A stretch of 64,000 nt of DNA from Sphingomonadaceae bacterium (lineage in GTDB: Bacteria; Pseudomonadota; Alphaproteobacteria; Sphingomonadales; Sphingomonadaceae), in contig JANYGB010000063.1 in assembly GCA_025359445.1 (NCBI GenBank), forward strand, positions 621 to 64,620, given 5' to 3'. The notes below the pieces were generated by a model. That model saw only the letters and a list, made by a program, of their open reading frames with translations, had not been told where the DNA came from and ran no database searches. Below, one piece after another: positions 1 through 64,000 of this stretch. Made by a program: the position numbers and the translations under genes. How positions within the stretch are numbered: position 1 is the stretch's first letter; each line of letters opens with the position of its first letter.

Positions 1-2
1 AG

Positions 3-476
3 GAGCTCGATTACGACAAGCTCAGCCTTACGATCGAAACCGACGGCACGATCAGCCCCGAAGATGCCGTGGCCTATGCCGCGCGGATCCTGCAGGACCA
101 GCTGTCACTGTTCGTGCACTTCGAAGACGCGATGCCGGTGGGCGGTTCGCCGATGATCGGCATGGCCGCCGCGCCGAGCGAAGAAGGCGATACCAACCAG
201 CTCAACCGTTACCTGCTCAAGAAGGTCGACGAGCTCGAGCTGTCGGTGCGCAGCGCCAATTGCCTCAAGAACGACAACATCATCTACATCGGCGATCTGG
301 TCCAGAAGACCGAAGCCGAGATGCTGCGCACGCCCAACTTCGGCCGCAAGTCGCTTAACGAGATCAAGGAAGTGCTGTCCAGCATGGGTCTGCGCCTCGG
401 CATGGACATCCCCGGCTGGCCGCCCGAGAACATCGAAGAAATGGCCAAGAAGCTCGAGCAGGAACTGCTGGGTTAA
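3..476 (+). CDS. rpoA: RNA polymerase alpha subunit, C-terminal part (gene starts before the window)
   Basis: Alpha-CTD sequence [55 protein letters not shown]. Confidence 0.99.
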
Positions 477-541
477 AGACGCCATTTTCGGGGACAAGCT
501 ATTGCGTGTCCCCGCAAAATGTCTGCCCGACCAACAAACAC

Positions 542-572
542 AAAGGGCCGTCCCGCAAGGGGCGGCTCTTTT
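542..572 (+). terminator. Intrinsic terminator after rpoA
   Basis: Hairpin AAAGGGCCGTCCC-GCAA-GGGGCGGCTC followed by TTTT. Confidence 0.8.
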
Positions 573-596
573 CGTTGGCGCACCAACCTCAATGAT

Positions 597-735
597 CGTC
601 ATGCTGAACTTGTTTCAGCACCCATCGGGCCGCGCTCACGGAGCAAGCAAGCCGAAGCGTAACGGCACCGTTGCGCACCCCTTCTTACACTGGGTGAGCA
701 GGCGAAATGGGCCCTGAAACGAGTTCAGGGTGACG
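597..735. repeat. CGTC-tagged palindromic REP-like element, subfamily 2 (CTGAACTTGTTTCAG arms)
   Basis: Arms CGTCATGCTGAACTTGTTTCAG and CTGAAACGAGTTCAGGGTGACG; sister copy at 60434-60572. Confidence 0.85.
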
Positions 736-772
736 AAGTTGGATAAAGGTGCGCGGTAGAGCGAGACAATGA

Positions 773-791
773 TTTAACCAAATAGGTTAAA
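773..791. promoter_or_regulatory. Inverted repeat TTTAACC-N5-GGTTAAA (two CtrA-like half sites) abutting a -35 box
   Basis: Perfect 7-bp arms seen directly; the CtrA assignment is inference because the spacing is not canonical TTAA-N7-TTAA. Confidence 0.45.
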
Positions 792-795
792 AATA

Positions 796-824
796 TTGAC
801 ATCGTAACGCTATTGCGCTAAACG
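796..824 (+). promoter_or_regulatory. Sigma70-type promoter upstream of the terminase small subunit-like gene
   Basis: TTGACA-N17-TAAACG, with GCTAAAC resembling the alphaproteobacterial -10 element. Confidence 0.6.
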
Positions 825-874
825 CTCGAACTCTGGCGCAGTTCCCCTCCGCGCCCATATGTGAACCCCCAACC

Positions 875-1378
875 ATGCCCAAACCCACCCCCGCCGCCGC
901 GCCAGCGGAGGCCTCGATCCGCCGCGCGATCAACAACCAGACCAAGCTGATCCGCACCACCGGCAAGCGCTGGTCGGCGCGGGCAGAGGCAGCGTTCCTC
1001 GAAACGCTTGCCGCCACTGCCAATGTCTCCGCCGCGGCTGAGGCGGCGGGGTTCTCCACCACCGCGATCTACCGGCGGCGGCTCAACGATGCGCACTTCG
1101 CCGCGCGCTGGGCCGAGGCGATGGAGGTGGGCTACACCCGGCTCGAATGCCTGGCGATCGAAGCGGGCGCGGCGGCGCTGAGCGGGACCCCGCTTGGTGC
1201 CGGTAAGCCGCTCCCGCCCATGACCGCCGCCGACGTACTCAACCTGCTGCGGCTGCACCAGGCGGGGGTGCGCGGCGGACGAGCGCAGCGGTATGACTGG
1301 CGCAGGGCGGAGCCGGACATCGAGGATGTGCGCGCGGAGATACTGCGGCGGGTGGCGGTAATGGGGGGCAGCGCGTGA
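875..1378 (+). CDS. Terminase small subunit-like HTH protein (GTA/phage-like)
   Basis: Helical HTH-like core AFLETLAATANVSAAAEAAGFSTTAIYRRR..FAARWAEAMEVGYTRLE, typical of small proteins preceding large terminases in sphingomonads; same strand as the TerL at 4401. Confidence 0.6.
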   Translation: MPKPTPAAAPAEASIRRAINNQTKLIRTTGKRWSARAEAAFLETLAATANVSAAAEAAGFSTTAIYRRRLNDAHFAARWAEAMEVGYTRLECLAIEAGAAALSGTPLGAGKPLPPMTAADVLNLLRLHQAGVRGGRAQRYDWRRAEPDIEDVRAEILRRVAVMGGSA

Positions 1379-1522
1379 TTGTGAGTTGATGGATTCGCTC
1401 GACTAGCAAGCTTTGCGTCCCATCTTAGATGGTCGTGACTTCGGGTTTGCCCCCCAGTTCCCGACTGTCAGCTTTTGCGCGCTGGCGGCGACTTGTGATG
1501 TCGCCGCGTACCCTTGAAGCGT

Positions 1523-1996
1523 TTACGAAATTGTCGGCGATAGATGGGCGTGGCCGGTGTGGCTGTGATCATGTTTGTGCTCGTGCTGGTCACCGGGTTC
1601 TACGCCGACCAGATTCAGCATCACCGACCGTACTCCGCGTTCAGCGCGAACGCTGTCTGCAAACTGGTTGAGTGCCTTTGTCGTGCCCTTGAGCATGACT
1701 CCTTCCAGAGTGCTGCTGTGATCCAATTCGATGGATGTCGAGCAAGCGATCAAATCATGATGGGCGTGCTGCAAATCAGACAGCCGACTGGCGAGGCTGC
1801 GGACCCGGCGATCATAGATGTAAGACAAGTTGCCGACGCTGTATTTATGAACCGATTGAGCGCTGTTGAGACGGCTCATCGCCTCGCGCACTATGTCACG
1901 TATTCCCTCGGAGCGGCTTCGATAGCCGGTCGCGCCGAGGAACTCGTCCAGCGCCCCGGCTAAGGGATCATCGAGCGATATGGTAATTCGCGGCAT
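1523..1996 (-). CDS. nikR: NikR-family ribbon-helix-helix metalloregulator with atypical metal site and His-rich tail
   Basis: RITISLDD..GYRSRSEGIRD RHH domain, NikR C-terminal domain (QHAHHDL..LKG..FADSVRAERGVR), tail QHEHKHDHSHTGHAH; start set at ATG 1996. Confidence 0.85.
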   Translation of the reverse strand: MPRITISLDDPLAGALDEFLGATGYRSRSEGIRDIVREAMSRLNSAQSVHKYSVGNLSYIYDRRVRSLASRLSDLQHAHHDLIACSTSIELDHSSTLEGVMLKGTTKALNQFADSVRAERGVRSVMLNLVGVEPGDQHEHKHDHSHTGHAHLSPTIS

Positions 1997-2204
1997 TTGC
2001 GTTCGAGTCCTTCCTGCGCGGCCTTTGGTCAAGTTCATACAGCTGCCGAGGCCAAGCTCCAACTGAACTGCGCCTGATGCTGCCGAGGAAGCGCGACGGC
2101 GCGATTTCATAACTTAGTAAATATAATTATGCACCAAAGGCAACTTTTTCGAGCGCGCGGCGTATTTTGATTAGCCCCATCCGGTGAGGGCTAAGGAGCT
2201 GCTT

Positions 2205-4259
2205 ATGGGTAAATCCGTTTGGTCGTTGCCGTTGATCGCTTTGGCAACGCCAGCCTTCGCGCAGGAGCAGTTGCCGTCCCCGGAAAGCGAGCGGCCAGCG
2301 ATCATCGTCACTGGCTCGCGGATCAGCCAGCTTGGCGTTGCGGACAGCGCCAACGCTGGCGTTGTTACAACCGAACAACTTGCCGCCCGAACGGTCTATC
2401 GTCCCGGCGAACTGCTTGAGGTCACACCAGGGCTGATCGTCAGCCAGCACAGCGGCGAGGGCAAGGCCAACCAGTTCTATTTGCGCGGCTTCAACCTCGA
2501 TCACGGCACCGATCTGCGAACGACCGTCGACGGGATGCTGGTCAACCAACGCAGTCATAGCCACGGGCAGGGGTGGACCGATGTAAACTTCCTGATCCCT
2601 GAGCTTGCGGGCACGCTCGAATATCGCAAAGGCCCCTATTCAGCGCAGGACGGCGATTTTGCAGCTGCTGGTTCGGTGAGCGTAAACTACGTGAACACGC
2701 TCCCAGATACTCTGGTCAGTCTGGGGTTTGGCGAGAATGGCTATCGCCGGGCATTGATCGCGGGATCGCCAGCGGTAGCTGGAGGCCATCTGCTTTATGC
2801 GCTCGAGCTGTTTCACAACGATGGTCCGTTCACCAAAGGCGACAACTATCGCAAGATCAACGGAGTAGTGCGATATTCACACGGCTCGGCAGCGTCGGGC
2901 TTTAATATCACCGGAATGGCTTACGAAGCGAGCTACAATGCGACCGACCAGATCCCCAAGCGAACGGTGGACGCTGGCACGCTTGACCGGTTCAGTTCGA
3001 TCGACCCCACCGATGGGGGCAAAGTTCATCGCTACAGCCTGTCCGCCGCCTGGCATGGCACCACCGAGAACACGGCAACCAAGGTAAACGCTTACGTCAT
3101 CGATAACCGGCTCCGGATATACTCTAATTTCACGTACTTTCTCGACGACCCAGTCAACGGCGATCAGTTCGCTCAGCCCGATGACCGCACCAGTTTTGCG
3201 CTCAACGCAAGCCATGCGCGGCGCTTCACGCTGTTCGGCCGCCCCAGCGAAATCACATTCGGCATCCAGGGCCAAAGGGATGCGATCAGCAATGGCCTGC
3301 TGAATACCAGAGCGCGGCAAGAGCTCTCTGAAACCCGACGCGATCGCATCAGGGAAACCAGCGTCGGCGCGTATCTTGAAAATACGGTTCACTGGACGGA
3401 CACATTTCGAACGGTCGCGGGGCTGCGCGAGGATTACTACGAGTTCGATGTAAGAAGCTCTTTGGCCGCAAACTCCGGCAAGACGCACGCCGCACTGCTT
3501 AGCCCGAAACTGAGCCTGATTTTCGGGCCGTGGTCCAAGACCGAGTTTTACGTGAACGCTGGTGCCGGCTTTCACAGCAATGACGCGCGGGGCACTGTGA
3601 TCTCCGTCGATCCAAAAACCGGCGACCCCGCCGACCGCGTGCCTGGTCTGGTCCGGGCCAAGGGCGTCGAAGCCGGCATCCGCACCGAAATCGTGCCGCA
3701 CTTGCAAAGCACCTTGTCGGTTTATGGGCTCGATTTCGATTCCGAACTGATTTTTGCGGGCGATGCCGGAACCACATTTGCCGGGCGGCCAAGCAGAAGG
3801 GTCGGGATTGAGTTCTCGAATTACTACAAGCCCACGCACTGGCTCACCATAGACGCTGATCTTGCCTTCGCGCAGGCCAGGTTCCGCGACGCTGATCCAG
3901 TTGGTCGGCGCATACCGGGCGCGGTCGAAGGCGTGGCTTCAATCGCTCTGTCGGTTGCTGATCTGGGGCCTTACTTCGGTGCGCTGCAATTCCGCTATTT
4001 CGGGCCGCGTCCGCTGATCGAAGATAACAGCGTGCGATCGAAATCCACAGCAACGCTGAACGGCAGGTTAGGTTACAAGATAGGGCCGGGAACAACGATC
4101 GAGCTTGAGGGATTCAACTTGCTCGACGCGAAAAGCTCAGCAATTGACTATTACTATCAGTCGCGGCTGCCGAATGAGGGCCCGGACGGGCAGGATGACA
4201 TCCATTTTCACCCGATCGAATCCCGGTCAGTGCGCGTGAACCTGATCGCACATTTTTAG
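2205..4259 (+). CDS. TonB-dependent outer membrane receptor, probably for a divalent metal
   Basis: Signal peptide, IIVTGS TonB-box region, plug motif GKANQFYLRGFNLDHGTD, His motifs RSHSHGQG and DDIHFHP, C-terminal Phe; SD AAGGAG before ATG 2205; divergent from nikR. Confidence 0.92.
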   Translation: MGKSVWSLPLIALATPAFAQEQLPSPESERPAIIVTGSRISQLGVADSANAGVVTTEQLAARTVYRPGELLEVTPGLIVSQHSGEGKANQFYLRGFNLDHGTDLRTTVDGMLVNQRSHSHGQGWTDVNFLIPELAGTLEYRKGPYSAQDGDFAAAGSVSVNYVNTLPDTLVSLGFGENGYRRALIAGSPAVAGGHLLYALELFHNDGPFTKGDNYRKINGVVRYSHGSAASGFNITGMAYEASYNATDQIPKRTVDAGTLDRFSSIDPTDGGKVHRYSLSAAWHGTTENTATKVNAYVIDNRLRIYSNFTYFLDDPVNGDQFAQPDDRTSFALNASHARRFTLFGRPSEITFGIQGQRDAISNGLLNTRARQELSETRRDRIRETSVGAYLENTVHWTDTFRTVAGLREDYYEFDVRSSLAANSGKTHAALLSPKLSLIFGPWSKTEFYVNAGAGFHSNDARGTVISVDPKTGDPADRVPGLVRAKGVEAGIRTEIVPHLQSTLSVYGLDFDSELIFAGDAGTTFAGRPSRRVGIEFSNYYKPTHWLTIDADLAFAQARFRDADPVGRRIPGAVEGVASIALSVADLGPYFGALQFRYFGPRPLIEDNSVRSKSTATLNGRLGYKIGPGTTIELEGFNLLDAKSSAIDYYYQSRLPNEGPDGQDDIHFHPIESRSVRVNLIAHF

Positions 4260-4400
4260 GATCGCTTAGGTCGACGCACCCTCCCAGGATCGACATATCC
4301 CTTAGCTTGTGGGGGCATTCAGGGTGTCCGCAATCGGGTCGTTTCCGGACGGTCCGCTTGTTGCATTCCGACCGCGACTTCCCCCCATTAAAGAGAAAAA

Positions 4401-5915
4401 GTGCCCATCATCCCCGAAATTCTCCGCAGCGCCGATCCTGCGTTGCGGGAGAGGATTGTCAGGTTTTTGCCCGAGGCGCAGTTGCGGGCTTTGGCACGCA
4501 GCTTTCCCGAGTGGGCGCATCTGGGGCAGCTTCCGCCCGTCTCGATCCCCACCGGCGGTGACTGGCGGACCTGGGTGATCATGGCCGGGCGCGGGTTTGG
4601 CAAGACGCGGGCGGGGGCGGAGTGGGTTTTGGACTGCGTGCGGGCCCACGCCCAAACTCGTCACCCCGGCGCAGGCCGGGGCCCAGCACGGAAAAAATTG
4701 CCACGAAGCGACGCTTGTTTGTTTGGTCTGGGTCCCGGCCTGCGCCGGGATGACGTGAGGGCAGGGGTGGGGGCGATCGAGAAGGGCGCGACTGGCGCAA
4801 GCCCCCTCCGTCAGCGCTCCGCACTGCCACCTCCCCCAGTGGGGGAAGATCTGAGAATAGCGCTGGTCGCCGCCACTGCTGACGAAGCCCGCGCTGTCAT
4901 GGTGGAGGGGCCGAGCGGCATCCTGGCTTGCGCGGGGCCGAACGAGATTGCCGACTGGTTGCCTTCGCGCGGGCTGCTCAAATTTGCCTCGGGGGCGGAG
5001 GCTACGCTCTATTCGGGGGCCTCGCCCAATGCCTTGCGCGGGCCGCAGCATCATTTTGCCTGGTGCGACGAGCTGGCGAAGTGGCGGCATCCGCTGTCGA
5101 CGTGGGACATGCTCCAGTTCGGGCTGCGCTGCGGTCCGGCTCCACGCGCGCTGGTCACGACCACCCCGCGCGGGGGCTGTGCGGCGTTGGCGGAGATTTT
5201 GGCCGCGCCCGATACGGTGCAAACCGGCGGGGCGAGCTCGGCCAATCCGCATCTGCCGCCCGCATTCCTATCTGCGGTGACCGTGCGCTATGGCGGGACG
5301 CGGCTGGGGCGCGAGGAGCTGGATGGCGAGTTTCTGAGCGAGATTGCGGGATCGCTGTGGCCGCTGGCTTTGCTCGATGCGAGCCGGGGGCCGATGCCTG
5401 CACCGGAGACCTTGCGCCGGGTGGTGGTCGCGGTCGATCCGCCGGCCAGCGCGGCGGGGACGTGCGGGATCGTGGCCTGCGGGCTCGATGCGGGCGGCGT
5501 GGCGCATGTGCTGGCGGATTGCTCGGCGGAAGGCTTGTCGCCGGAGGGCTGGGCGCGCGCGGTCGCGGCGGCGGCGGAGGCGTGGCAAGCCGACCGGGTG
5601 GTGGCGGAGAAGAACCAGGGCGGCGACATGGTCCGCTCGGTGTTGCGTGCGGCCGGGCTGGTCTTGCCGCTGACGCTCGTCTCGGCAACGCGCAGCAAAG
5701 TGCGGCGGGCCGAGCCGGTGGCGGGGCTGTTCGAAAGCGGACGGGCGCGGCTGGCGGGGCGCTTTCCCGAACTGGAGACGCAGCTTTCCGGGTTGGTGGC
5801 GGGCGGGGATTATATGGGGCCGGGCAAGTCGCCCGACCGCGCCGATGCGATGGTCTGGGCGCTGCACGCGCTGATGTTCGCCGCGCGCGGGCCGGTACGG
5901 GTCTCCCGGCCGTGA
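4401..5915 (+). CDS. Terminase large subunit (Terminase_6/RcGTA g2-like DNA packaging ATPase-nuclease) with in-frame repeat insertion
   Basis: Walker A GRGFGKT, Walker B FAWCDE, coupling motif VTTTP, nuclease motifs VVAVDPP, AEKNQGG and SPDRADA are all intact. Confidence 0.93.
   Translation: MPIIPEILRSADPALRERIVRFLPEAQLRALARSFPEWAHLGQLPPVSIPTGGDWRTWVIMAGRGFGKTRAGAEWVLDCVRAHAQTRHPGAGRGPARKKLPRSDACLFGLGPGLRRDDVRAGVGAIEKGATGASPLRQRSALPPPPVGEDLRIALVAATADEARAVMVEGPSGILACAGPNEIADWLPSRGLLKFASGAEATLYSGASPNALRGPQHHFAWCDELAKWRHPLSTWDMLQFGLRCGPAPRALVTTTPRGGCAALAEILAAPDTVQTGGASSANPHLPPAFLSAVTVRYGGTRLGREELDGEFLSEIAGSLWPLALLDASRGPMPAPETLRRVVVAVDPPASAAGTCGIVACGLDAGGVAHVLADCSAEGLSPEGWARAVAAAAEAWQADRVVAEKNQGGDMVRSVLRAAGLVLPLTLVSATRSKVRRAEPVAGLFESGRARLAGRFPELETQLSGLVAGGDYMGPGKSPDRADAMVWALHALMFAARGPVRVSRP
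4659..4755. repeat. CGTC-tagged palindromic element, subfamily 1, inside the terL reading frame
   Basis: Arms CGTCACCCCGGCGCAGGCCGGGGCCCAG and CTGGGTCCCGGCCTGCGCCGGGATGACG, same arms as intergenic copies at 10306, 43665 and 50306. Confidence 0.92.
4802..4850. repeat. Second short palindromic repeat unit inside terL
   Basis: CCCCTCCGTCAGC..GCCACCTCCCCCAGTGGGGGAAGAT ending in a TCCCCC-AGT-GGGGGA hairpin like the other repeat hairpins in the window. Confidence 0.6.
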
Positions 5916-5922
5916 TCGCGGC

Positions 5923-5951
5923 TTGACATTGGCGGCGGAATCGCGTTGAGG
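5923..5951 (+). promoter_or_regulatory. Candidate independent promoter for rplQ
   Basis: Perfect TTGACA at 5923-5928; the -10 element is weak. Confidence 0.35.
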
Positions 5952-6031
5952 GCGGCGCTCTGGCGGCTGGCATTTTGCCCCGCCTGCTACGGGCTACCTG
6001 ATCCGGGCCCCTAACGAACGAGGACTGTATT

Positions 6032-6442
6032 ATGCGTCATAAAGTTGGCGGGCGTAAGCTCAATCGCACGACGTCTCACCGCAAGGCACTGTTTCGTAAC
6101 ATGGCCGCAGCACTGATCAAGCACGAGCAAATCACCACCACGCTGCCCAAGGCGCGCGAACTGCGCCCTTATGTCGAAAAGCTGATCACGCTGGCGAAGC
6201 ACGGCGGGCTGTCGAACCGCCGCCTGGCGCACGCCCGGCTGCTCGATGATGCGCAGCTGGTGAAGCTGTTCGATGTGCTGGCCGCGCGCTACGCCGACCG
6301 CGCCGGGGGCTATACCCGCGTGATCAAAGCCGGGATCCGCGCCGGTGACGCATCGCCGATGGCGGTGATCGAACTGGTCGAGCGCGATGTCGATGCCAAG
6401 GGCAAGGACTCGGGCCCGGTGTTCACCGCCGACGACGAATAA
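6032..6442 (+). CDS. rplQ: 50S ribosomal protein L17
   Basis: [52 protein letters not shown]. Confidence 0.99.
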
Positions 6443-6474
6443 TCCCTGGCATTCGTCGAACGACGAATTGCAAT

Positions 6475-6516
6475 GGCGGCGGCAGGTTCTACCCTGATCG
6501 CCGCCTTTTGCTTTTT
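6475..6516 (+). terminator. Intrinsic terminator after rplQ
   Basis: Hairpin GGCGGCGGCAGG..CCTGATCGCCGCC followed by TTTTGCTTTTT. Confidence 0.7.
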
Positions 6517-6528
6517 GGGGAGAATGCA

Positions 6529-8682
6529 GTGCAGCGCCGTGTCAAACTTCTGGTCGGTCTGGCTTTTGGCCTGTGCGCCGCCGCTGCCGCAGCCGAGACG
6601 ATGAAAGTGACTTACCCGCAAACCCGCCGCACTGATCTGGTCGAGCAGCAATTCGGTCAGGCCGTCGCCGATCCCTATCGCTGGCTCGAGAACGATGTGC
6701 GGACCGACCAAGAAGTTGCGGGCTGGGTGACGCGCGAGAACGCGGTGACGCAGGATTATCTCGGCTCGCTTGGCCAGCGCGCGTGGTTCGGCCAGCGGAT
6801 CAAGGCGCTGATGGATTATGAGCGGTTCGGGCTGCCGCACAAGGCGGGCAAGTTCTATTTCTACACGCGCAATTCAGGTCTGCAGAACCAGGCGCAGCTG
6901 TTTGTCCGCAGCGGGCTGGGCGGCGCGCCGCGGCTGCTGATCGATCCCAATCTGTGGGCCAAGGACGGCGCCACTGCACTCGACGGTTGGGAACCGTCGA
7001 AAAGTGGCAAGCTGCTGGCTTATGCGGTGCAGGACGGCGGGACCGACTGGCGGATCATTCGCCTGCTCGATAGCGAGACCGGCAAGGTGCTGCCCGACGA
7101 GATCAAGTGGGCAAAATTTAGCGGAATATCGTGGATCGGCGATACGGGCTTTGTCTATTCGCGCTTCCCCGTGCCGGCCAGCGGCCAGGCGTTCCAGCAG
7201 CTCAACAAGAACCAGGAAGTCCGCTTCCACCGCATCGGCACCCCCCAATCGGCGGATGAGCTGGTCTATGCAACGCCCGACAAGCCTGATCTGGGCCACG
7301 GCGCAGAGGTGACTCATGACGGTCGCTGGATGGTGATTACCTCAACCCAAGGCACCGATAGCCGCAATGCAGTGCACCTGATCCGGCTCGGCGGGCGCAA
7401 GGCCAATACCGATAAATGGGCGGCGAAGACCCTCGTGGCCGAGCTCGAAAACGACTGGCGGCTGATCGAGGGGATGGGCGACACGCTTTACTTCATGACC
7501 AACCAGGGTGCCCCCAGATTGAAGGTGGTTCGGGTCAATGTGGCGGCGACCAATCCGCAGTTCACCGACATCGTCCCCGAACGCGCTGAAACGCTCGAAC
7601 GTGCGCGGATTGTCGGCAACCGGCTGATCCTGTCGTACCTCAAGGATGCCGCCTCGACTGCCGAGACCATGTCGCTTGATGGCAAGCCAGTGGCGCACAT
7701 TGCCTTGAATGCGATCGGAACGGCATCGGGCTTTACCGGCGAGCCGGGCGATCCGGAGACGTTCTACAGTTTCACCAGTTTCAATCAGCCGAGTGCGATT
7801 TACCGCTATGATGCCGCCACCGGCCACAGCACACCTTTCGCGCAGCCGAAGCTGACCTTTGATCCCGCCAATTACGTGATCGAGCAAAGTTTTTACCCGT
7901 CGAAGGACGGCACCAAAATCCCGCTGTTCCTGGTCCGGCGCAAAGACGTTGCAGCGGTGAACAAGCCGGTACCCACGCTGCTCTATGGCTACGGCGGGTT
8001 CGACATTTCGCTCACCCCCGGGTTCTCGGCAACGCGGATGGCGTGGCTCGAGGCGGGCGGGGCCTTTGCCATGGCCAACCTGCGCGGCGGGGGTGAATAC
8101 GGCAAAGCGTGGCATGATGCCGGGCGGCTGAACAACAAGCAGAACGTGTTCGATGACTTCATCGCCGCGGGCGAATTCCTGATCGCGCAAGGGATCACCC
8201 CCAAGGGCGGTCTGGCAGTGCAGGGCGGTTCGAACGGCGGCTTGCTGATCGGCGCGGTGGTCAACCAGCGGCCCGATCTGTTCGCTGCGGCCAATGCGCA
8301 AGTCGGCGTGATGGACATGCTACGGTTCGACCGCTTCACCGCCGGACGTTATTGGGTGGATGATTACGGCTATCCCTCAAAAGAAGCCGACTGGAAGGTG
8401 TTGCGCGCCTATTCGCCGTACCACAACATCCGCAGCGGGGTGGCGTACCCGGCGCTGTTGGTGACCACGGCAGATACCGATGACCGCGTGGTCCCCGGGC
8501 ACAGCTTCAAATATACCGCCGCGCTGCAGGCCGCCGATCCCAGGGGCAAGCCGCACCTGATCCGCATCGAAACCCGCGCCGGGCACGGGGCAGGCAAGCC
8601 AACCGACAAGGTAGTGGCCGAGGGTGCCGACGTGCTCGCCTTCCTCGCGCAGTGGACCGGTCTCACAGTACCGGGGGTGTAG
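6529..8682 (+). CDS. Prolyl oligopeptidase (S9A), secreted
   Basis: Signal peptide, VADPYRWLE, catalytic GGSNGGL, DDRV and AGHGAGK; start set at GTG 6529 after GGGAGA. Confidence 0.96.
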   Translation: MQRRVKLLVGLAFGLCAAAAAAETMKVTYPQTRRTDLVEQQFGQAVADPYRWLENDVRTDQEVAGWVTRENAVTQDYLGSLGQRAWFGQRIKALMDYERFGLPHKAGKFYFYTRNSGLQNQAQLFVRSGLGGAPRLLIDPNLWAKDGATALDGWEPSKSGKLLAYAVQDGGTDWRIIRLLDSETGKVLPDEIKWAKFSGISWIGDTGFVYSRFPVPASGQAFQQLNKNQEVRFHRIGTPQSADELVYATPDKPDLGHGAEVTHDGRWMVITSTQGTDSRNAVHLIRLGGRKANTDKWAAKTLVAELENDWRLIEGMGDTLYFMTNQGAPRLKVVRVNVAATNPQFTDIVPERAETLERARIVGNRLILSYLKDAASTAETMSLDGKPVAHIALNAIGTASGFTGEPGDPETFYSFTSFNQPSAIYRYDAATGHSTPFAQPKLTFDPANYVIEQSFYPSKDGTKIPLFLVRRKDVAAVNKPVPTLLYGYGGFDISLTPGFSATRMAWLEAGGAFAMANLRGGGEYGKAWHDAGRLNNKQNVFDDFIAAGEFLIAQGITPKGGLAVQGGSNGGLLIGAVVNQRPDLFAAANAQVGVMDMLRFDRFTAGRYWVDDYGYPSKEADWKVLRAYSPYHNIRSGVAYPALLVTTADTDDRVVPGHSFKYTAALQAADPRGKPHLIRIETRAGHGAGKPTDKVVAEGADVLAFLAQWTGLTVPGV

Positions 8683-8703
8683 CCTGAGCCGGCTCATCGA
8701 TCC

Positions 8704-8775
8704 CCGTTCGCGGTGATGAGGCTCTGAGCTCTTGCGAAAGCCCGCAAGCGCTCTGTCGCTCCGCAGGACGAACGG
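8704..8775. repeat. Degenerate palindromic repeat (CCGTTCG..CGAACGG)
   Basis: Short inverted arms right after a stop codon; resembles the CTGAGCCTGTCGAAG family at 51703 and 58695. Confidence 0.45.
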
Positions 8776-9001
8776 AGTTGGGCTGAAATTGGTGCGGCGG
8801 TCAGCTGCGATCGAAAGCCTCCATCATTCAAGCGGTGCTAATGCGTAGTGGTTAGCCTCGATCCAAACCGGTGTGTTCAGAAAACAGCGCTTTTTCCTGA
8901 ACAAATACTGACAAGCCAGTTCAGCCTCGTGCCACCAGCGAATCGGTAGAAAGTCTTATCAAGCTCAGACACCATCGTTTGGGCAACTGAAGGACTTAAC
9001 C

Positions 9002-9622
9002 ATGAAGACTGTTTCCAAAGCCCTGCTTGGCACCATCGCGGCTGGCGCGATGGTCGCTTCATCGGCCACCCCGGCGCTCGCCGACCACCGTGACAATCGC
9101 GGTGTCAACGCTGGCGAAATTATTGCTGGCGCATTGATCATCGGCGGAATCGCGGCGATTGCGTCAGCCTCAAGCCGCAATAATCGCGGATACGACGGCA
9201 ACTACGGCGACAACTACGGCTACGATCGCGCCGGCTACAACAATGGCGGGTACAACAACGGCGGCTATAACGGCAACGGTTACGATCGTTATGCGCAGTA
9301 TCGGACCAACCCGCGCCAAGCGGTTGAGCAGTGCATCGCCGCGACCGAACGCTACGCGCGCAACCAGGGATACCGCGCCGACGTGACCGACATTCGCGAA
9401 GTCAGAAACACGAACTATGGCTTCCAGGTCAAAGGCCGCATCGCCGTGCAAGGCAACAATGATGGATGGAACCGCGGCGACAGCAACTACGGCCAGGGCT
9501 GGGGTGGTGATTACCGCGGCTACAATGACCGGGTGCGCGGCTATGACAGCGGTTCGTTCAAGTGCAAGTTCGAAGGTGGCCGGATCACCAATCTTGATAT
9601 CGACGGTGTCCGCGGGTTCTAA
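9002..9622 (+). CDS. Secreted Gly/Asn/Tyr-rich protein with glycine-zipper-like helix
   Basis: Signal peptide ending ALA, GEIIAGALIIGGIAAIASA segment, GYNNG repeats, C-terminal GSFKCKFEGGRI. Confidence 0.85.
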   Translation: MKTVSKALLGTIAAGAMVASSATPALADHRDNRGVNAGEIIAGALIIGGIAAIASASSRNNRGYDGNYGDNYGYDRAGYNNGGYNNGGYNGNGYDRYAQYRTNPRQAVEQCIAATERYARNQGYRADVTDIREVRNTNYGFQVKGRIAVQGNNDGWNRGDSNYGQGWGGDYRGYNDRVRGYDSGSFKCKFEGGRITNLDIDGVRGF

Positions 9623-9646
9623 TCCGCTGATCGAAAACTGACGGGG

Positions 9647-9678
9647 GGCGGTTCAGGCTTAAGCAAGCCTGGGCCGCC
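9647..9678. terminator. Hairpin between the two paralogous secreted-protein genes
   Basis: GGCGGTTCAGGCTT-AAGC-AAGCCTGGGCCGCC; no U tract. Confidence 0.45.
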
Positions 9679-9740
9679 TAGTCGTATCTGGAGGCAGGGT
9701 AGCGCGATTGAGCGCGCGGGCCTGCGTGGGGGGCATTACC

Positions 9741-10259
9741 TTGATTGGCAAGAGATCACGTCTGGCCGCAGTGCTGGCTACGGCCGCTGCGCTATCGCTG
9801 CCGGCGACGCCGGCCTTTGCACAAAGCTGGGGCTGGGGCGGCGGCGGCGATTGGGGCCACCATCGCCGCAGCCATGTCGACGCGGGCGATGTGCTGGCCG
9901 GCATCCTGATCATCGGCGGGATCGCCGCGATCGCCAGCGCCGCGAGCAGCAAGAAGCGCGATCGCCGCGACGACAATCGCCCCGATTATCCGGGCGACCG
10001 GACCAGCGGTTACGGCAATGACAACGATCAGCAGTGGAACCATCAGGGTCAACAGAACGGCGGCGTAGACAGTGCCGTCAACCGTTGCCTGGGCAAAGTC
10101 TCACGCGGCTCGAACCGGGGGAGCAGCGTTGAATCGATCAATTGTGATGGTGAGGGCTGGCAGGTGCAAGGCCGCACAGGTGCGGGCGCGGAGTTTTCGT
10201 GCTCGGTCGACGGCAACGGCCAGATTCGTAATGTGCAGGTGGATGGGCGGGCTTATTGA
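9741..10259 (+). CDS. Secreted protein, paralog of 9002-9622
   Basis: Signal peptide ending AFA, GDVLAGILIIGGIAAIASAA, C-terminal FSCSVDGNGQI; start uncertain (TTG 9741 or 9708). Confidence 0.8.
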   Translation: MIGKRSRLAAVLATAAALSLPATPAFAQSWGWGGGGDWGHHRRSHVDAGDVLAGILIIGGIAAIASAASSKKRDRRDDNRPDYPGDRTSGYGNDNDQQWNHQGQQNGGVDSAVNRCLGKVSRGSNRGSSVESINCDGEGWQVQGRTGAGAEFSCSVDGNGQIRNVQVDGRAY

Positions 10260-10305
10260 GCGTAGGTCTGGAAGTAACACCAGCCACGATTTACGATATC
10301 TCATC

Positions 10306-10406
10306 CGTCACCCCGGCGAAGCCGGCGCCCAGACCGCGCAAGCAACGACGCCGCTTGGCGGCGACGCTTTTTTCTGTACTGGGTCCCGGCCTGCGCCGGG
10401 ATGACG
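10306..10406. repeat. CGTC-tagged palindromic element, subfamily 1
   Basis: Arms CGTCACCCCGGCGAAGCCGGCGCCCAG and CTGGGTCCCGGCCTGCGCCGGGATGACG, between convergent genes. Confidence 0.9.
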
Positions 10407-10436
10407 ATTCAGGTTTTGTGCAACCCGCGCTAAACC

Positions 10437-11240
10437 TCAATGCAACCGTGATTTCGGGAACATCCAGCGCTGCGTTAGCCGGGCTTTAAACGGCTTCCAC
10501 GCGCCTTCGGGCTGTTTGAGCCGGTCGGCCAGCGCCACCATCACGCTGGGATTGACTCCCAGCCCGACGTGGCTGGCCATGACTACGATATTCTCGGTCT
10601 GATCGTTATCTGCTTGCGGGTGCTGGACCGAGCCGCGCCAATGAACGATCCCGTCGGTCTTGGTCAGGATTGAAGTGGTTGGCACCGGCGGGGCCTGATC
10701 GAGCCCGGTAAAATGCCCGTGCTTGACCGGCTCGGGTTCTTTGCCGTTAAGGTATTCGAACAACCGTGCCGCGTTGGTGTGGCGGCGATCGTCGTGGATC
10801 GGGCTACCCAGAGAGATGACCTGACGCACTGCACCGGGGTGCAGTTTGGCCAGTTCGCGCGCAAATACGCCGCCCAGGCTCCACCCGACGATTGAAACCT
10901 TGCGGCCACTCTCGCGGTAAATTTTGAGCAGCAGCGCTTCCATTTCGTGAACCCGCTGCAGATCGACCCGCACGTTGCGGCCCAGGTCCCAGCCGTAGCT
11001 GGCGTAACCCAGATCATCGAGCAACCGGCGCATTGGCTTGGTCGAGCTGTCAGAGGCCATGAACCCGGGCAGCACCAGCACCGGATGCCCGTCGCCCTTG
11101 GGCAGCAGGCCGAGGACAGGGCGGGTGGCGATGAACGCCGCCAGTTCGAACACGGCGCGCACCTCAGCCAAGGCGAGCAGGCCGTGCGGCGGGCGCGCTT
11201 CGATTTCAAGCGCGTCGCGTGAAGCGGTGGTTGCAGTCAT
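10437..11240 (-). CDS. Alpha/beta hydrolase (lipase/esterase-like)
   Basis: PVLVLPGF oxyanion region, GWSLGG nucleophile elbow, SHVGLG; overlaps the WS/DGAT stop codon. Confidence 0.9.
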   Translation of the reverse strand: MTATTASRDALEIEARPPHGLLALAEVRAVFELAAFIATRPVLGLLPKGDGHPVLVLPGFMASDSSTKPMRRLLDDLGYASYGWDLGRNVRVDLQRVHEMEALLLKIYRESGRKVSIVGWSLGGVFARELAKLHPGAVRQVISLGSPIHDDRRHTNAARLFEYLNGKEPEPVKHGHFTGLDQAPPVPTTSILTKTDGIVHWRGSVQHPQADNDQTENIVVMASHVGLGVNPSVMVALADRLKQPEGAWKPFKARLTQRWMFPKSRLH

Positions 11241-12781
11241 TTCTTGGCGGCCTTTCGAGGTTTCTCTGCTGACTTCTTTTTGCCCGCAGGCTTTGTTTTT
11301 ATTGCAGGTTTAACCGGCTGGTCCGGCTTTGGTTCCGCCGCAGCGGCAGGCGCATCGGCCAGTGCGGCGCGCGCAGCATCGCGCAGTTCTTCAAAGCTTT
11401 CCTGAATGCAGTCCGCGTAGAATTCCGGATCGGGCATCAACTTTCGGTCAGCGGTAAAGGCGATAGTGGCTTCCTTGACGTAGCTTTGCACCACGTGGCC
11501 CAGCCCCATTCCGTCGGTCAGGCAGACCAGCCCCATCATGCTTTCAAGGCGCGCCCCGGTCGAATAGATCGGCACCGGCGGACCGGGCACGTTGGTCACC
11601 ACGGTGGTGAACGGCGGACCCATTCGGTCGGCCAGGCCAAGCCGGGTGTAGAGCTGCGCGCCGAGCGCCATGAACAGCGCGGGGCTAACCTTGCTCATCT
11701 CTGTCATGTTGCGCGCGCCGATCGCGTCGGTCATCGCCTTGGAATTGACCGTCTGCGAATTGACATAGGCGAGCCGTTCGAGCGGATCGGCGAGGTGCGT
11801 GCCGAGCGGCGCGATCATCGCCGCGACCTGGTTGCCCATGTCACCCTTTTCTTCGTTCCCGCGGACTGAAATCGGGGCCATCGCGGTCAGCGTCTTGTCG
11901 GGCAGGTCGTCCTTGCTCAGCAGGTATTTGCGCATCGACCCGCCAATGATGGTCAGGAACACGTCGTTAACCTTGGCCCCGGGTACGGCCTGCCGGATCA
12001 TCTTGATCTCGGCCAGTGGAACGCTGCGGCCCTCGACAACCCGGTTAGGGGAAAGCACGGCATTGAAGCGCGTGCGCGGCGCGATCATTTCGCCGTGCAG
12101 CTTGAAGTCACGGCTGATCAATCCCTTGATCGTGCGTGCCAGCCCCGGCATGGCCTTGGCCGCAACGTCGAGCTGGCGGGCCGGATTGGCCAGGCTGTTC
12201 ATCCAGCTTTTGGTCAGCAGTTCGGTGAAATTCGGCGGCTCTTCGCCCACCCAGGTATCGGGTTCGTTAGGCGGCGGGGCGTGCGGATCGAGCGTGTGGA
12301 GCGCCTCCATCAGGTCGATCCCGCTCATCCCGTCAATCGCAGAGTGGTGGACCTTGGTGACCATCGCAAAGCTGCCCGGGGCGACGCCGGGAATATTATC
12401 GAGCCCCTCGATCACCGTGAATTCCCACGGCGGCCGGGTCAGATCGAGCGGGCGCGCGAATATCCGCGCGGCCTGGATGCACAGTTGCCGCCAATCACCC
12501 GGCTTGGGCAAAGCAAGGTGGCGGACGTGATATTCAAGATCGAAGTCCTTGTCCTCGATCCAGTAGGGGTAATCGAGGTCGAACGGCACCTTGACCAGCC
12601 GCTGGCGCATCGTCTTGGACAGCTGCATCCGGCTTTGGAAGAACCGCAGGATATCTTTGTACCGGACGAAGCCGCCTGGGGCCGTCTCAGGATTGTAGAT
12701 CAGGATCGAGCCGATGTGCATGGGTGAATTGCGCGTTTCCAGCGCAACAAACGATGCATCCATGCCTTGAAGCTGTCTCAA
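11237..12781 (-). CDS. Wax ester synthase/diacylglycerol acyltransferase (WS/DGAT)
   Basis: DASFVALET..PMHIG, catalytic KVHHSAIDG, TNVPGP; start set at TTG 12781. Confidence 0.95.
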   Translation of the reverse strand: MRQLQGMDASFVALETRNSPMHIGSILIYNPETAPGGFVRYKDILRFFQSRMQLSKTMRQRLVKVPFDLDYPYWIEDKDFDLEYHVRHLALPKPGDWRQLCIQAARIFARPLDLTRPPWEFTVIEGLDNIPGVAPGSFAMVTKVHHSAIDGMSGIDLMEALHTLDPHAPPPNEPDTWVGEEPPNFTELLTKSWMNSLANPARQLDVAAKAMPGLARTIKGLISRDFKLHGEMIAPRTRFNAVLSPNRVVEGRSVPLAEIKMIRQAVPGAKVNDVFLTIIGGSMRKYLLSKDDLPDKTLTAMAPISVRGNEEKGDMGNQVAAMIAPLGTHLADPLERLAYVNSQTVNSKAMTDAIGARNMTEMSKVSPALFMALGAQLYTRLGLADRMGPPFTTVVTNVPGPPVPIYSTGARLESMMGLVCLTDGMGLGHVVQSYVKEATIAFTADRKLMPDPEFYADCIQESFEELRDAARAALADAPAAAAEPKPDQPVKPAIKTKPAGKKKSAEKPRKAAKK

Positions 12782-12903
12782 TCCATCACGCTCCCACGAA
12801 AATCCGGTATGTTCCGGGCTTGTTGCGGTGCAGCGTAACACACAGGGGATTGCCGTCAACAAGCGCCTTCCGCGCAGCGTCGCGGCCCTGTATCGCTACC
12901 AAT

Positions 12904-14838
12904 ATGACCCGCGCCGGCCGCCCCGATCAACCCAACGCCTCGGAACGCTTCCACGAGGACAAAGCGACTTACACCATGCAGGGCAGCCAGCCCGATCTGG
13001 CGGCGGGCGTGGCGGCAATCCGCGAGGTGCAGGAAACGCTGCGGCCCAAGCCCGGGGTGTATCGGATGCTCGATGCGCGCGGCGACGTGCTTTATGTCGG
13101 CAAGGCCCGCGCGCTCAAAAACCGCGTGGCGAATTACCTCCAGGTCGAGCGGCTGCCGCTGCGGCTCAAACGCATGGTCAGCCAGACGCGCGGCATGACC
13201 ATCGTCACCACCAACTCCGAGGCTGAGGCGCTGCTGCTGGAGGCGCAGCTGATCAAGCGCTTCCGCCCGCCGTACAACGTGCTGCTGCGTGATGACAAAA
13301 GCTTCCCGTTCATTCTGCTGCGCGCCGATCATGCCTTCCCGCGGATCAGCAAGCACCGCGGCGCGCGGCGGGCCAAGGGCAATTATTACGGCCCCTTCGC
13401 CAGCGCCGGATCGGTCAACACCACGATCAATGCCTTGCAGAAACTGTTCCTGCTGAGGAGCTGCACCGACAGCTTTTTCAGCCGCCGTGACCGGCCGTGC
13501 CTGCTTTACCAGATCAAGCGTTGCTCGGCCCCTTGCGTCGGACGGATCGACGAAGCGGGCTATGCCGAGCTGGTCGGTGAGGCGAAGGACTTCCTTGGCG
13601 GCAAGTCGTCCGATGTGCAGGCCAAGCTTAACGCGCAGATGGAGGCGGCAGCCAGCGCACTCGATTTTGAGACCGCGGCGATGCTGCGCGACCGGCTGCG
13701 CGCGGCGACCTTCATCCAGGGCAGTCAGGCGATCAACGCCGAGGGGCTGGGCAGCGCCGATATCTTCGCGGTGGCCTGCCGCAACGGGCAGTTCGGGATC
13801 CAGGCGTTCTTCATTCGCGGCGGGCAGAACTGGGGCCACCGCGCATTCTTCCCGAGCCACACCGATGGACTGAACGAGGAGGAAGTAATGACCAGCTTCC
13901 TCGCGCAGTTCTATGAGGAAGTCCCGCCGCCGCGCACGATCCTGCTCGACCGCAAATTGCCCGAGGCTGACTTGCTCGCCGAGGCACTGGCCGTAGCGGC
14001 GGGCGGCAAGGTCGAAATCCTCGTGCCCCAGCGCGGCGACCGGCTGCAACTGGTTCGGCAGGCGACGCGCAACGCGGTCGAGGCGCTCGAGCGGCGGCAG
14101 GCCGAGAGCGGGGCCAAGAGCAAGCTCAACCGCGAACTCGCCGAATTCCTCGAACTGACCGAACCGCCGGGCCGCATCGAGGTTTACGACAACAGCCATA
14201 TCCAGGGCACTGCGGCGCTGGGCGCGATGGTGGTCGCTGGGCCCGACGGGTTCATCAAGGGCCAGTACCGCAAGTGGAACATCAAGACCGCGCAGACCAA
14301 TGACGATTTCGCGATGATGCGCGAAGTGTTCGGGCGGCGGTTCGCGCGCGCGCAAGAGGAAGACCCTGACCGGGATAACGGAATGTGGCCCGATCTGGTC
14401 CTGATCGACGGCGGCAAGGGCCAGATGTCGGCGGTCAAGGACGCGCTCGAGGAACTGGGGATCGAGGACGTGTCGCTGATCGCCATCGCCAAGGGGCCGG
14501 GTCATGGCCGCGAGGGGCGCGAGGTGTTCCACTTTCCCGACGGGCGCGAAAAGATGCTCCCCGAAAATGCCCCGCTGCTGTTCCACCTTCAGCGCCTGCG
14601 CGACGAAGTCCACCGCTTCGCCATCGGCGCCCACCGCGACAAGCGCAGCCGCGCGATTACGGCGTCACCGCTCGACGAAATTCCCGGCATCGGCCCCGCG
14701 CGGAAACGCGCGATGCTGCTGCACTTCGGCACCGCGAGCAAAGTCCGCGCCGCGAGCCTGGAGGATTTGCAACACGCCCCGGGGGTAAGCGCGGCGGTGG
14801 CGCAGACGGTGTACGATTTTTATCATCCGGGCGGGTGA
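12904..14838 (+). CDS. uvrC: Excinuclease ABC subunit C
   Basis: GIY-YIG domain PGVYRM..LYVGKA, Cys cluster, RIEVYDNSH, LIDGGKGQ, C-terminal HhH; start set at ATG 12904. Confidence 0.98.
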   Translation: MTRAGRPDQPNASERFHEDKATYTMQGSQPDLAAGVAAIREVQETLRPKPGVYRMLDARGDVLYVGKARALKNRVANYLQVERLPLRLKRMVSQTRGMTIVTTNSEAEALLLEAQLIKRFRPPYNVLLRDDKSFPFILLRADHAFPRISKHRGARRAKGNYYGPFASAGSVNTTINALQKLFLLRSCTDSFFSRRDRPCLLYQIKRCSAPCVGRIDEAGYAELVGEAKDFLGGKSSDVQAKLNAQMEAAASALDFETAAMLRDRLRAATFIQGSQAINAEGLGSADIFAVACRNGQFGIQAFFIRGGQNWGHRAFFPSHTDGLNEEEVMTSFLAQFYEEVPPPRTILLDRKLPEADLLAEALAVAAGGKVEILVPQRGDRLQLVRQATRNAVEALERRQAESGAKSKLNRELAEFLELTEPPGRIEVYDNSHIQGTAALGAMVVAGPDGFIKGQYRKWNIKTAQTNDDFAMMREVFGRRFARAQEEDPDRDNGMWPDLVLIDGGKGQMSAVKDALEELGIEDVSLIAIAKGPGHGREGREVFHFPDGREKMLPENAPLLFHLQRLRDEVHRFAIGAHRDKRSRAITASPLDEIPGIGPARKRAMLLHFGTASKVRAASLEDLQHAPGVSAAVAQTVYDFYHPGG

Positions 14839-14932
14839 GTTCAGCGATGTTGATCCAGGCCAGGTCCCGGTCCATAGCTGCTTAATCAACTAGCTCATTT
14901 CGCCCGTATTTTGAGAGACATATCCTCATGCC

Positions 14933-15928
14933 TTGGTTCGCGCAGTGACGGAGCAATGGAGCGAAGCGCACCTCCGATTGGCGGTTAAGGCCGCTTGCGT
15001 TGTGCTGTGGTCGTGGAATGTCGATGACGACGCGTTCCACATGGATGAGCGCGGGTACGAGCTCTGGGACGTGCCGTATGCGCAGTCGGTCCGCTTTGAA
15101 GATCTGTCAGCCAACATACACCCCGCCGACCGCAACCGGGTCAGAGCTGCGTTTCAAGCGACCCGTTCAGCCGAGGGTTCTTACGAAATCGACTTCCGCA
15201 TAATCGTGCATGATGAAATTCGCTGGGTTTCGGCGCGGGGCCAGGGCGCCGATGCCGGCATCATCGATCGCACCATGTTTGGCGTGTTCCTTGACGTAAC
15301 TGGCCGCAAGCAAGCCGAAGAGGGCAGCGAGTTGCTGGCCGGTGAAATGAGCCACCGGGTCAAGAACCTGCTTACCATTGCTGCCAGCCTGACCTCTTTC
15401 ACCAGCAGATCCGCGCAGTCAGTCGAGGATATGGCGCACGAACTGATCAATCGGCTGTCAGCGCTCGGGCGCGCGCACGATTTGGTCAGGCCGCTTCCCG
15501 GTTCGCAGGGAACGACTGCGCTCTTGGGTGATTTGCTGAGCGTGCTGGTGTCGCCATACGATGCCCAAGGCGCGTTTAGCGGCCGCATTCGCGTGGCAGT
15601 TCCCAGAATGGGGGTTGGCGAAAAGTCCGCGACTGCACTCGCGATGATTTTCCACGAACTCGCCACGAACTCAGCAAAGCATGGCGCGCTTTCGAGCATT
15701 GCGGGCGCACTGGATATTTCCGGGGTCAGTGACGACGACACGCTGACGATTGTCTGGGCCGAAACCGGTGGCCCCGAGGTGTCAGCAGAGCCCAAGCTGA
15801 GCGGCTTCGGCAGCAAGATGGTCCAGAAAAACCTTGCCAGACCACTCGGCGGCGCGATCAGTTACGAATGGCAACCGACCGGACTGGTGGCGACACTGAC
15901 GATGCAGGTCTCAGCAATGGCGCGGTAG
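14933..15928 (+). CDS. PAS + HWE-family sensor histidine kinase
   Basis: H-box EMSHRVKNLL, HELATNSAKHGALS, WAETGGP; start could be GTG 14945. Confidence 0.92.
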   Translation: MVRAVTEQWSEAHLRLAVKAACVVLWSWNVDDDAFHMDERGYELWDVPYAQSVRFEDLSANIHPADRNRVRAAFQATRSAEGSYEIDFRIIVHDEIRWVSARGQGADAGIIDRTMFGVFLDVTGRKQAEEGSELLAGEMSHRVKNLLTIAASLTSFTSRSAQSVEDMAHELINRLSALGRAHDLVRPLPGSQGTTALLGDLLSVLVSPYDAQGAFSGRIRVAVPRMGVGEKSATALAMIFHELATNSAKHGALSSIAGALDISGVSDDDTLTIVWAETGGPEVSAEPKLSGFGSKMVQKNLARPLGGAISYEWQPTGLVATLTMQVSAMAR

Positions 15929-15955
15929 CAGCTCGCCGCCGCGAACGAAGCGCCC

Positions 15956-17080
15956 TTACAGGGACGCATAAACCGCCCCAATCAGCGCCTTCGCCCGAGC
16001 ATCATCGCGCAAATTCGCGTCCATGCGGTTCATTGTGTAGGCCATCGTAATGCCTTGCTCGGGATCGGCGAAGGCGAACGAGCCGCCCCAGCCGGTGTGG
16101 CCGAACGCGGCCTCGGTCGGGCCAAATACGCCGCTCGAATTGCGCAGGAAACCGGCCGCCCAGTCGCATTCGATGCCCAGCACCAGATCGACGGTGCGGA
16201 TTTGCTGGGCGGTCGCCTTGGCGAGCGTGGCGGCCGAGACCAGTCCATCCTCCGGCGCGATCAGCTTGGCGTAGATGCTCGCCAATGCGCGCGCGGTGCC
16301 GTGGCCGTTTGCCGATGCTAGATCGGCGGCGCGCCACTCGGGAGTCATGGCGAAACCGGCACGCAATGGGGGATTGCCCAGCGCGGCGATCTGCGCCTTC
16401 GTGAAACTGGCGGGATCTACCGGTGAGGCGGGCGGTGGCACCAGCTGCGCGCAGCGGTGTTCCTGCCCGGCCGGGAGCCCCACGGTGAAGTCGAGCCCGA
16501 GCGGTCCGGCGATTTCTTCGGCAACGAATTGCTTTATTGACCGGCCCTCAATGCGCCGGAACAGTTCGGTACCGAGAATACCGATCGAGAGCGCGTGATA
16601 GCCACTGGCGCTGCCGGGCTCCCACAGCGGGGCTTGAGCGGCCAGCCGCGCCGCAGCGCCGTCTTCGAGCAATTCGGGTTCGCTGGCGGGCGTGGTAAAG
16701 CCGCAGAGGCCCGCCTGGTGTGAGAGCAATTGTCCCACCGTAACCTCTGCCTTGCCGTTCGCGGCGAATTCAGGCCAGAAATCAGCCACCGGCTGGTCAT
16801 AGGAGAACAGCCCGCGATCGGCGGCCATGGCATAGCAGGTGGCGTGGACGCCCTTGGTGGTTGACCAGACATTGACCACCGTATCGCCGCGCCACACCCG
16901 GGTCCGTGCGGGATCGGCCCAGCCGCCGTGCAGATCGACCACCACTTTGCCGCCCAGCGTTACGCTGAAGGATGCGCCCAGTTCATCGTTGTGGGCAAAG
17001 TTGGCCGCGAACGCATCGCGGACCTTGGCGAACTGGCTGATGCAATCGCCCGCGATTGTGACTTCGGCGGTGTCGGTCAT
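15956..17080 (-). CDS. Serine hydrolase, beta-lactamase/EstA family
   Basis: SxxK (WSTTKG), LLSHQAGL, GYH, FGHTGWGGS. Confidence 0.93.
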   Translation of the reverse strand: MTDTAEVTIAGDCISQFAKVRDAFAANFAHNDELGASFSVTLGGKVVVDLHGGWADPARTRVWRGDTVVNVWSTTKGVHATCYAMAADRGLFSYDQPVADFWPEFAANGKAEVTVGQLLSHQAGLCGFTTPASEPELLEDGAAARLAAQAPLWEPGSASGYHALSIGILGTELFRRIEGRSIKQFVAEEIAGPLGLDFTVGLPAGQEHRCAQLVPPPASPVDPASFTKAQIAALGNPPLRAGFAMTPEWRAADLASANGHGTARALASIYAKLIAPEDGLVSAATLAKATAQQIRTVDLVLGIECDWAAGFLRNSSGVFGPTEAAFGHTGWGGSFAFADPEQGITMAYTMNRMDANLRDDARAKALIGAVYASL

Positions 17081-17089
17081 TAACGTTCC

Positions 17090-17992
17090 TTATCCCTGCA
17101 CTTGGACTTTGGGCACAACCTTCCGGATCATCCCCTCTTGCGCCACACTCGCCACCAGCCGCCCGTCTTGCGTGAACACGCGGCCCCGGTTGAACCCCCG
17201 CCCATTGCCGCTCCACGGGCTGTCGGTGGCGTAGAGCAGCCATTCGTCGGCGCGGAAGTCTTCGTGAAACCACACCGCATGGTCAAGGCTGGCGCTGACG
17301 ACTTCGCCCCGCGCCCAGCTGAGGCCGTGAGGCAGGGCGCAAGTGCCGAGCAGCGTCATATCGCTGGCGAAGGCGAGCACGCCGCGGTGGATGCGCGGAT
17401 CGTCGGGGAGGGGAGCGACCGCCCTGAACCACGAGTGCGAGCGCGGCGGCGCGGCGACCGGGTTCATCCAGTGACGGCCTTCGACCGCGCGCATCTCGAC
17501 CGGGCGCGGGGCGTAGAAGTGGTGGCGGGCTTCGGGCCGGGCCTGATCGGCAAAACGGCGGCGCACGTCGGCTTCGGGTTCAAGCTCGTCGGGCCCGGGC
17601 ACATGGGGCATTTCGGCATCGACGTGATGCAGGCCTTCTTCGTGCTTCTGGAACGAGGCGGTCAGACTGAAAATCGGACGGCCTTGCTGGCTGGCGACGA
17701 CCCGGCGGTTGGAAAAGCTGCCACCATCAAAATCGCGCTCGACCTTGAACTCGGTCTCGTGCTCTTCGCTCCCGCCGCGCAGGAAATAGGCGTGGAGCGA
17801 ATGCGCCGGGCGCGCCGGATCGACCGTCAGCTCGGCGGCGCACAGCGCCTGCGCAATGACTTGCCCGCCGAACATCCGGCCCACCCCGTCGCGCTTCTTG
17901 CGGCCGATGAAGTGATCGTCGCCCTGGGGCTTGACCTCAAGCAGTTTGACGAGGCCAGAAACGAGCTGTTCGGGGGTGTATTGGGTATCCAT
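17090..17992 (-). CDS. tesB: Acyl-CoA thioesterase II
   Basis: FGGQVIAQAL, HSLHAYFLRGG, ASDMTLL, SLDHAVWFH, VASVAQEG. Confidence 0.95.
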   Translation of the reverse strand: MDTQYTPEQLVSGLVKLLEVKPQGDDHFIGRKKRDGVGRMFGGQVIAQALCAAELTVDPARPAHSLHAYFLRGGSEEHETEFKVERDFDGGSFSNRRVVASQQGRPIFSLTASFQKHEEGLHHVDAEMPHVPGPDELEPEADVRRRFADQARPEARHHFYAPRPVEMRAVEGRHWMNPVAAPPRSHSWFRAVAPLPDDPRIHRGVLAFASDMTLLGTCALPHGLSWARGEVVSASLDHAVWFHEDFRADEWLLYATDSPWSGNGRGFNRGRVFTQDGRLVASVAQEGMIRKVVPKVQVQG

Positions 17993-18053
17993 GGCGGGGC
18001 CATGCGTTGCGATTGAAGACGCGTCAATGGGGTGGTCTTTTTTAGGAAGAATT

Positions 18054-18172
18054 GGTGCGCGCAGAGGCGCAGAGGCGCAGGCGATCTCAATTTTTAACTC
18101 GCGGGTTTTGAACAGGAAGGCGGCTTTGCCGCGACAGTGGTCTCACAATTTCTCTGCGCCTCTGCGCGAACC
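18054..18172. mobile_element. MITE-like element with arms built of 9-nt units (GCAGAGGCGCAGAG), copy 1
   Basis: 20 of 22 bases match between the inverted arms; internal GCGGCTTTGCCGC palindrome shared with copies at 48114 and 63462. Confidence 0.7.
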
Positions 18173-18184
18173 CTCTTCACCTCC

Positions 18185-19282
18185 TCAAACCCCGGCTGGA
18201 TTGCGGCCCAGTTCCACCTGCACCAGCTTCGCGAACAGTGCCCGCCGCACCTTGCCGCCGATCGCGATTGATAGACGCCCGACCGGGCGGCGTTCGCGCC
18301 AGATGTGGTCGATCATCGGGTGGTCGGCGGCGGCGCAGCTGTCGCACCAGTCGATCCCGTCGGCGGAGAGCAGCGCAAGGTTCTCGCGCTGGACCAGCAC
18401 CCCGGGCGAATAGCGGGCATAACGCTCGTCGAACGCGGTCTTGAACGAGAATGCGCCAGGCGGAGTGAGGAAGTTGGCGAGCATCGCGATCGGCTCGTCA
18501 TTCAGCGTCAGCGTCAGCCGCTCGAGCAGGCCCTGTGTTGCCGCGCCGAACAGCGCTTCCTTGAACATCCGGGTGGTGGTCTGGTGCGAGGCGAGCGCCG
18601 AGCCCTGGGTGCCCTTCCAGCCTGAATGCTCAAGCGCGAGGAAGTCTTCGGTCCACCGCGCCAGACCTTCGTCGCCCATGGTGCGCGCCATAGTCACTTC
18701 GCCCAGTTCGGACAGGCGGTTGTACTGGCGGCGCAGTTCCTTGCGCTTCTTGGCCGAGAGCGAGGCCTCAAAATAGCTATCGGGCGAGAGGTGAGAAGCG
18801 AGCATTGCGCGGTCTTCGCGGTGGACTACGGCGGCGAGCCGGTTCTGCTCGGTCAGGACGGACTGCAAGGCCTCGTGAACCGGGCCGGTCAGCGGCATTT
18901 GCGCGAGGTGCAGGAACAGCCCTCGCGCCGCATTGGCATCGGCCCAGTCCAGCAGCGCGCGCCAGAATTCGCGCTCCAGCCCGCGCGCGATCAGCGGTGC
19001 GCCCAGGAAGCAGTTGGCGTGAACCCAGCCCGCCAGATGCGGCACCGGCCAACGGTAATAATTGCCAGGCGTGTGCAGCGGCAGCAGCCCGGCCAGTTCA
19101 CCATCAGCCTCGAACCGCAGCAGTTTGACCCGGCCATCCGGATCGAACGCGCGCAGTGCGGCGAGCAGATACCAGCTTTCGTGGAACGGGTTTGGTTCCG
19201 CCGCACAGGCAGCCAGGGCATCCCAGGCGAACCGTGCTTCGGGACTGTCCATCGTGGTCCAGCTTACCGCGCGCACCGCCAT
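18185..19282 (-). CDS. GNAT acetyltransferase, CelD/BcsL-like
   Basis: KKRKELRRQ, FLALEHSGWKG, FSFKTAFDERYARYSPGVL; start set at ATG 19282. Confidence 0.88.
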   Translation of the reverse strand: MAVRAVSWTTMDSPEARFAWDALAACAAEPNPFHESWYLLAALRAFDPDGRVKLLRFEADGELAGLLPLHTPGNYYRWPVPHLAGWVHANCFLGAPLIARGLEREFWRALLDWADANAARGLFLHLAQMPLTGPVHEALQSVLTEQNRLAAVVHREDRAMLASHLSPDSYFEASLSAKKRKELRRQYNRLSELGEVTMARTMGDEGLARWTEDFLALEHSGWKGTQGSALASHQTTTRMFKEALFGAATQGLLERLTLTLNDEPIAMLANFLTPPGAFSFKTAFDERYARYSPGVLVQRENLALLSADGIDWCDSCAAADHPMIDHIWRERRPVGRLSIAIGGKVRRALFAKLVQVELGRNPAGV

Positions 19283-19439
19283 GACGCGCGGCTGGCTCCG
19301 CGGCACAATGCCGCAACGCTCAGCCGGAGGTGCCACAGCACTGCTCGCCACGGATTGCTGTCTCCACCACGGCGACGGGTGCCGCCGGGTGGGACTATTA
19401 ACCGTGAAAAGCCAAGGAATGGCTAACGGCTGGCTATGC

Positions 19440-21491
19440 TCAGCTGACCGGCTTGTCGCTGTCGCTCGGCAAATAGGCCGGGTTGAACCGCGTAAGCCAA
19501 GCCAGCGCCTCGTCGATCCACTGAATGTGGACGTCGTCGTAGGGCAGGTTATGGGTTCCCTTGGGCTGGACAATATAGCGGAAATCGGTGCCTTCGACCT
19601 TGCCGGAGCGTTTGAGGTTGCCGACCAGTGTGCGCGATTGTTCCATCGGAATGCGTGCATCGCGTTCGCCGGCAACGATCAAAATCGGGGCCCATTTACC
19701 GTCGGTATTGCGTGCCGGGCTGATTCCTTCGGGATTGTCGGAAGTGGCCTGGAACCCGCTGCTGAACTTGCCGAGGTGCTGCGCATCCCACTTGTTCATG
19801 AGCGGCATATCATAAACGCCGGCCCCCGAAACCGCACATTTCCACACCCCCGGATCGCGCTGGGCACCGCGCGCTGAGGCATATCCGCCATAAGACCAGC
19901 CCATGATGCAGGCGCGTTTCGCGTCAACCAATCCGGTCTTGGCGTAGAAATTGAGCACGTCGGTCAAGTCATCCTGCATCCGCATGCCGTAGCCGCCGGG
20001 CTCGCGGCCCTTTTGCTCGAAGGCTTTGCCGTAGCCGCCCGAGCCGCGATAATTGGGCTGGATCACCACATAGCCAGCCTCGGCGAGCGGCTGATTCCAT
20101 GGTTCGAGCTGGTTGGCGGCAGACAGCGCACCAAACGGCCCGCCGTGCGGCATGATCACCACCGGCAGCGCCTTGCCCGTGCGGTGGCGCGGGGTGGTGA
20201 TGATCACCTGAATCTTCGTGCCGTCACTGGCGGTTACCCATTCGGCCTTGACCGGATTGAGCGGCTCATCTTTTATGGCGCTGCGCTGCCAGTTAAGCAG
20301 GTTAATCTTGGCGGTATTGGTATCGTAAAGGTAGAATCCGCCCCCCTTGGCACGTCCGCCGGCATAGACAATGAGCCGATTGGACGTACGATCCTCATCG
20401 ATGATGCTGGCTTCACCCTTGCCGAACAGCTCGTCGAGGAAGCCCTGAATTTCGCGGTATCTGCCATCAGTGTAGACGGTCTTCATTTCGCCGTTGAAAG
20501 TCCGGTAACCGAGCAGGTTGCGATCGTCGAAATCGGTCAGCACGCCCTGCACGTCGAACCCCGGGGTTGCATAAACCGGCTCCGAAAAATTGAGCGTGTT
20601 CATGTCGACTTTGTAAACCTTGGCAAAGCCGTCCTTGCGCGAGACCACATATGCAGTGTCAGTCCCCGGGATGATGAATTCAGGCACAGGTGGCCCGCCG
20701 GTGAAGGTCTTGTCAGCCTCATGAAAAACGGTGCGGAAGGCTTCCTTGCCGTTCGAGCGATATAGCATCTGAAACTTGCCATTTTCGCCGTTGCTGTTGA
20801 AACCGCCGCGCACAACGCCGTCGCTATCGGCAAACCAGCCTTGGACGATCGGGTTGGTCCGCTGGACCATCGTGTATTCGCCGGTTCCGACTGAGACCCT
20901 GACCACTTCGGGAACGCCCCAGCGTTCGGTTGAGCCGGTCGTCGCGGTCCGTTCCAGCAGGTACTCGCCCTTGACGTGATCGACATAGAGAATGCGAGTG
21001 GCATCGCCGCCGGCTCCGCGCCATGCCTGCTGAACCAGCTTGCCGGTCGAGACGTTGTAAGAGACCAGCCGCCCGAAATCACCCAAGCCGCCGCCCAGAT
21101 CCTCACGCGATTGGATGGTCATCACAATACTATCGCTGCCGATCCAGCGGAACCCAGCCAAAGTTCGATCGCCCGATTCGCGCGCTTCTTCGGCCTGGAG
21201 GATCGGCTTGGCCGGCTTGCTCAAATTATTGAGGTCAAGCACCACCAGCATTTCCTTGCCGTTCGCTCCGGCAAGATAGGCGAGATAGCGGCCGTCGGGC
21301 GAGAGCCGCGGGCTACGCATATTGGCTTTTTTGACGAATTCGGCCGGCTGAATCATGCGATCCGCTGCGGTGGGAGTTGCGGCCGCCGGGGCTGCTTCCA
21401 GCTGAGCAGCGGGCAGACCTGTCAGCGCCAGTACACTGGCTCCCAGCGCGAGCGCGATCAACGGTTTCCCGCCAAAAAACTTCTTTTGCAT
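19440..21491 (-). CDS. Secreted S9-family peptidase (dipeptidyl/acylaminoacyl peptidase-like)
   Basis: Signal peptide, beta-propeller region, PHGGP, QPNYRGSGGYG, GWSYGGY, D and H of the catalytic triad. Confidence 0.93.
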   Translation of the reverse strand: MQKKFFGGKPLIALALGASVLALTGLPAAQLEAAPAAATPTAADRMIQPAEFVKKANMRSPRLSPDGRYLAYLAGANGKEMLVVLDLNNLSKPAKPILQAEEARESGDRTLAGFRWIGSDSIVMTIQSREDLGGGLGDFGRLVSYNVSTGKLVQQAWRGAGGDATRILYVDHVKGEYLLERTATTGSTERWGVPEVVRVSVGTGEYTMVQRTNPIVQGWFADSDGVVRGGFNSNGENGKFQMLYRSNGKEAFRTVFHEADKTFTGGPPVPEFIIPGTDTAYVVSRKDGFAKVYKVDMNTLNFSEPVYATPGFDVQGVLTDFDDRNLLGYRTFNGEMKTVYTDGRYREIQGFLDELFGKGEASIIDEDRTSNRLIVYAGGRAKGGGFYLYDTNTAKINLLNWQRSAIKDEPLNPVKAEWVTASDGTKIQVIITTPRHRTGKALPVVIMPHGGPFGALSAANQLEPWNQPLAEAGYVVIQPNYRGSGGYGKAFEQKGREPGGYGMRMQDDLTDVLNFYAKTGLVDAKRACIMGWSYGGYASARGAQRDPGVWKCAVSGAGVYDMPLMNKWDAQHLGKFSSGFQATSDNPEGISPARNTDGKWAPILIVAGERDARIPMEQSRTLVGNLKRSGKVEGTDFRYIVQPKGTHNLPYDDVHIQWIDEALAWLTRFNPAYLPSDSDKPVS

Positions 21492-21594
21492 GCTCGAAAC
21501 CCTCAATTTGTGAAAACCCCGTCCGGCTGCCGCTCGCAGCTTGGCCGAACCCCTAAGCCAATGGAAATTAATCCGTTCCGTGCGCAGGTCAATG

Positions 21595-21624
21595 AAAACC
21601 CCGCCCGGATCGCTCCGGGCGGGG
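21595..21624 (-). terminator. Intrinsic terminator after hppA
   Basis: Hairpin CCCCGCCCGGA-TCGC-TCCGGGCGGGG with an A run 5' on the plus strand (U tract on minus). Confidence 0.8.
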
Positions 21625-21650
21625 CATCAATTTCAGTCGAGTGTGGCGTT

Positions 21651-23768
21651 TTAGTGTGCGGCCAGCGCGGCCAGCAGCAGCAACGCCACGATGTTGGTGA
21701 TCTTGATCATCGGGTTGACCGCCGGGCCGGCAGTATCCTTGTACGGATCGCCGACCGTGTCACCGGTCACCGCAGCTTTGTGAGCTTCAGAGCCCTTGCC
21801 GCCGTGGTGGCCGTCTTCAATGTACTTCTTGGCATTGTCCCAAGCGCCGCCGCCCGAGGTCATCGAGATTGCGACGAACAAGCCGCCAACGATCACGCCC
21901 AGCAGCAGCGCGCCGAGTGCAGCGAACGCCTCTGCTTGTCCGGCCACCAGGTTGATCACGAAGTACACGGCGATCGGCGCGAGCACCGGGAGCAGCGACG
22001 GCACGATCATTTCGCGGATCGCCGCCTTGGTGACGAGATCGACCGTGCGGGCATAGTCCGGCTTGGTCTCATACGTCATGATGCCGGGGTTCTTGGCGAA
22101 CTGATCGCGAACGTCCTTGACCACTTCGCCCGCAGCGCGGCCAACCGCAGTCATGCCCATCGCGCCGAACAGGTAAGGCAGCAGCGCGCCAAGCAGCAGC
22201 CCGACGATCACATAGGGGTTCTCAAGGCTGAAGTTCACCGTGAACTTGTCGCCAAAAAACTCCTTGAGATCGGCGGTATAGGCCGAAAACAGCACGAGCG
22301 CCGCCAGACCTGCCGAACCAATGGCATAGCCCTTGGTTACGGCCTTGGTGGTGTTACCCACCGCGTCCAGAGCATCGGTCTTTTCGCGAACCGTCTCGTC
22401 CATCGCGGCCATTTCGGCGATGCCGCCGGCGTTGTCCGTAACCGGGCCGTAAGCATCGAGCGCCACCACCATGCCGCCCAAGGCCAGCATCGCCGTTGCC
22501 GCAAAGGCAATGCCGATCACGCCGGCCAACTGGTAGGCAATGATGATTCCGGCGCAGATAACGAGGGTTGGCAGCGCGGTCGATTCAAGGCTGATCGCCA
22601 GACCCTGAATGACGTTGGTGCCGTGTCCGGTTTCCGATGCTTTGGCGATAGAGCGGACCGGGCGGTAGTTGGTGCCGGTGTAATATTCGGTGATCCAGAT
22701 CAGCAAGCCGGTGATGACCAGGCCGAGCAACATGCAGTAGAACAGGGTGCGGCCGGTGAAGCCCGCATAGCCTGAAACTGTATCGGCACCGATCAGCGTT
22801 TCCATCCCGCCAAGTGCATAGCTGGTAGCAAACCAGATCGCGGGAACGGAAGAAAGCGCGGTGACCAGGAAGCCCTTGTACATGGCGCCCATGATGTTCT
22901 TCGACCCACCGAGCCGGACAAAATACGTGCCCAGGATCGAAGTGACGACGCAGACGCCGCCAACCAGCAGCGGCAGGCTCATCAGCGCAACGAGCTGTTC
23001 CTTGCTGGTTGCGCCAGCAAGTTTGAGCGCGATGAGAACCATCGTTGCGCCAAAGGTGACGACATAGGTTTCAAACAGATCGGCGGCCATGCCAGCGCAA
23101 TCGCCGACGTTGTCACCAACGTTATCGGCGATCACAGCAGGGTTGCGGGGATCGTCTTCGGGAATTCCGGCCTCGACCTTGCCCACCAGATCGGCGCCGA
23201 CGTCGGCTGCCTTGGTAAAGATGCCGCCGCCCAGACGCGCGAAGATCGACACGAGCGATGCACCCAGTGCCAGTGCGGTGAGTGCCGTAATCACCGTGCG
23301 GTCATTGGCGGCAAAACCGCCAAAGCCGGTCAGGTACCAGAAGAAGCCAGAGATCGCGAGGAGCGCCAGGCCCGCCACCAGCATGCCGGTGATCGCGCCC
23401 GAACGGAACGCCATAGTCAGGCCTTCTTGCAAGCCAACGCTGGCGGCCTGCGCCGTGCGGACGTTGGCGCGCACCGAGATGTTCATCCCGATAAAGCCGG
23501 TCGCCCCTGAAAGCACCGCGCCAAGCACAAAGCCGGTCGCAGAGATTGGCCCCAGCAGCAGCGCAACCAGCACTGCGACGACCACGCCAACAATGGCAAT
23601 GGCGCGGTATTGGCGGCCAAGGTAAGCGCCAGCGCCTTCTTGAATGGCAGCTGCAATAGCTTGCATCTTTTCGTTGCCGGGCGAGGCGCTGAGCACTTGC
23701 CGGCTGGTGACGAAGCCATAAACGATGGCCGTCAGTCCAAGAATAATCGCGATCGTGACAGGATTCAC
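21651..23768 (-). CDS. hppA: Membrane H+-translocating pyrophosphatase, K+-independent type
   Basis: [45 protein letters not shown] (Lys at the K+-dependence position), [10 protein letters not shown]. Confidence 0.97.
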
Positions 23769-23889
23769 GGGACGCTCCCCCTAGTTGTTGTTGTTCATAA
23801 CCAAAACCCCGCGAGATGCGGGGCGGCGGGCAAGCTATAGGGCGGATTTGGCGCAATGCAACGCCGATGCGGCGCTTTGTGCAGACCTT

Positions 23890-24756
23890 TCAGTGATGTT
23901 CGTAACCGAGCGTTCCAACCGGTTCGATACCGCCCAGCAGCAACGCTGCCGGGCCGCGCGCCAGCACCCGCCCGATGCGGTGCGCGGGGACTGGCGGGGT
24001 GATCTGGGCGGGCAACGCGAACAGTAACTGATAATCGTCACCCCAGCGCATGGCTTCGTCACGGCGGGCTTCGGGGGTGGCGATCGGCACCGCCGTATGG
24101 TCGATATCGATGGTGACTTGCGATGCTTCTGCCAGTCGCTGCGCGTCGAGCAGCAGCCCGTCGGACACGTCCATCATCGCGCTGACCAATGGCGCAAGCG
24201 CGCGGCCTTGATCGAGGAGTGCTGCGGGGCGCCGATATGCCAGGCTGTCACCGTCGCCCGCCTTGAGCGCCTCAAACCCGAGCATCGCCGCGCCAACGGT
24301 TCCGGTCAGCCACAGGTTATCCCCCGGCTGGGCACCGCTGCGCGATGGCACTGGCCGGTGCGTCGCGCGGCCCAGCGCGGTCAGTCCCAGCACTTGCGCG
24401 CCGGTTGCCGAAATCGTGTCCCCGCCAAGCAGCGGGACGTTGTAGTGCGTAAGCACTTCGCCCAGACCCGCCAGAAACCGCGCATCGTCGCCGCCCAGCT
24501 GATAGCCGAGCAGCACGCCGAGCGGTTCGGCACCCTTGGCGGCGAGATCGGAAAGGTTGGTGGCCACCAGCTTCCACGCCACGTCCGCCGGGTCTTGCCC
24601 GGACAGAAAGTGCACCCCCTCGGCCATCGCGTCGTGAGTGAGGATCAGGGTTTCGGAGCCGAGTTCAAGCACCGCGCAATCGTCATTCAGACCGCGCGCT
24701 GCCGGGTGAGTCGCGAGGTTGCGCAAGGCAGCGATGAAGGCGGATTCGGTGGTCAT
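23890..24756 (-). CDS. thiL: Thiamine-monophosphate kinase
   Basis: DDCAVL, NLSDLAAKGA, GGDT, MDVSDGL, GDDYQLLF. Confidence 0.96.
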   Translation of the reverse strand: MTTESAFIAALRNLATHPAARGLNDDCAVLELGSETLILTHDAMAEGVHFLSGQDPADVAWKLVATNLSDLAAKGAEPLGVLLGYQLGGDDARFLAGLGEVLTHYNVPLLGGDTISATGAQVLGLTALGRATHRPVPSRSGAQPGDNLWLTGTVGAAMLGFEALKAGDGDSLAYRRPAALLDQGRALAPLVSAMMDVSDGLLLDAQRLAEASQVTIDIDHTAVPIATPEARRDEAMRWGDDYQLLFALPAQITPPVPAHRIGRVLARGPAALLLGGIEPVGTLGYEHH

Positions 24757-24780
24757 GCGGCGCAGTGCTTAGCCGAGAGA

Positions 24781-24934
24781 TCACACCCATCCAACCTGCG
24801 CTAACGAGCAAGCTCGCAAGCTGCGGTATCCTTCCCTCATCAAGGGGGAAGTGACAGCACTACGCTTCTTCCCCCTTGATGGGGGAAGGATGCGCAGACT
24901 TGCTTCCTGCCTAGTCGCAGCTGGATGGGGGTGA
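24781..24934. repeat. Composite palindromic repeat (double CTTCCC..GGGGAAG hairpins)
   Basis: Terminal inverted arms TCACACCCATCCA and TGGATGGGGGTGA; same architecture as 47308-47468. Confidence 0.75.
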
Positions 24935-24989
24935 TTGTGCCGCAATAGACGTTCCCGGATCAGACACCATCCCATCAAGTGGAGCGGAA

Positions 24990-25436
24990 CTAAACCCGCA
25001 CCACTTTTGCCACCGCATCGAGCAACCCGTTGACGAATTTCGCCTCGCGCGGTTCGAAAAAGGCATGCGCGACGTCAACGTATTCGGTGATCACTGTGGG
25101 GGTCGGCACGTCGGCGCGGGCGATCAGTTCGAAGACACCCGCGCGCAGAACCTGGAGCATCGTCTTGTCGAGCCGTTCGATCTTCCAGCCCGCCGCCAGT
25201 TTGTCCGCCAGCAGCGCATCGATCTCGTCCTTGCGGGCGCTGACGCCTTGAACGATGTCGTCGAAGAACGCGGTTTCGGCCGCGGCATACTGGTCGCCCT
25301 CGATCTCCGCGCCGAGCCGGTGCTGGTGGAATTCGTCGAGCAGCTTGGCCAGCGGGGTCGCTTCCATATCGAGCTGGTACAGCGCCTGCACCGCAGCGAG
25401 CCGCGCTGCCGAGCGGGCTTTCGAACGCGCTTTCAT
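24990..25436 (-). CDS. nusB: Transcription antitermination factor NusB
   Basis: RSAARLAAVQALYQ, LRAGVFEL, FVNGLLD. Confidence 0.98.
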   Translation of the reverse strand: MKARSKARSAARLAAVQALYQLDMEATPLAKLLDEFHQHRLGAEIEGDQYAAAETAFFDDIVQGVSARKDEIDALLADKLAAGWKIERLDKTMLQVLRAGVFELIARADVPTPTVITEYVDVAHAFFEPREAKFVNGLLDAVAKVVRV

Positions 25437-26725
25437 ATTCCCAGCCTTACTTCGATCGAGCGCGCATGCGCAGGGAGCCCTTCAGCTTCGGCGAGCTGGA
25501 TCGCCGCCGGGCCAATTGCCTTCAGCGCCGCTTCGTCAAGCTGGATGAAACTGGTGCGCTTCATGAAATCGAGCACCGACAACCCCGAGGAAAACCGCGC
25601 CCGGCGCCCGGTGGGGAGCACATGGTTGGGCCCCGCAACATAGTCCCCGACCGCTTCGGGGGTCAGCCGCCCGAGGAACACCGACCCGGCATGGCGGATC
25701 TGTTTGAACAGCTTTTCGGGCTTTTCCACCGAGAGCTGGACGTGCTCTGCCGCGAGCGCATTGGCCAGCGCCGGAGCTTCATTGAGGCTGGCGACTTCGA
25801 TGATCACGCCGTGGGTATTCCAGCTTTCGCTCGCCACCCGCGCGCTGGGCAACATGGCGAGTTCGACCCCGATCCGGTCGGCCACGCTATCGGCAAACAG
25901 CGGATCGTCGGTGATCAGGATCGATTGCGCGGCGGGGTCGTGCTCAGCCTGGCTGAGCAGATCGGCGGCCGCCCATTCGGGATCGGTCTGGCCGTCGGCG
26001 ATCAGCAGGATTTCGCTGGGGCCCGCGACCATGTCGATCCCGACCACGCCGAACAGCTGGCGTTTGGCTTCGGCGACCCAGGCGTTGCCCGGGCCGGTGA
26101 TTACGTCGACCGCGGCAATCCGATCGGTCCCATAAGCCAGCGCAGCCACCGCCTGCGCCCCGCCGACGCGCCACAATTCATCGACGCCAGCCAAGTGCGC
26201 CGCGGCGAGCACCAGCGGGTTGATCTGGCCGCTGGGCGAGGGCGTCGCCACCACCAGCCGCTCAACCCCGGCGACCTTGGCGGGGATCGCATTCATCAGC
26301 AGCGAAGATGGATAAGCCGCGCGCCCGCCCGGAACATAGAGCCCGGCCGCATCGACCGCCCGCCAGCGAGAGCCGAGCCGCACCCCGGCATCGTCGGTTT
26401 CGTCGCGGTTCTTGGGGAGCTGCTTTACGTGAAACGCCCGGATGCGCTGCGCCGCCAGTTCGAGTGCGGCGCGCAGGTCTGGCTTCAACGCATCGAACGC
26501 CTCGCGGCATTGTTCGGCCCCTATCGACCAGTCGGCATCGCTCGCCAGCGCATACTGGTCATGCCGCAAGGTGAGCTCGGCCAACGCCGCATCACCGCGC
26601 CGCCGCACGTCTTCGATGATGATCGAGACATCGCGGGCGACGCTGACATCGGTCTCGCGCCGGTCGGCGACCAGGCGGGCGAAGGCCGCTGCAAAGCCGG
26701 GGTCGCGGGTATTGAGCCGCAGCAT
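25433..26725 (-). CDS. hisD: Histidinol dehydrogenase
   Basis: GLYVPGGRAAYPSS, IDMVAGPSEI, DLLSQAEHD, GDYVAGPNHVLPT. Confidence 0.98.
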   Translation of the reverse strand: MLRLNTRDPGFAAAFARLVADRRETDVSVARDVSIIIEDVRRRGDAALAELTLRHDQYALASDADWSIGAEQCREAFDALKPDLRAALELAAQRIRAFHVKQLPKNRDETDDAGVRLGSRWRAVDAAGLYVPGGRAAYPSSLLMNAIPAKVAGVERLVVATPSPSGQINPLVLAAAHLAGVDELWRVGGAQAVAALAYGTDRIAAVDVITGPGNAWVAEAKRQLFGVVGIDMVAGPSEILLIADGQTDPEWAAADLLSQAEHDPAAQSILITDDPLFADSVADRIGVELAMLPSARVASESWNTHGVIIEVASLNEAPALANALAAEHVQLSVEKPEKLFKQIRHAGSVFLGRLTPEAVGDYVAGPNHVLPTGRRARFSSGLSVLDFMKRTSFIQLDEAALKAIGPAAIQLAEAEGLPAHARSIEVRLGI

Positions 26726-27396
26726 CAGGCGGCCTGATCTTGCGCGACCAGCGCGCGGAAGCGATCGACCAGCGCGGCCACGCGCTCGTCGGTTTTGAGC
26801 GCGGCGCGGTTGACGATCAGCCGCGCGGAAACCTGCAGGATGGTTGCATCCTCGACCAGACCGTTGTCCTTGAGCGTCTGCCCCGAGGAGACCAAATCGA
26901 CGATCCGGCTGGCCAGCCCCAGCCCGGGGGCCAGTTCCATTGCGCCGTTCAATTCAACCACTTCGGCCTGTACGCCCTGCTGCTCGAAGTAACGCCGGGT
27001 CAGGTTGGGGTATTTGCTGGCGACGCGCAGGTGGCTCGAATGGCCGGTGCTCGCGGTCTGTCCGGCGGGTTGGGCGAGCGACAGGCGGCAATGGCCGATG
27101 TCGAGATCGACCGGCGCGTAGAGGTCGGCGTAAGCGAATTCTTCGACCACGTCGGAGCCGACGATGCCGACCGAAGCCGCACCATGCGCCACAAAAGTCG
27201 CCACATCGAAGGCGCGGACACGGATGATCTGCATGTCGCTCTGCTCGCAAGCGAACGACAGCGCGCGGTTGCTCTTGTCGTGAAAGCCAGCTTCGGGCAC
27301 CACTCCGGCACGCGCCATCAGCGGCAACGCCTCGTCGAGGATGCGGCCCTTGGGCACGGCGAAGATCAGGGGCCGGGAATTTTGCGGGCTTAACAT
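26725..27396 (-). CDS. hisG: ATP phosphoribosyltransferase, short form
   Basis: [38 protein letters not shown]; 223 aa with no C-terminal regulatory domain. Confidence 0.97.
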
Positions 27397-27436
27397 AGCT
27401 GGCGCGCATTAGGCGGGCCGGGGGGAAAGGGCAAGG

Positions 27437-28519
27437 ATGGCAAAGGACTACCAGTTCATCGATGTGTATGCCAGCGGACCGGGGATCGTGGTTGCGGCTT
27501 TTGACAACCAGGTGGCTTATTGCACGATGGCTGGCGCGACGGTGACTGCGCGGATTGTGGCGGCGTTACGCGATTTGCTTGAGCGCGGCGAGCGCGGAAA
27601 GCTGCTCGACACTGTGCGCAATTGGCCGGGCGCGCCGCTGGCCGATGCGCTGCCGCTGCGCCTCGCCGGCGGAATTCACGCGCTGCGGCTCAAGGGTGCA
27701 GAACCGCAGCTTGAATTGATCTATTCGGGTCAAACAGATGTCGACGACGCTTCGATCGTGGCAGCAGCAATCCGCCATCACGAGGCGGAATTGCTCCCCT
27801 GGCTCGACGGCCCGCCGCAGACCAACGAGGCCGGGCGCTCGGCAAATTTCATCGCGGCGATGCTGTGGTTGGCCGAGCAGGGATTGCCGCCGCGGTTCCA
27901 GTGCCTCGAAATCGGCTCGAGCGCCGGGATAAACCTGATGCTGGCGCGCTATCACTACGATCTGGCCGGGGTGCAGGTTGGGCCCGAGCCGGGCGCAATG
28001 CGGTTTCAGCCTGAATGGCAGGGCAAGGCGCCGCCAGACCGTGCGATCGAGATTGCCTCGACCAAGGGCTGCGATGTCGCCCCGGTCGACCTGACCGATC
28101 CGGCGCAGGCACTGCGGCTCAGCGCCTATATCTGGCCTGAGCACACCGTGCGGTTCGAGCGGATGGATGCAGCGATTGCCGAAGCGACCAAGCGCGCCCC
28201 CGATCTGGTGCGGATGAACGCCGCTGATTTTGTCGAAGCCGAACTAGCCCAGCCGCAAGCCGCGGGGACGACGCGGGTGCTGATGCATTCGATCGTGTGG
28301 CAATATGTCCCCGAGGATCAGCAGGCGCGCGTCACCGCCGCGATGGAAGCAGCCGGTGCGCGGGCCACCCGCGAACGTCCGCTGGCGTGGATTTCGCTTG
28401 AGTCGAACCGGGTGCTGCATATCCACGAAATGACGGTGCGCTATTGGCCGGGTGGCGGCGAGCCAACGCTGCTGGCGCGCGCGCATCCGCATGGGGCGAA
28501 CATTGAGTGGTTGGGTTGA
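27437..28519 (+). CDS. DUF2332 family protein
   Basis: PQTNEAGRS, EIGSSAGINL, LSAYIWPE, HSIVWQY. Confidence 0.9.
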   Translation: MAKDYQFIDVYASGPGIVVAAFDNQVAYCTMAGATVTARIVAALRDLLERGERGKLLDTVRNWPGAPLADALPLRLAGGIHALRLKGAEPQLELIYSGQTDVDDASIVAAAIRHHEAELLPWLDGPPQTNEAGRSANFIAAMLWLAEQGLPPRFQCLEIGSSAGINLMLARYHYDLAGVQVGPEPGAMRFQPEWQGKAPPDRAIEIASTKGCDVAPVDLTDPAQALRLSAYIWPEHTVRFERMDAAIAEATKRAPDLVRMNAADFVEAELAQPQAAGTTRVLMHSIVWQYVPEDQQARVTAAMEAAGARATRERPLAWISLESNRVLHIHEMTVRYWPGGGEPTLLARAHPHGANIEWLG

Positions 28520-28554
28520 GGTTAGACAGGTGAGTCCGTAAAAATTCCGTTCGT

Positions 28555-29904
28555 TTAGTTAGAATTTCGCCGCCCTGCTTCCCGCGCCAGCCGCGCGGCC
28601 CGGCGCTGATCCGTTCGCGCGCGCAGGAACTTGCCCAGCCGCCAGCCGCGCCGCTCCATCGCCTCCATCCAGCCGCCGTGGAAGCTGCCCCATTCCCACA
28701 CGGCGATGGCGATGAACAACAGGGTGGTGGTGGTGAACAGCACCAGTCCCGCTGGGTGGAGGAAATAGCCCCAGGCGGCGAGCGCCACGGCAAACCATAA
28801 GCCGTAAACGTGTGACGCCGGGTACCACGGCTGCCCGCTCGAAATCCGCTTGAACCCCGCCAGCCCGGCGATAAATAACGCAGTCCCGCCGAACACCACC
28901 GCTACAAACTCGCCGTGGGCCCCGTCGTAAGGATGGCTCATCACCAGCTCGTCCGCCACTGCCAGCACGATGATCCCGGCGACAATCGGGATGTGCCAAT
29001 ACGTAAACGCCTGCCGCGCGATCAGGCCGGGGACCGCGTGATTCTCGATATGCCGTTGCCCGCGCCGCGCGCCCATGTCGAAATAGAGCCACCACATCGC
29101 GAACGAGCCGACGAAGGCGTTGAGCAGCGCGAAGTTAAGCCCCGGCTGGCTGCGCGCCAAGGCATAAGTCGCGCCGGTGATGACCAGTCCTTCGCCCAGC
29201 GCGATAATGATGAACAACCCGCAGCGTTCGGCCATGTGGCTGCCCGAAATGACCCAGTCCTCGGGCAACGACTTGCCGAACCGGGGGACGCGGAAGTAGG
29301 CAACCGGCCCCGCATATTCGATTCCCAGTGCGAGCAGCCACAGCGCGCAGCGCACCGGCACGCTATCCTGCACCGCGCCCCACAGCCACAGCGGCGCGGT
29401 CGCGGCGAACCAGATGGTAACGCGCAGCAGGTTGCGTCCCTGGCCATCGTTTTCGCGCGCCATCACCCGGCTGACGTAGATACTGCGCCCGATCTGGATC
29501 GTGATATAGCTGACCGCAAAGGCCAGCCCGCTTGCGCCGAACGCGCCCGGCACCGCGGCCGACATGATCAGACTGCCGAGCATCACCGCGCCGAGCATCA
29601 GCCGGTTGGGCGCGCGGTCGGGGTCGATCCAGTTGGTCACCCAGGTGGTGAACATCCACGCCCACCATACCGCCAGGAACAGCAGCCCGGTCTTGAATGC
29701 GCCGGGCAGGCTGAGGTCGGCGATCAGGAAGTGCGACAGCTGGGTGACCGCGAAGACGAAGATCAGGTCGAAAAACAGCTCGAGATTGCTGACCGCCGCA
29801 TAGCCGCCATTGTGATTGCGCAGCAGCGAGCGGCGCGCCTTGGCCTCGGCCGCCGCAATCGCCGCGCCGATTCCGCCACCGGTGCGGCGCGGTGCATCAG
29901 CCAT
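28555..29904 (-). CDS. ltrA: Low temperature requirement protein A family membrane protein
   Basis: LELFFDLIFVFAVTQ, HMAERCGLFIIIALGE, MWWLYF. Confidence 0.92.
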   Translation of the reverse strand: MADAPRRTGGGIGAAIAAAEAKARRSLLRNHNGGYAAVSNLELFFDLIFVFAVTQLSHFLIADLSLPGAFKTGLLFLAVWWAWMFTTWVTNWIDPDRAPNRLMLGAVMLGSLIMSAAVPGAFGASGLAFAVSYITIQIGRSIYVSRVMARENDGQGRNLLRVTIWFAATAPLWLWGAVQDSVPVRCALWLLALGIEYAGPVAYFRVPRFGKSLPEDWVISGSHMAERCGLFIIIALGEGLVITGATYALARSQPGLNFALLNAFVGSFAMWWLYFDMGARRGQRHIENHAVPGLIARQAFTYWHIPIVAGIIVLAVADELVMSHPYDGAHGEFVAVVFGGTALFIAGLAGFKRISSGQPWYPASHVYGLWFAVALAAWGYFLHPAGLVLFTTTTLLFIAIAVWEWGSFHGGWMEAMERRGWRLGKFLRARTDQRRAARLAREAGRRNSN

Positions 29905-30805
29905 CGGCAGTGCGGGCAAGAAACGCATCGAGCGCGGCGTTGAACGCTTCGGGCGCTTCCCATTGGACGAAATGCCCTGCGCCCGGAATTCGCGCGATGG
30001 TCAGGTCGGTGATGAGATCGTCCATTCCGTCGAGGTTGGCAGGGGGCAGCGCGAAATCGTCCATCGCCCAGACCACCAGCGTCGGGATGGTCTGCTTGGG
30101 CAACGGGAAGGGCTGCCAACCCGCAGGCAGTTCATAGGGTGCATCGAGCGGCAACACTTCCATCGGGCTGGCGCGATACCAATTGAGCATGGCAATCGCC
30201 GCATCCGGATCGGACCAGTCTTCGAGCATCGCGGCGCGCTCTTCGTCTTCCAGCATGGGCGATTGTTCGCGCTCACCCATGGATTTGATCAACAAGGCGC
30301 CGAGGCCGAACTGGCGGACCAGCGCATCATTGGCCGGATCGCGGAAATCCCGGAAATACTGGCTCGCCGCGCGCTGGACCGGGTTGGTGTAAAGCAGCTT
30401 GGGGAACAGCACCGGGTGCGGCGCATTGGCGATCACCGCGCGGGTCACCCGGCCGTTGAGCTGCCCGGTTATCGCCACCCCCCAGGCAATCGCGCCGCCC
30501 CAATCGTGGCCGATGATGGTGAACTTTTCGATGCCGAGTGCATCGGCGAGCAGGAAAACGTCGCCGATCAATTTATCGGGGCTATAGTTCTCCACCCCCA
30601 GCGGCTTGGACGATCCGCGATAGCCGCGCTGGTCAGGGGCAATGCAGCGGAACCGGCCCGACAAGTGCGCGATCTGGTGCCGCCAGGTGCGGTGGCTGTC
30701 AGGGAAGCCGTGGAGAAAGATCAGCGCGGAGGCATCGCGCGGCCCGGTGTCCACCACATCGAGTTCGATCCCGTTCGCCAGCGTGACCCGCTGTTGCTCC
30801 ATCAT
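29897..30805 (-). CDS. Alpha/beta hydrolase, epoxide hydrolase-like
   Basis: FLHGFPD, APDQRGY, GHDWGG, NWYRA, GHFVQWE. Confidence 0.93.
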   Translation of the reverse strand: MMEQQRVTLANGIELDVVDTGPRDASALIFLHGFPDSHRTWRHQIAHLSGRFRCIAPDQRGYRGSSKPLGVENYSPDKLIGDVFLLADALGIEKFTIIGHDWGGAIAWGVAITGQLNGRVTRAVIANAPHPVLFPKLLYTNPVQRAASQYFRDFRDPANDALVRQFGLGALLIKSMGEREQSPMLEDEERAAMLEDWSDPDAAIAMLNWYRASPMEVLPLDAPYELPAGWQPFPLPKQTIPTLVVWAMDDFALPPANLDGMDDLITDLTIARIPGAGHFVQWEAPEAFNAALDAFLARTADG

Positions 30806-31632
30806 TCGGCGCCTTCATTCATCCGCTTGACGTACCCGGCGGCCATGAATGCGCCGATCTGGTCGAGCAGGGCATCGGGCGTGCGGCGGGCCTCGCCCAT
30901 CGCCTTCTCCGCACCCTCGGCGACGATGATCTCGCGTTGTCCGGCGAGCATTTCGGCCAGCATCTGCGCCACCGCGACGGCCGGTTCGATGCCGTTGTCG
31001 ATCACTTTGTCGCTGACCCCGCGTTTAGCGCCGTCAGCAGTCAGCGCGTTGCGCGAGACGTCGGTGGCGACCGATCCGGGGTAGATATTGTGCACCTGCA
31101 AGCCGAGATGCGCGACTTCGGCGCGCAGCGCATCGCCGTATCCCGCAAGCCCGAACTTGGCGGCGCAATAGGCGGTGCGCATCGGCACCCCGACCTTGCC
31201 GGCGATGCTCGATATCATCGCGATCCGCCCGCTCCCGCGCGCCACCATGCGCGGCAGCAGCGCCTGAGTCAGCGCGATCGGCGCGAGCAGGTCGACCGCG
31301 ATAATCTGCTGGTACACCGCAAAGTCCGTCTCTTGCGCCAGGCTGCGCTGCGATATCCCGGCGTTGTTGACGAGGAGATCGATCCCGCCAGCCCAGCCCC
31401 ACGCCAGCTCGGCAGCCGGGCCAATCGCAGCAAAGTCAGTCGTTTCGAACGGCAGCACCAGCGCCTGGGGGCAATCGGCGGCCACGGCGTCGAGCGCCGC
31501 CACGTTGCGGCCCGACAGCACCAGCCGCGCGCCTTGCGCCGCCAGCCCGCGCGCGAGGGCCGCACCAATCCCCGATGAAGCGCCGGTAATCCACGCGGCT
31601 TGTCCGGCCCAATCAGTCGAATTTGTTGTCAT
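30802..31632 (-). CDS. Short-chain dehydrogenase/reductase (DHRS7-like)
   Basis: ITGASSGIG, NNAG, YCAAK. Confidence 0.95.
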   Translation of the reverse strand: MTTNSTDWAGQAAWITGASSGIGAALARGLAAQGARLVLSGRNVAALDAVAADCPQALVLPFETTDFAAIGPAAELAWGWAGGIDLLVNNAGISQRSLAQETDFAVYQQIIAVDLLAPIALTQALLPRMVARGSGRIAMISSIAGKVGVPMRTAYCAAKFGLAGYGDALRAEVAHLGLQVHNIYPGSVATDVSRNALTADGAKRGVSDKVIDNGIEPAVAVAQMLAEMLAGQREIIVAEGAEKAMGEARRTPDALLDQIGAFMAAGYVKRMNEGAE

Positions 31633-31744
31633 TGTTTGCGTCCTGCGAAATTTCGTTACGGAGCGGTGTAATGTGGCTGGCGGCCGAAAACAAATCGCAT
31701 CCGGCCTTTACCAGTTTGCAAGATGAGCTGGCTACTAGGCGTTC

Positions 31745-32764
31745 ATGCGTAGTCTTGTGTCAATAATTGTCGCGGCGATCCTGCTCGCACTGGGAGCGCC
31801 GGTCGCGCAGGCTCAGGAAGTGCTGGCCAACCGCAGCTTCGAAACACCCGTTGCGCCGGCCAACGGCAACAATTTCTACACGGCCATACCCAGCTGGACG
31901 GTCGTCAATGTCACGCCCGCACAGGCGCAGCCGTGGAACATCGTGCTGGCCTGGTCGGGTTATGCCAACAACCCGGCCGTCACCCCCAGCGGGGGCGGGG
32001 CGCAGTATCTGGACATCAACAGCGCAGCGGGATCGATCCGCCAGACCATCGTTGTGCCATCGAACGGGATGATCGACATCAGCGGCTGGTTTTCGGTGCG
32101 CGACTTTCCGCAGGCGTTGACCGGACTGAATATCAACATTCGCCGCACCGACGGGACGCTGGTGGCGACCACCGCCACCAGCTTTGCCGCAACCGATCCG
32201 ATCGGGCTGTGGAAGCAAGCCGCGCTGGCCAACATTCCGCTGACCGCCGGTAGTTACATCTTCGAAGTCGACGTGCCCAATTATGCCAACGTCGATCTGT
32301 TCAGTGCGGTGTTCAAGCCCGGGCTGACGGTGTCGAAGACCAGCACGCCCTATTCCGATCCGCTGAACGGCACCACCAATCCCAAATTCCTGCCCGGCGG
32401 ACGGGCGGAATATGCCATCGCGATTACGACGCCGTCGAGCTACTCGGTGACCAGCAATTCGATTGTCCTGGTCGATACAACGCCTGCCAAGAGTGAACTG
32501 GTGGTCAGCGATTTCGGTGCTGCGGGAAGTGGCCCTGCTTCGTTCGCGGCCGGTTCTTCGGGGCTGACATACAGCTTCAGCAGTCTTGGCAGCACCACCG
32601 ACAATGTCGATTTCTCCAGCGATAACGGCACGACCTGGACCTACACACCCGTCGCCAATGCCAACGGCACCGATCCGTTTGCCACGGCAGTGCGGATCCG
32701 CCCGCAAGGAACCATGACGGCAAGTTCGATTGCAACCGTGCGGCTGCGCTACCTGATCAAATAG
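31745..32764 (+). CDS. Secreted two-domain beta-rich surface protein (N-terminal jelly-roll/CBM-like, C-terminal DUF11-like)
   Basis: Signal peptide ending AQA, NRSFETP start, C-terminal VSKTS..SDPLNGTTNPKFLPG..DFSSDNGTTWTY. Confidence 0.65.
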   Translation: MRSLVSIIVAAILLALGAPVAQAQEVLANRSFETPVAPANGNNFYTAIPSWTVVNVTPAQAQPWNIVLAWSGYANNPAVTPSGGGAQYLDINSAAGSIRQTIVVPSNGMIDISGWFSVRDFPQALTGLNINIRRTDGTLVATTATSFAATDPIGLWKQAALANIPLTAGSYIFEVDVPNYANVDLFSAVFKPGLTVSKTSTPYSDPLNGTTNPKFLPGGRAEYAIAITTPSSYSVTSNSIVLVDTTPAKSELVVSDFGAAGSGPASFAAGSSGLTYSFSSLGSTTDNVDFSSDNGTTWTYTPVANANGTDPFATAVRIRPQGTMTASSIATVRLRYLIK

Positions 32765-32769
32765 CGCTG

Positions 32770-33655
32770 TCAGCTATCGCTGTTGGTCAGCGGCACATCG
32801 GGGATCGGGATGAACTCCTCGCGGTCTCCCGGCACCGTGCCGAATGCGCCGCTGCGCCAGTCCGCTTTGGCCTGATCGATCCGCTCGCGCGAGCTGGAGA
32901 CGAAATTCCACCAGACATGGCGCGGGGTGGCGAAGGCCTCACCGCCAAGCAGCATCACGCGCCCGCCGCTGGCCGAGGTAAGCTGCATCGGCGCGCCCGG
33001 TGCCAGCACGCTGAGGCCGTAGAGTTCAAGCGGCAGGCCATTGATTTCCGCCTCGCCGCCGACCAGCATCACCGCGCGCTCATCGGCTTCTGCGTCGATC
33101 GGGATCGCACCACCGGGGGCGAGCAGGATCTCGGCGTAGATGGTTGCGGCGTGCTGGGTGGTCGGCGCGGACTGGCCCCACAGCGAGCCCATGATCACCC
33201 GCGCGGAGGTGCAATTGTCCTCGATCAGCGGCAAGTCGGCGCGGCTTTCGAACGCGGGTGCGATCTCCTCCTGCCCAGTCGGGCAGCGCGAGCCAGGTCT
33301 GCATCCCGTATAGAAGCGGGCCATCCGCACGCTCGGTCAGCGGTGAGCGCTCGGAATGGACGATGCCTTTGCCTGCCGTCATCAGGTTGACCTGGCCCGG
33401 GCGGATCGTCGCAAACGAGCCGATGCTGTCGCGGTGATCGATCGCGCCTTCGAATAGCCAGGTCACCGTGGCGAGGCCGATGTGCGGGTGCGGGCGCACG
33501 TCCATCGCGTGGCCGGGCGGCAAGTGCGCCGGGCCGAACTGGTCGACGAAGATAAACGGCCCGACCATCACGCGGCCCGGCGACGGCAAGGCGCGCCGCA
33601 CCTGAAATGCGCCGAGATCGTGGGTAACCGGGTGGATGGTGGCTTCGACCGTCAC
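32770..33655 (-). pseudogene. Pirin family protein with a frameshift
   Basis: [29 protein letters not shown] in one frame continues as [15 protein letters not shown] in another; one extra base near 33277. Confidence 0.85.
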
Positions 33656-33659
33656 GCGC

Positions 33660-34433
33660 TCAGCTATTGCCGCTCTTGTCGGTAAGCTGCTTGGCCGCCG
33701 CCAGCAGCTCGGTCGGGAACATCGCGATGATGGTGGAATTGTGCTCGACCCCGATCTCGCTCAGCGTCTGCAGACGCCGCAGTTCGAGCGCGCCGGGGAC
33801 TTCGCCGATCACCCGCGCGGCATCGGCGAGCTTGGCCGAAGCTTCGCTTTCACCTTCGGCCTTGATGATCCGCGCGCGCTTTTCGCGGATTGCCTCGGCT
33901 TCGCGGGCAATCGCGCGCTGCATCTGTTCGGGGATGTCGAGGTCCTTGATCTCGACCGCATCGACCGCGACGCCCCATTGCTTGACCGTCTTGTCGAGCA
34001 ATTCGAGCAGCCGGGCGTTGATTGAGGTGCGGTCCTTGAGGATCAGGTCGAGCTCGCTTTGCCCGATCGCATCACGCAGCCCGGTCTCGGCAGCCTGGAT
34101 TACCGCGCTGGTCCAATCCATCACCGTGGTGACGACCTTGGCTGCATCGACTGCGCGGAACCACAACACCGCATTGATCTTCACTGCCACCCCGTCGCGG
34201 GTCACGGTTTCCTGTGTGGCCAGTGCATAAGTGATCACGCGCTGATCGATCTTCACCACCCGCTCGATAATCGGGATCAGCCAGAACCAACCGGGCCCCT
34301 TGGTCTCCTTGAGCCGCCCCAGCCGGAACACCACCCCGCGCTGGTATTCCTGATTGATCCCGAAGCTCTTGAGCGCGAGGACAATGACCACGAAAATAGC
34401 AAACAGGCCAAAGCCGGAAATGGCACCAGGCAT
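33660..34433 (-). CDS. SPFH/stomatin (band 7) membrane protein
   Basis: [49 protein letters not shown]. Confidence 0.95.
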
Positions 34434-34443
34434 TATCGTCTCC

Positions 34444-34716
34444 TCATTCGCCGGGGGCAGAGGCCCGGATCGCCAGAGCATGGACCCGCGCGCCCGGAAT
34501 GTCACCCAGCGCGCGGTTGATCATGCGTTGCCGTTCGAGCCGCGAGAGGCCGATGAACGCCGCGCTTTCGATCTCCACGGTAAAATGCGATTCGCCCGAT
34601 CCGTCATCGCCAGAGTGGCCATGGTGGCGCGCGCTGTCGTTGATCACGCCGAGGCGGGTGGGGCTGAAAGCTGCAGTCAGCAACTGTTCCATTTCATTGG
34701 CAAGCGGTCCGGGCAT
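34444..34716 (-). CDS. bolA: BolA family protein
   Basis: NDSARHHGH, ESHF, RLERQRMI, VHALAI. Confidence 0.93.
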   Translation of the reverse strand: MPGPLANEMEQLLTAAFSPTRLGVINDSARHHGHSGDDGSGESHFTVEIESAAFIGLSRLERQRMINRALGDIPGARVHALAIRASAPGE

Positions 34717-34745
34717 GCCTTCCCTTCTAGCCGATCAATCGCCAT

Positions 34746-35333
34746 GTGGAAGGGGTGACTAACGATCGATTCCATGGGCGCAACGCAGGGCGGGGCCAAC
34801 GGTGCGACGTGCCGGGTTGCCCCGAGCCAGGCGAGTTTCGCGCACCCGGCCCGCGCAATCCGGGCTTCGATGGCCCGGGCGAGTACCGCTGGTACTGCCT
34901 CGATCACGTTCGGCAGTTCAACGCCGGATACAACTGGTTCGCCGGGATGAGCCCCGACGAAATCCTTTCCGCGCAGCATCCGGTGCATGGCTGGGACCGG
35001 CAGACGCGGGCCTTTTCGCCCACCGCGAGGATCGACGGCGCGCCGCGCTGGGCCGATTTTGCCGATCCGCTCGAAGCAATCAGCGCGCGGGCCAGAGCGC
35101 GCCAGCCGGCCCGGCGGGATGATGGACGGCTGGTGACGCCGGACGAGCGGCGCGCCCTATCAACGCTGGGCCTGCCGCTCGACACCGACCGGCGCGCGCT
35201 GCGAATGCGCTACACCGATCTGGTCCGCACGCTCCACCCCGATCGCAACGGCGGTGACCGCAGCCATGAGGCGCGGCTGCAACTGGTGGTTGAAGCGTAT
35301 CAGCTGCTCAGGAAGGCGGCAGCGTTCGCTTGA
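34746..35333 (+). CDS. J-domain protein with N-terminal Cys-rich region
   Basis: CDVPGC..GEFRAP..CLDHVRQFNAGYNWF; C-terminal J domain with HPD motif. Confidence 0.93.
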   Translation: MEGVTNDRFHGRNAGRGQRCDVPGCPEPGEFRAPGPRNPGFDGPGEYRWYCLDHVRQFNAGYNWFAGMSPDEILSAQHPVHGWDRQTRAFSPTARIDGAPRWADFADPLEAISARARARQPARRDDGRLVTPDERRALSTLGLPLDTDRRALRMRYTDLVRTLHPDRNGGDRSHEARLQLVVEAYQLLRKAAAFA

Positions 35334-35340
35334 ACCCTTA

Positions 35341-35367
35341 AAATCCTCCCCTACTCGGGGAGGATTT
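35341..35367. terminator. Hairpin between convergent genes
   Basis: AAATCCTCCCC-TACTC-GGGGAGGATTT, perfect 11-bp arms. Confidence 0.6.
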
Positions 35368-35393
35368 AATCGGCAGTGCTCCGATCGTTGTCT

Positions 35394-35801
35394 TTATCTT
35401 ACTTGTTCAATCTTCGCGACAAAATCGGCGACCAGCGCCCGGTCCCTGGCGGTCGGTGTGTTGGGAACGATTGCAAACACCTGCACTCCCGTGTCGCCTA
35501 CAGCGGCGGTGTGCATAGCCTTGATATTAAGCATCGGCCCATTTACGGAAGTATTAAAATCGCCAGCCGGTAGAGATTCTTGCGCTAGAAGGAAATCCAT
35601 ATTGTGATCACGGGAGAATTTTATCACCGCAGCAATTATTAAGTTGGTGTCCTTGTAATTGACATGAATCTCTTTTTGGAAAAACAGATTGTTGTGGTTA
35701 CCAGTAAGCACGTAACGCTCAGGATTATGGTCACTTGAATTGCAACTAGACACGAAAACCGCGAGCGAGATCACTGCGATGATTGGAATTAACCTCCACA
35801 T
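35394..35801 (-). CDS. Low-GC putative lipoprotein, in frame with the upstream membrane protein
   Basis: Own SD AGGAGG, MWRLIPIIAVISLAVFVSSC lipoprotein-type signal, AT-rich codons. Confidence 0.65.
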   Translation of the reverse strand: MWRLIPIIAVISLAVFVSSCNSSDHNPERYVLTGNHNNLFFQKEIHVNYKDTNLIIAAVIKFSRDHNMDFLLAQESLPAGDFNTSVNGPMLNIKAMHTAAVGDTGVQVFAIVPNTPTARDRALVADFVAKIEQVR

Positions 35802-36281
35802 AACTGCTGAAGCCTCCTGAGATGCCGCATCCAAGTCTTTGAACAAGGTGAACATCGGCAGCCCCACCAGGAAGATGTGCGGGAACAACCCGAGCGCGAC
35901 CTTGATCCGATCGGGATCAGGGAAGGGCACGCCAAACCGTTGCGGCAGGACGATCCCGTACATGATGTAATAGAGCGCGAGGCCATAAACCGTCCCCGCC
36001 TTCCACGTCGCCACTGCGCCCAGCATGGTCTTGCGCGCGAGCCATAGCCCGGCACCGGTCATCACCGCCATCAGCGCAAAGTGCACCGCCAGGCCTGCGA
36101 TCACACCGGGCAAACCCCACCCGGCAGCACTATCACCAAGCGGTCCGCTGGCGACGAACAGCCACACCTGCGCCGCGCTGCCGCCACGCAGCGTGGTCAG
36201 GATCGTCGCGTAAAGCGCATCGAGCGTGCCGCACAGAAGCCACACCTTGAGCCAAAGCCGGCGCAAGCCCGGTTCAGCCAC
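35394..36281 (-). CDS. Multi-TM membrane protein read through into the low-GC lipoprotein ORF
   Basis: GTG 36281 overlaps the SRPBCC stop; four hydrophobic segments (GTLDAL..VASG..GLAVHF..YGIVLP..HIFLVGLP); no stop until 35394. Confidence 0.7.
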   Translation of the reverse strand: MAEPGLRRLWLKVWLLCGTLDALYATILTTLRGGSAAQVWLFVASGPLGDSAAGWGLPGVIAGLAVHFALMAVMTGAGLWLARKTMLGAVATWKAGTVYGLALYYIMYGIVLPQRFGVPFPDPDRIKVALGLFPHIFLVGLPMFTLFKDLDAASQEASAVMWRLIPIIAVISLAVFVSSCNSSDHNPERYVLTGNHNNLFFQKEIHVNYKDTNLIIAAVIKFSRDHNMDFLLAQESLPAGDFNTSVNGPMLNIKAMHTAAVGDTGVQVFAIVPNTPTARDRALVADFVAKIEQVR

Positions 36282-36726
36282 CCTCGCACAGCGCCTTGAG
36301 CTGATCGGCCACCGCGCCCCAGCCTTCCGCGAAACCCATTTCCTTGTGGTGCGCCATGCTCTCGGCGGTCCAGTGGCGAGCGCTCGCGGTATAGCGGGTG
36401 CCCTCCTTGCGGTTAACGTCTTCGGGTGCGATCGCAAAAATGCCGATCATGAACGGGCCCGCAGGTTGCAAATCGCCTTCGATCGCGTCGGTGAAGGCAA
36501 AGCGTTTGCCCTCGTCCCAGGCAAGGATGAAGCCGGGGTGCTGGTTGGTCTCGCCATCTGGGCCGAACATTGCTATTTCGGACTTGCCGCCGGCAAAGCG
36601 GTCCATCCGGCTTACTTCGGCGCGCCACGGCTTGGGGCACCACCATTCGTTCATGCGATTGGTCATTACATCCCAGACCGCAGCGGGACTTGCTTCGATC
36701 AGGCGGGTAACGGACATTTCATACAT
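36274..36726 (-). CDS. SRPBCC/AHSA1-like ligand-binding protein
   Basis: VTRLIEASPAAVW, WWCPKPW, HKEMGFAEGWG. Confidence 0.92.
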   Translation of the reverse strand: MYEMSVTRLIEASPAAVWDVMTNRMNEWWCPKPWRAEVSRMDRFAGGKSEIAMFGPDGETNQHPGFILAWDEGKRFAFTDAIEGDLQPAGPFMIGIFAIAPEDVNRKEGTRYTASARHWTAESMAHHKEMGFAEGWGAVADQLKALCEGG

Positions 36727-36804
36727 ATACGTGTGCTTTCCTAAGCCCGGTCGGGCGCGCCGGGCGCAGCATAGCGCCGGTAAGGCCGCAACGCGAGCAT
36801 CGTC

Positions 36805-37287
36805 CTACCCGGCCCGTGCAGCTTTGATCGCGGCGGCGTCGATCTTGCGCATCGTCATCATCGCATCGAACACGCGTTTGCGCACGGCGGGATCGGGATC
36901 GGCCATCCCATCGGTCAGCTCCCGCGGGGTGATCTGCCACGACAGGCCCCACTTGTCCTTGCACCAGCCGCACTGGCTTTCTGCGCCGCCATTGCCGACG
37001 ATCGCGTTCCAGTAGCGATCGGTTTCTTCCTGGCTGTCGGTTGCGATCTGGAAGCTGAACGCTTCGCTATGTTTGAACATCGGCCCGCCGTTTAGCCCGA
37101 CACAGGGCGTGCCCAGCACGGTGAATTCAACCGTCAGGACATCGCCCTGCTGCCCGCTCGGGAAATCACCGGGTGCGCGCATGATCGTGCCGACGCTGCT
37201 GTCGGGAAAGGTTGCGGCATAAAAGGCTGCGGCGTCCTCGGCGGTGCCGTCGTACCACAGGCACAGCGTTACTTTTGGTGCTGTCAT
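36805..37287 (-). CDS. VOC family protein (PhnB / 3-demethylubiquinone methyltransferase-like)
   Basis: LNGGPMFKHSEAFSFQI, CGWCKDKWGLSWQI. Confidence 0.93.
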   Translation of the reverse strand: MTAPKVTLCLWYDGTAEDAAAFYAATFPDSSVGTIMRAPGDFPSGQQGDVLTVEFTVLGTPCVGLNGGPMFKHSEAFSFQIATDSQEETDRYWNAIVGNGGAESQCGWCKDKWGLSWQITPRELTDGMADPDPAVRKRVFDAMMTMRKIDAAAIKAARAG

Positions 37288-37910
37288 TGTTTGGCCTCCT
37301 GAATCAGCTGGTTGTCGATCGCCTTGGCCGCCGCATAAGCAGGGCGCGCCTGGATCCGTTCGGCATATGCGACAAAGCTTTCGCGCGGGGGGATCGAGCC
37401 GAAATTGAGGCCCCAGTCGATCTGGCTGCCGACATAGACGTCAGCCATCGTGAAACGCGGTCCGCAGACAAAATTGTGATCAGAGAAATGGTTATCGAGC
37501 GTATCGAGTACCCGTTCGAGGCTGCCGAACCCGACCATGCCCTGGCGCTCGGGCGGGACTTCCCAGCCCATCGAGCGGCCAACGATAGCCTGCTCGACCG
37601 GCCCGGCGGCAAAGAACATCCAGCGATAATAGTCCGCCAGTTCGGCATCGCTCGGCAGCAACCCGGCCTCGGGTACGGCCTCGGCCAGGTAGGCGCAGAT
37701 CGCAGCGCACTCGGTCACCACCCGCTCTCCGGTTTCGCTGCGGTGAATCAGCGTCGGGACCTTGCCCATCGTGTTGGCGGCGAGGAAGGCGGCGGGCTTG
37801 GCCGCCCAGTCGACCAGCACCTGATCGTACTCGACCCCAGCTTCGTGCAGCGCCCAGCGCGCAATTTGGCCGCGTGACATCGGGTTGGTGAACAAGGTGT
37901 AGGGGGCCAT
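37284..37910 (-). CDS. Glutathione S-transferase family protein
   Basis: NPMSRGQIARW, GKVPTL, TECAAICAYLA, FTMADVY. Confidence 0.95.
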   Translation of the reverse strand: MAPYTLFTNPMSRGQIARWALHEAGVEYDQVLVDWAAKPAAFLAANTMGKVPTLIHRSETGERVVTECAAICAYLAEAVPEAGLLPSDAELADYYRWMFFAAGPVEQAIVGRSMGWEVPPERQGMVGFGSLERVLDTLDNHFSDHNFVCGPRFTMADVYVGSQIDWGLNFGSIPPRESFVAYAERIQARPAYAAAKAIDNQLIQEAKQ

Positions 37911-37932
37911 CGAAGAATCCTTCAAAAAAGAA

Positions 37933-37947
37933 GAACGTAATTAGAAC
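37933..37947 (-). promoter_or_regulatory. LexA (SOS) box upstream of the GST gene
   Basis: GAAC-GTAATTA-GAAC (GTTC-N7-GTTC on minus), exact alphaproteobacterial consensus, in a 49-bp intergenic gap. Confidence 0.8.
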
Positions 37948-37959
37948 ACCGCGCGCGAG

Positions 37960-38472
37960 TCAACGGCCAAGTTTCATCCAGACCCAATCGCGCAAGACCA
38001 TCCCGAGGAACCTCGGCGGGAACTTGGGATGAGGTTTGACTGCGTCGGGGTATGGAAGCGTGCTGGTGCGATATTTGGTCATATGGCGAAACTGGATTGA
38101 CGGTTGTTCGGCGACAAATTGATTGCGCAAAGTCGAGACCCAATGCGGGCCTCTGTCGAACGACAGGAACATCGCGCTGTTGCAGCAGCTGGCCACCATC
38201 CGATTGGTCACGCTGTCAGGCCGCAACTTATGCGCGACCAGTCTTTCCCCGCCCTGCCGAACGGCAAAACGACTGGTCCGGAACAAGGTGAGCGCGGTGC
38301 CGCCGTCAGGATCGAGCACGAGCGGCGCACCAGGCAGCTCCGCCAGCTGGTTCCCCGCGGCCTGGCAATCGTCGCAATAGCAAACGGCGGTGCCGATCGG
38401 CGCGCCTTGGCCGACGCACTCTACTGCGCCGCACTGGCAACGCAGCAGGTGGGTCTGACCGGACACGTTCAT
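37960..38472 (-). CDS. GFA/Mss4-like Cys protein (DUF6151-like)
   Basis: CQCG, CYCDDCQ, ASCCNSAMF; ATG overlaps the upstream TGA. Confidence 0.85.
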   Translation of the reverse strand: MNVSGQTHLLRCQCGAVECVGQGAPIGTAVCYCDDCQAAGNQLAELPGAPLVLDPDGGTALTLFRTSRFAVRQGGERLVAHKLRPDSVTNRMVASCCNSAMFLSFDRGPHWVSTLRNQFVAEQPSIQFRHMTKYRTSTLPYPDAVKPHPKFPPRFLGMVLRDWVWMKLGR

Positions 38473-39256
38473 TGCCCGCCGACCAGCGCAAAGGCCGCGC
38501 CTTGTGGGTCGGTACCCATGATCACCCATTGCCCACCGGGAACCTCGTGCGGGCCCATCGCGATCGAACCGCCACGGGCTTCGGCAGTGGCCTTGGCAGC
38601 GGTCACGCTGTCCACCCAGAAGTAGTGGTTCCACGCCGCGGCCGGGTGATCGGGCATCTTGTCCATCACCCCGCCCAAGGTCACTCCGTCATGCGCGATG
38701 AAGTGGTATTTGCCCATCGGGCCCATATCCATCGGCTCGGGCAGGGCCCAGCCGAACAGATTCGTGTAGAAGCCCCGCTCACGCGTCCCGTCCATCGCCA
38801 TCAGCTCGTTCCAGCCGCAGTGGCCCGGATTGGCAGGGCGGAAAAAGCGGTGCTTTCCCCGCCGCCAGGGGGCGGGGTTGGGGTCATTACATAGAATGCC
38901 GCGCCGCCCGGATCGCTGACCATCGCCACCCGGCCCGCCATCGCGACATCCCTTGGCGCCATCAGCACCTTGCCGCCAGTCGCCTCAATCGAGGTGACGC
39001 TGGCATCGACATCATCGACCGCGATATAGCCCAGCCAGCACGACCGCGCGCCGTGCTGCTGCATCTCGGCGCTAAGCCGCAGCATCCCGCCGGTCATCGC
39101 TCCGTCCGGAGCGGTGATGAAGCCGTAATCACTGTCGCCCGCACCGTGGCCTGTGGTCATGCTCCAGCCGACCACCGCCTCGTAAAACGCCTTGGCCCCG
39201 TCAGGATCGGGGGTCATCAGATCGTACCAGATCCAACTGCCCTGCAAGGTACCCAT
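38469..39256 (-). pseudogene. Two-domain VOC/glyoxalase protein split by a frameshift
   Basis: Domain 1 WYDLMTPD..DPGGAAF; domain 2 GHCGWNELM..FYTNLFGW..DPQGAAF is in another frame; shift at the A5 run 38842-38846. Confidence 0.8.
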
Positions 39257-39267
39257 CGCCGCTCTCC

Positions 39268-39639
39268 TCAGGCTTGCAAATCTACCACCGGGCTGAACCC
39301 GCCCCAGACCATCCGCTTGCCATCGAACGGCATCGGGTTCTTGGCCGGGTCCATCCGCGGGTCGGGGTTGGCCGGATCCATCATCTTGGCATAGCAGGCA
39401 TCGCGCGCCGCCTTGTCGGGCCATTCGATCCAGCTGAACACCACGTCCTCATCGCTGGTAGCCTGAACCGCCTTGCGGAAATCGGTGAGCGTGCCGTCGG
39501 GCACGTCGTCGGCCCAGCACTCGATCACCCGCAGCGCGCCCATTTCCATGAACACGCTGTCGGCGTTATTGGCATGGTCGATGAACTTCTGGCGGTTGGC
39601 CTTGGGCACCGCGATAACGAATCCGTCGATGTAGCTCAT
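39268..39639 (-). CDS. DUF1428 family protein
   Basis: YIDGFVIAVP, ECWADDVPDG, VVFSWIEWPDK, MPFDGKRMVWGGF. Confidence 0.95.
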   Translation of the reverse strand: MSYIDGFVIAVPKANRQKFIDHANNADSVFMEMGALRVIECWADDVPDGTLTDFRKAVQATSDEDVVFSWIEWPDKAARDACYAKMMDPANPDPRMDPAKNPMPFDGKRMVWGGFSPVVDLQA

Positions 39640-40280
39640 GACGCAGTCTCCTCGATTCTGGGTTGCAACAGCATCTCGAAATAGCGGCGCAAATGCAGCA
39701 GATGTTCGCGTGCCGCAGCCGCAGCGCCGACATCGCCCTGGGCCTTGGCCAGCACGAAGGCACCCTGGATCACCGCCTGAATATGGCGGGCGAGCGAGGC
39801 GGCGGTCACCCCCCTTGCGCCGGACTGTTCGATTGCTGCGGCGAGATCGTCCTCCAACGCGGCAGCGTTACCCAAGATACTGGAATTGCACGCTGTTCTT
39901 ATCAGATCGCTCGACAAAAACGCTTCCTGCACCATCGTCCCGGCGACGCAGCAGAAGCTTTCTGCTGGGCCACCGATCAGCTCGGTCCGCAGGTCGATGT
40001 AGCCGAGCACGCGCTGCGCCGGATCGGCGTGGTGATGATACGGCGCGGCGGCAAAGAACGCCCCGGTCGAGCTTGACCAGTAGTCCGCCAGCGCCACCCC
40101 GAGCGCTTCCTTCGAGGCGAAATGGTGAAAGAACGCGCCTTTGGTGACCCCGGCTTCACTGCATAGCTGATCGACCGAAGTTCCGGCAAAACCCTGCTGC
40201 CGGATCAGTTTTACGCCGGCTTCCAACAGCTTGTCGCGCGCCGATGCCGGGGCCGGGCGGAAGGGTTGATTCGGGATCAT
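39636..40280 (-). CDS. TetR family repressor (NemR/LmrA-like)
   Basis: HTH GFAGTSVDQLCSEAGVTKGAFFHHFASKEAL; FCCVAG; start set at ATG 40280. Confidence 0.95.
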   Translation of the reverse strand: MIPNQPFRPAPASARDKLLEAGVKLIRQQGFAGTSVDQLCSEAGVTKGAFFHHFASKEALGVALADYWSSSTGAFFAAAPYHHHADPAQRVLGYIDLRTELIGGPAESFCCVAGTMVQEAFLSSDLIRTACNSSILGNAAALEDDLAAAIEQSGARGVTAASLARHIQAVIQGAFVLAKAQGDVGAAAAAREHLLHLRRYFEMLLQPRIEETAS

Positions 40281-40285
40281 GCAAA

Positions 40286-40313
40286 GCAACATACCGACTG
40301 GTCGGTATGTTGC
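40286..40313. promoter_or_regulatory. TetR operator palindrome
   Basis: GCAACATACCGAC-TG-GTCGGTATGTTGC, perfect 13-bp arms just upstream of the TetR start; core resembles NemR-type operators. Confidence 0.85.
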
Positions 40314-40370
40314 AACAGACTTTCTGCGGTTAACGGTAAATTTGCCCTGATCGTTTATCCAATCCCGCAA

Positions 40371-42047
40371 ATGGCCAGTATTCGGATCCTTTTTCTGCGG
40401 CTTTGTGCCGCGCTCTTGATTGCGATCGGCGCCAATGGCGCCGCGTATGCCGACATTCCACTGCACACTTGCGTCGCCCCGCTGGTTGCGGGCGAACGCG
40501 TTACCGCCGACGCGCAGTACGATTGCGGTCCGGCGCAGAACCGCTTCGGGACGGGCGATTTCGCGGTTCAGCTGCATTTTTCCCCGGTCCGTTCGGACAG
40601 CGCCGATCCATTGATGTTGCGCACTTCGAGCGTCTGGCAAGGTGATGAGACAATCGTCTTTCGCTACGCCGATGGCGGCACCGCGCAAACCGACTTCGCC
40701 TATGCCAATTCGCGTCACTTCATCACCATCGGGGCGATTTTCGAATTTCCCGTTCCGGTCCGCGCCGCGCCGCTGACCGGGATCGATATCACTGTCAAGG
40801 ACAGTGCCAACTGGCGCGGCGTAGTGATCGGCGCGAACCTGATGACCGCAAGCGAAAGCTACCGCCTGCAATCGTGGCTGGTCGCGCTCTATGCCGGGTT
40901 CGGCGGGCTTTCGCTCGCGCTGCTGACCTACAATCTGGCTTTGTGGTCAGTGCTGCGGCATCGCTTCCAACTGTCCTATGCGGCGATGGTCAGCGCGCTG
41001 ATGGCGTACACTTTCACCTCGTCGAGCATCGCGATGCTGGTTATTCCGCCGCTCGCCAACAACGACCGGCTGCGGCTCAACTACGTGTTTCTGGCGCTGG
41101 CGGAGGTGGCCGCGATCAAGTTCATGGCCGACTTCTTTGGCGATCAGGTTTTCGGTCGTCGCTTGCGCCGCGTGGCAACCGCAGTCTGCGGGCTGGCAGT
41201 GGTCAGTTCGCTGGCTTTCGCACTGCTCGCGCCGTGGCAAGGCTTCTGGCTTGACCGGCTGTATTTTGTCTTCGGTGCTATCGCGCTGTTGCTAGTGTTG
41301 CCGATCATCTACGCCGCCTGGCGAGCGCGGGCGCACAACCTGGGTCTGTTCATCCTCGCCTGGAGCGCTCCGGTCGGGTTGACAATCGCCCGCGTGGCCT
41401 ACGGCATGGGGCTGCTCGACTACAGCTTCTGGCTCGATAACGGGAACCTGATCGCGCTGTCGGTCGAATCGCTGCTGTCGACCATGCTGATCGTCTCGCG
41501 GTTGCGCGATATCTATTCCGAACGCGACGAGGCCAAGGCGAGCGAGCAATCGGCGCTGCGGCTGGCCAATTCGGATCCGCTAACCGGGCTGCTCAATCGC
41601 CGCGCTTTCATCGACAACGCGATCGGCCGGACCGAACCGCACCGGCTGTTCCTGATCGACATCGATCACTTCAAGGCTATCAATGATCGAATTGGCCACG
41701 ATGCCGGCGATGACGTGCTGCGCGAAGTGAGCCAGGCGATCCAGGAGTGCCGTCCCGATGACAGTCTGGCGGTGCGGCTCGGCGGCGAGGAGTTCGCGCT
41801 GCTCGTACCGCTGCGGCTCCAGAGCCAGTGTCCGCCCGAACGGCTGCTGGCGGCAATCCGCAAGCGGGCCATGCCGATGAACTGGCAAGTCACCGTAAGC
41901 GTCGGCTTCGTCGATGGGCGAGTTACCACGGAAGAGGATTGGCGGCGGCTTTACCGCCTCGCGGATACCGCGCTCTACCGCGCCAAGGCCGATGGCCGCG
42001 ACCGCGCTTGCCGCGCCACCGATTTCGGCGCGACCAAGGCGGCCTGA
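40371..42047 (+). CDS. Membrane diguanylate cyclase (periplasmic sensor + 7TM + GGDEF)
   Basis: Multiple TM helices, [27 protein letters not shown]. Confidence 0.93.
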
Positions 42048-42127
42048 ACCCAATCAGCCACGGGTCGCGTTTTGCAACGCAAACCGTATTGCAGCATCGC
42101 GCCTGCCCGTATAGGCGGTGCAGCGCC

Positions 42128-43120
42128 ATGACCGACATTCCAAACACGCAGCCAGGCACAGCCTCGGACACCATCCTGCCCGCACCAGACCGCACGGTTT
42201 CAGTGCGTGAGCTGTTCGGGATCGATGTCGACATGATGGTTCCGGCCTTTTCTCAGGCCGACGAACGCGTGCCCGATAGCGATGGCAGCTATGTGTTCGA
42301 TCCCGATACCACGCTGGCGATCCTGGCGGGCTTTGCCCACAATCGGCGCGTGATGGTCCAGGGTTATCACGGTACCGGCAAGTCGACTCACATCGAACAG
42401 GTCGCCGCCCGGCTCAACTGGCCGTGCATCCGCATCAACCTGGATGCCCACATCAGCCGGATCGACCTGATCGGCCGCGATGCGATTGTGCTGCGCGACG
42501 GTCTGCAGGTTACCGAATTTCGCGAAGGCCTGCTGCCGTGGGCATTGCAGCATCCGGTCGCGCTGGTGTTTGACGAATACGATGCCGGCCGCCCCGACGT
42601 GATGTTCGTGATCCAGCGCGTGCTGGAAACTGAGGGCAAGCTCACTTTGCTCGATCAGAACCGCGTAATCCGGCCCAATCCGTTTTTCCGCCTGTTCGCC
42701 ACCGCCAATACGGTTGGCCTGGGTGATACCAGTGGGCTGTATCACGGCACCCAGGCGATCAATCAGGGCCAGATGGACCGCTGGAATATCGTCGTCGGGC
42801 TGAACTACCTGCCCGCTGCGGTCGAATGCGAGATTGTGCTGGGCAAGTCCGACGGCGCGTCTGCAGAACTGGTCAGCAAAATGGTCAAGGTCGCCGATCT
42901 GACCCGGCAAGGCTTCATCAATGGCGATATCAGCACCGTGATGAGCCCGCGCACCGTGATGACCTGGGCGCAAAACACCGCGATCTTCAAAGACCCCGGA
43001 TTCGCCTTCCGCCTCTCGTTCCTTAACAAGTGCGACGAGACCGAGCGGATGCTGGTCGCGGAATATTATCAGCGCGTGTTCGGCACTGACTTGCCCGAAA
43101 GCGTTGTAGGCAAGGCATGA
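42128..43120 (+). CDS. cobS: Cobaltochelatase subunit CobS-like AAA+ ATPase
   Basis: [39 protein letters not shown]; start set at ATG 42128. Confidence 0.95.
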
Positions 43121-43629
43121 TGCTGCTGCGCCTGGCCGCGGCGTTGATGCTGGCGCTAGGCGTGGGGCAAGCGGGTGTGCTCGCAGCTCCCGATGCAACG
43201 CCCGTCGCCGTAGCGCCAAAGGTACTTTATTACCCGGTTGATGCCGACGGAGCCAAGGCGCTTGAACTGGCGCTGGCTCATGCTGCCGCCAGCAAGGCCG
43301 ACGCGGTGATCGTGTTTGGCGCGGACTGGTGCCATGATAGCCGTTCCCTCGCACAGGTGTTGAGGTCGGATGCGTTCAGAGCCGAATTCGGCACGCGATT
43401 TGAAGTGACCTTTATCGATGTTGGCCGGCCGCAGACCGGTGAGGGGCGCAATCTCGATCTGGTCAAGCGCCTCGGGGTGAAGAACCTTAAGAGCACGCCG
43501 GCGATGTTCGTGCTGCGCGGCGACGGCAAAGTGCTCAACGGCAAAAAGGACGCTGTTAGCTGGCGCAATGCCGAAAGCCGGGGGGCGGACAAGGTGCTGG
43601 CGTGGTTCCGCGGGTTCGATAAGAAATGA
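43117..43629 (+). CDS. Exported thioredoxin-fold protein
   Basis: Signal peptide, FGADWCHDS single-Cys thioredoxin motif, STPAMFVL. Confidence 0.8.
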
Positions 43630-43664
43630 CAGCTTAGGGCCACGTCTCAACGGCGGCAGCTACC

Positions 43665-43767
43665 CGTCATCCCGGCGAAGGCCGGGACCCAGTCCAAACA
43701 AGAAAACAGCGACGCTTCGCGGATTCATGGGCAGAAGTGCTGGGTCCCGGTCTTCCCCGGGATGACG
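43665..43767. repeat. CGTC-tagged palindromic element, subfamily 1
   Basis: Arms CGTCATCCCGGCGAAGGCCGGGACCCAG and CTGGGTCCCGGTCTTCCCCGGGATGACG. Confidence 0.9.
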
Positions 43768-43802
43768 ATTCAAAGTAATCCCGCCATCGCTTTTGGCTAC
43801 GC

Positions 43803-44360
43803 TTACTCCCCCTCCCAGCCATTAAGCAGGTCCGAAAACTCATCCGCGTGCTCTTCTTCCTGCTCGAGGATGTGCATCAGCAGCTTCTTGGTGGTGGTGT
43901 CGCGGTCGCCAACATAGTCGATCAGCTCGCGGTATGAATCGATCGCGATGCGTTCGGCCACCAGGTCTTCCTTGACCATATCCTTGAGCGTCTTGCCCTC
44001 ACGGTATTCGGCGTGGCTCAGCTTGCTCAGATGATCGGGGTTGAGATCGGGTTCGCCGCCCAATTGCACGATCCGCTCAGCCAGCATCATCGCGTGCGCT
44101 TGTTCGGCGTTGGCGTGTTCCAGGAAATGCGCCTTGATCGGCTCCGAAACGAGGCCCGTCGCGGTATGGTAATGGCGCAGATAGCGCAGCACGCAGACCC
44201 ATTCGGTGGCGAGCGATTCTTGCAGCTTGCCGACGATCACCTCGCGGTCGGCGGGGTAGCTCTTGGTGACCGCGCCGTCTTCGATGTGCTTGCGCGCCTG
44301 CGCGCGCAAGGTGGCGACGTCGGTAAAGTTCTTGTCGGCAGGTTTCGCGGCGGTCGCCAT
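43803..44360 (-). CDS. Ferritin-like protein (bacterioferritin/DpsL-like)
   Basis: Di-iron ligand pattern ATEW..EHANAEQAH..EDLVAERIAI..EEEHAD. Confidence 0.9.
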   Translation of the reverse strand: MATAAKPADKNFTDVATLRAQARKHIEDGAVTKSYPADREVIVGKLQESLATEWVCVLRYLRHYHTATGLVSEPIKAHFLEHANAEQAHAMMLAERIVQLGGEPDLNPDHLSKLSHAEYREGKTLKDMVKEDLVAERIAIDSYRELIDYVGDRDTTTKKLLMHILEQEEEHADEFSDLLNGWEGE

Positions 44361-44418
44361 GGCGCTGGGTCCTCGTGTTTGAAAGGGGAGCCGCGCGCAT
44401 TTGCGTGGCTCCCCTCAA

Positions 44419-44443
44419 AACGATTTTCCGGCGCTGCGGTTCC
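44419..44443 (-). promoter_or_regulatory. Sigma-EcfG (general stress response) promoter of the ferritin-like gene
   Basis: Minus strand GGAAC-N16-CGTT, exact consensus. Confidence 0.8.
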
Positions 44444-44450
44444 CGATTTC

Positions 44451-45551
44451 TCAGTCCGTCGGCACCACCAGATACTTCTCGCCCGTGCGCCGCGCGTTGT
44501 ATTCGCTGACAGCTGCCTTGGTCAGCATGCCTTCGAGCGATACTTCGGCCTTGTAATAGCTGGCGAAAGTGGTGGTCAGGTCCTTGGCGACGCGCGCCCG
44601 CATGCGGCCGACCACTTCCATTCCGGCTTTCGCCATGAACGGGGTGAGCAGCCACCCGGCCAGATCCCAGGTCAAACCGAAGGCGCGGTTGAGGATCGTT
44701 GGCCCGATATCCAGCGCACCGTAGATGTAGACCTTCTTGGCCTCGCTCGATCCGTAGCGGCTGAACACTGCACCGCGGCTGGCGGCGGCTTCCATCGCGG
44801 TGAGGATCTGCCCGGACAGCGTCCCGCCGCCGATCGGATCGAAGCCCAGCATCGTCTTGGATTCCGCAATCGCGTCGATCAGTTTGGGCATGAAATCGGC
44901 GTCGGACATGTTGAGCACGTGAGTCGCGCCGAGGTCCTTGAGGAGTTTGACCTGATCGTCCGAACGCACGATGTTGACCAGCGGCACCCCGTCTTCAAGG
45001 CAGATCTTGACCAGCATCTGGCCCAGGTTCGATGCCGCCGCGGCGTGGACGATCCCGGTGAAGCCTTCGAGCTTCATTGTCTCGACAAAGCCCAGCGCGG
45101 TCATCGGGTTGACGAAGCTTGAGGCAGCCTGCGCTGCGCTTGCTTCGACCGGCATGCACATCGCAGCGTCAGCATAAGCGTAGTTGGCGTAAGCGCTGCC
45201 CGGGACGCAGGCGACGCGCTTGCCCATCAGAGCTTCGGCCCCCGCGCCGGCGGCGACTACCGTGCCTGCCGCTTCGTTGCCCGCCGGCATCGCCATGCCG
45301 TGGCGTGCTTTCATCGCGCGGGTGGCGTTGTCGGGCATCTTGGCGACGACCTTGCCGGGCGAATAGTCAGCATTTTCGGTATCGGCAGAAGCGAACAGCA
45401 GACCAAGGTCCGACGGATTGATCGGGGTCGCCTCGACCTTGATCAGCACCTGGCCCGCCTTGGGCTCATCCCAGGTCTTGTCGTTCAGCTGGAGCGTCAG
45501 CGTGCCGTCAGCGTCGAGCTGGGTGGTGAGCTGCTTGCCAGTGTAAGTCAT
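44451..45551 (-). CDS. MDR-family NADPH oxidoreductase (zinc-binding dehydrogenase fold)
   Basis: EATPINPSDL, AGNEAAGTV, FVNPMTALG, AAASNLGQM; start set at ATG 45551. Confidence 0.9.
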   Translation of the reverse strand: MTYTGKQLTTQLDADGTLTLQLNDKTWDEPKAGQVLIKVEATPINPSDLGLLFASADTENADYSPGKVVAKMPDNATRAMKARHGMAMPAGNEAAGTVVAAGAGAEALMGKRVACVPGSAYANYAYADAAMCMPVEASAAQAASSFVNPMTALGFVETMKLEGFTGIVHAAAASNLGQMLVKICLEDGVPLVNIVRSDDQVKLLKDLGATHVLNMSDADFMPKLIDAIAESKTMLGFDPIGGGTLSGQILTAMEAAASRGAVFSRYGSSEAKKVYIYGALDIGPTILNRAFGLTWDLAGWLLTPFMAKAGMEVVGRMRARVAKDLTTTFASYYKAEVSLEGMLTKAAVSEYNARRTGEKYLVVPTD

Positions 45552-45606
45552 GGTTCTCTCCGAATCTGTTGCGCCGTTGTGGCGTTGCAGATTGCAACTT
45601 AGGCAT

Positions 45607-46353
45607 TCATTCGCCCGGGTAAAGCGCACGGACGAAATATAGGCCGTGCGGAGGGGCATTGAAGCCGAGCCGCTGCCTGTCACGCGCTTCGAGCGCGTCG
45701 GACAAGTCCGCCTCGCTCCACTTGCCCATGCCGACCATCGCCAGGCACCCGACCATGGAGCGGACCTGATGATGCAGGAAACTGCGCGCGGCGGCTTCGA
45801 TCGTGACATGTGCGCCTTCGCGCCGCACCTCCAACCGGTCGAGCGTTTTGACCGGACTGGCCGACTGGCAATGCGCCGAACGGAAGGTGGTGAAATCGTG
45901 GCTCCCGACCAGCAGCTGCGCGGCGCGGTGCATCAGGTCTGCATCGAGGTGCTGGGTCAGGTGCCAAGCGCGACCGGCCTCCAGCGTCAGCGGTGCGCGG
46001 CGGTTGGCGATCCGGTAAAGGTATTCGCGCCCGGTGCAGGAAAACCGCGCGTGCCAATCGTCCGCCACTTCCATGCACGTCAGCACGGCAATCGGGGCGG
46101 GGCGGATCAGGGCATTCAACGCCTGCATCAGCCGGAACGGCGTGATCACCTTGGCAATATCGAAGTGCACCCGCATGCCAAGCGCATGGACCCCGGCGTC
46201 GGTGCGGCCTGCACCGTGGAGCGTGGCCGCCTCACCGGTGACCGCAAGGATCGCGGCTTCAATTGCGCCTTGCACGGTCGGGCCATTGGGTTGGCGCTGA
46301 AGCCCCATGAACGGCGTGCCGTCGAATTCGATGGTGAGCGCGAAGCGGGTCAT
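45607..46353 (-). CDS. truA: tRNA pseudouridine(38-40) synthase
   Basis: [24 protein letters not shown]. Confidence 0.97.
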
Positions 46354-46379
46354 CGGGCGGGGCTTTGCGTGCGCCACCA

Positions 46380-47285
46380 TCAGCCCAACTTCGTCCCGGC
46401 CGGCACCGCGCGCCCGCGCAGAAGTTCAGCCGCCGTCATTGCCGGTCGCCCGGCGCGCTGGATCAGCGTGGGTACCACAGCGCCATGGCCGCAGGCGATG
46501 GTCAGCTGGTCATCGAGCGTGGTCCCGGCTGCGCCTTCCCGCGCGACGACTTGCGCCGACAAAATGCGGTAGCGTTCGCCGTCCAGTTCGAACCACGCCC
46601 CCGGTGCCGGGGCCAAAGCGCGGACCTGGCGTTCGATCTGCTCGGCGGCGCGGGTGAAGTCGATCCAGGTTTCGGCCTTGTCGATCTTGGCGGCGTAAGT
46701 CATGCCAAGGCTTGGTTGCCGGGCAGGGGGGTGCCCGGGCAAGTCCGCCAGCACCTCGATCAGCAGCCGCGCGCCCAATTCGGCCAGCTCGGCGGTTAAT
46801 TCGCCGCCGGTCTTGTCCTCGACTGGCGTGCGCGCCGCCGCCAGCATCGGACCAGTGTCGAGCCCGGCTTCCATTTGCATGATTGTCACGCCTGTAACCG
46901 GATCGCCTGCCAGAATCGCGCGGTGGATCGGCGCAGCGCCGCGCCAGCTTGGCAGCAGCGAGGCGTGGATGTTGATGCAGCCATGCCGGGGTGCAGCGAG
47001 CACCGTTTGCGGCAAGATCAGGCCGTAAGCGGCAACCACCGCGAGGTCGGCCTCCAGCGCGGCGAAATCGGCCTGCGCCTCCAAGTCGCGCAGCGTTTTC
47101 GGCGAACGCACCTCGATCCCCAGCCGCTCGGCCTCGCGCTGCACCGGTGATGGCATCAGCTGCTTGCCCCGGCCCGCCGGGCGCGGCGGCTGGGTATATA
47201 CCGCTGCCACCGCATGCCCAGCCTCGACCAGCGCCAGCAGCGCGGGCACGGCGAAGGTCGGGGTTCCCATAAAGACGATGCGCAT
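46380..47285 (-). CDS. fmt: Methionyl-tRNA formyltransferase
   Basis: [35 protein letters not shown]. Confidence 0.98.
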
Positions 47286-47307
47286 TGGCGGCCAGTTCCC
47301 TCAATAT

Positions 47308-47468
47308 ATCCTCTCCCCTTGCGGGAGAGGATAGCGCAGCTTGCTGGCTCGGCAGCTAGCGCAGCTTGGAGAGGGGGATGGGTTGGCGCAATCCTCGTCC
47401 CCTCTCCAACTACGGCTAGTTCGCTCCGCTCTCAAGCCTTCGTATCCTCTCCCGCAAGGGGAGAGGAT
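47308..47468. repeat. Composite palindromic repeat (ATCCTCTCCCCTTGCGGGAGAGGAT hairpins at both ends)
   Basis: Two 25-nt hairpins in inverted orientation flanking a palindromic core; same family as 24781-24934. Confidence 0.85.
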
Positions 47469-47510
47469 TTTCAGTTCAATTCAACTTGGATTGCCCCTAT
47501 CCCCCGCGCC

Positions 47511-48107
47511 ATGGCATCGCAAGAGATCGAAACGCTGACCGCCGCACTGGCCAAGCTCCCCGGCCTCGGGCCGCGTTCGGCGCGGCGTGCGGTGTTGTGG
47601 CTGATCAAGCGCCGCGAAGGCGCGCTGGTGCAATTGCTTGAAGCGCTGGACGCGGTGCGTGAAGGGCTGGACGAGTGCCAGACCTGCGGCAATGTCGATA
47701 CCTCCGACCCCTGCGGTATCTGCGCCGATGCGCGCCGCGACCAGCGCTCGCTGTGCGTGGTCGAGGATGTGGCGGACTTGTGGGCGCTCGACCGTTCGCG
47801 GCTGTTTGCCGGGCGCTATCACGTGCTGGGCGGGCGGCTATCCGCGCTCGACGGGGTGCGGCCCGAGGATCTCAGCATCGGCAAACTGATCGAGCGGGTC
47901 TCGCACGGCGGGATCGACGAGGTGGTGCTGGCGATGAACGCCACTTTGGAAGGCCAGACCACCGCGCACTACATCGCCGAGCGGCTCGAGGCCTATCCGA
48001 TCCGGCTGACCCAGCTCGCCCATGGTCTGCCAGTGGGCGGCGAGCTCGATTACCTTGACGAGGGAACGCTGGCGCAAGCTTTGCGCGCGCGCCGCCCGAT
48101 GGGGTAG
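47511..48107 (+). CDS. recR: Recombination mediator RecR
   Basis: [21 protein letters not shown] zinc finger, Toprim domain, EGQTTA; start set at ATG 47511. Confidence 0.98.
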
Positions 48108-48113
48108 GGGGTT

Positions 48114-48244
48114 CGCACGCCAAGACGCCAAGATGATGGCCCTTGGCCGAAGGCCATGAATTTGACCAAGCGATCGGGTGGGGCTTTGTTCGGATCGAAA
48201 GCGGCGTTGCCGCAAGTGCAGCCCTCTTGGCGTCTTGGCGTGCG
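48114..48244. mobile_element. MITE-like element, copy 2 (CGCACGCCAAGACGCCAAG arms)
   Basis: 20 of 21 bases match between the inverted arms; internal GCGGCGTTGCCGC. Confidence 0.7.
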
Positions 48245-48258
48245 CAACAAATCCCAAG

Positions 48259-48287
48259 CTTGAACCCCGCCCAACCCCGCACTATGT
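48259..48287 (+). promoter_or_regulatory. Candidate RpoH (sigma32) promoter of def
   Basis: CTTGAA-N16-ACTATGT, similar to the alphaproteobacterial CTTG-N17/18-CTATxT consensus. Confidence 0.45.
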
Positions 48288-48295
48288 GGCCCTTC

Positions 48296-48865
48296 ATGGC
48301 ATTACGCGAAATCCTCGAAGTTCCCGATCCGCGCCTCAAGCAGATCTCCGCGCCGGTCACGGCGTTCGATGACGACCTGCGTGCGCTGGTCGCCGATATG
48401 TTCGAGACGATGTATGATGCCCCCGGGATCGGGCTCGCCGCGGTGCAGATCGGGGTGCCGCTGCGGGTGCTGACGATCGACCTCCAGCCCGAGGACGAGG
48501 ACGCCGCACCCGAAGAATGCACCGCGCACGGTGGTCACAACCATTCGCACCAGCCAGTCAAGCGCGAGCCGCGGGTGTTCATCAACCCCGAAATTCTCGA
48601 TCCATCGGAAGACCATGCGGTTTATTCCGAAGGATGCCTGTCGGTCCCCGAGATCTACGCCGATGTCGAACGCCCGGCCCGCATCCGCGCGCGCTGGCAA
48701 GACCTTGATGGCAAGGCTCACGAGGAAGACATCGACGGCCTGCTGGCAACTTGCCTGCAGCACGAGATGGACCACCTCGAAGGGGTGCTGTTCATCGATC
48801 ACTTGTCGCGGCTCAAGCGCCAGATGGTGCTCAAGAAGCTGGAAAAGCTGCGCAAGGCGGCGTGA
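48296..48865 (+). CDS. def: Peptide deformylase
   Basis: [20 protein letters not shown]; start set at ATG 48296. Confidence 0.98.
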
Positions 48866-48912
48866 ATTTGAAAAAGCTTATAGCCGGTTGAGAATACGAA
48901 GAGAGGGCTGGC

Positions 48913-48927
48913 GTTCCTGCTCCGTTC
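48913..48927 (+). promoter_or_regulatory. LexA (SOS) box upstream of rmuC
   Basis: GTTC-CTGCTCC-GTTC, 16 bp before the start codon. Confidence 0.8.
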
Positions 48928-48943
48928 CGGTTAGCGTGTTGCC

Positions 48944-50299
48944 ATGACTGCAACCACATTCATCGTTTTGCTGTTGGCGCTCGCCTGCGGGCTTGGCCTG
49001 GGCTGGCTGTTCGGATCGCGTCCGGCGGCGGATTTGCGCGTGCAGCTGACGGCGAGCGAGGCTCAGGGCAAGGACCTTGACGCGCAGTTCCGCAAGGCAA
49101 TCGCGGAACTGGGTTATGCCCAGATCAAACTGGCGACGCTGGCGGCCAATGCGGCCAATTTTGAGGAGCAGAAGGCTGGGCTGCTAGTTGCGCAGGAAAG
49201 CCTCAAGGCCGAATTTCAGGCTGCCGGAGCGAAGATACTCGCGCAAGCGCAGGAAACTTTGCTCGCCCGCGCGCAGGAGCGGTTCACCCAGTCCGAAGAG
49301 AAGAGCGCTGAGCGGCTGAAGTCGCTGCTCGCGCCGGTCGATCAGCGGCTCAAGGCTTATGAGGAACAAGTCACCAGCCTTGAAAAGCAGCGGGTCGAGG
49401 GGTTCAGCCAGCTTGCCGGCGTAATCGAGGAAGTGCGCAAGGGTCAGGAAGAGGTCAAGCGTGAGGCGGCGCGGCTGGGCAATTCGCTGACGAATGCGCC
49501 CAAAGCAAGGGGCCGCTGGGGCGAGCGCGCGCTGCAGAATGTGCTCGAACAATGCGGGCTGTCGCAGCACACCGATTTCAATCTCGAACACTCGCTGGAA
49601 ACCGACGAGGGACGGCTGCGCCCCGATGCGATCGTCCGCATTCCCGGCCAGAAGATGCTGGTGATCGACGCCAAGGTGTCCTTGAATGCCTACCAGGCCG
49701 CGTTCGAAGCGGGCGACGATGAGACCCGCAAGCGCAATCTTGATCTGCACGCCCGCTCGATGCGGAACCACGTTCAGACGCTCGGTGCCAAGTCGTACCA
49801 GAGCCAGTTCGACGAAGCGCCGGACTATGTGGTGATGTTTGTGCCGGGCGAGCATTTCGTCGCCGCGGCGCTGGAAAACGATCCCGAACTTTGGGACTTT
49901 GCCTTTCACAACAAGGTGTTGCTGGCCACTCCAACCAATCTGGTTGCGATTGCCCGGACCGTGGCGATGGTCTGGCAGCAGGACCAGCTGGCCCGTGAGG
50001 CAATCGAGATCGGCAAGGCGGGAGCCGAACTGTACGACCGGCTCGCCGTGGCGGCCGAACACCTCAAGGGCGTGGGCGCGGGGCTCGATCGGGCCGTGCG
50101 CAAGTACAACGATTTCGTCGGCAGCTTTGAACGCAACGTGCTGACCTCGGGCCGCCGGCTCAAGGACAAGGGCATCGCCATCGGCAAGCGCGAGATCGAG
50201 GAAGTCCCGGTCATTGACAGCCTGCCGCGCCATTCGAGCAGTAATGACGCAGCGCTATTGCTGCAGGGCGATACGGATGAGGCAGAGGTGGCGGAGTAG
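48944..50299 (+). CDS. rmuC: DNA recombination protein RmuC
   Basis: N-terminal TM plus coiled coil, RGRWGE, LRPDAIV, VIDAK, MFVPGE, ATPTNL. Confidence 0.96.
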   Translation: MTATTFIVLLLALACGLGLGWLFGSRPAADLRVQLTASEAQGKDLDAQFRKAIAELGYAQIKLATLAANAANFEEQKAGLLVAQESLKAEFQAAGAKILAQAQETLLARAQERFTQSEEKSAERLKSLLAPVDQRLKAYEEQVTSLEKQRVEGFSQLAGVIEEVRKGQEEVKREAARLGNSLTNAPKARGRWGERALQNVLEQCGLSQHTDFNLEHSLETDEGRLRPDAIVRIPGQKMLVIDAKVSLNAYQAAFEAGDDETRKRNLDLHARSMRNHVQTLGAKSYQSQFDEAPDYVVMFVPGEHFVAAALENDPELWDFAFHNKVLLATPTNLVAIARTVAMVWQQDQLAREAIEIGKAGAELYDRLAVAAEHLKGVGAGLDRAVRKYNDFVGSFERNVLTSGRRLKDKGIAIGKREIEEVPVIDSLPRHSSSNDAALLLQGDTDEAEVAE

Positions 50300-50305
50300 C
50301 CAGTT

Positions 50306-50408
50306 CGTCACCCCGGCGAAGGCTGGGGCCCAGACCTTGCGAGCAATCGACGTCGCATTGCGACGACATTATTTTTTGTGCTGGGCCCCGGCCTGCGCCG
50401 GGGTGACG
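50306..50408. repeat. CGTC-tagged palindromic element, subfamily 1
   Basis: Arms CGTCACCCCGGCGAAGGCTGGGGCCCAG and CTGGGCCCCGGCCTGCGCCGGGGTGACG. Confidence 0.9.
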
Positions 50409-50431
50409 GCTCAGAATTGCGACCGTTGCGC

Positions 50432-50836
50432 TTACCGCCTCCGCGCCAACCTGGCCGAGTGCCCCGGCGCGGTGAGCATGAGCGTGTCGCCCTCCACCTT
50501 GTACTGCGGCGAAGCGCCGAGCAGCGCGCTGACGGCTTTTTCCTGCTCCATCACCCCGTCGCAGAACATTATGGTCGATATGAACGGGCCGGTCACCAAC
50601 TGCCCGGGCTCGATGGTCAGATCGCCGCCCATGCCATTGCAGCCGGCATCGGCGGAGAACGACTTGGCATTGAGGGTCAGCGCGGCGCGGCTCGAGACGG
50701 GCTTCTGGCCGTCGATCAGGACGAACGACCAGGTGCTCCCGGCAAGCGGACCGGGCGCGGCGCCGTCGGTGGTGCAGGCGGCGAGCAGCGGCGCGGCTAG
50801 GGCGCTCAAGGCGAACAGGGCGATGCGGTTGGTCAT
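50432..50836 (-). CDS. META domain lipoprotein
   Basis: Lipobox LAAC, LAGSTW, AGCN, STIMFC. Confidence 0.92.
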   Translation of the reverse strand: MTNRIALFALSALAAPLLAACTTDGAAPGPLAGSTWSFVLIDGQKPVSSRAALTLNAKSFSADAGCNGMGGDLTIEPGQLVTGPFISTIMFCDGVMEQEKAVSALLGASPQYKVEGDTLMLTAPGHSARLARRR

Positions 50837-50879
50837 GCAGGATACCTCACACGGTCCGCATGATCGGAGACTGAACAGC

Positions 50880-51677
50880 TCAGCCCAGCGCAGCTAGCGC
50901 CTCGTAGGCCAGCACTGCGGCGGCGACAGCAGCGTTCAGGCTGTCAGCGCGGCCCTTCATCGGTATGGTCACGCGCGAATCGCAGGCCATTTCATAATCT
51001 TCCGGCAGCCCGCGCGATTCGTTGCCGATCAGCAGGAAGCACGGGGCTGTGTAAGCCGCGCCGCGGTAATCGACCGAATCCCGCAAGCTCGCCGCGACCA
51101 GCTGGCCCTCTCCGCCGCGCAACCACGGCAGGAATTCATCCCATTTCGCGAGCGCGATTTGCTGCGTAAACACCGCGCCCATGCTCGCGCGCACGGCTTC
51201 GACCGAAAACGGATCGGCGCAGTCGTCGAGCAGGATCAGCCCGCCCGCGCCGACCGCATCGCCGGTGCGCAGCATGGTCCCAAGGTTGCCCGGATCGCGC
51301 AGCGCCTGCGCCACCAGCCAGATCTTCGCGCTGCCGCGCCGGATCTGCTCGAGCCCGGTATCAAATTCGGCAAAAACCCCGGCGACTGCCTGCGGATTGT
51401 CCTTGCCGGTCACCTTGGCGAGCAAGTCCGCGCCCATCTCGAGCACTTCGCCGCCCGCCGCGACTACATCAGCCTCAAGCGCATCGATCAACGGATGCGG
51501 ATCGCGCCTTGTCGCCATCATCAGCATTTCGGGCAGATGCCCGCTGGACCGCGCATCAGTCAGTAAGCGCAATCCCTCAGCGAGGAATTTGCCCGAAGCT
51601 TTGCGGTGCTTCTTCTCACGCAAGCTGCGCAGGAATTTGATGGTCGGGTTGGAAAATCCGGTGATGGTGCGGCGCAT
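50880..51677 (-). CDS. TrmH/SpoU family RNA methyltransferase
   Basis: LRDPGNLGTMLRT, VRASMGA, IGNESRG, ADSLNAAVA. Confidence 0.95.
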   Translation of the reverse strand: MRRTITGFSNPTIKFLRSLREKKHRKASGKFLAEGLRLLTDARSSGHLPEMLMMATRRDPHPLIDALEADVVAAGGEVLEMGADLLAKVTGKDNPQAVAGVFAEFDTGLEQIRRGSAKIWLVAQALRDPGNLGTMLRTGDAVGAGGLILLDDCADPFSVEAVRASMGAVFTQQIALAKWDEFLPWLRGGEGQLVAASLRDSVDYRGAAYTAPCFLLIGNESRGLPEDYEMACDSRVTIPMKGRADSLNAAVAAAVLAYEALAALG

Positions 51678-51702
51678 GGGTTGGGGCTCCGTGGCGCGTG
51701 GC

Positions 51703-51779
51703 CTTCGACAGGCTCAGGCTGAGCGGCGTGTAATGTTTTGGTCTAAACCCAAGTTCCGCTCAGCCTGAGTCTGTCGAAG
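51703..51779. repeat. Palindromic repeat, CTTCGACAGGCTCAG family
   Basis: 24-bp inverted arms with one mismatch. Confidence 0.85.
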
Positions 51780-51789
51780 CCCGCGCGCA

Positions 51790-52068
51790 TCAATCCTCGC
51801 CGAAGCCGTCCTTGACCAGCCCGACCAGCTTGAGCAGCGCCAAATCCGCGCCTTCGCCCGAGACCATAATGTCGATCGAATCGCCCTTCGCCGCGCCGAG
51901 CATCATCAGGCCGAGGATCGAGGCCCCTTCGGCATCGTTGCCGTCTTTCTCGACCCGGACATGCAGCCCGTCACCCAGTTTGGCGACGGCATTGACGAAT
52001 TTGGCACTGGCGCGCGCGTGCAGGCCCCGGTTGTTGACGATCTCGACAGTTTCCCGGTGCTCGCTCAC
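51790..52068 (-). CDS. ptsH: Phosphocarrier protein HPr
   Basis: RGLHARAS phospho-His motif, ASILGLMML; start set at GTG 52068. Confidence 0.95.
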   Translation of the reverse strand: MSEHRETVEIVNNRGLHARASAKFVNAVAKLGDGLHVRVEKDGNDAEGASILGLMMLGAAKGDSIDIMVSGEGADLALLKLVGLVKDGFGED

Positions 52069-52088
52069 GTGTGTTCCCAACTAGGGTA

Positions 52089-52493
52089 TCAGGCGTCCTG
52101 GCCCAGAAATTCAGACGCGATGGTAATGTAGCTGCGCCCGGCATCGCGCGCCGCGACCACCGCCTGTTCAAGCGGCATGCAGCAGCGTGCCTTGGCCAGC
52201 CGGATCAGCATCGGCAAGTTGATCCCGGCGATAACTTCGACTTTGCCGCGCTGCATCAACGAGATCGCCAGGTTCGACGGGGTGCCGCCGAACAAGTCGG
52301 TCAGGATGATCACCCCGGTGCCGCTGTCCACGCGGCTGACTGCATTGCCGATATCGATGCGGCGCGTTTCCATGTTGTCTTCGGGGCCGATGCTGATCGC
52401 AACAACGGCTTCTTGCTTGCCCACGACGTGCGTCATCGCCGCGACGAATTCTTCGGCCAGCTTGCCGTGAGTAACCAGGATCAGGCCGATCAT
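52089..52493 (-). CDS. PTS EIIA component, mannose family
   Basis: LVTHG, LTDLFGGTPSN, GINLPML. Confidence 0.95.
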   Translation of the reverse strand: MIGLILVTHGKLAEEFVAAMTHVVGKQEAVVAISIGPEDNMETRRIDIGNAVSRVDSGTGVIILTDLFGGTPSNLAISLMQRGKVEVIAGINLPMLIRLAKARCCMPLEQAVVAARDAGRSYITIASEFLGQDA

Positions 52494-52598
52494 GTCCGGG
52501 TAGCGCTCCCCATCCGCGGTTCGGCGAGTCGCGCCGTGCGGTGGCGCCGGGCCATGACGATTGCGCAGAGCGCGGTCAATGGATTTCCTGTCATGATC

Positions 52599-53528
52599 TC
52601 AGGTACGTCCCACAGCGGCATCGGGCTTCCCCTCGACCAGATCGGCCGCGCGGGCCGACAGGTTGCGGTGCAGGACGCTGGGGGTATAGCCCGCTGCAGT
52701 CAGCGCGGCCGCCAGTTGCTCGGCTGCAAAGACTGAGCGGTGCCGCCCGCCAGTGCAGCCAAAGCCAATGTTTACATAGGCTTTGCCCTGCGCCTGATAG
52801 CGCGGCAGCAGCAGCAAGATAAGGTCACGGATCCGCGCGAAGGCTTCGTGCCAGGCGGGATCCTGGCGAATGTGGTCGGCAACCGCCGGGTCCTGCCCGG
52901 TCTGCGGACGCAGGACCGGATCCCAGTGCGGATTATCGAGAAATCGCATATCGAACACCAGATCTGCGATCGGCGGCATCCCGCGCGAAAATCCGAAGCT
53001 GCTGACCGATACGGTCATCCCGCGCACCGCACTATCGCCAAACCGCTCGCGGATCGCTTGTTGCAAATCATTGCTGCTGAACTGGGTGGTCGAGATCACC
53101 AGGTCGGCCCAGCGCCGCAATGGCTCCATCAGTTCGCGTTCGGCCGAAATGCCGCTGGCCGCCGGCAGGTCTTGCGCCAGCGGATGGCGGCGGCGGGTTT
53201 CGTTGTAGCGCCGCTCCAGCTCGGTCCCGGCGCAATCGAGGAACAGCGTGGTGATTTCCAGGTCGGCGCGGCCGGTCAGTTTCTTGACGAGCGCGATGAC
53301 CTTGTTGGGATCGAAGCCGCGCGTGCGCGAATCGAAGCCGATCGCCAGTGGGGTGTCGGCGGCGGGGGCATCGCTGTCGATCAGCCGGCCCAGCAAACGC
53401 ACCGGAAAATTGTCGATCACTTCCCAGCCCAAGTCCTCCAGCACTTTCAACGCGGTGGTCTTGCCTGCGCCAAGCAGCCCGGTAACGAGCAGCAAGCGCT
53501 GCGGGGCAGGAGGGGGAGAGTCGGTCAT
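52599..53528 (-). CDS. rapZ: RNase adapter protein RapZ
   Basis: TGLLGAGKT, LERRYNETRRRHPL, FDMRFLDNP, GCTGGRHRSV. Confidence 0.96.
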   Translation of the reverse strand: MTDSPPPAPQRLLLVTGLLGAGKTTALKVLEDLGWEVIDNFPVRLLGRLIDSDAPAADTPLAIGFDSRTRGFDPNKVIALVKKLTGRADLEITTLFLDCAGTELERRYNETRRRHPLAQDLPAASGISAERELMEPLRRWADLVISTTQFSSNDLQQAIRERFGDSAVRGMTVSVSSFGFSRGMPPIADLVFDMRFLDNPHWDPVLRPQTGQDPAVADHIRQDPAWHEAFARIRDLILLLLPRYQAQGKAYVNIGFGCTGGRHRSVFAAEQLAAALTAAGYTPSVLHRNLSARAADLVEGKPDAAVGRT

Positions 53529-53606
53529 TGCAGTGCAACATAAATGGCGCTGGATGGACGCAATGTGAAGGGCGCGGTTAGTGCTGTCCCCCGTTCGGAA
53601 GATTGT

Positions 53607-54029
53607 TCAAACGAGGCCGTAGCGTTCAAGCGCCAGTTCAACTTTGCGAGCCGGCGGATTCTCCGACGGCCATAGCCTGATCAACGGTAACGGAACGGTT
53701 GCGCGCTCTGCTGGCTCGGCCGCCTCGGTAAACCGCGGAGCACTGGGATCAAGCACAATGACAAGCGCCACGCGCACATCGTTGGCGGTGGGGAACCGCA
53801 ACAATCCGACGTTTCTTACCTCGAGCAATCCAGCCGTGTTAGGCGGAGGTGAAGCAAATAGGTGAGCGCCGCGCAGTTCCATGCTGACGCCATCGTCCCC
53901 GATCAGCATTGCTCCGCGATCCAGCAATGCCAGTGCGAGAGCGGACTTGCCCGAGCCGGGCGGACCTTCGATCAGCACAGCACGGCCCTTGATGGCCAAA
54001 CAGGTGGCTTGATGAAGGAACGCGGTCAT
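53607..54029 (-). CDS. hprK: HPr kinase/phosphorylase, short alphaproteobacterial form
   Basis: GPPGSGKS, LIGDD, LEVRNVG. Confidence 0.92.
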   Translation of the reverse strand: MTAFLHQATCLAIKGRAVLIEGPPGSGKSALALALLDRGAMLIGDDGVSMELRGAHLFASPPPNTAGLLEVRNVGLLRFPTANDVRVALVIVLDPSAPRFTEAAEPAERATVPLPLIRLWPSENPPARKVELALERYGLV

Positions 54030-55600
54030 GAGCCTTCCTCTTCCACCGTCGGCAGCTCCAGCACAAGGCACGCGCCCGGCTTCCCGTCGGGCCGGTCAGT
54101 CGCCACCAAGGACCCGTCGTGCGCTTCGGCGATGGTCCGGGCGATGGCGAGGCCAAGGCCGGAATGGCTGCCGAAGGTTTCGGTATCGGGGCGGAGCGAG
54201 TGGAACCGGTCGAAGATTTTCTCGCGCGCTTCGGGCGGAATGCCGGGGCCTTCGTCAGTGACGGTCAGCTCGACATGTTCGGGATGCCGCGTCACGCCGA
54301 GCACCACCGCGCCGCCGGGCGGGGAAAACGAGCAGGCATTGTCGAGCAGGTTGACCAGCACGCGTTCGAGCCGCGCCGGATCGCCAGGGACCACCCATGG
54401 CCCGGCGTCCTGCGGCTCGATCCGCACGGTGCAGGGGCCTGCATCGCCGCGCTCGGCGCGGGCACGGACCAGCGTTTCGGCGAGCGTCATCAAGTCGACC
54501 TCGTCAAATGGAGTACGGCTGAGCTGGGCATCGATCCGGCTCGCCTCGGCGATTTCAGTGACCAATCGGTCGATCCGCCGAACATCGTGCGCGGCGATTG
54601 CGGTCAGCTTGGTGCGCAGTTCGTCATCCGTGACCTTTTCAAGGCTTTCGAGCGCAGAGCGCAAGCTGGCGAGCGGGTTCTTGATTTCATGCGCCACATC
54701 GGCGGCGAAGGTCTCGACCGCGTCGATCCGGCTGCGCAGTGCCCCAGTCATGTCGGATAGCGCGCGCGCCAGGAGCCCGATCTCGTCGCGGCGTTCGGGC
54801 AGGCGCGGCACTTCGACCGCGCGGTCACGCCCCAGCCGAACCCGCACGGCGGCGCGGACCAGCGCGCGCAGCGGCTTGACGATGGTTCGCGCGAGGAACA
54901 ACGAGAGCTGGATCGAGATCAGCAAGGTTACCCCCAGCACAATTGCCAAGGTCTGGCGCGCATCGCGCACCGCCTGAGTGATGTCAGGCGCGTTGCGGGT
55001 GGTCAGCAGCAATTCGCCAGTGTTTCCGATCGGGGTTGCGGCGGTGATCACCGGGCTCTCATCGGGCGCCGATCGCTCCATCACGATGGTGCTGTGCGCG
55101 CGAGCTGCATCGCCAAGCTCGGGCCAATTGATCGCCGCATCGACTGCGGGCTGAACGTAAGGTGGAATTGGCGGCGTGCCGAGCGTCCAATTCATCGAAC
55201 GGTCGAGCACACGTGCTGCGTTTAGATACCACGGATCAGCCTGCGGATCAGCAAAGGCAAAACTCGGGCCTGCAACCTTGAAGCTGTCAAGCCGCAGCAC
55301 GCCGTCAGGCCCATAAACCCGCAGGCGCAAATGCTGGTTGGCACCGATCTGCGCCGCCAGTCGCGCGCGCTCGGGCAGGCTGCTGTGCGCCAGCCCGGCG
55401 GCGGCAATCTCAGCCTCCGCGCTGGCCAGCTTGAACCGTTCTGCCACCAGCTGACGGCGATACGAATCGAGGTAGAAGAGGCTCCCCGCCATCAGCCCCA
55501 GCGCGATGATGTTGACCGCCAAGATCCGCGCGGTGAGCGAGGTACGCCGCGTCCAGTAAAGCCGCCGCTGGCGAACCGGGAGCCGCGTCGGTTCAGGCAT
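54026..55600 (-). CDS. chvG: Sensor histidine kinase ChvG/ExoS-like
   Basis: Stimulus-sensing periplasmic domain, [25 protein letters not shown] boxes; start overlaps the chvI stop. Confidence 0.92.
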
Positions 55601-56351
55601 CGGTGTAGGAATACCCAGCGCCATACAGCGTTTCGATCGCTGAGAATTGCGGGTCGACCGCGCGGAACTTGCGCCGGAGCCGCTTGATATGGCTGTCGAT
55701 CGTGCGGTCATCGACGAACACGTCATCGGAATAGGCCGCGTCCATTAGCTGGTTGCGGTTCTTGATCACTCCGGGCCGGGCGGCCAGCGCCTCAAGCAGC
55801 AGGAATTCGGTCACCGTCAATGCAACCGGCTCGCCCTGCCAGGTGACCTGGTGGCGCGCCGGGTCCATCACCAGCCGACCGCGCGCCAGTTCTTCGCTCG
55901 GTTCGGCCCCGGCATCGCTTGCCGCGTCGCTGCGCGCCAGTTCACTGCGGCGCAAGATTGCGCGGATGCGCGCGACCAGCAGCCGCTGGCTGAACGGCTT
56001 GGTGATATAATCGTCGGCACCCAGTGCAAGGCCCAGTGCCTCGTCCGGCTCCTCGTCCTTGCTGGTCAGGAAGATCACCGGCAGCGCGCTTTTTTCGCGC
56101 AGCTTCTGGAGCAGTTGCAGCCCGTCCATGCTCGGCATCTTGATATCGCAGACCGCCAGATCTGGTGCATTTTCAAGCAAGGCCTTCAACGCCGCGACTC
56201 CATCCGAATAAACCCGGGTGATGAATCCTTCGGCCTGCAAACCAATCGAGACCGTGGTCAGAATGTTGCGGTCATCGTCGACCAGCGCGATGACCTGCGG
56301 CGCATGACCTGCGGGCGGCGCTTCGGAGGGTGGTACGGAACTGTCGGCCAT
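55593..56351 (-). CDS. chvI: OmpR-family response regulator ChvI
   Basis: [42 protein letters not shown]. Confidence 0.95.
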
Positions 56352-56487
56352 GGGTGCGATGCTGCGCGCTTTGCTGCCTGCCTGACGGGTCCTTGGGAGT
56401 AGCCCGGAACGTCAGGTAGCGCAATCGCGCCGAAATGTGACCATAGCACATTGTAATGAATAGATAGTTTGGGTGCGATGCCACCAT

Positions 56488-56516
56488 TTGACGGAATCGG
56501 CTGCACCGACTATGCG
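56488..56516 (+). promoter_or_regulatory. Sigma70 promoter of pckA
   Basis: TTGACG-N17-TATGCG. Confidence 0.55.
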
Positions 56517-56597
56517 CGCCGAACACCTCCGGCGCATTCGTATGCGGACAGGCTGCTGCGCTGCGCGCAGTGGCCCCGGAAACCGACGGAGATTGCC

Positions 56598-58199
56598 TTG
56601 ACCGCTACGCTTTCCCATCCGCTTGCAGCGCAAGGCATCGACACCGCAGCGAAGGTGTTTGCCAATCTCGGCACCGCGCCGCTGGTCGAGCATGCACTGG
56701 TCCGAGGCGAAGGCAAGCTGACCAAGGATGGAGCGCTGCTGGTCGATACCGGCAAGTTCACCGGGCGCAGCGTGAAGGACAAATTCGTGGTCCGCGATGC
56801 AATCACCGAAAGCACGATCAACTGGGGCCCGATCAACCAGCCGATGGGTCGCGAGCACTGGGCCAACCTGAAGGCCGATTTTCTGGCCGCTGTGAAGGAC
56901 CAGCGCGAGTTGTTCGTCGCAGATCTGTTCGGCGGCAGCCAGCCGGAATACCGCGTCAACGTGCGCGTCATCACGCAAATGGCCTGGCATAATCTGTTCA
57001 TCCGCACCTTGCTGGTGCGGCCGAGCGCGGAAGAGCTGGCCAACTTCGCGCCCGAATACACAATCATCAACCTGCCCAGCTTCAAGGCCGATCCAGAGCG
57101 CCATGGCTGCCGCAGCGATACGGTGATTGCAGTCAACTTCACCGAAAAGCTGATCCTGATCGGCAACACCGAGTATTCGGGCGAGATGAAAAAGGGCGTA
57201 TTCGGCCTGCTCAACTTCCTGCTCCCGGCGCAGGGCGTGATGCCGATGCACTGTTCGGCCAACATCGGTGCAGACGGCAAAAGCGCGATCTTCTTCGGCC
57301 TGTCGGGCACCGGCAAGACTACCCTCTCGGCTGATGCCAGCCGCACGCTGATCGGCGACGACGAGCACGGCTGGTCGGACCAGGCGGTGTTCAACTTCGA
57401 AGGCGGCTGCTATGCGAAGATGATCAATCTCTCGGCCGAGGGCGAGCCGGAGATTTATGCGACCACCAAGATGTTCGGCACGATCCTGGAAAACGTGACG
57501 ATTGACGAGGACACGCGCGAGCTCGACTTCACCGACGCCAGCAAGACCGAGAATACCCGCGGTGCCTATCCGATCGAATTCATTCCCAACACCAGCGACG
57601 AGAACCTCGGCCCGCCGCCGTCGAACATTATCCTGCTCACCGCAGATGCATTCGGCGTGCTGCCCCCGATTGCCCGGCTCACGCCGGACCAGGCGATGTA
57701 CCACTTCCTCTCGGGCTACACCGCCAAGGTTGCCGGGACCGAAATCGGCGTGACCGAACCGACGGCAACCTTCAGCACCTGCTTTGGTGCAGCTTTCATG
57801 CCGCGCCATCCCAGTGTCTATGGCAACCTGCTGAAAAAGCGGATTGCCGAAGGCGGGGCGCAGTGCTGGCTGGTCAATACCGGCTGGTCCGGCGGCCGGG
57901 CAACCGATCCGGGCATCAAGCGCATGCCCATCAAGGCGACCCGCGCGCTGCTTAACGCCGCGCTCGACGGCAGCCTCAACAACGCCGAATTCAAGAAGGA
58001 TCCGAACTTCGGCTTTGAAGTGCCGGTCGCCGTCCCCGGGGTCGACAGCAAGCTGCTCGATCCGCGCGGGGCGTGGAGCGATGGGGACGCATACGATCAA
58101 ACCGCGCAAGACCTGGTCGGCAAATTTATCGACAACTTCGCCCAGTTCGAAGCTTACGTCGATCAGTCGGTGCTCGAATCGGCGCCCAAAGCAGCTTGA
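56598..58199 (+). CDS. pckA: Phosphoenolpyruvate carboxykinase (ATP)
   Basis: [39 protein letters not shown]; start set at TTG 56598 after GGAG. Confidence 0.98.
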
Positions 58200-58285
58200 T
58201 AAAGCCGGAATAAATCCCGATTTAGCTTTCCTCGTGCCGCTGCCAGGCTTAGCTTGGCGCTTTCCGCATCGAGGAGTATTTAAGT

Positions 58286-58645
58286 ATGGGTATTTTCGAC
58301 AGCATCATGGGCCAGGTCAGCGAGCACGCCGACGTCGGCAATCTTGCGACCAAGCTGGGCATTTCACCCGAAATGGCGGAAAAAGCGATTGCCGCGCTGG
58401 GCCAGTCGCACGAAGAACCCGGCGATACGATCCAGGGCGCTGCCGCCAAAACCGGGCTCGATACCGGTGTGTTAAGCCAGATCGTCGAGCAGATCGGCGG
58501 TGAGGGTTCGCTTGGGCAATACGCGCAAATGATCAAGGACAGCCCGATGGCCTCGGGCTTGCTCGGCAGCCTCGACAAGGACGGCGACGGCAACCCGCTG
58601 AACGATCTCGCCGGGATGGCCAAGGGGCTGTTCGGGAAGAAGTGA
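58286..58645 (+). CDS. Small Gly-rich protein, YidB/DUF937-like
   Basis: LATKLGISPEMA helices, C-terminal LDKDGDGNPLND. Confidence 0.7.
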   Translation: MGIFDSIMGQVSEHADVGNLATKLGISPEMAEKAIAALGQSHEEPGDTIQGAAAKTGLDTGVLSQIVEQIGGEGSLGQYAQMIKDSPMASGLLGSLDKDGDGNPLNDLAGMAKGLFGKK

Positions 58646-58694
58646 CAGGCGGGGGCTGCGCTTGCTTCCTGGTCGAGCGCTAACCCCAACACTG

Positions 58695-58797
58695 TCTACC
58701 CAGGGCCTGTCGAAGGGCTGCCTTTTTTCTCGCGGCGGTGTGCTGGCACGAAAGACAAGCACAATGCTTCGATAGTTCGACAGGCTCAGCATGAGCG
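58695..58797. repeat. Palindromic repeat, CTTCGACAGGCTCAG family (degenerate)
   Basis: Arms CAGGGCCTGTCGAA and TTCGACAGGCTCAG. Confidence 0.7.
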
Positions 58798-58812
58798 AGG
58801 TTGGTTGATCAC

Positions 58813-58852
58813 AAAAAAGGGCCGTGACGCGCGATGCGTCACGGCCCTTTTT
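58813..58852. terminator. Bidirectional intrinsic terminator
   Basis: AAAAAAGGGCCGTGACGC-GCGAT-GCGTCACGGCCCTTTTT. Confidence 0.9.
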
Positions 58853-58870
58853 GTTTGTGCCGGACTTCGC

Positions 58871-59245
58871 TCAGTCGAGCAGTTCGGCCGGGACCATCCC
58901 GCCGTTGTCGGCGAGCGCCTTCATTACCTGCTTTTGCAGCTGGATGTTGTCTTCGGCCGAGCCTTCGTAGCCCGCGTTGCCCAGCTCGTGCGCGAGCGCC
59001 TTGCGGTTTTCGTAGCTCGCGTCGATCCCGACCAGCTTCATCAGGTCAACCACCGAAGTGCGCCAGTTGAGATCGTCCGCGCCCTGCATCGCGCCGAGCG
59101 AAGCGGCGACATCGACCGGAGCGGCAGCAGCGGTGGGAGCGGGTGCGGCGTCGGCCATCGGGATCGCCGGGGCGTCGGCGGGCGGGGTCGCGGCTTCGGC
59201 CTTGTGTCCGAAAATGGCATCCTTGATCGAGCTGAATATCGACAT
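58871..59245 (-). CDS. DUF3597 domain protein
   Basis: MSIFSSIKDAIFG, LNWRTSVVDLMKLVGIDAS..RKALAHEL..NGG. Confidence 0.93.
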   Translation of the reverse strand: MSIFSSIKDAIFGHKAEAATPPADAPAIPMADAAPAPTAAAAPVDVAASLGAMQGADDLNWRTSVVDLMKLVGIDASYENRKALAHELGNAGYEGSAEDNIQLQKQVMKALADNGGMVPAELLD

Positions 59246-59555
59246 GCTGTGACTCCTTTAGATCGGCGACTCACTGGCGAGTGCCGCGTTCCCTGTCATC
59301 CTTCGGCCTAGCACTTCTGGATGACGGTTCCAGCGGCTATTCAGCACGCCAACTTCGCCGCAATATAACGCGACACATTGTCGCCGAGCACATCGCGCGG
59401 AGCATTGCCGCCGGTCACCACCGCATCGCCGCAATCGTGCAGGTAGCAGGCCGCGCTGCCCCCTCAAACGTCGACCGATTTCGCCTCTGGCATCGTATGG
59501 CACGAGCGATTAGGCTTGGGCCGGGCGGCCAGCTGCGGCTGCGGGAGAACTTACC

Positions 59556-60197
59556 ATGGCTGCCACCGACCTGATTTCGATTCTGCAACAGACCGGCGGC
59601 ATCGGTGCCATTGCCAGCCAGCTCGGGATTTCGCCGCAGGTTGCCGAGGCTGGCGCGGCGGCGTTACTCCCGGCGGTGGTCGGCGGCTTCGGCAAGCAAG
59701 CGGAGAATGCAGGTGGCGGTGAAGGCGGCCTTGGCAGCCTGATCGGCATGCTCGGCGGGCTGGGCGGTGCGTCGCTCGCCACCAACGTGCTTGGCCCAGA
59801 GCCGACCGAGGTAGACAGGGGCAACGATGTCCTCGGGCAGATCTTCGGATCCAAAGATGTCAGCCGCACCGTTGCGGCGCATGCCGCGAACCAGACCGGG
59901 ATCGATCCTGCGCTGCTCAAGAAGATGCTGCCGATCCTCGCGATGCTGGTGGCGGGGTATATGTCGCATCAGGCGAGTGGCGCGCAGGGTCAGCAGTCGG
60001 GTGGGGGCGGTCTGGGCGGGATGCTGGGCTCGGTGCTGGGTTCGGTGCTTGGCGGCGGTCAGCCAGCGCAACCAAGCGGCGGTATGGGCGGCGTTTTGGG
60101 CGGTGTGCTCGGCTCACTGCTCGGCGGCGGGACCACCAAAAGCGGCGGCAATGCGCTCGATGAGATCATCGGCATGGCGGGCAAGCTCGGGCGCTGA
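59556..60197 (+). CDS. DUF937 family Gly-rich protein
   Basis: IASQLGIS..AALLPAVVGGF, GNDVLGQIFGSKDVSR, LKKMLPILAMLV. Confidence 0.88.
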   Translation: MAATDLISILQQTGGIGAIASQLGISPQVAEAGAAALLPAVVGGFGKQAENAGGGEGGLGSLIGMLGGLGGASLATNVLGPEPTEVDRGNDVLGQIFGSKDVSRTVAAHAANQTGIDPALLKKMLPILAMLVAGYMSHQASGAQGQQSGGGGLGGMLGSVLGSVLGGGQPAQPSGGMGGVLGGVLGSLLGGGTTKSGGNALDEIIGMAGKLGR

Positions 60198-60400
60198 TGG
60201 CCAGCGGCACGACCCTCTCGATCCTGATGCTCGCCGCCATCGCGATGGTGCTGGGCGCAGGACTGCTGTGGCGGCGGCGCGGCGCATCGAAGCAGGTTTG
60301 GCTGATGCTGGTGCTGGGGGCTGTGCTGATCGCCAACGTCGCAATCTGGGTGGTGCCGTCAGCCGACGGCACCGCGCCAGTGCGGCAGGAATTGCGGTAG
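60197..60400 (+). CDS. Small two-TM membrane protein
   Basis: Coupled to the upstream stop (TGATG); two hydrophobic helices. Confidence 0.75.
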   Translation: MASGTTLSILMLAAIAMVLGAGLLWRRRGASKQVWLMLVLGAVLIANVAIWVVPSADGTAPVRQELR

Positions 60401-60433
60401 CATCGCGCGCACCACGCAACCGCCAACCAAAAC

Positions 60434-60572
60434 CGTCACCCTGAACTTGTTTCAGGGGCCATTTCGCCGTTTGCCCGGTGGTCGCCGGAAGTGAGCTGAC
60501 TGCTTGGCTTGACTGCGATCATGCGCTCCGGACGCGAGGCATGATGGGCCCTGAAACAAGTTCAGGGTGACG
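60434..60572. repeat. CGTC-tagged palindromic element, subfamily 2
   Basis: Arms CGTCACCCTGAACTTGTTTCAGGG and CCCTGAAACAAGTTCAGGGTGACG, perfect inverted match. Confidence 0.92.
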
Positions 60573-60615
60573 AACTTGTTCGCGCGAGCGGTCTGCGTGG
60601 GCTCAGCCCTCCACC

Positions 60616-61271
60616 TTATTTGATCGGGCAATCCGGCGAGAGCCGCATGTCGAGGTAGTTGTCGACCGAACCCATCAGGTCGCCCATCTCGTTTTCGAAG
60701 AAGTGGTTCGCGCGGGGGATTTCTTCGTGATGAATGGTGATGTGGCGCTGGGTGCGCAGCTTGTCGACCAGCTTCTGAACCGAATTGGGGGTGACCACGG
60801 TATCGGCCACACCCTGGATGATGATGCCGCTGGCCGGGCAAGGGGCGAGAAAGCTGAAATCATACATGTTGGCTGGCGGCGCGATTGAAATAAACCCGCG
60901 AATTTCCGGGCGGCGCATCAGCAGCTGCATTCCGATCAGCGCACCAAAACTCGCGCCTGCGACCCAGGTGGTCGAGGCTTCGGGATGGATCGACTGAACC
61001 CAGTCGAGCGCGGACGCGGCATCCGAAAGCTCGCCAATTCCATTGTCGAAGCTGCCCTGGCTGCGCCCGACCCCGCGAAAGTTGAAGCGCAGCGTGGCGA
61101 ACCCGCGCGCCTGAAAAGTCTTGTACAGCGCCATGGTGATGCGATCGTTCATCGTCCCGCCGGCCTGCGGATGCGGGTGCAGGATCATCGCCACCGGCGC
61201 ACGCGGGCGCGAAGCTGGCTGAAAACGGCCTTCGAGGCGACCTTCGGGGCCGGGGAAAATCACTGACGGCA
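60616..61271 (-). CDS. Conserved alpha/beta hydrolase adjacent to the Fe-S locus
   Basis: GPEGRLEGR, LHPHP..GGTM, LRFNFRGVGRSQG, GASFG; start set at ATG 61271. Confidence 0.93.
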
Positions 61272-61405
61272 TGGGCGCGGTTACCTGTTGTGGCTGGCCC
61301 ATGGCGCGGCGTCCGGAGGATTTTCGGATGCCGGACCGCTTTGGACTAGGATCGGGAAGCAGGCGCTATATAGAAACGAAGGTCCAAAAAGCAACGATTG
61401 TGAAC

Positions 61406-62497
61406 ATGCCCGCCAATTTCATCTACCTCGATCACCAGGCGACCACTCCGCTTGCGCCCGAAGCGCGCGCGGCAATGCTGCCGTGGCTGGGCGGGCCCGA
61501 AGGCATGGGGTTTGCCAATCCGCACTCGATGCACAAGGCCGGGCGCGCGGCAGCCGCAGCGGTCGAGGTTGCACGCGATCAGGTCGCAGCGCTGCTGCCG
61601 GCGGGCGGCCGCGTGATTTTTACCAGCGGCGCGACTGAGGCGCTCAACCAGGCAATCCGCTCGGTCGATCGGGGGTCGATTGCCTATTCGGCGATTGAGC
61701 ATTCGGCGGTGGTCAATGCCGCGCTCGCGACCGGTGCAGCGGTGCAGGAACTGCCGGTGAGTGCCGAGGGCCTGGTGGATCCCGAGGTGGAGATTGCCGA
61801 AGGCACCGGCCTCGTCGCGGTGATGCAGGTCAACAACGAGATTGGCACGGTCCAGCCCGTCGCCCGGCTCGCCGAACGCGCGCATGAAATGGGCGCGCTG
61901 TTGCTGTGCGACGCGGTGCAGGGCGCGGGCAAACTGGCGCCGCCCGAAGGCGCAGACCTGATCGCGATCACGGCGCACAAGCTTTACGGACCGAAGGGGA
62001 TCGGCGCTTTATGGTTCCGCGACGGGGTGGCCATCGCCTCGCTGATCGAAGGCGGCGGACAGGAGGGCGGTTTGCGCTCGGGCACGCTCAGCCCTGCGCT
62101 GTGCGCCGGGTTCGGCGCGGCTGCTGCCTTGGCGAAGGAGCGGATCGACATTGACTTCCAGCATCTGTCGGGCCTTGCGGCACTGGCTCGGTCGATCCTG
62201 TCGCGCTGGGTTCTGAATGGCAGCGAGACCGCGCGCTGGCCGGGCAACCTCAACTTGCGGCTAGATGGGCTCAATTTCCCGCGCCTGCTCAGCGATTGCC
62301 GCAATATCGCGATTTCCGCCGGATCGGCTTGCGGCAGCGGCACCGGCGCGCCCAGCCGAGTGCTCAGCGCGATCGGTCTCGATCCGCGCGCGGCCCGCAA
62401 TTCGATCCGGCTCGGGTTCGGGCGTTACACGACCATGGAAGAAGTCGAAGTAGCCTGCCGCGCGCTCGATGCGGCGGCGCTGGCCCAGGGGGTATGA
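61406..62497 (+). CDS. iscS: Cysteine desulfurase (IscS/NifS-like)
   Basis: YLDHQATTP, FTSGATE, VNNEIG, TAHKLYGPKG, SAGSACGS. Confidence 0.93.
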   Translation: MPANFIYLDHQATTPLAPEARAAMLPWLGGPEGMGFANPHSMHKAGRAAAAAVEVARDQVAALLPAGGRVIFTSGATEALNQAIRSVDRGSIAYSAIEHSAVVNAALATGAAVQELPVSAEGLVDPEVEIAEGTGLVAVMQVNNEIGTVQPVARLAERAHEMGALLLCDAVQGAGKLAPPEGADLIAITAHKLYGPKGIGALWFRDGVAIASLIEGGGQEGGLRSGTLSPALCAGFGAAAALAKERIDIDFQHLSGLAALARSILSRWVLNGSETARWPGNLNLRLDGLNFPRLLSDCRNIAISAGSACGSGTGAPSRVLSAIGLDPRAARNSIRLGFGRYTTMEEVEVACRALDAAALAQGV

Positions 62498-62829
62498 TGG
62501 TCGAGGTCACTTTCATCACCGCCACCGAGGAACGAGTCACCGCGCAGGGAGCTGAGGGCGACAACCTGCTGCGCGTTGGTCAAGCCGCCGGGATGCCCTT
62601 GGAGGGCACCTGCGAGGGCCAGATGGCCTGCTCGACCTGCCACGTGATCGTGGACCGCGACTGGTTCGGCAAGCTGCCCCGCGCCAGCGAGGACGAGGAA
62701 GACCTGCTCGACCTTGCCGCCGGGGTCCGCCCGACCAGCCGCCTGTCGTGCCAGATCGAACTGACCGCCGCGCTCGATGGGCTGGAAGTGCGAATTCCGG
62801 GCGACAGCCACGACATGCGGCGGCGCTAG
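62494..62829 (+). CDS. fdx: 2Fe-2S ferredoxin (adrenodoxin type)
   Basis: CEGQMACSTCHV..SRLSCQI. Confidence 0.95.
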   Translation: MMVEVTFITATEERVTAQGAEGDNLLRVGQAAGMPLEGTCEGQMACSTCHVIVDRDWFGKLPRASEDEEDLLDLAAGVRPTSRLSCQIELTAALDGLEVRIPGDSHDMRRR

Positions 62830-62850
62830 GCCGCCGCGTGCGCGGGTCGT

Positions 62851-63372
62851 TCAGGCCAAGGCGTCGATCAATGCCTTGGAGAACGCCGGAATGTCATCGG
62901 GCTTGCGGCTGGTAATCAGGTTGCCGTCGATCGCCACTTCCTGATCGACGACATTGGCCCCGGCGTTGGTCAGGTCGGTGCGCACCGATGGCCACGAGGT
63001 GACGGTGCGGCCTTCCACGATGTCGGCCTCGACCAGCAACCACGGGCCGTGGCAGATCGCCGCGATCGGTTTGCCAGCATCGTTGAAGTCTTCAACCAGA
63101 TCGACCGCGGCTTCGTCCATGCGCAGGATATCGGGGTTCATCTGTCCGCCGGGGAGCAACAGCGCATCAAAATCGCTCGCGTTCATATCGGCGATTAACG
63201 CGTCGACCGGCACGCTCTGGCCCCAGTTCTTGTCCTTCCAGCCCTTGATCTCGCCGCCCTTGGAGCTGGCGACCACAGTCTCGAACCCGGCTGCTTCGAG
63301 CGCCGCCTTGGGGTCCATCAGTTCGGATTGTTCAAAGCCATCGGCGGCAAGGATGAGGACGCGCTTGGTCAT
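62851..63372 (-). CDS. pfpI: PfpI/DJ-1 family intracellular protease/deglycase
   Basis: GFEQSEL, LLLPGG..NPD, AICHGPW, ITSRKPDDI; start set at ATG 63372. Confidence 0.95.
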   Translation of the reverse strand: MTKRVLILAADGFEQSELMDPKAALEAAGFETVVASSKGGEIKGWKDKNWGQSVPVDALIADMNASDFDALLLPGGQMNPDILRMDEAAVDLVEDFNDAGKPIAAICHGPWLLVEADIVEGRTVTSWPSVRTDLTNAGANVVDQEVAIDGNLITSRKPDDIPAFSKALIDALA

Positions 63373-63410
63373 GCTGGAAACTCCGGTTTTGTCGGGGGAC
63401 TTGCGGTGCA

Positions 63411-63435
63411 AACGAACGGAGCGATCACCCGTTCC
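63411..63435 (-). promoter_or_regulatory. Sigma-EcfG promoter of pfpI
   Basis: Minus strand GGAAC-N16-CGTT, exact consensus. Confidence 0.85.
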
Positions 63436-63461
63436 GGGATTAGGCCGCAGAAAAGAACGGT

Positions 63462-63630
63462 TTCACGCAAAGGCGCAAAGGAGAAGGAAAGGCGCTAAGA
63501 TGCTGCTCCAAGCCGCAGGCTCATTCATAATTTGCGGCGCGCCGCCAAACGTCACGCCGACTTGAATTGCGGCTTTGCCGCATGCGCTAACCCCTTTGCG
63601 CCTTCCTTCTCCTTTGCGCCTTTGCGTGAA
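63462..63630. mobile_element. MITE-like element, copy 3 (TTCACGCAAAGGCGCAAAGGAGAAGG arms)
   Basis: About 37-bp near-perfect inverted arms; internal GCGGCTTTGCCGC. Confidence 0.75.
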
Positions 63631-63704
63631 CCCTTCAAACGCCTGCGCAAAACCGCGAAGTCCGCATGGAACCGTCAGCGCCGCCCTGCTAGAGCGCGCA
63701 CAAC

Positions 63705-64000
63705 ATGCCCACCGCCACCACTGAACCAGACCCCTTCGACGCCATCGTCGATGCCCCGTTCGATAGCGCGCTGTCCGAACGGTACCTGATCTATGCGCTC
63801 TCCACGATCACCGCGCGCTCGCTGCCCGATCTGCGCGATGGGCTGAAGCCGGTCCACCGCCGCTTGCTGTGGGCGATGCGGCAGCTCAAACTGAACCCGA
63901 CCGACGCGTTCAAGAAGAGCGCCCGCGTGGTCGGCGATGTGATCGGCAAGTACCACCCGCACGGCGACCAATCGGTTTACGATGCGATGGTCCGGCTCGC
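63705..64000 (+). CDS. parC: DNA topoisomerase IV subunit A, N-terminal part (truncated by the window edge)
   Basis: [50 protein letters not shown]. Confidence 0.95.

Follow-up and report, generated by a model that had tools for sequence, protein, structure and literature searches.

A putatively GTA-derived orphan terminase pair between rpoA and rplQ in Sphingomonadaceae

Why should the two subunits of a DNA packaging terminase be encoded between rpoA and rplQ, with no other virion gene close by? The question is raised by the window, i.e. the whole stretch of 64,000 nucleotides from a Sphingomonadaceae bacterium that was analyzed here. The original prediction, made from the sequence alone, regarded the pair as a domesticated stand-alone packaging module that either serves, in trans, a head-tail cluster located elsewhere or has taken on a new role as a host DNA translocase/nuclease.

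The locus and its products

The features of the locus are as follows (window positions):

3-476, plus strand: 3' end of rpoA, the upstream flank (Pfam RNA_pol_A_CTD, E 4.6e-26)
542-577, plus strand: terminator-like hairpin and U-run after rpoA (dG -28.1 kcal/mol, z -4.2)
774-824, plus strand: candidate regulatory region 5' of terS, conserved in four loci
875-1378, plus strand: terS, small terminase subunit (167 aa; phrog_4044 match; GC 0.722)
1523-2110, minus strand: nikR, cargo between terS and terL (NF002815 NikR, E 7e-39; Pfam NikR_C and RHH_1)
2184-4259, plus strand: TonB-dependent receptor gene, cargo paired with nikR (Pfam Plug and TonB_dep_Rec_b-barrel)
4401-5915, plus strand: terL, large terminase subunit (single open frame, 504 aa; Terminase_6N and Terminase_6C)
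4647-4850, plus strand: in-frame repeat insert in the TerL ATPase domain (about 67 residues, roughly aa 83-150)
5923-6031, plus strand: promoter-like TTGACA element of rplQ and conserved leader, right after the terL stop
6032-6442, plus strand: rplQ, the downstream flank (Pfam Ribosomal_L17, E 2.6e-37)

The rpoA-rplQ interval of the window contained only terS, nikR, the TonB receptor gene and terL, and the Ribosomal_L17 match placed rplQ 3' of terL, as predicted. terS and terL had been taken for direct neighbors, but they are split by the 2.9-kb low-GC insertion of nikR and the receptor gene (GC 0.573 and 0.586, respectively, vs about 0.72 for terS/terL). Other genomes hold different cargo between terS and terL. 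The spacers flanking terS-terL are a hot spot for variable cargo, which comprises nikR and the TonB receptor gene in the window; relatives have genes for defence or toxin-antitoxin systems instead. The defence-like cargo of relatives included a fused PARIS AriAB (E 7e-34), a PLD/DrmC-like protein together with a subtilase, and RES-Xre. Matches to PADLOC-DB 2.0 were confined to such cargo (AriAB, DrmC-like, subtilase); TerS and TerL had none at E <= 0.001. The predicted lack of integrase and virion genes near the pair was borne out, as no PF00589 integrase was found on the contig carrying the window, and the window itself lacks portal, capsid and tail genes.

The hairpin at 542-571 is followed by UUUUCGUU, and its z score was computed against shuffled sequences. 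Together, the two elements look like the terminator of its own that rpoA was predicted to have; the hairpin was missing from the list of a consensus scan. A promoter had also been predicted upstream of terS. A strict scan listed none there, but the region 774-824 contains a palindrome, TTAACC-N5-GGTTAA (774-790), followed by TTGACA (796-801), a 17-nt spacer and TAAACG (819-824). These elements are kept in four orthologous loci (the window, G008, G182 and G004), the flanks of which diverge, suggesting a putative regulatory region for terS. At the other end of the locus, CTTGAC 5' of rplQ was invariant in all seven aligned rplQ-type loci, even in G008, where cargo parts terL from rplQ, and the promoter-like element was missing where rpoA adjoins rplQ directly.

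Residues 20-86 of TerS matched phrog_4044 ("terminase small subunit") with an E value of 3.8e-12, aligning to the N-terminal part of the phage TerS profile, and the window terS was 37% identical to its counterpart in the canonical GTA cluster of a congener (G003). Both results uphold its prediction as a terminase-small-like gene. Orthologues beside rplQ-type terL genes showed 44-91% identity, and the phage-TerS-like N-terminal region was also conserved in canonical sphingomonad GTA terS. No solved structural homologue of TerS was found. That GTA-type TerS has no N-terminal DNA-binding domain is a hypothesis of Sherlock et al. (2019), and RcGTA gp1 was reported without such a domain (PMC6854486).

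By its domains, motifs and predicted fold, TerL would be a Terminase_6N/6C (T4-like/headful) large terminase. An N-terminal ASCE ATPase (Terminase_6N, E 5.6e-15) is combined with a C-terminal RNaseH-like nuclease (Terminase_6C, E 5.7e-19). Among 67 relatives, Walker A GRGFGKT, Walker B AWCDE, the coupling motif TTTP, VDPP, AEKNQGG and SPDRADA were invariant, as were the acidic nuclease residues D346, E403 and D482, with D479 nearly so. In the AlphaFold model the ATPase core reached a pLDDT of about 90, and Foldseek returned the D6E, T4 gp17 and Sf6 gp2 terminases as the best PDB folds, together with the G20c nuclease domain.

The description of TerL as intact holds for the open frame with all motifs, but not for the ATPase domain, which contains the insert of about 67 residues. 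The insert is built of genome-wide repeat elements, copies of which are present on other contigs, with inverted-repeat arms at 4659-4686 and 4728-4755, and it is missing from the orthologues in G004, Andeanibacterium and S. psychrotolerans. Different inserts occupy the identical site in the TerLs of G008 and G010; altogether 8 of 21 rplQ-type terL genes carry one there, always in frame. Residues 95-140 were predicted to be disordered (pLDDT <50, AlphaFold), suggesting a preserved fold in which the insert forms a disordered loop. Lying beside Walker A, it might nevertheless impair the ATPase of the window allele. The public gene call for terL, a 382-aa product (P0001), starts 3' of the insert.

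Origin and distribution of the pair

The predicted RcGTA-like type of TerL was supported by phylogeny. The rplQ-type TerLs formed one clade (UFboot 100, SH-aLRT 97; 99% of bootstrap trees), which in turn lay within the portal-linked RcGTA-like TerLs of this family (100/100, 99/95 and 98/95), in a tree that did not include the TerL of RcGTA itself. The portal-linked reference cluster was RcGTA-like by its Pfam content (Rcc01698_C, DUF2460, BR0599, DUF2793). TerL did not group with phage terminases, the best of which were 33-45% identical to the window protein and fell outside the clade. On the basis of these sequence comparisons, the pair appears to be a long-ago copy of a Sphingomonadaceae GTA terminase and not a prophage gene.

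The rplQ-linked type was found in Novosphingobium, Croceibacterium, Sphingomonas, Sphingobium and Ca. Andeanibacterium, and a synteny comparison, which the original prediction had proposed, found the rpoA ... rplQ-S9 flanks conserved across genera. The wider clade comprised 53 orphan terS-terL loci from several families, none of them portal-linked. A site in a ribosomal locus might stabilize the pair, as had been predicted; sister orphan lineages were equally stable beside dnaG-rpoD and at other sites. No third partner gene was conserved with the orphan terS-terL. The GC content of the ter genes, 0.72 vs a genome mean of 0.637, exceeded the 99th percentile of long ORFs (0.694).

Selection and persistence without a resident GTA

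Purifying selection on the orphan TerL protein is as strong as that on bona fide GTA TerL. Omega (GY+F3X4+G4) was 0.078 for the rplQ-type genes vs 0.094 for canonical GTA TerLs of the same genus, while the remaining orphans gave 0.088; the proposed dN/dS estimate thus gave no sign of relaxed selection in rplQ-type terL. Pairwise dN/dS of terL was 0.10-0.26, in line with the values of the neighboring rplQ and S9 peptidase genes. Walker A through the C-terminus lay in one frame at 53 of 54 orphan-clade loci, and one MAG (L123) carries a terL copy with an N-terminal deletion. A prophage remnant was rejected, with phage TerLs outside the clade, no PF00589 match on the contig and selection not relaxed.

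This genome (G000) was searched with PF05065, PF04860 and PF03354 and with RcGTA-type proteins. Across the 99.7%-complete assembly, RcGTA-type head or tail genes were detected only as a remnant on contig C30, where a second, canonical terS-terL is located. The GTA locus there is deleted from about portal residue 133 to about DUF2793 residue 16, and a TAG replaces the conserved Trp of DWRTW in the canonical terL. The portal-DUF2793 fusion still forms an open reading frame, with only light damage to canonical terS and terL. Given this deletion in the sole GTA locus and a search that detected no further head or tail genes, the proposed role in trans with a resident cluster fails in this genome, and the orphan pair cannot serve a resident GTA. 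The original prediction had also equated a lack of head-tail genes with a decaying remnant. Such genes are indeed lacking here, but the selection data contradict the rule.

G000 is not alone in this respect. Neither G000, beyond its C30 remnant, nor G182 had a match for the capsid, for g13 (a tail gene) or for a portal that is intact. G574 and G581 had no capsid or g13 match (of these two, the portal search covered G574, which has a 91-aa portal scrap), and in G211 and G576 only GTA scraps or tail genes are left. The orphan terL was intact in all six genomes. Within this small and partly related set, canonical terL was lost or broken in four genomes vs none for orphan terL. Terminal branches of GTA-less lineages appeared no longer than those of GTA-bearing sisters (0.073 vs 0.066 and 0.063 vs 0.045), suggesting no rate acceleration.

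Since selection is not relaxed (0.078 vs 0.094 for canonical genes) and the pair persists without a GTA, the idea of a domesticated stand-alone module gains support, and the synteny conserved across genera agrees with it. As the pair is under selection although capsid and tail genes have been lost, its role probably differs from filling the particles of its own cell, and we infer a selected function independent of a resident head-tail cluster. Our best guess is packaging into capsids from elsewhere. We put at roughly 45% the probability that the pair is a GTA-derived, vertically inherited paralogue, kept by selection, that packages DNA into trans-supplied capsids.

In such a scheme, the terS-terL module would have been duplicated inside the Sphingomonadaceae (in the broad, genome-based sense), and the duplicate pair would have come to lie 3' of the rpoA terminator and 5' of rplQ, to be inherited vertically from then on. 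TerS may use its N-terminal helix-turn-helix-like region to bind DNA, and would recruit TerL, which would cut the DNA and pump it, at the expense of ATP, into procapsids that bear a portal and are made available in trans. Where a GTA resides, for example in Sphingomonas sp. IBVSS2, that GTA would be the source of procapsids; where none does, as in this genome, infecting phages might be. The outcome would be packaging of host DNA and/or interference with phage packaging. Hijacking of phage capsids by the pair is purely conjectural, and low omega and fixed synteny next to housekeeping genes are unusual for defence genes.

It is less likely that the pair is a second GTA terminase, alternative or back-up and perhaps initiating at its own locus, which in the family is selected for packaging into capsids of the resident RcGTA-like element and which, in this genome, was recently bereaved, is now functionless and will decay. 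The nesting of TerL among GTA TerLs and the retention of every motif are consistent with this explanation, and so is the presence of a GTA capsid gene in 14 of 18 further orphan-bearing genomes, as well as in G004, G008, G010 and G573. The search for a head-tail cluster without terS/terL, negative in this genome, was positive in one relative, IBVSS2, which fits the predicted role in trans: neither gene was found in the 11.7 kb retrieved upstream of its portal, and the rplQ-linked TerL was the only TerL found in that genome. In many genomes the orphan paralogues coexist with canonical terS-terL, and in some Allosphingosinicella-like genomes a single capsid gene is accompanied by 5-8 TerL matches (in one of them, about 7 are full-length), i.e. 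many terminase pairs for one capsid. The G000 deletion also appears young, judging by the open fusion ORF and the light damage to canonical terS and terL. Since a single deletion suffices, GTA loss in G000 and G182 may be too recent for an orphaned gene to have decayed. However, the orphan terL outlasted canonical terL in the six genomes with absent or degenerate GTAs, and GTA-less lineages showed no acceleration. Moreover, a capsid gene was present in about 70% of orphan-bearing genomes, and any TerL match at all was found in the same share of genomes across the order (290 of 401), so that there is no visible dependence of the orphan pair on a GTA.

A capsid-independent exaptation, in which a DNA-binding factor and an ATP-driven translocase/nuclease would act on DNA of the cell or of invaders, in repair, recombination or restriction-like defence, without a portal, seems more doubtful still. 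It would fit the persistence of the pair without resident portals, the invariant nuclease and ATPase motifs, the hot-spot neighborhood with defence-type cargo in relatives, and the expansion of the family, with 5-8 TerL matches per genome in some cases. Both domains and TerS are kept, as true packaging needs, whereas loss of parts would be expected of an exapted nuclease, and neither a PADLOC match for TerS/TerL nor a conserved third partner gene was found. We know of no precedent for portal-independent TerL function.

A functionless, decaying prophage or GTA remnant, kept by chance or by the promoter of essential rplQ at its 3' end, is already strongly disfavored and very improbable: the missing virion genes nearby and elsewhere in the genome, the repeat element within terL, the cargo splitting the pair, the promoter-like element abutting the terL stop, the truncated copy in one MAG and the view of small RcGTA-like clusters as virus-like remnants (PMC5721377) are outweighed by an omega of 0.078, open frames at 53 of 54 loci in a clade spanning several families, eight of eight inserts in frame, GC above the 99th percentile of the genome (unlike typical small clusters), a contig without integrase, a TerL that is not phage-like and equally conserved sister orphans at other loci, and a promoter constraint would guard DNA, not amino acids.

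Comparison with known systems

We found no paper describing such an orphan GTA-derived terminase pair. The closest counterpart is the g1/g2 terminase of RcGTA (Rhodobacter capsulatus), with which it shares the Terminase_6N/6C architecture and the GRGFGKT ... SPDRADA motifs; RcGTA-like clusters also share the terS-terL order, the elevated GC and the low omega. Unlike RcGTA, the orphan pair is not followed by portal, protease and capsid genes and persists after cluster loss, and its TerS has the phage-TerS-like N-terminal region, whereas gp1 was reported without a DNA-binding domain (PMC6854486).

Large clusters have been defined by at least 9 RcGTA-like genes with terL (Shakya et al., 2017, PMC5721377) or at least 6 (Esterman et al., 2021, PMC7947584). 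The locus, consisting of terS and terL only, is not an RcGTA-like large cluster; it does have the GC above host, slow evolution and conserved flanks of one. By gene count (<9 or <6) it is a small cluster or "small element" (PMC5721377; PMC7947584). Published small clusters have been described as faster-evolving, with virus-like GC, often near integrases and with no conserved flanks (PMC5721377; PMC7947584). In contrast, the orphan locus evolves as slowly as large-cluster TerLs, has GC above host, no integrase on the contig and flanks conserved across genera.

Among phage satellites, the TerS of SaPI/PICI and the TerS and TerL of capsid-forming PICI redirect the packaging of helper phages. The likeness lies in chromosomal terminase subunits that use capsids encoded elsewhere, a possible functional analogy. 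Unlike satellites, the orphan locus lacks an integrase, a replication module, a repressor and att sites, and the pair is non-mobile, with fixed synteny, and GTA- rather than phage-derived. With no integrase and fixed synteny in relatives, assignment to a phage satellite (PICI, capsid-forming PICI or P4-like) was rejected.

In split or multi-locus GTAs (the accessory RcGTA loci, the Caulobacter GTA), genes outside the main cluster act in trans, and the IBVSS2 terminase may be such a case. The orphan genes differ from split systems in being extra paralogues beside a canonical terS-terL, and in surviving when the canonical pair is lost.

The terminase pair between rpoA and rplQ

The interval between rpoA and rplQ of the window holds two terminase genes and two genes of other kinds:

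Features of the rpoA-rplQ interval (window coordinates)
3-476: 3' end of rpoA
875-1378: terS-like ORF of 167 aa; residues 20-86 match phrog_4044 'terminase small subunit' (E 4e-12)
1523-2110, minus strand: nikR (NF002815, E 7e-39)
2184-4259: TonB-dependent receptor gene
4401-5915: terL, a single 504-aa open frame with Terminase_6N and Terminase_6C
6032-6442: rplQ, followed downstream by an S9 prolyl oligopeptidase gene

The original prediction of a terS-terL pair in this junction was right about its existence but not about its contiguity, since 2.9 kb of cargo splits the two genes. The GC content of terS and terL is 0.72 and that of the nikR/receptor cargo 0.57-0.59; long ORFs of the genome (G000) have a mean of 0.637, and their 99th percentile is 0.694. 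In agreement with the predicted lack of an integrase, no tyrosine integrase was found on the contig of the window.

The claim that the large terminase is intact held for open frame and motifs, but the protein carries about 67 additional residues directly past the Walker A helix (nt 4647-4850, reading frame uninterrupted). The insert consists of two repeat elements, also found on other G000 contigs, and includes a palindrome with 28-nt arms; in the public annotation, the gene (P0001, 382 aa) begins downstream of it. In the AlphaFold model, the insert forms a disordered loop (pLDDT <50 at residues 95-140) that joins the Walker A helix to the strand after it, with the remaining terminase fold confident. 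Inserts of more than 10 residues between Walker A and Walker B were restricted to TerLs of the rplQ-linked lineage (rplQ-type), in 8 of 21 genes, all in frame and all of different length. The same site holds other in-frame inserts in the comparison genomes G008 and G010 and in a number of relatives from metagenomes; further relatives have none there. As judged from sequence and predicted fold, the enzymology of the orphan terminase is intact.

The N-terminus of the orphan TerS resembles that of phage TerS, as it does in canonical sphingomonad TerS. A PDB sequence search returned no solved homologue of TerS, and neither TerS nor TerL matched any PADLOC defence model. G000 encodes three more terS-like helix-turn-helix proteins without an adjoining TerL (C43:115096-115887, C15:3674-4351 and C34:33347-34297), one of them close to a GcrA-like gene and another close to rpsL-rpsG.

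A scan of the locus for promoters and terminators found no sigma-70 sites, and terminator-like sites were no commoner than expected by chance. Regulatory elements were therefore judged by their conservation among orthologous loci. Rfam searches of window positions 1-9000 identified neither a riboswitch nor an r-protein leader, the sole match being a spurious MIR168 on the palindromic repeat of the terL insert. Downstream of rpoA, a hairpin at 542-571 (dG -28.1 kcal/mol, z -4.2) is followed by UUUUCGUU. The spacer from this hairpin to terS is rich in repeats; it contains, at about 600-740, an inverted-repeat element (GCTGAACTTGTTTCAGCACC ... CCCTGAAACGAGTTCAGGGTGACG), the right arm of which, GGGCCCTGAAACGAGTTCAGGGTGACGAA, was also found at the equivalent position in G182.

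Upstream of terS (window 774-824), a palindrome TTAACC-N5-GGTTAA and the element TTGACA-17-TAAAC(G/A) are kept in four orthologous loci, with the palindrome TTAACCAAATAGGTTAA directly abutting a perfect TTGACA. We take the GGTTAA half to resemble a CtrA half-site (TTAACC) on the opposite strand. A CTTGACA element stands straight after the terL stop and precedes a conserved rplQ leader (GGGCTACCTGAT(A/C)CGGGCCCC ... ACGAACGA; window 5923-6031). CTTGAC is invariant in 7 of 7 aligned loci, including G008 in spite of cargo between terL and rplQ, and is missing where rpoA adjoins rplQ. The leader itself is present there too and may for this reason be a regulatory leader of L17, although it has no Rfam match. 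The conserved promoter-like elements suggest that the module is bounded by the rpoA terminator on one side and by a promoter dedicated to rplQ on the other.

Distribution, phylogeny and selection

Close TerL orthologues (78-90% identity) were found in 3 of 24 sampled congeners, each adjoining rplQ, and public protein and genome collections yielded many more (62-93% identity). Wherever the genomic context could be read, TerLs sharing 65% identity or more directly preceded rplQ or were near it; those at 61% or less were followed by a portal gene or were other orphans. Carriers of the rplQ-type include Novosphingobium MAGs, Croceibacterium MAGs, Sphingobium xanthum, Ca. Andeanibacterium colombiense and, in Sphingomonas, S. 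psychrotolerans, S. kyeonggiensis, Sphingomonas sp. IBVSS2 and sp. 7/4-4, so that synteny beside rplQ extends over several genera. G000 itself probably belongs to Novosphingobium; G182, a species representative from its genus, is identical to a 'Novosphingobium sp.' MAG. In locus L034 (G004:C5), rpoA, the S9 peptidase gene and terL are each broken into several frames, probably through assembly indel errors rather than as pseudogenes.

In a tree of 74 TerLs (IQ-TREE, LG+C20+F+G4), the rplQ-type sequences formed one clade (UFboot 100, SH-aLRT 97; undivided in 99% of bootstrap trees). It lay inside the portal-linked TerLs of its family, with support of 100/100, 99/95 and 98/95 at successive nodes. 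Farther out came the other families of the order, GTA (gene transfer agent) TerLs of other alphaproteobacterial classes and six phage TerLs. The proposed kinship with RcGTA-like motors was thus recovered, with phage TerLs outside; the closest of these share 33-45% identity with the window TerL. A FastTree analysis of 175 sequences delineated a wider clade of 53 TerLs (support 99), of which none is portal-linked. According to the taxonomy of the source records, its members come from Sphingomonadaceae, Erythrobacteraceae, Sphingomicrobiaceae, Sphingopyxidaceae and Sphingorhabdaceae. The nested phylogeny and the 53-member clade thus assign the pair to an old GTA-derived family of orphan terminases and not to phage scrap.

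Within the orphan clade, sites are fixed by lineage: the rpoA-rplQ interval, just downstream of rplQ, beside dnaG-rpoD, and others. The only genes common to all positions are terS and terL. Neighbour-gene clustering, which was done on ORFs passing a GC3 filter because unfiltered ORFs were too noisy in high-GC DNA, gave no conserved third partner. Allosphingosinicella-like genomes (G580, OY970297.1; G583; G592; G584; loci L133-L200) have 5-8 TerL matches and one GTA capsid gene. The complete chromosome of G580 carries about 7 full-length TerL copies, and one Allosphingosinicella-like sub-lineage is always found beside dnaG-rpoD.

Under a maximum likelihood codon model (GY+F3X4+G4), omega was 0.078 for 16 rplQ-type TerLs, 0.094 for 16 canonical (portal-linked) TerLs of the same genus and 0.088 for 16 other orphans, indicating that the orphan terL is constrained like canonical GTA TerLs and shows no relaxation. 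Pairwise NG86 dN/dS in close pairs was 0.10-0.26 for terL and 0.19-0.34 for terS; in the same pairs as terL, rplQ gave 0.10-0.23 and S9 0.12-0.29. All catalytic motifs were invariant among 67 relatives, and in 53 of 54 orphan-clade loci one frame ran from Walker A to the C-terminus, the exception being a MAG with an N-terminal deletion. The phylogeny, omega, GC content and lack of an integrase on the contig led us to reject a prophage remnant. A phage satellite was also rejected, mobility and replication genes being absent.

Persistence of the pair where the GTA is lost

The original prediction, in one of its two versions, placed a head-tail cluster for the pair elsewhere in the genome. No such cluster was found in the G000 assembly (2.96 Mb, 71 contigs, 99.7% complete), the only trace being a remnant on contig C30. 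This contig encodes a canonical terS-terL pair (C30:31982-34734, L001), its TerL 55% identical to the window TerL, followed by a third ORF in which portal residues 1 to ~133 are joined in an open fusion to DUF2793 from residue ~16. In the congener G003, the portal and DUF2793 genes bracket the entire head-tail cluster, about 11 kb that are deleted in G000. The Pfam content of the G003 cluster (Phage_portal, Peptidase_S78, Phage_capsid, Phage_tail_2, DUF2460, BR0599, Rcc01698_C, DUF2793) is RcGTA-like. Searches of G000 with 14 G003 head-tail proteins returned nothing beyond the C30 remnant; PF05065 and PF03354 had no match, and PF04860 matched this remnant alone. The deletion and the empty searches therefore leave G000 with no resident capsid, of the head families covered, for any terminase. 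An assembly artefact was rejected because the deletion junction lies within a contig and within a single open frame. In the C30 copy of canonical terL, TAG replaces the codon of the conserved Trp of 'DWRTW', and the canonical GTA terminase of G000 is, on its sequence, decaying.

GTA genes in genomes with the rplQ-type pair
G004, G008, G010, G573, G575, G590: canonical TerL and, on the same contig at a distance of about 4-7 kb, a capsid gene (G008 also has a short fourth TerL match of unassigned position)
G577 (IBVSS2): portal-to-tail genes present; the sole TerL found in the genome is rplQ-linked, on another contig
G000, G182: no match to capsid, tail gene g13 or intact portal; G000 keeps the C30 remnant only
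G574, G581: no match to capsid or g13; portal of G574 a 91-aa scrap; search of G581 covered capsid and g13
G211, G576: GTA reduced to scraps or tail genes

In IBVSS2 the portal gene opens the head-tail cluster, and the 11.7 kb fetched ahead of it contained neither terS nor terL (L201, G577:C1:226001-246000). Each of the six genomes in the last three rows retains an intact orphan terL; in four of them the canonical terL has been deleted or is broken. Terminal branches of GTA-less lineages were no longer than those of their GTA-bearing sisters. Because the orphan terL outlasts the canonical one without branch lengthening, the comparison favours a selected function that needs no resident GTA particles, within a small sample in which the loss, for which one deletion suffices, may be recent.

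Possible functions and relation to known systems

The feature is real, and the identity, origin and conservation of the pair and the lack of resident head-tail genes are direct observations. As both TerL domains and TerS are always retained, the simplest reading is that selection maintains the ancestral activity. The pair would recognize and cut DNA and package it through a portal at the expense of ATP, with a resident GTA, where one exists, or otherwise infecting phages providing the capsids in trans. A rival view sees a second GTA terminase that in G000 has simply lost its capsids; the arrangement in IBVSS2 would suit it, and the survival of orphan terL in the GTA-less genomes speaks for independence from resident particles. 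Alternatively, the proteins may serve as a nuclease or translocase independent of capsids, a role that would agree with this survival and leave the constant retention of TerS and both TerL domains to be accommodated. A remnant without function is strongly disfavoured by the omega values.

The spacers around terS and terL hold differing cargo genome by genome and constitute a hot spot.

Cargo beside orphan pairs
G000, terS-terL interval (window 1523-4259): nikR and TonB-dependent receptor, low GC
G182, terS-terL interval: fused PARIS AriAB-like protein (ATPase-Toprim, E 7e-34) and DUF4403
G008, terS-terL interval: DUF4440 and a 425-aa protein
G008, upstream of rplQ: PLD/DrmC-like protein and subtilase
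G004, terS-terL interval: two genes of no known kind
Ca. Andeanibacterium, upstream of terS: RES-Xre toxin-antitoxin pair

The cassette of G000 probably serves nickel uptake and regulation; neither flanking direct repeats nor a close plasmid source were found for it. Defence-like cargo occupies 5829-7760 of locus L038 (AriAB-like protein), 6238-9321 of L033 (PLD/DrmC-like protein and subtilase) and 8215-9128 of L040 (RES-Xre). In L033 (G008:C11), a 273-nt direct repeat of the terS 3' end (12894-13166 and 13899-14171, 92% identical) brackets an inserted DUF4440/SnoaL gene. This flanking duplicate suggests that the cassette was gained through recombination with a diverged terS.

A more speculative idea, which we consider rather improbable, is that orphan pairs are cis-acting packaging initiators, scattered across sphingomonad chromosomes, that export neighbouring DNA as cargo. 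Each TerS would recognize a sequence within or close to its own gene, and headful packaging into GTA or hijacked phage capsids would start there, so that DNA beside the pair would be exported most often, akin to lateral transduction. Such initiators would explain why, among close relatives, variable accessory and defence cassettes are found precisely in the terS-terL interval and alongside the two genes, why the G008 cassette is flanked by a second, diverged terS 3' end, and why in some genomes 5-8 diverged TerL copies accompany one capsid gene. In a variant of this idea, the role of the pairs would be defensive, in that they disrupt phage packaging.

The usual picture of a GTA terminase is of one component of a single head-tail cluster, and isolated RcGTA-like genes tend to be written off as remains of prophages. 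The GTA-derived terS-terL lineage described here is under constraint as strong as that on a real GTA terminase and outlives the GTA, fixed beside core information-processing operons (rpoA-rplQ, dnaG-rpoD) and, in some lineages, present in several copies per genome. If the pair still packages DNA, the choice of packaged DNA is separated from particle making, and this would open a testable way for GTAs or phages to transfer genes non-randomly and for cassettes to be exchanged at set positions on the chromosome. Should its function be capsid-free, it would be, to our knowledge, the first viral terminase shown to have been exapted by a cell. In practical terms, automated annotation shortens this terL, and GTA-finding tools would class such loci as remnants.

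Our literature searches found no description of a conserved orphan GTA terminase lineage or of a terminase at the rpoA-rplQ junction, and nothing relevant on orphan, domesticated or host-encoded terminases or on terminase with rplQ. The GTA TerL paper mentions neither paralogues nor Sphingomonadales (PMC7947584). By published rules, the locus would count as a 'small cluster' or 'small element' of RcGTA homologues, a category described as virus-like and fast-evolving, with no conserved flanks (PMC5721377, PMC7947584). The orphan locus contradicts every one of these traits, as it is not virus-like, evolves slowly and has conserved flanks.

Follow-up and report, generated by a model that had tools for sequence, protein, structure and literature searches.

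A conserved NikR-family regulator lacking three of the four textbook nickel ligands, paired with a TonB-dependent receptor in Sphingomonadaceae

NikR has been described as a nickel-only sensor acting through a conserved His3Cys site (PMC11672702; PMC7055735), its selectivity has been explained by the square-planar geometry of that site (PMC11672702), and a 2026 preprint (10.64898/2026.05.01.721428) presents NikR as one dominant nickel cluster with an essentially complete functional landscape. The locus analyzed here raises the question of what becomes of a NikR homologue when most of that site is gone. It lies in a 64,000-nucleotide stretch of DNA (the window) from a Sphingomonadaceae bacterium (assembly GCA_025359445.1, contig JANYGB010000063.1), where a nikR-like gene stands divergent to a gene for a TonB-dependent receptor (TBDR). 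Our literature search, incomplete in coverage, returned no paper on NikR homologues without the nickel site, and an earlier description may exist; nothing relevant was found on sphingomonad genera together with NikR. The features discussed below are collected in Table 1.

Table 1. Features of the nikR-like locus and its divergent receptor gene, in window coordinates
Feature	Position	Strand	Description
nikR-like gene	1523..1996	-	157 aa plus stop; translation begins MPRITISL
RHH domain	1856..1996	-	about residues 1-47 of the nikR-like protein
ACT-like metal-binding domain	1592..1843	-	about residues 52-135 of the nikR-like protein
Former high-affinity-site segment	1709..1768	-	from the gapless alignment to 1q5v and column counts in 121 homologues; also holds H79, H80 and D92
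H77	1766..1768	-	codon in the former-site segment
S88	1733..1735	-	codon in the former-site segment
E90	1727..1729	-	codon in the former-site segment
H93	1718..1720	-	codon in the former-site segment
T96	1709..1711	-	codon in the former-site segment
His-rich C-terminal tail	1544..1585	-	residues 138-151, H-E-H-K-H-D-H-S-H-T-G-H-A-H, then L-S-P
Candidate operator	2107..2133		imperfect palindrome TTCATAAC-N12-ATTATGCA; contains TATAAT
Divergent TBDR	2205..4259	+	plug and barrel domains; presumed regulated gene
TBDR start codon	2205	+	ATG; the mechanical ORF starts at GTG 2184
TBDR ribosome-binding site	2194..2199	+	AAGGAG

The nikR-like protein and its former nickel site

The nikR-like protein matched both Pfam domains of the family, RHH_1 (PF01402; residues 3–39, E = 1.5e-7) and NikR_C (PF08753; residues 54–129, E = 1e-22, 80.6 bits, the cut-off being 22). 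The NCBIfam model NF002815, 'NikR', scored 133 bits, above its cut-off of 83, and TIGR02793 scored 111 bits, below its cut-off of 175. In a phmmer search of the PDB the protein aligned to E. coli NikR (1q5v, E = 3e-24). An AF2 model, built as a monomer without metal, had a mean pLDDT of 85.5, and a Foldseek search with this model placed NikR structures at the top, the best being E. coli NikR 2hza with a target-normalised TM of 0.81. The two proteins have the same order of RHH and ACT-like domains (PDB 1Q5V, 2HZA, 2HZV) and are about 41% identical over the 128 aligned positions of the Foldseek structural alignment. A longer mechanical ORF beginning at 2110 is unsupported, since homologues begin at M-Q-R-I-T.

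The elements of DNA binding are present. R3, T5 and S7 form the R-x-T-x-[ST] reading strand, are conserved in the homologue alignment, and correspond to R3/T5/[ST]7 of E. coli NikR; together with the intact R28-S-E-G-I-R-D34 segment they agree with the first-pass annotation of this DNA, which had read the RITIS strand and RSExIRD as intact. The protein also shares with E. coli NikR the residues E30 and D34 of the second (K+ or low-affinity) site, at the interface of the RHH and metal-binding domains, as defined in PMC7055735. Among 121 homologues, E30 is found in 119 and D34 in all.

The high-affinity site is different. The phmmer alignment to 1q5v is gapless over residues 50–127, and each residue of the window protein in this span therefore corresponds to the E. 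coli residue numbered one lower. H77 and H93 are the counterparts of E. coli H76 and H92, whereas S88, E90 and T96 stand in place of H87, H89 and C95. We checked the codons from 1709 to 1729 by hand against the raw sequence. The substitutions H87 to S, H89 to E and C95 to T, and the retention of H76 and H92, had been proposed from an alignment by eye, and they hold up in this register. Of the square-planar Ni(II) site H76'/H87/H89/C95, only H76 is thus present.

Column counts across the 121 homologues separate the residues that stayed from those that drift. H77, H80 and H93 are invariant, H79 occurs in 116 sequences and D92 in 119. Position 88, in contrast, is occupied by S, L, V or H, position 90 by P, H or R, and position 96 by S or T; a cysteine at position 96 is found in just five distant homologues, all of which have the full H-V-H-L-D-H-x-x-C motif. 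The glutamate at position 90 occurs in the window protein alone; alanine takes its place in the relative that is 93% identical, and proline in the remaining subclade. An S-x-E..T pattern conserved across a clade, which the first-pass annotation had envisaged, is accordingly not seen. The annotation had also pointed to a new cysteine; this residue does exist (C85, at the position of E. coli A84), but with a cysteine in only 4 of the 121 homologues it is no conserved substitute for a lost ligand. Both C85 and E90 were considered as substitutes for the lost ligands and rejected, since neither is conserved among the homologues. Judged from these alignments, the drift at positions 88, 90 and 96 means that they were released, not redesigned. 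H79, H80 and H93 are common in canonical NikRs too, and are therefore not specific compensations for the loss. A further candidate, a heterotetramer with a canonical paralogue, was rejected because the source genome carries a single NikR_C gene.

Conservation of the lineage and its histidine tail

From 5.8 billion proteins searched, we recovered 120 homologues with identities of 48–93%. More than 100 homologues lack these ligands, with varied patterns at the three positions, and they come chiefly from Sphingomonadales and Caulobacterales. These numbers bear on the simplest explanation of the missing ligands, that a nikR gene is decaying in one strain, which the first-pass annotation had named as the case that would undo its reading. 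E90 and T96 are indeed unusual even inside the clade. However, no relative has a truncated ORF, pairwise dN/dS is about 0.04–0.14 where dS is unsaturated, which signifies purifying selection, the loss is common to the >100 homologues, and both the operator and the gene pairing described below are conserved. We give strain decay almost no weight, and consider it refuted by these comparisons of sequence. The gene at this locus is, on the same comparisons, an intact and selected member of the NikR family without three of the four textbook nickel ligands.

With each species represented by one genome, a scan identified 288 relatives, and 80 loci were kept for analysis. These came from Alphaproteobacteria (Sphingomonas, Novosphingobium, Sphingobium, Caulobacteraceae, Phenylobacterium and Hyphomonadaceae), from gammaproteobacteria (Acidibacter and Steroidobacteraceae) and from Gallionellaceae. 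The gene is patchy, as a close homologue was present in only 2 of 400 other genomes sampled from the order of the source organism. When representatives of 50%-identity clusters were searched exhaustively, the best 150 matches included 92 with the canonical HHHC quartet and about 55 with other quartets, indicating that ligand-variant NikR-like proteins are common near this lineage. Metagenome contigs gave no matches in a single-protein scan and few close relatives in an alignment-based scan.

We built a maximum-likelihood tree of the NikR relatives from an alignment stripped of the three ligand columns. HHHC forms from Gallionellaceae, Steroidobacterales and Phenylobacterium are basal, and the variants make up a few derived alphaproteobacterial clades. 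At least two changes between canonical and variant states are needed; H87 changes five times and H89 six times, a pattern that fits release from constraint. The window protein falls in a clade of 11 rows (SH-aLRT 98) with the quartets HSPS, HLHS and HVHS. The earlier suggestion of an undescribed NikR subfamily is borne out to the extent that tree, homologues and dN/dS together delineate a conserved, apparently undescribed sublineage.

Besides lacking H87, H89 and C95, the window protein differs from E. coli NikR in having a 25-residue His-rich tail. Translation verifies the seven tail histidines reported earlier (138, 140, 142, 144, 146, 149 and 151). Among 76 sequences, H144, H151 and P154 are invariant, and conservation reaches 90% or more at H138, H146, G148, L152 and S153; nearly all of the 120 homologues are 156–157 residues long and end in H-x-H-x-G-H-x-H-L-S-P. 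In the AF2 monomer the tail has a pLDDT of about 60, and residues 151–154 form a short strand. Canonical NikRs of the same tree lineage, from Phenylobacterium, Steroidobacterales and Gallionellaceae (L054, L063, L086, L101 and L094), keep H87, H89 and C95 and have the same tail, H-x-H-L-[ST]-P. Since these full His3Cys relatives carry it too, the tail does not set the ligand-less NikRs apart. To our knowledge, no member of the tail-bearing canonical group has been experimentally characterised.

The conserved histidines also bear on the first-pass suggestion of a constitutive repressor. The protein might act independently of metal, under constitutive or non-metal control, using the NikR scaffold for tetramerisation and DNA binding only. 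Such a reading would accommodate the drift of positions 88, 90 and 96 even at 93% identity and the repeated flips of H87 and H89, five to six times each, and the order does contain other RHH + ACT proteins without any His ligands. Yet H77, H80, H93, H144 and H151 never vary, even in sequences as distant as 46% identity, and H79, H138 and H146 hardly do, which is hard to explain without metal binding; moreover, a permanently shut receptor gene would not stay under selection. We regard a metal-independent repressor as improbable.

A distant relative was observed in the course of this survey. At L010:1429–1905, on the reverse strand, lies a gene for an RHH + ACT-like protein with 22–25% identity and no His at the NikR ligand positions, and genes of this type occur in about 30 other genomes of the order. 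They adjoin genes for an ABC ATPase and, by a resemblance judged by eye, a urea-carboxylase-associated-like protein. From its sequence, this protein looks like a separate NikR-like family that is not metal-sensing.

The candidate operator and the paired receptor

The candidate operator lies 72 bp upstream of the receptor ATG, and the TATAAT hexamer at 2122–2127 inside it resembles a -10 box. The motif occurs at the equivalent place in 8 related loci, and the consensus in the subclade of the window is a 26-bp palindrome, GC[A/G/C]TAA[C/T]-N12-[A/G]TTA[T/A/G]G[A/C]. When a PWM built from nine sites was scanned over the whole 2.96-Mb genome, the window site scored 41 bits and the next best genome site 17 bits; with a single site of this type, the predicted regulon is limited to the nikR-receptor pair. 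The palindrome of two half-sites before a presumed metal-uptake gene, as is typical of NikR operators, is found here in a variant 26-bp form. It shares with the E. coli operator the two-half-site palindrome and the inner AAC-N12-GTT frame, but is of the type GCATAAC-N12-GTTATGC as opposed to the 28-bp GTATGA-N16-TCATAC. In loci whose nickel site is canonical, or of several of the variant types, the nikR-receptor gap holds a 28-bp palindrome, GTA[T/G]GAAC-N12-GTTC[A/C]TAC, that shares the architecture of the E. coli operator, and the tail-bearing canonical NikRs have a 28-bp operator, GTAGGAAC-N12-GTTCCTAC.

A strict sigma-70 scan of the nikR-receptor intergenic region returned no promoter, and an Rfam scan of positions 1–7000 returned no riboswitch, its sole match being a spurious MIR168 at hairpin repeats within terL. 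We also observed a perfect 7-bp inverted repeat at 2171–2194, TTAGCCC-N10-GGGCTAA, which abuts and partly overlaps the receptor ribosome-binding site. This repeat had no Rfam match and may form a 5' UTR hairpin affecting translation of the receptor.

The association with one TBDR family, which the first-pass annotation had raised as a point to check, is supported by orthologous receptors adjoining nikR in the relatives. Most loci of sufficient length show TBDR orthologues with 36–81% identity, divergent and 110–350 bp upstream of nikR; across 160 loci, such an orthologue within 1.5 kb of nikR was found for 12 of the 17 members of the window's clade. Canonical-site Phenylobacterium loci pair with the same receptor family, as do, in the same gene arrangement, alphaproteobacterial and some gammaproteobacterial tail-bearing canonical NikRs. 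Four plug histidines (89, 107, 125 and 127, numbered from the GTG) are conserved in at least 88% of 49 TBDR orthologues, within the motifs SQHSG, LDHGTD and SHSHGQGW, and would suit direct binding or coordination of a metal cation.

NikR-regulated receptors have been predicted before. The presumed target distinguishes the window protein from E. coli NikR, which controls nikABCDE. A closer parallel is Helicobacter pylori NikR with FrpB4 and FecA3, which likewise controls TonB-dependent metal uptake at the outer membrane (Schauer et al. 2007, as cited in PMC4176598). We liken FrpB4 and FecA3 to the window receptor by role; orthology is no part of the comparison. The regulators differ in that H. 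pylori NikR, a global regulator, retains all of His3Cys and has an N-terminal arm, whereas the window protein has a single operator in its genome.

The histories of receptor and regulator do not coincide. The window receptor is 69% identical to that of the HHHC locus L054, whose canonical NikR is 54% identical to the window protein, and only 36–47% identical to receptors of HLHS loci in its own NikR clade (L037 and L038 being the comparison), which suggests, from sequence identities, that the modules have been shuffled or transferred. The nikR-receptor pair (1400–4400) has a GC content of 0.56–0.61, against 0.68–0.75 in the flanks (875–1378 and 4401–5915); the flanking genes encode small-terminase-like and large terminase proteins, and all of these lie between rpoA and rplQ. 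Since the pair occurs in unrelated contexts in relatives, it behaves as a two-gene cassette. NCBIfam supplied no names for the recurrent neighbours of nikR loci.

Proposed relocation of metal sensing and the probable metal

The reading that we prefer, with a confidence that stands near the midpoint, is that the protein is a working repressor whose metal sensing has moved to a His-only site, the metal most probably being Ni(II) or Ni/Co. A NikR-like tetramer, as expected by homology, would bind the candidate operator across its TATAAT and, when the sensed metal is plentiful, switch off the TBDR as a metal importer and perhaps nikR itself. We infer that the new site would comprise H77 of the neighbouring subunit, H79/H80, H93 and perhaps D92, which by homology ring the old site, completed by the conserved tail residues H138, H144, H146 and H151. 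Retained metal sensing is supported by the invariance of H77, H80, H93 and the tail motif in spite of the lineage-wide ligand loss, and the kept E30 and D34 of the second site argue for a functional NikR-family sensor. Counting against the proposal, the AF2 monomer models the tail with only moderate confidence. For this sizeable alphaproteobacterial lineage as a whole, there is perhaps an even chance that His3Cys was lost at least twice and gave way to a tail-assisted His-only site (octahedral Ni/Co, or a changed metal) with a shortened operator.

Support for nickel comes from the HHHC relatives with the same tail and receptor family, from a urease-linked sister clade and from HupE/UreJ neighbours. 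HupE/UreJ is a family of Ni/Co permeases. Its genes occur in 13 of 70 variant loci, and recur with DUF4198 and DUF4331 genes beside variant nikR; in the HLHS loci L039 and L121 of the window's own clade the arrangement is nikR-x-receptor-HupE. The sister clade, H-[V/L/I]-R-S, has lost the same three ligands, and urease is present in 9 of its 14 genomes. Its locus L049 reads ureDABC, sensor kinase, response regulator, nikR, and L060 reads ureG, kinase, regulator, receptor, nikR. NiFe hydrogenase was seen only with the Gallionellaceae canonical forms and L062.

The genome inventory is less accommodating. Neither urease, NiFe hydrogenase nor Ni-SOD turned up in the 99.7%-complete source genome, nor did the B12 cobalt chelatase CobN or any CobW/HypB/UreG (G3E) GTPase, and none of the 11 genomes of the window's clade had urease or hydrogenase. 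A need for nickel or cobalt is thereby left unexplained, which keeps alive the alternative that the effector has switched to another metal (Co, Zn and Cu, which the first-pass annotation had also named, or Fe) sensed by a His/carboxylate site, with the receptor importing that metal. Three of the four nickel-specific ligands are gone, reviews tie the nickel selectivity of NikR to square-planar geometry (PMC11672702), and the operator of the window's clade is unlike the canonical type. The neighbouring DUF4198 genes do not point to nickel either, as the family is one of general periplasmic metal capture whose only characterised member binds zinc (PMC12663993); Caulobacter members respond to Fe or Zn. 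Against a switch, the receptor family also partners relatives with a canonical His3Cys site, the sister clade, which shows the same losses, has its nikR genes within urease clusters, HupE/UreJ is linked to variant loci, and no Zur- or Fur-type context was seen. Context thus disfavors another metal, and we judge a switch of effector to be a minority prospect, unlikely though deserving more weight than metal independence.

In the source genome itself, contig 46 carries a HupE-DUF4198-DUF4331 cluster that neighbours an AraC-type gene and a virB system; no NikR-type operator was found near it. The cluster (L116:560–9000 in G000) adjoins genes for SLT, VirB2, VirB3 and VirB4, and its adjacency to virB-type genes recurs in several genomes of Sphingomonadales and Caulobacterales (L043, L053 and L099).

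A lineage-wide loss of the site, with tail, operator and receptor kept, means that the NikR family is less uniform than reviews say, and that proteins devoid of the nickel site are being annotated automatically as 'nickel-responsive regulator NikR'. How ionic Ni/Co enters through the outer membrane is still poorly documented, and the receptor family paired with these regulators is a candidate importer. Scaffold, operator and uptake target kept without the site amount to a natural experiment in rebuilding or re-specifying allosteric metal sensing on one fold. If sensing has indeed been relocated, these proteins would be the first NikR sensors independent of the coordination chemistry that reviewers credit for nickel selectivity.

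Follow-up and report, generated by a model that had tools for sequence, protein, structure and literature searches.

Organization of the locus

The window, which means the whole stretch of 64,000 nucleotides analyzed here, contains in this order the 3′ end of rpoA, an ORF of 167 residues without a Pfam match, NikR, a TonB receptor, a large terminase (TerL), and rplQ. The position of the TerL gene immediately upstream of rplQ is kept in other assemblies, including that of Sphingomonas sp. HF-S4, and the cargo upstream of it varies. The features of the TerL gene and the related repeats in the window are listed in Table 1.

Large terminases combine an ASCE ATPase, which carries the Walker A, Walker B, and coupling motifs, with an RNase H-like nuclease domain. 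The ATPase motifs, the nuclease domain, and the fold are all present in this ORF. Pfam detects Terminase_6N (E = 5.6e-15) and Terminase_6C (E = 5.7e-19). The AlphaFold (AF2) model, based on a 98-sequence alignment, has a mean pLDDT of 83.8, and its structural matches are the large terminases T4 gp17, D6E, Sf6 gp2, and HK97. The Walker A residues Gly63 to Thr69, Asp223 and Glu224, the TTTP motif at residues 253–256, and the acidic residues of the nuclease show no variation in the 98 homologues.

The large terminase of RcGTA-like elements (g2) sits in the head-tail cluster, beside the portal, protease, and capsid genes. The window TerL resembles g2 in its Terminase_6N/6C domains, its AGRGFGKT Walker A motif, and its sister-group position to the cluster-type TerL of the genus. 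It differs from g2 in lying outside the head-tail cluster, between rpoA and rplQ with the TonB receptor and rplQ as its neighbors, and in belonging to a distinct clade that is approximately 55% identical to the cluster copies. In the tree of 102 TerLs, which was built without the loop described below, this orphan clade comprises 92 rows (SH-aLRT 100), and its sister group consists of the cluster-type GTA TerLs of that genus.

Three other GTA genes are damaged or missing in this genome. The cluster-type TerL (contig C30 of genome G000) has an in-frame TAG codon at 32676–32678, at a position occupied by Trp in the relatives, and independent unitigs agree with it. What is left of the portal is the first 93 profile positions, joined to DUF2793. 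An HK97 capsid gene is absent from this genome but present in 32 of 41 relatives. Since the window TerL is an orphan copy in such a genome, packaging DNA is for it no more than a putative role.

Table 1. Features of the orphan TerL gene and of the palindromic repeats in the window
Feature	Position	Strand	Description or basis
Orphan GTA-type large terminase (TerL) ORF	4401..5915	+	504 aa, stop codon within the span; Terminase_6N/6C matches; AF2 model
Walker A codons, G63-R-G-F-G-K-T69	4587..4607	+	Invariant in 98 homologues
Helix after Walker A (residues 70–87 of the model)	4608..4661	+	Insert begins at its C-terminal end; DSSP, AF2 model
T1, inverted (head-to-head) dimer of CGTC-1-type REP hairpins	4659..4755	+	97 bp, read as RHPGAGRGPARKKLPRSDACLFGLGPGLRRDD; inverted repeat, fold, arm covariation
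T1 left arm	4659..4686	+	CGTC tag, 7–8-bp stem, 4-nt loop GCAG, CCA tail; CGTC-1 description (PMC3733652)
T1 center	4687..4727	+	A-run, small hairpin, and T-rich run, particular to this copy; comparison of copies
T1 right arm	4728..4755	-	Reverse-complement REP unit; inverted repeat
T2 remnant	4756..4853	+	Degraded left part (GGGGTGGGGG...), then intact right half (4796–4853) of a ~120-bp palindromic element; read as VRAGVGAIEKGATGASPLRQRSALPPPPVGEDL; blastn and nhmmer against the genome
Strand R152-IALVAAT159	4854..4877	+	Conserved ATPase core restarts; conservation, AF2 model
Walker B Asp and catalytic Glu, D223-E224	5067..5072	+	Invariant in 98 homologues
T1 copy	10306..10406		Between convergent ORF ends (9708..10259 + and 10437..11240 -); indel in left arm
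T1 copy	43665..43767		Between convergent ORF ends (43117..43629 + and 43803..44360 -)
T1 copy	50306..50408		7 nt past the stop of ORF 48944..50299; counted among the convergent-end copies

The insert in the ATPase domain

Between the GKT of Walker A and RIALV there are 83 residues in the window TerL, as compared with 18 in the short-loop homologues. The difference of 65 residues is the number that an earlier reading, made from the sequence alone, had estimated for this region. When the relatives are aligned to the window TerL, nearly all of them align in two pieces, skipping residues 84–149. Homologues free of repeats have only 5–6 residues between VR and RIALV.

In the AF2 model, residues 93–140, located between the helix of residues 70–87 and the strand of residues 152–157, have pLDDT values below 50, and the remainder is confident. 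The insert is thus modeled as a disordered surface loop, in line with the sequence-only reading, which had proposed a structure prediction as a check for such a loop. The same reading had claimed that the frame and all the downstream catalytic motifs were kept, and this also stands: the 504-residue frame is open and the catalytic residues are intact.

T1, a dimer of CGTC-tagged REP units

The two arms of T1 are 28 nt each and 93% complementary, separated by a 41-nt spacer. Six occurrences of the arm were counted in the window, as compared with none expected from 100 shuffles. The three further copies in Table 1 are the intergenic copies with matching arms that had been noticed before for the CGTC-tagged element, and all of them could be located. 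In the whole genome (2.96 Mb, 63% GC, 71 contigs) there are 22 full copies of 96–105 bp and approximately nine solo arms. As RNA, T1 folds into a single hairpin of approximately 45 bp (−69.1 kcal/mol, z = −7.9).

The anatomy of the arms was compared over 53 examples. CGTC occupies positions 1–4 in 50–52 of them. The stem is formed by positions 6–12 with positions 17–23 and contains seven Watson–Crick pairs; the pair 5:24 is A·C. The stem pair 6:23 covaries, being T-A in 33 arms and C-G in 16. The arms have a G[C/A]AG loop and a CCCAG tail. CGTC-1 REPs were described as having a CGTC tag, a stem of approximately 8 bp, a 4-nt loop, and a CCA tail, with head-to-head dimers predominating (Di Nocera, De Gregorio and Rocco 2013, BMC Genomics 14:522, PMC3733652). 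The arm anatomy matches this family, and therefore the 97-bp unit is regarded as a head-to-head REP dimer. CGTC-1 REPs are mostly located shortly after convergent or co-directional ORFs, and no dedicated transposase is known for them (PMC3733652). The predominance of dimers over solo arms agrees with this description, as does the location near ORF ends of the three remaining window copies, to which the survey of placement was confined.

The genome, 99.7% complete, gave no match to Y1_Tnp/RAYT (PF01797), in contrast to the positive control genomes, and no target-site duplication was seen at the flanks of the 22 T1 copies. Both results agree with the published lack of a dedicated transposase for CGTC REPs.

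Two other classes of element were considered for T1. It has inverted termini of 28 nt like a MITE, but there is no target-site duplication at any of the 22 copies, and the filled and empty sites in the SufC and IleRS genes described below do not differ by clean insertions. REPIN/RAYT systems consist of REP doublets with the tag GTAG, which are mobilized by a Y1 transposase. T1 is similar to a REPIN in that two inverted REP units and a spacer form one hairpin of approximately 100 nt. Its tag, however, is CGTC, and the genome contains no RAYT gene.

T2, the remnant of a second palindromic repeat

A profile built from seven genomic copies (nhmmer) matches the window at 4796–4853 with E = 6e-11. 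Since this match covers model positions 64–121 alone, the segment corresponds to the right half of the approximately 120-bp T2 element. The second repeat unit that had been read at 4802–4850 is therefore real, and the profile extends it on both sides. The complete element has the form ATCCTCCCCnnnnGGGGGAGGTGGC ... CCCCCACCGTCAGCGCnnnnGCGCTGCCACCTCCCCCnnnGGGGGAGGAT and is found at no fewer than 20 loci in the genome. The T2 half by itself has a fold no stabler than that of shuffled sequences (z = +0.6) and is therefore a remnant rather than a functioning hairpin.

T1 occupies the spot where the left terminal hairpin of T2 would be. A full T2-type element is present at the same place in the TerL of one relative (L003). 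To judge from this relative, T2 probably came first, and T1 then landed in, or replaced, the left end of T2.

Probable reading through the insert

For an unbiased sample, homologues were retrieved from the GTDB species representatives by using the part of the protein that follows the insert (353 residues). Because only this C-terminal part was used, the sample is blind to the state of the insert. The long inserts in it (44–100 residues) are all in frame and free of stops (10 of 10). Broken copies are few in this sample: L066 is truncated at the 5′ side, and L096 has a frameshift in a copy with a short loop.

Public gene calls can conceal this continuity. Three calls that start after the insert were checked, and in all three the open frame extends back through the repeat to Walker A. 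The start of the public call for the window TerL (P0004, 382 aa) is likewise placed after the insert.

The dN/dS values (Nei–Gojobori) of the core are 0.14–0.32 among four close copies and 0.20 between the lineages sharing T1. For the ATPase core alone, compared between insert-bearing lineages, they are 0.10–0.30. The value of the insert is approximately 0.9. Purifying selection on the core (0.10–0.32 overall) indicates that the gene is not a pseudogene collecting repeats, the situation that would have undermined the sequence-only reading. Together with the conservation of the frame, it suggests that the gene is still translated through the insert. The proposal that non-coding repeats create new protein sequence in a packaging motor can thus be retained in its first part, inasmuch as a repeat-derived loop lies in frame and is probably translated, but the packaging-motor role of this orphan TerL, in a genome lacking head genes, is at most putative.

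Turnover of repeats in the loop

Repeat-derived loops are found at the position of the insert in approximately 55 of the 92 homologues of the orphan clade, and they belong to at least four repeat families. At the base of the clade (Sphingomonas and others), the loops are 18–19 residues long. Among cultured carriers, Sphingomonas kyeonggiensis, S. psychrotolerans, and Sphingobium xanthum have copies with a short loop. In a subclade of 70 rows, most of the loops are 30–93 residues long and contain recognizable repeat peptides. The state of the loop, long or short, changed at least 15 times on the TerL tree; this statistic is based on loop length alone because the classing of families by peptide regex is rough and leaves 21 loops as "other".

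The family peptides are RHPG.GRGP...GLGPGLRRDD (T1), SP.R.G.GVG...HP.PLP.AGGE / PPPPVGED (T2-like), SSPRRGGGPA...VPLHH...GPPPRAGEE, and SPSILRQAQDER / SFDRLRTSG. Sister copies carry different families in several cases: P0011 and L002, P0013 and the L016-type P0016, P0002 and P0003, and the window and L003. T1-type dimers were inserted on three separate occasions, in the window lineage, L002, and P0013. A single terminal hairpin, TCCTCCCCGAAGGGGGAGGA, is present alone in L004, P0024, and others, and in L004 it is read as SSPKGED. The states sampled thus include the empty loop, the single terminal hairpin (L004), the full dimer (L003), and nested elements. In the nested cases (the window, P0013, and P0003), the newer element stands in place of the left portion of the resident element, whose right half is kept. 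This pattern suggests that entry occurred at the resident hairpin.

The loop is a hotspot where repeats have been gained, nested, halved, and lost. The earlier idea of an insertion hotspot is borne out by the alignment of orthologs proposed with it: homologues free of repeats have a short loop, others carry independent insertions from at least four families at this position, and sister lineages differ. It should be mentioned that the same loop of the cluster-type GTA TerL carries a repeat in none of the 26 copies examined. Structural tolerance alone is therefore insufficient to make the hotspot.

The same repeats in other genes of the genome

T1 is also found in frame in the genes for isoleucyl-tRNA synthetase (IleRS; G000:C58:10746–10845) and SufC (C51:34941–35040) of this genome, and a T2 copy is found in the gene for an ImuB-like Y-family polymerase (C56:25419–25540). 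The reading frame of T1 is identical in TerL, IleRS, SufC, and two other TerL lineages (RHPG.GR.P...GLGPGLRR.D). These insertion sites are empty in most congeners. In some, exactly these positions are occupied by another CGTC-ended element (RQPVLDTGLGFSS...APDQVRGD) or by a member of a third family. A clean insertion does not account for the difference between filled and empty alleles.

Origin of the insert

The additional 65 residues are probably selfish DNA tolerated by the protein, in a loop that is a hotspot for palindromic repeats. The stop-free frame of the repeats, rich in Gly, Pro, and Arg, and their total length, a multiple of three, would allow the gene to be read through, so that the repeats would become a disordered surface loop. 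This part of the model is suggested by the conservation of the frame and by the selection on the core. The hotspot itself might arise from a combination of a structurally permissive loop and a preference of new palindromic repeats for landing in or beside an existing hairpin.

Other origins of the insert have to be weighed against this one. In a MAG obtained from rock and sediment metagenomes, with a word depth that goes up across the repeat, a repeat wrongly joined into the gene during assembly might be suspected. Such an artefact is hardly credible, because both junctions and the unique center are covered at the depth of the organism by Logan unitigs from four metagenome runs: the left flank into the arm (4603–4688), the center (4660–4754), and the arm into the downstream part of TerL (4726–5364). 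The same insertion with the same center is also present in three other, independent assemblies (L055, L060, and L062), and both flanks are TerL, in frame. An "empty" allele was not seen in the population covered by these unitigs; the only joint of this kind, 4685>4729, has a depth of 2.6 and corresponds to collapse of the palindrome or to another copy. RNA-seq was also sought among the runs holding the sequence, all of which are DNA metagenomes. Decay of the gene would be a more serious possibility: an orphan TerL without a job in this genome might be collecting repeats as the first stage of pseudogenization. The lack of a capsid gene, the portal fragment fused to DUF2793, and the TAG codon of the cluster-type TerL, which is confirmed by unitigs, are consistent with such decay. 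So are the broken relatives (a +1 frameshift in G004, in addition to the defects of L066 and L096) and the start placed after the insert by the gene caller of the source (P0004). Even so, decay seems unlikely. The frame is whole, every catalytic residue is present, and dN/dS is 0.10–0.20 against the insert-bearing L003 and L055. The long inserts are all in frame. Furthermore, G008 and G010 have inserts and retain capsid genes, which means that inserts do not track the loss of the GTA; G004 also has a capsid gene, although its TerL copy is without a long insert.

An observation that fits passive tolerance poorly is the conservation of the T1 arms. T1 is orthologous in four lineages (the window, L055, L060, and L062), in which the center differs at 2–6 positions. 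The arms show no difference at any of their 56 nt in all six pairs of these lineages, while the TerL core differs by 9–16% and the third codon positions by 19–30%. The T2 remnant and the upstream flank are strongly diverged among the same lineages. With respect to L055, the near-identical block extends over 4567–4776; its upstream portion corresponds to the Walker A region, conserved also in L001–L004, the four close orphan-clade copies that were aligned. This identity of the arms is more than a neutral passenger should show, and it counts against passive tolerance. Possible causes are selection acting on the hairpin, gene conversion, and a recent recombination. If selection is the cause, T1 might be kept at the nucleotide level for an action as DNA or mRNA, with the peptide as a by-product: its duplex of approximately 45 bp would control the expression of the orphan TerL, and possibly read-through into rplQ, and the turnover of the loop would represent repeated recruitment of hairpins. 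Possible actions are ribosome pausing, attenuation of transcription into TerL and rplQ, and a site for processing or protein binding. The alternative offered by the sequence-only reading, an mRNA hairpin tuning the translation of TerL, would be compatible with the perfect conservation of the arms. The stable fold, the covariation of the stem among the copies, the terminator-like placement of the intergenic copies at convergent gene ends, and the location of the TerL gene immediately upstream of rplQ are in keeping with such a function. We consider it improbable, but not negligibly so. Sister lineages have wholly different repeats or none at this position, and therefore no particular structure seems to be required. 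The long stem is not followed by a U-tract, and the sole match in the terminator scan is weak, on the antisense strand, and in the T1 center. The Rfam scan of 4550–4950 yielded only sub-threshold models of plant and viral miRNA precursors, which are generic for long hairpins. The identity of the arms can also be explained by gene conversion with other copies or by recent recombination. A last alternative is that the repeat-encoded loop is an adaptive module, a new interaction surface for TerL. Its location on the surface of the ATPase domain would suit this role, and so would the frame shared by TerL, IleRS, SufC, and the two other TerL lineages. This is very unlikely, however, in view of the dN/dS of the insert, its low pLDDT, the fast turnover among unrelated repeat families, and the occurrence of the same peptide in unrelated housekeeping enzymes.

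Comparison with known intragenic repeats

Tolerated selfish DNA, the reading preferred here, has precedents. In-frame CGTC-1 dimers have been described inside genes of the sphingomonads S. wittichii, S. alaskensis, and E. litoralis, including genes for tRNA synthetases and dnaE2, and the encoded peptides include RHPG...GDRGD and VIPAKAG...IPAFAGMT (PMC3733652). Terminase and SufC are absent from the gene list of that report, in which recurrence of repeats at the same site was noted for Xanthomonas recB only. In the present case, one loop of TerL has received repeats of four or more families, some of them nested, and has changed 15 times or more over approximately 90 homologues. Intragenic CGTC REP dimers in sphingomonads are thus already in print, and the TerL loop is a very clear new example of them, not a new kind of biology.

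The sequence-only reading had likened the insert to the Rickettsia palindromic elements (RPE; Ogata et al. 2000). In the accounts given in PMC10969869 and PMC3733652, these palindromes have entered unrelated housekeeping genes without breaking the frame, and the encoded peptides are considered compatible with the fold of the protein. Such in-frame insertion is their hallmark (PMC10969869). The comparison is apt, since two of them, RPE-4 and RPE-6, belong to the CGTC REPs (PMC3733652). Leaving aside membership in the RPE sequence families, the repeats of this genome behave similarly: copies are in frame in TerL, IleRS, SufC, and the ImuB-like gene, and the TerL insert has pLDDT values below 50. 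Unlike the RPE hosts, the present organism is a free-living sphingomonad of soil or rock, and the sequence families of the repeats differ. The density is also far lower, with three of the 22 T1 copies inside genes as compared with dozens of RPE insertions.

The TerL loop is among the clearest natural experiments on selfish palindromic DNA becoming protein sequence. Dozens of repeat-derived peptides occur in one loop of one enzyme family, and the core is under purifying selection throughout. This raises the questions of what job the orphan TerL does beside rplQ without head genes, and of why the orphan copy, and not the cluster copy, attracts repeats. There is also a practical consequence. Gene callers cut the frame at the repeat, and the calls for the window TerL and for the three other copies checked are without Walker A. 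Surveys of terminases and GTAs in sphingomonads will therefore miscount such genes as "truncated" TerLs.

Conservation of the inserted repeat

The T1 element in the orphan TerL (a 97-bp inverted dimer of CGTC-1-type REP hairpins) is shared by four lineages, represented by the window and the homologous loci L055, L060, and L062. Both 28-nt arms of this orthologous insertion are 100% identical in the four lineages, while the TerL core diverges by 9–16% and the immediate flanks of T1 are also diverged. The 2–6 differences found in T1 are confined to the 41-nt centre. In a separate comparison of four close orphan-clade copies (L001–L004), the synonymous sites of window 4567–4658, which encodes Walker A and the next helix, were almost identical, whereas dS elsewhere in these copies reaches 0.5–0.6.

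The longest loop among the TerL homologues, 100 residues, was observed in L090 (Sphingomonadaceae MAG JBHJHL010000039.1). It consists of an APQDER-type repeat, an HPNPSPEGEG-type repeat, and a tandem duplication (GEGLGKMRNP[S/A]RIESVAGAEG, twice), the whole being in frame.

In-frame repeats in housekeeping genes

The genome that the window comes from, G000, carries three further in-frame insertions in housekeeping genes, two of T1 and one of the palindromic element T2 (see the table). At the exact positions of these insertions, the congeners have either an empty site or a repeat of another family. The three sites are therefore insertion hotspots, as in the orphan TerL.

Features of the orphan terminase module and in-frame repeats in G000
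Feature	Location	Description
rpoA	window 3..476	
167-aa ORF	window 875..1378	no Pfam match
NikR	window 1523..2110	minus strand
TonB receptor	window 2184..4259	
rplQ	window 6032..6442	
IleRS	G000:C58:10746-10845	T1 in frame, read as RHPGEGRDP...GLGPGLRRGD
SufC	G000:C51:34941-35040	T1 in frame, read as RHPGEGRDP...GLGPGLRRGD
ImuB-like Y-family polymerase	G000:C56:25419-25540	T2 in frame

Gene calls and broken copies

The public gene calls P0004, P0010 (L060), P0017 (L062), and P0051 (L061), all of them for repeat-bearing TerLs, start downstream of the insert and lack Walker A. Three of these loci were checked, and in each the reading frame stays open back through the repeat. The late starts are annotation artefacts, and the repeat is their cause. 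The orphan TerL is broken in some relatives. L066 has lost Walker A through 5' truncation, in L096 the frame shifts at the RIALV strand, and L004/L085 (G004:C5) has a +1 frameshift at RHPLA/TWDMLQ. The last may be a long-read error, given that G004 is assembled into about 10 contigs with a completeness of 83%.

The cluster-type GTA genes of G000 (G000:C30:32562-34731, L058) are degraded. An in-frame TAG, confirmed by Logan unitigs, replaces Trp in TerL (G000:C30:32676-32678), and the following ORF is an N-terminal portal fragment fused to DUF2793. No HK97 capsid gene was found in the G000 genome, whereas 32 of 41 relatives have one.

Neighbourhood of the orphan terminase

The orphan module is flanked by rpoA and rplQ (window 3–6442), in the order 167-aa ORF, NikR, TonB receptor, and TerL; NikR and the TonB receptor look like insertions into it. 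In an evenly drawn sample of 200 Sphingomonadales genomes, about three carry an orphan TerL copy at an identity of at least 58%, two of them at least 64%. In Sphingomonas sp. HF-S4, as in several MAGs, the placement of the orphan TerL immediately before rplQ is conserved, and the cargo on its upstream side varies and includes restriction-modification genes and kinases.
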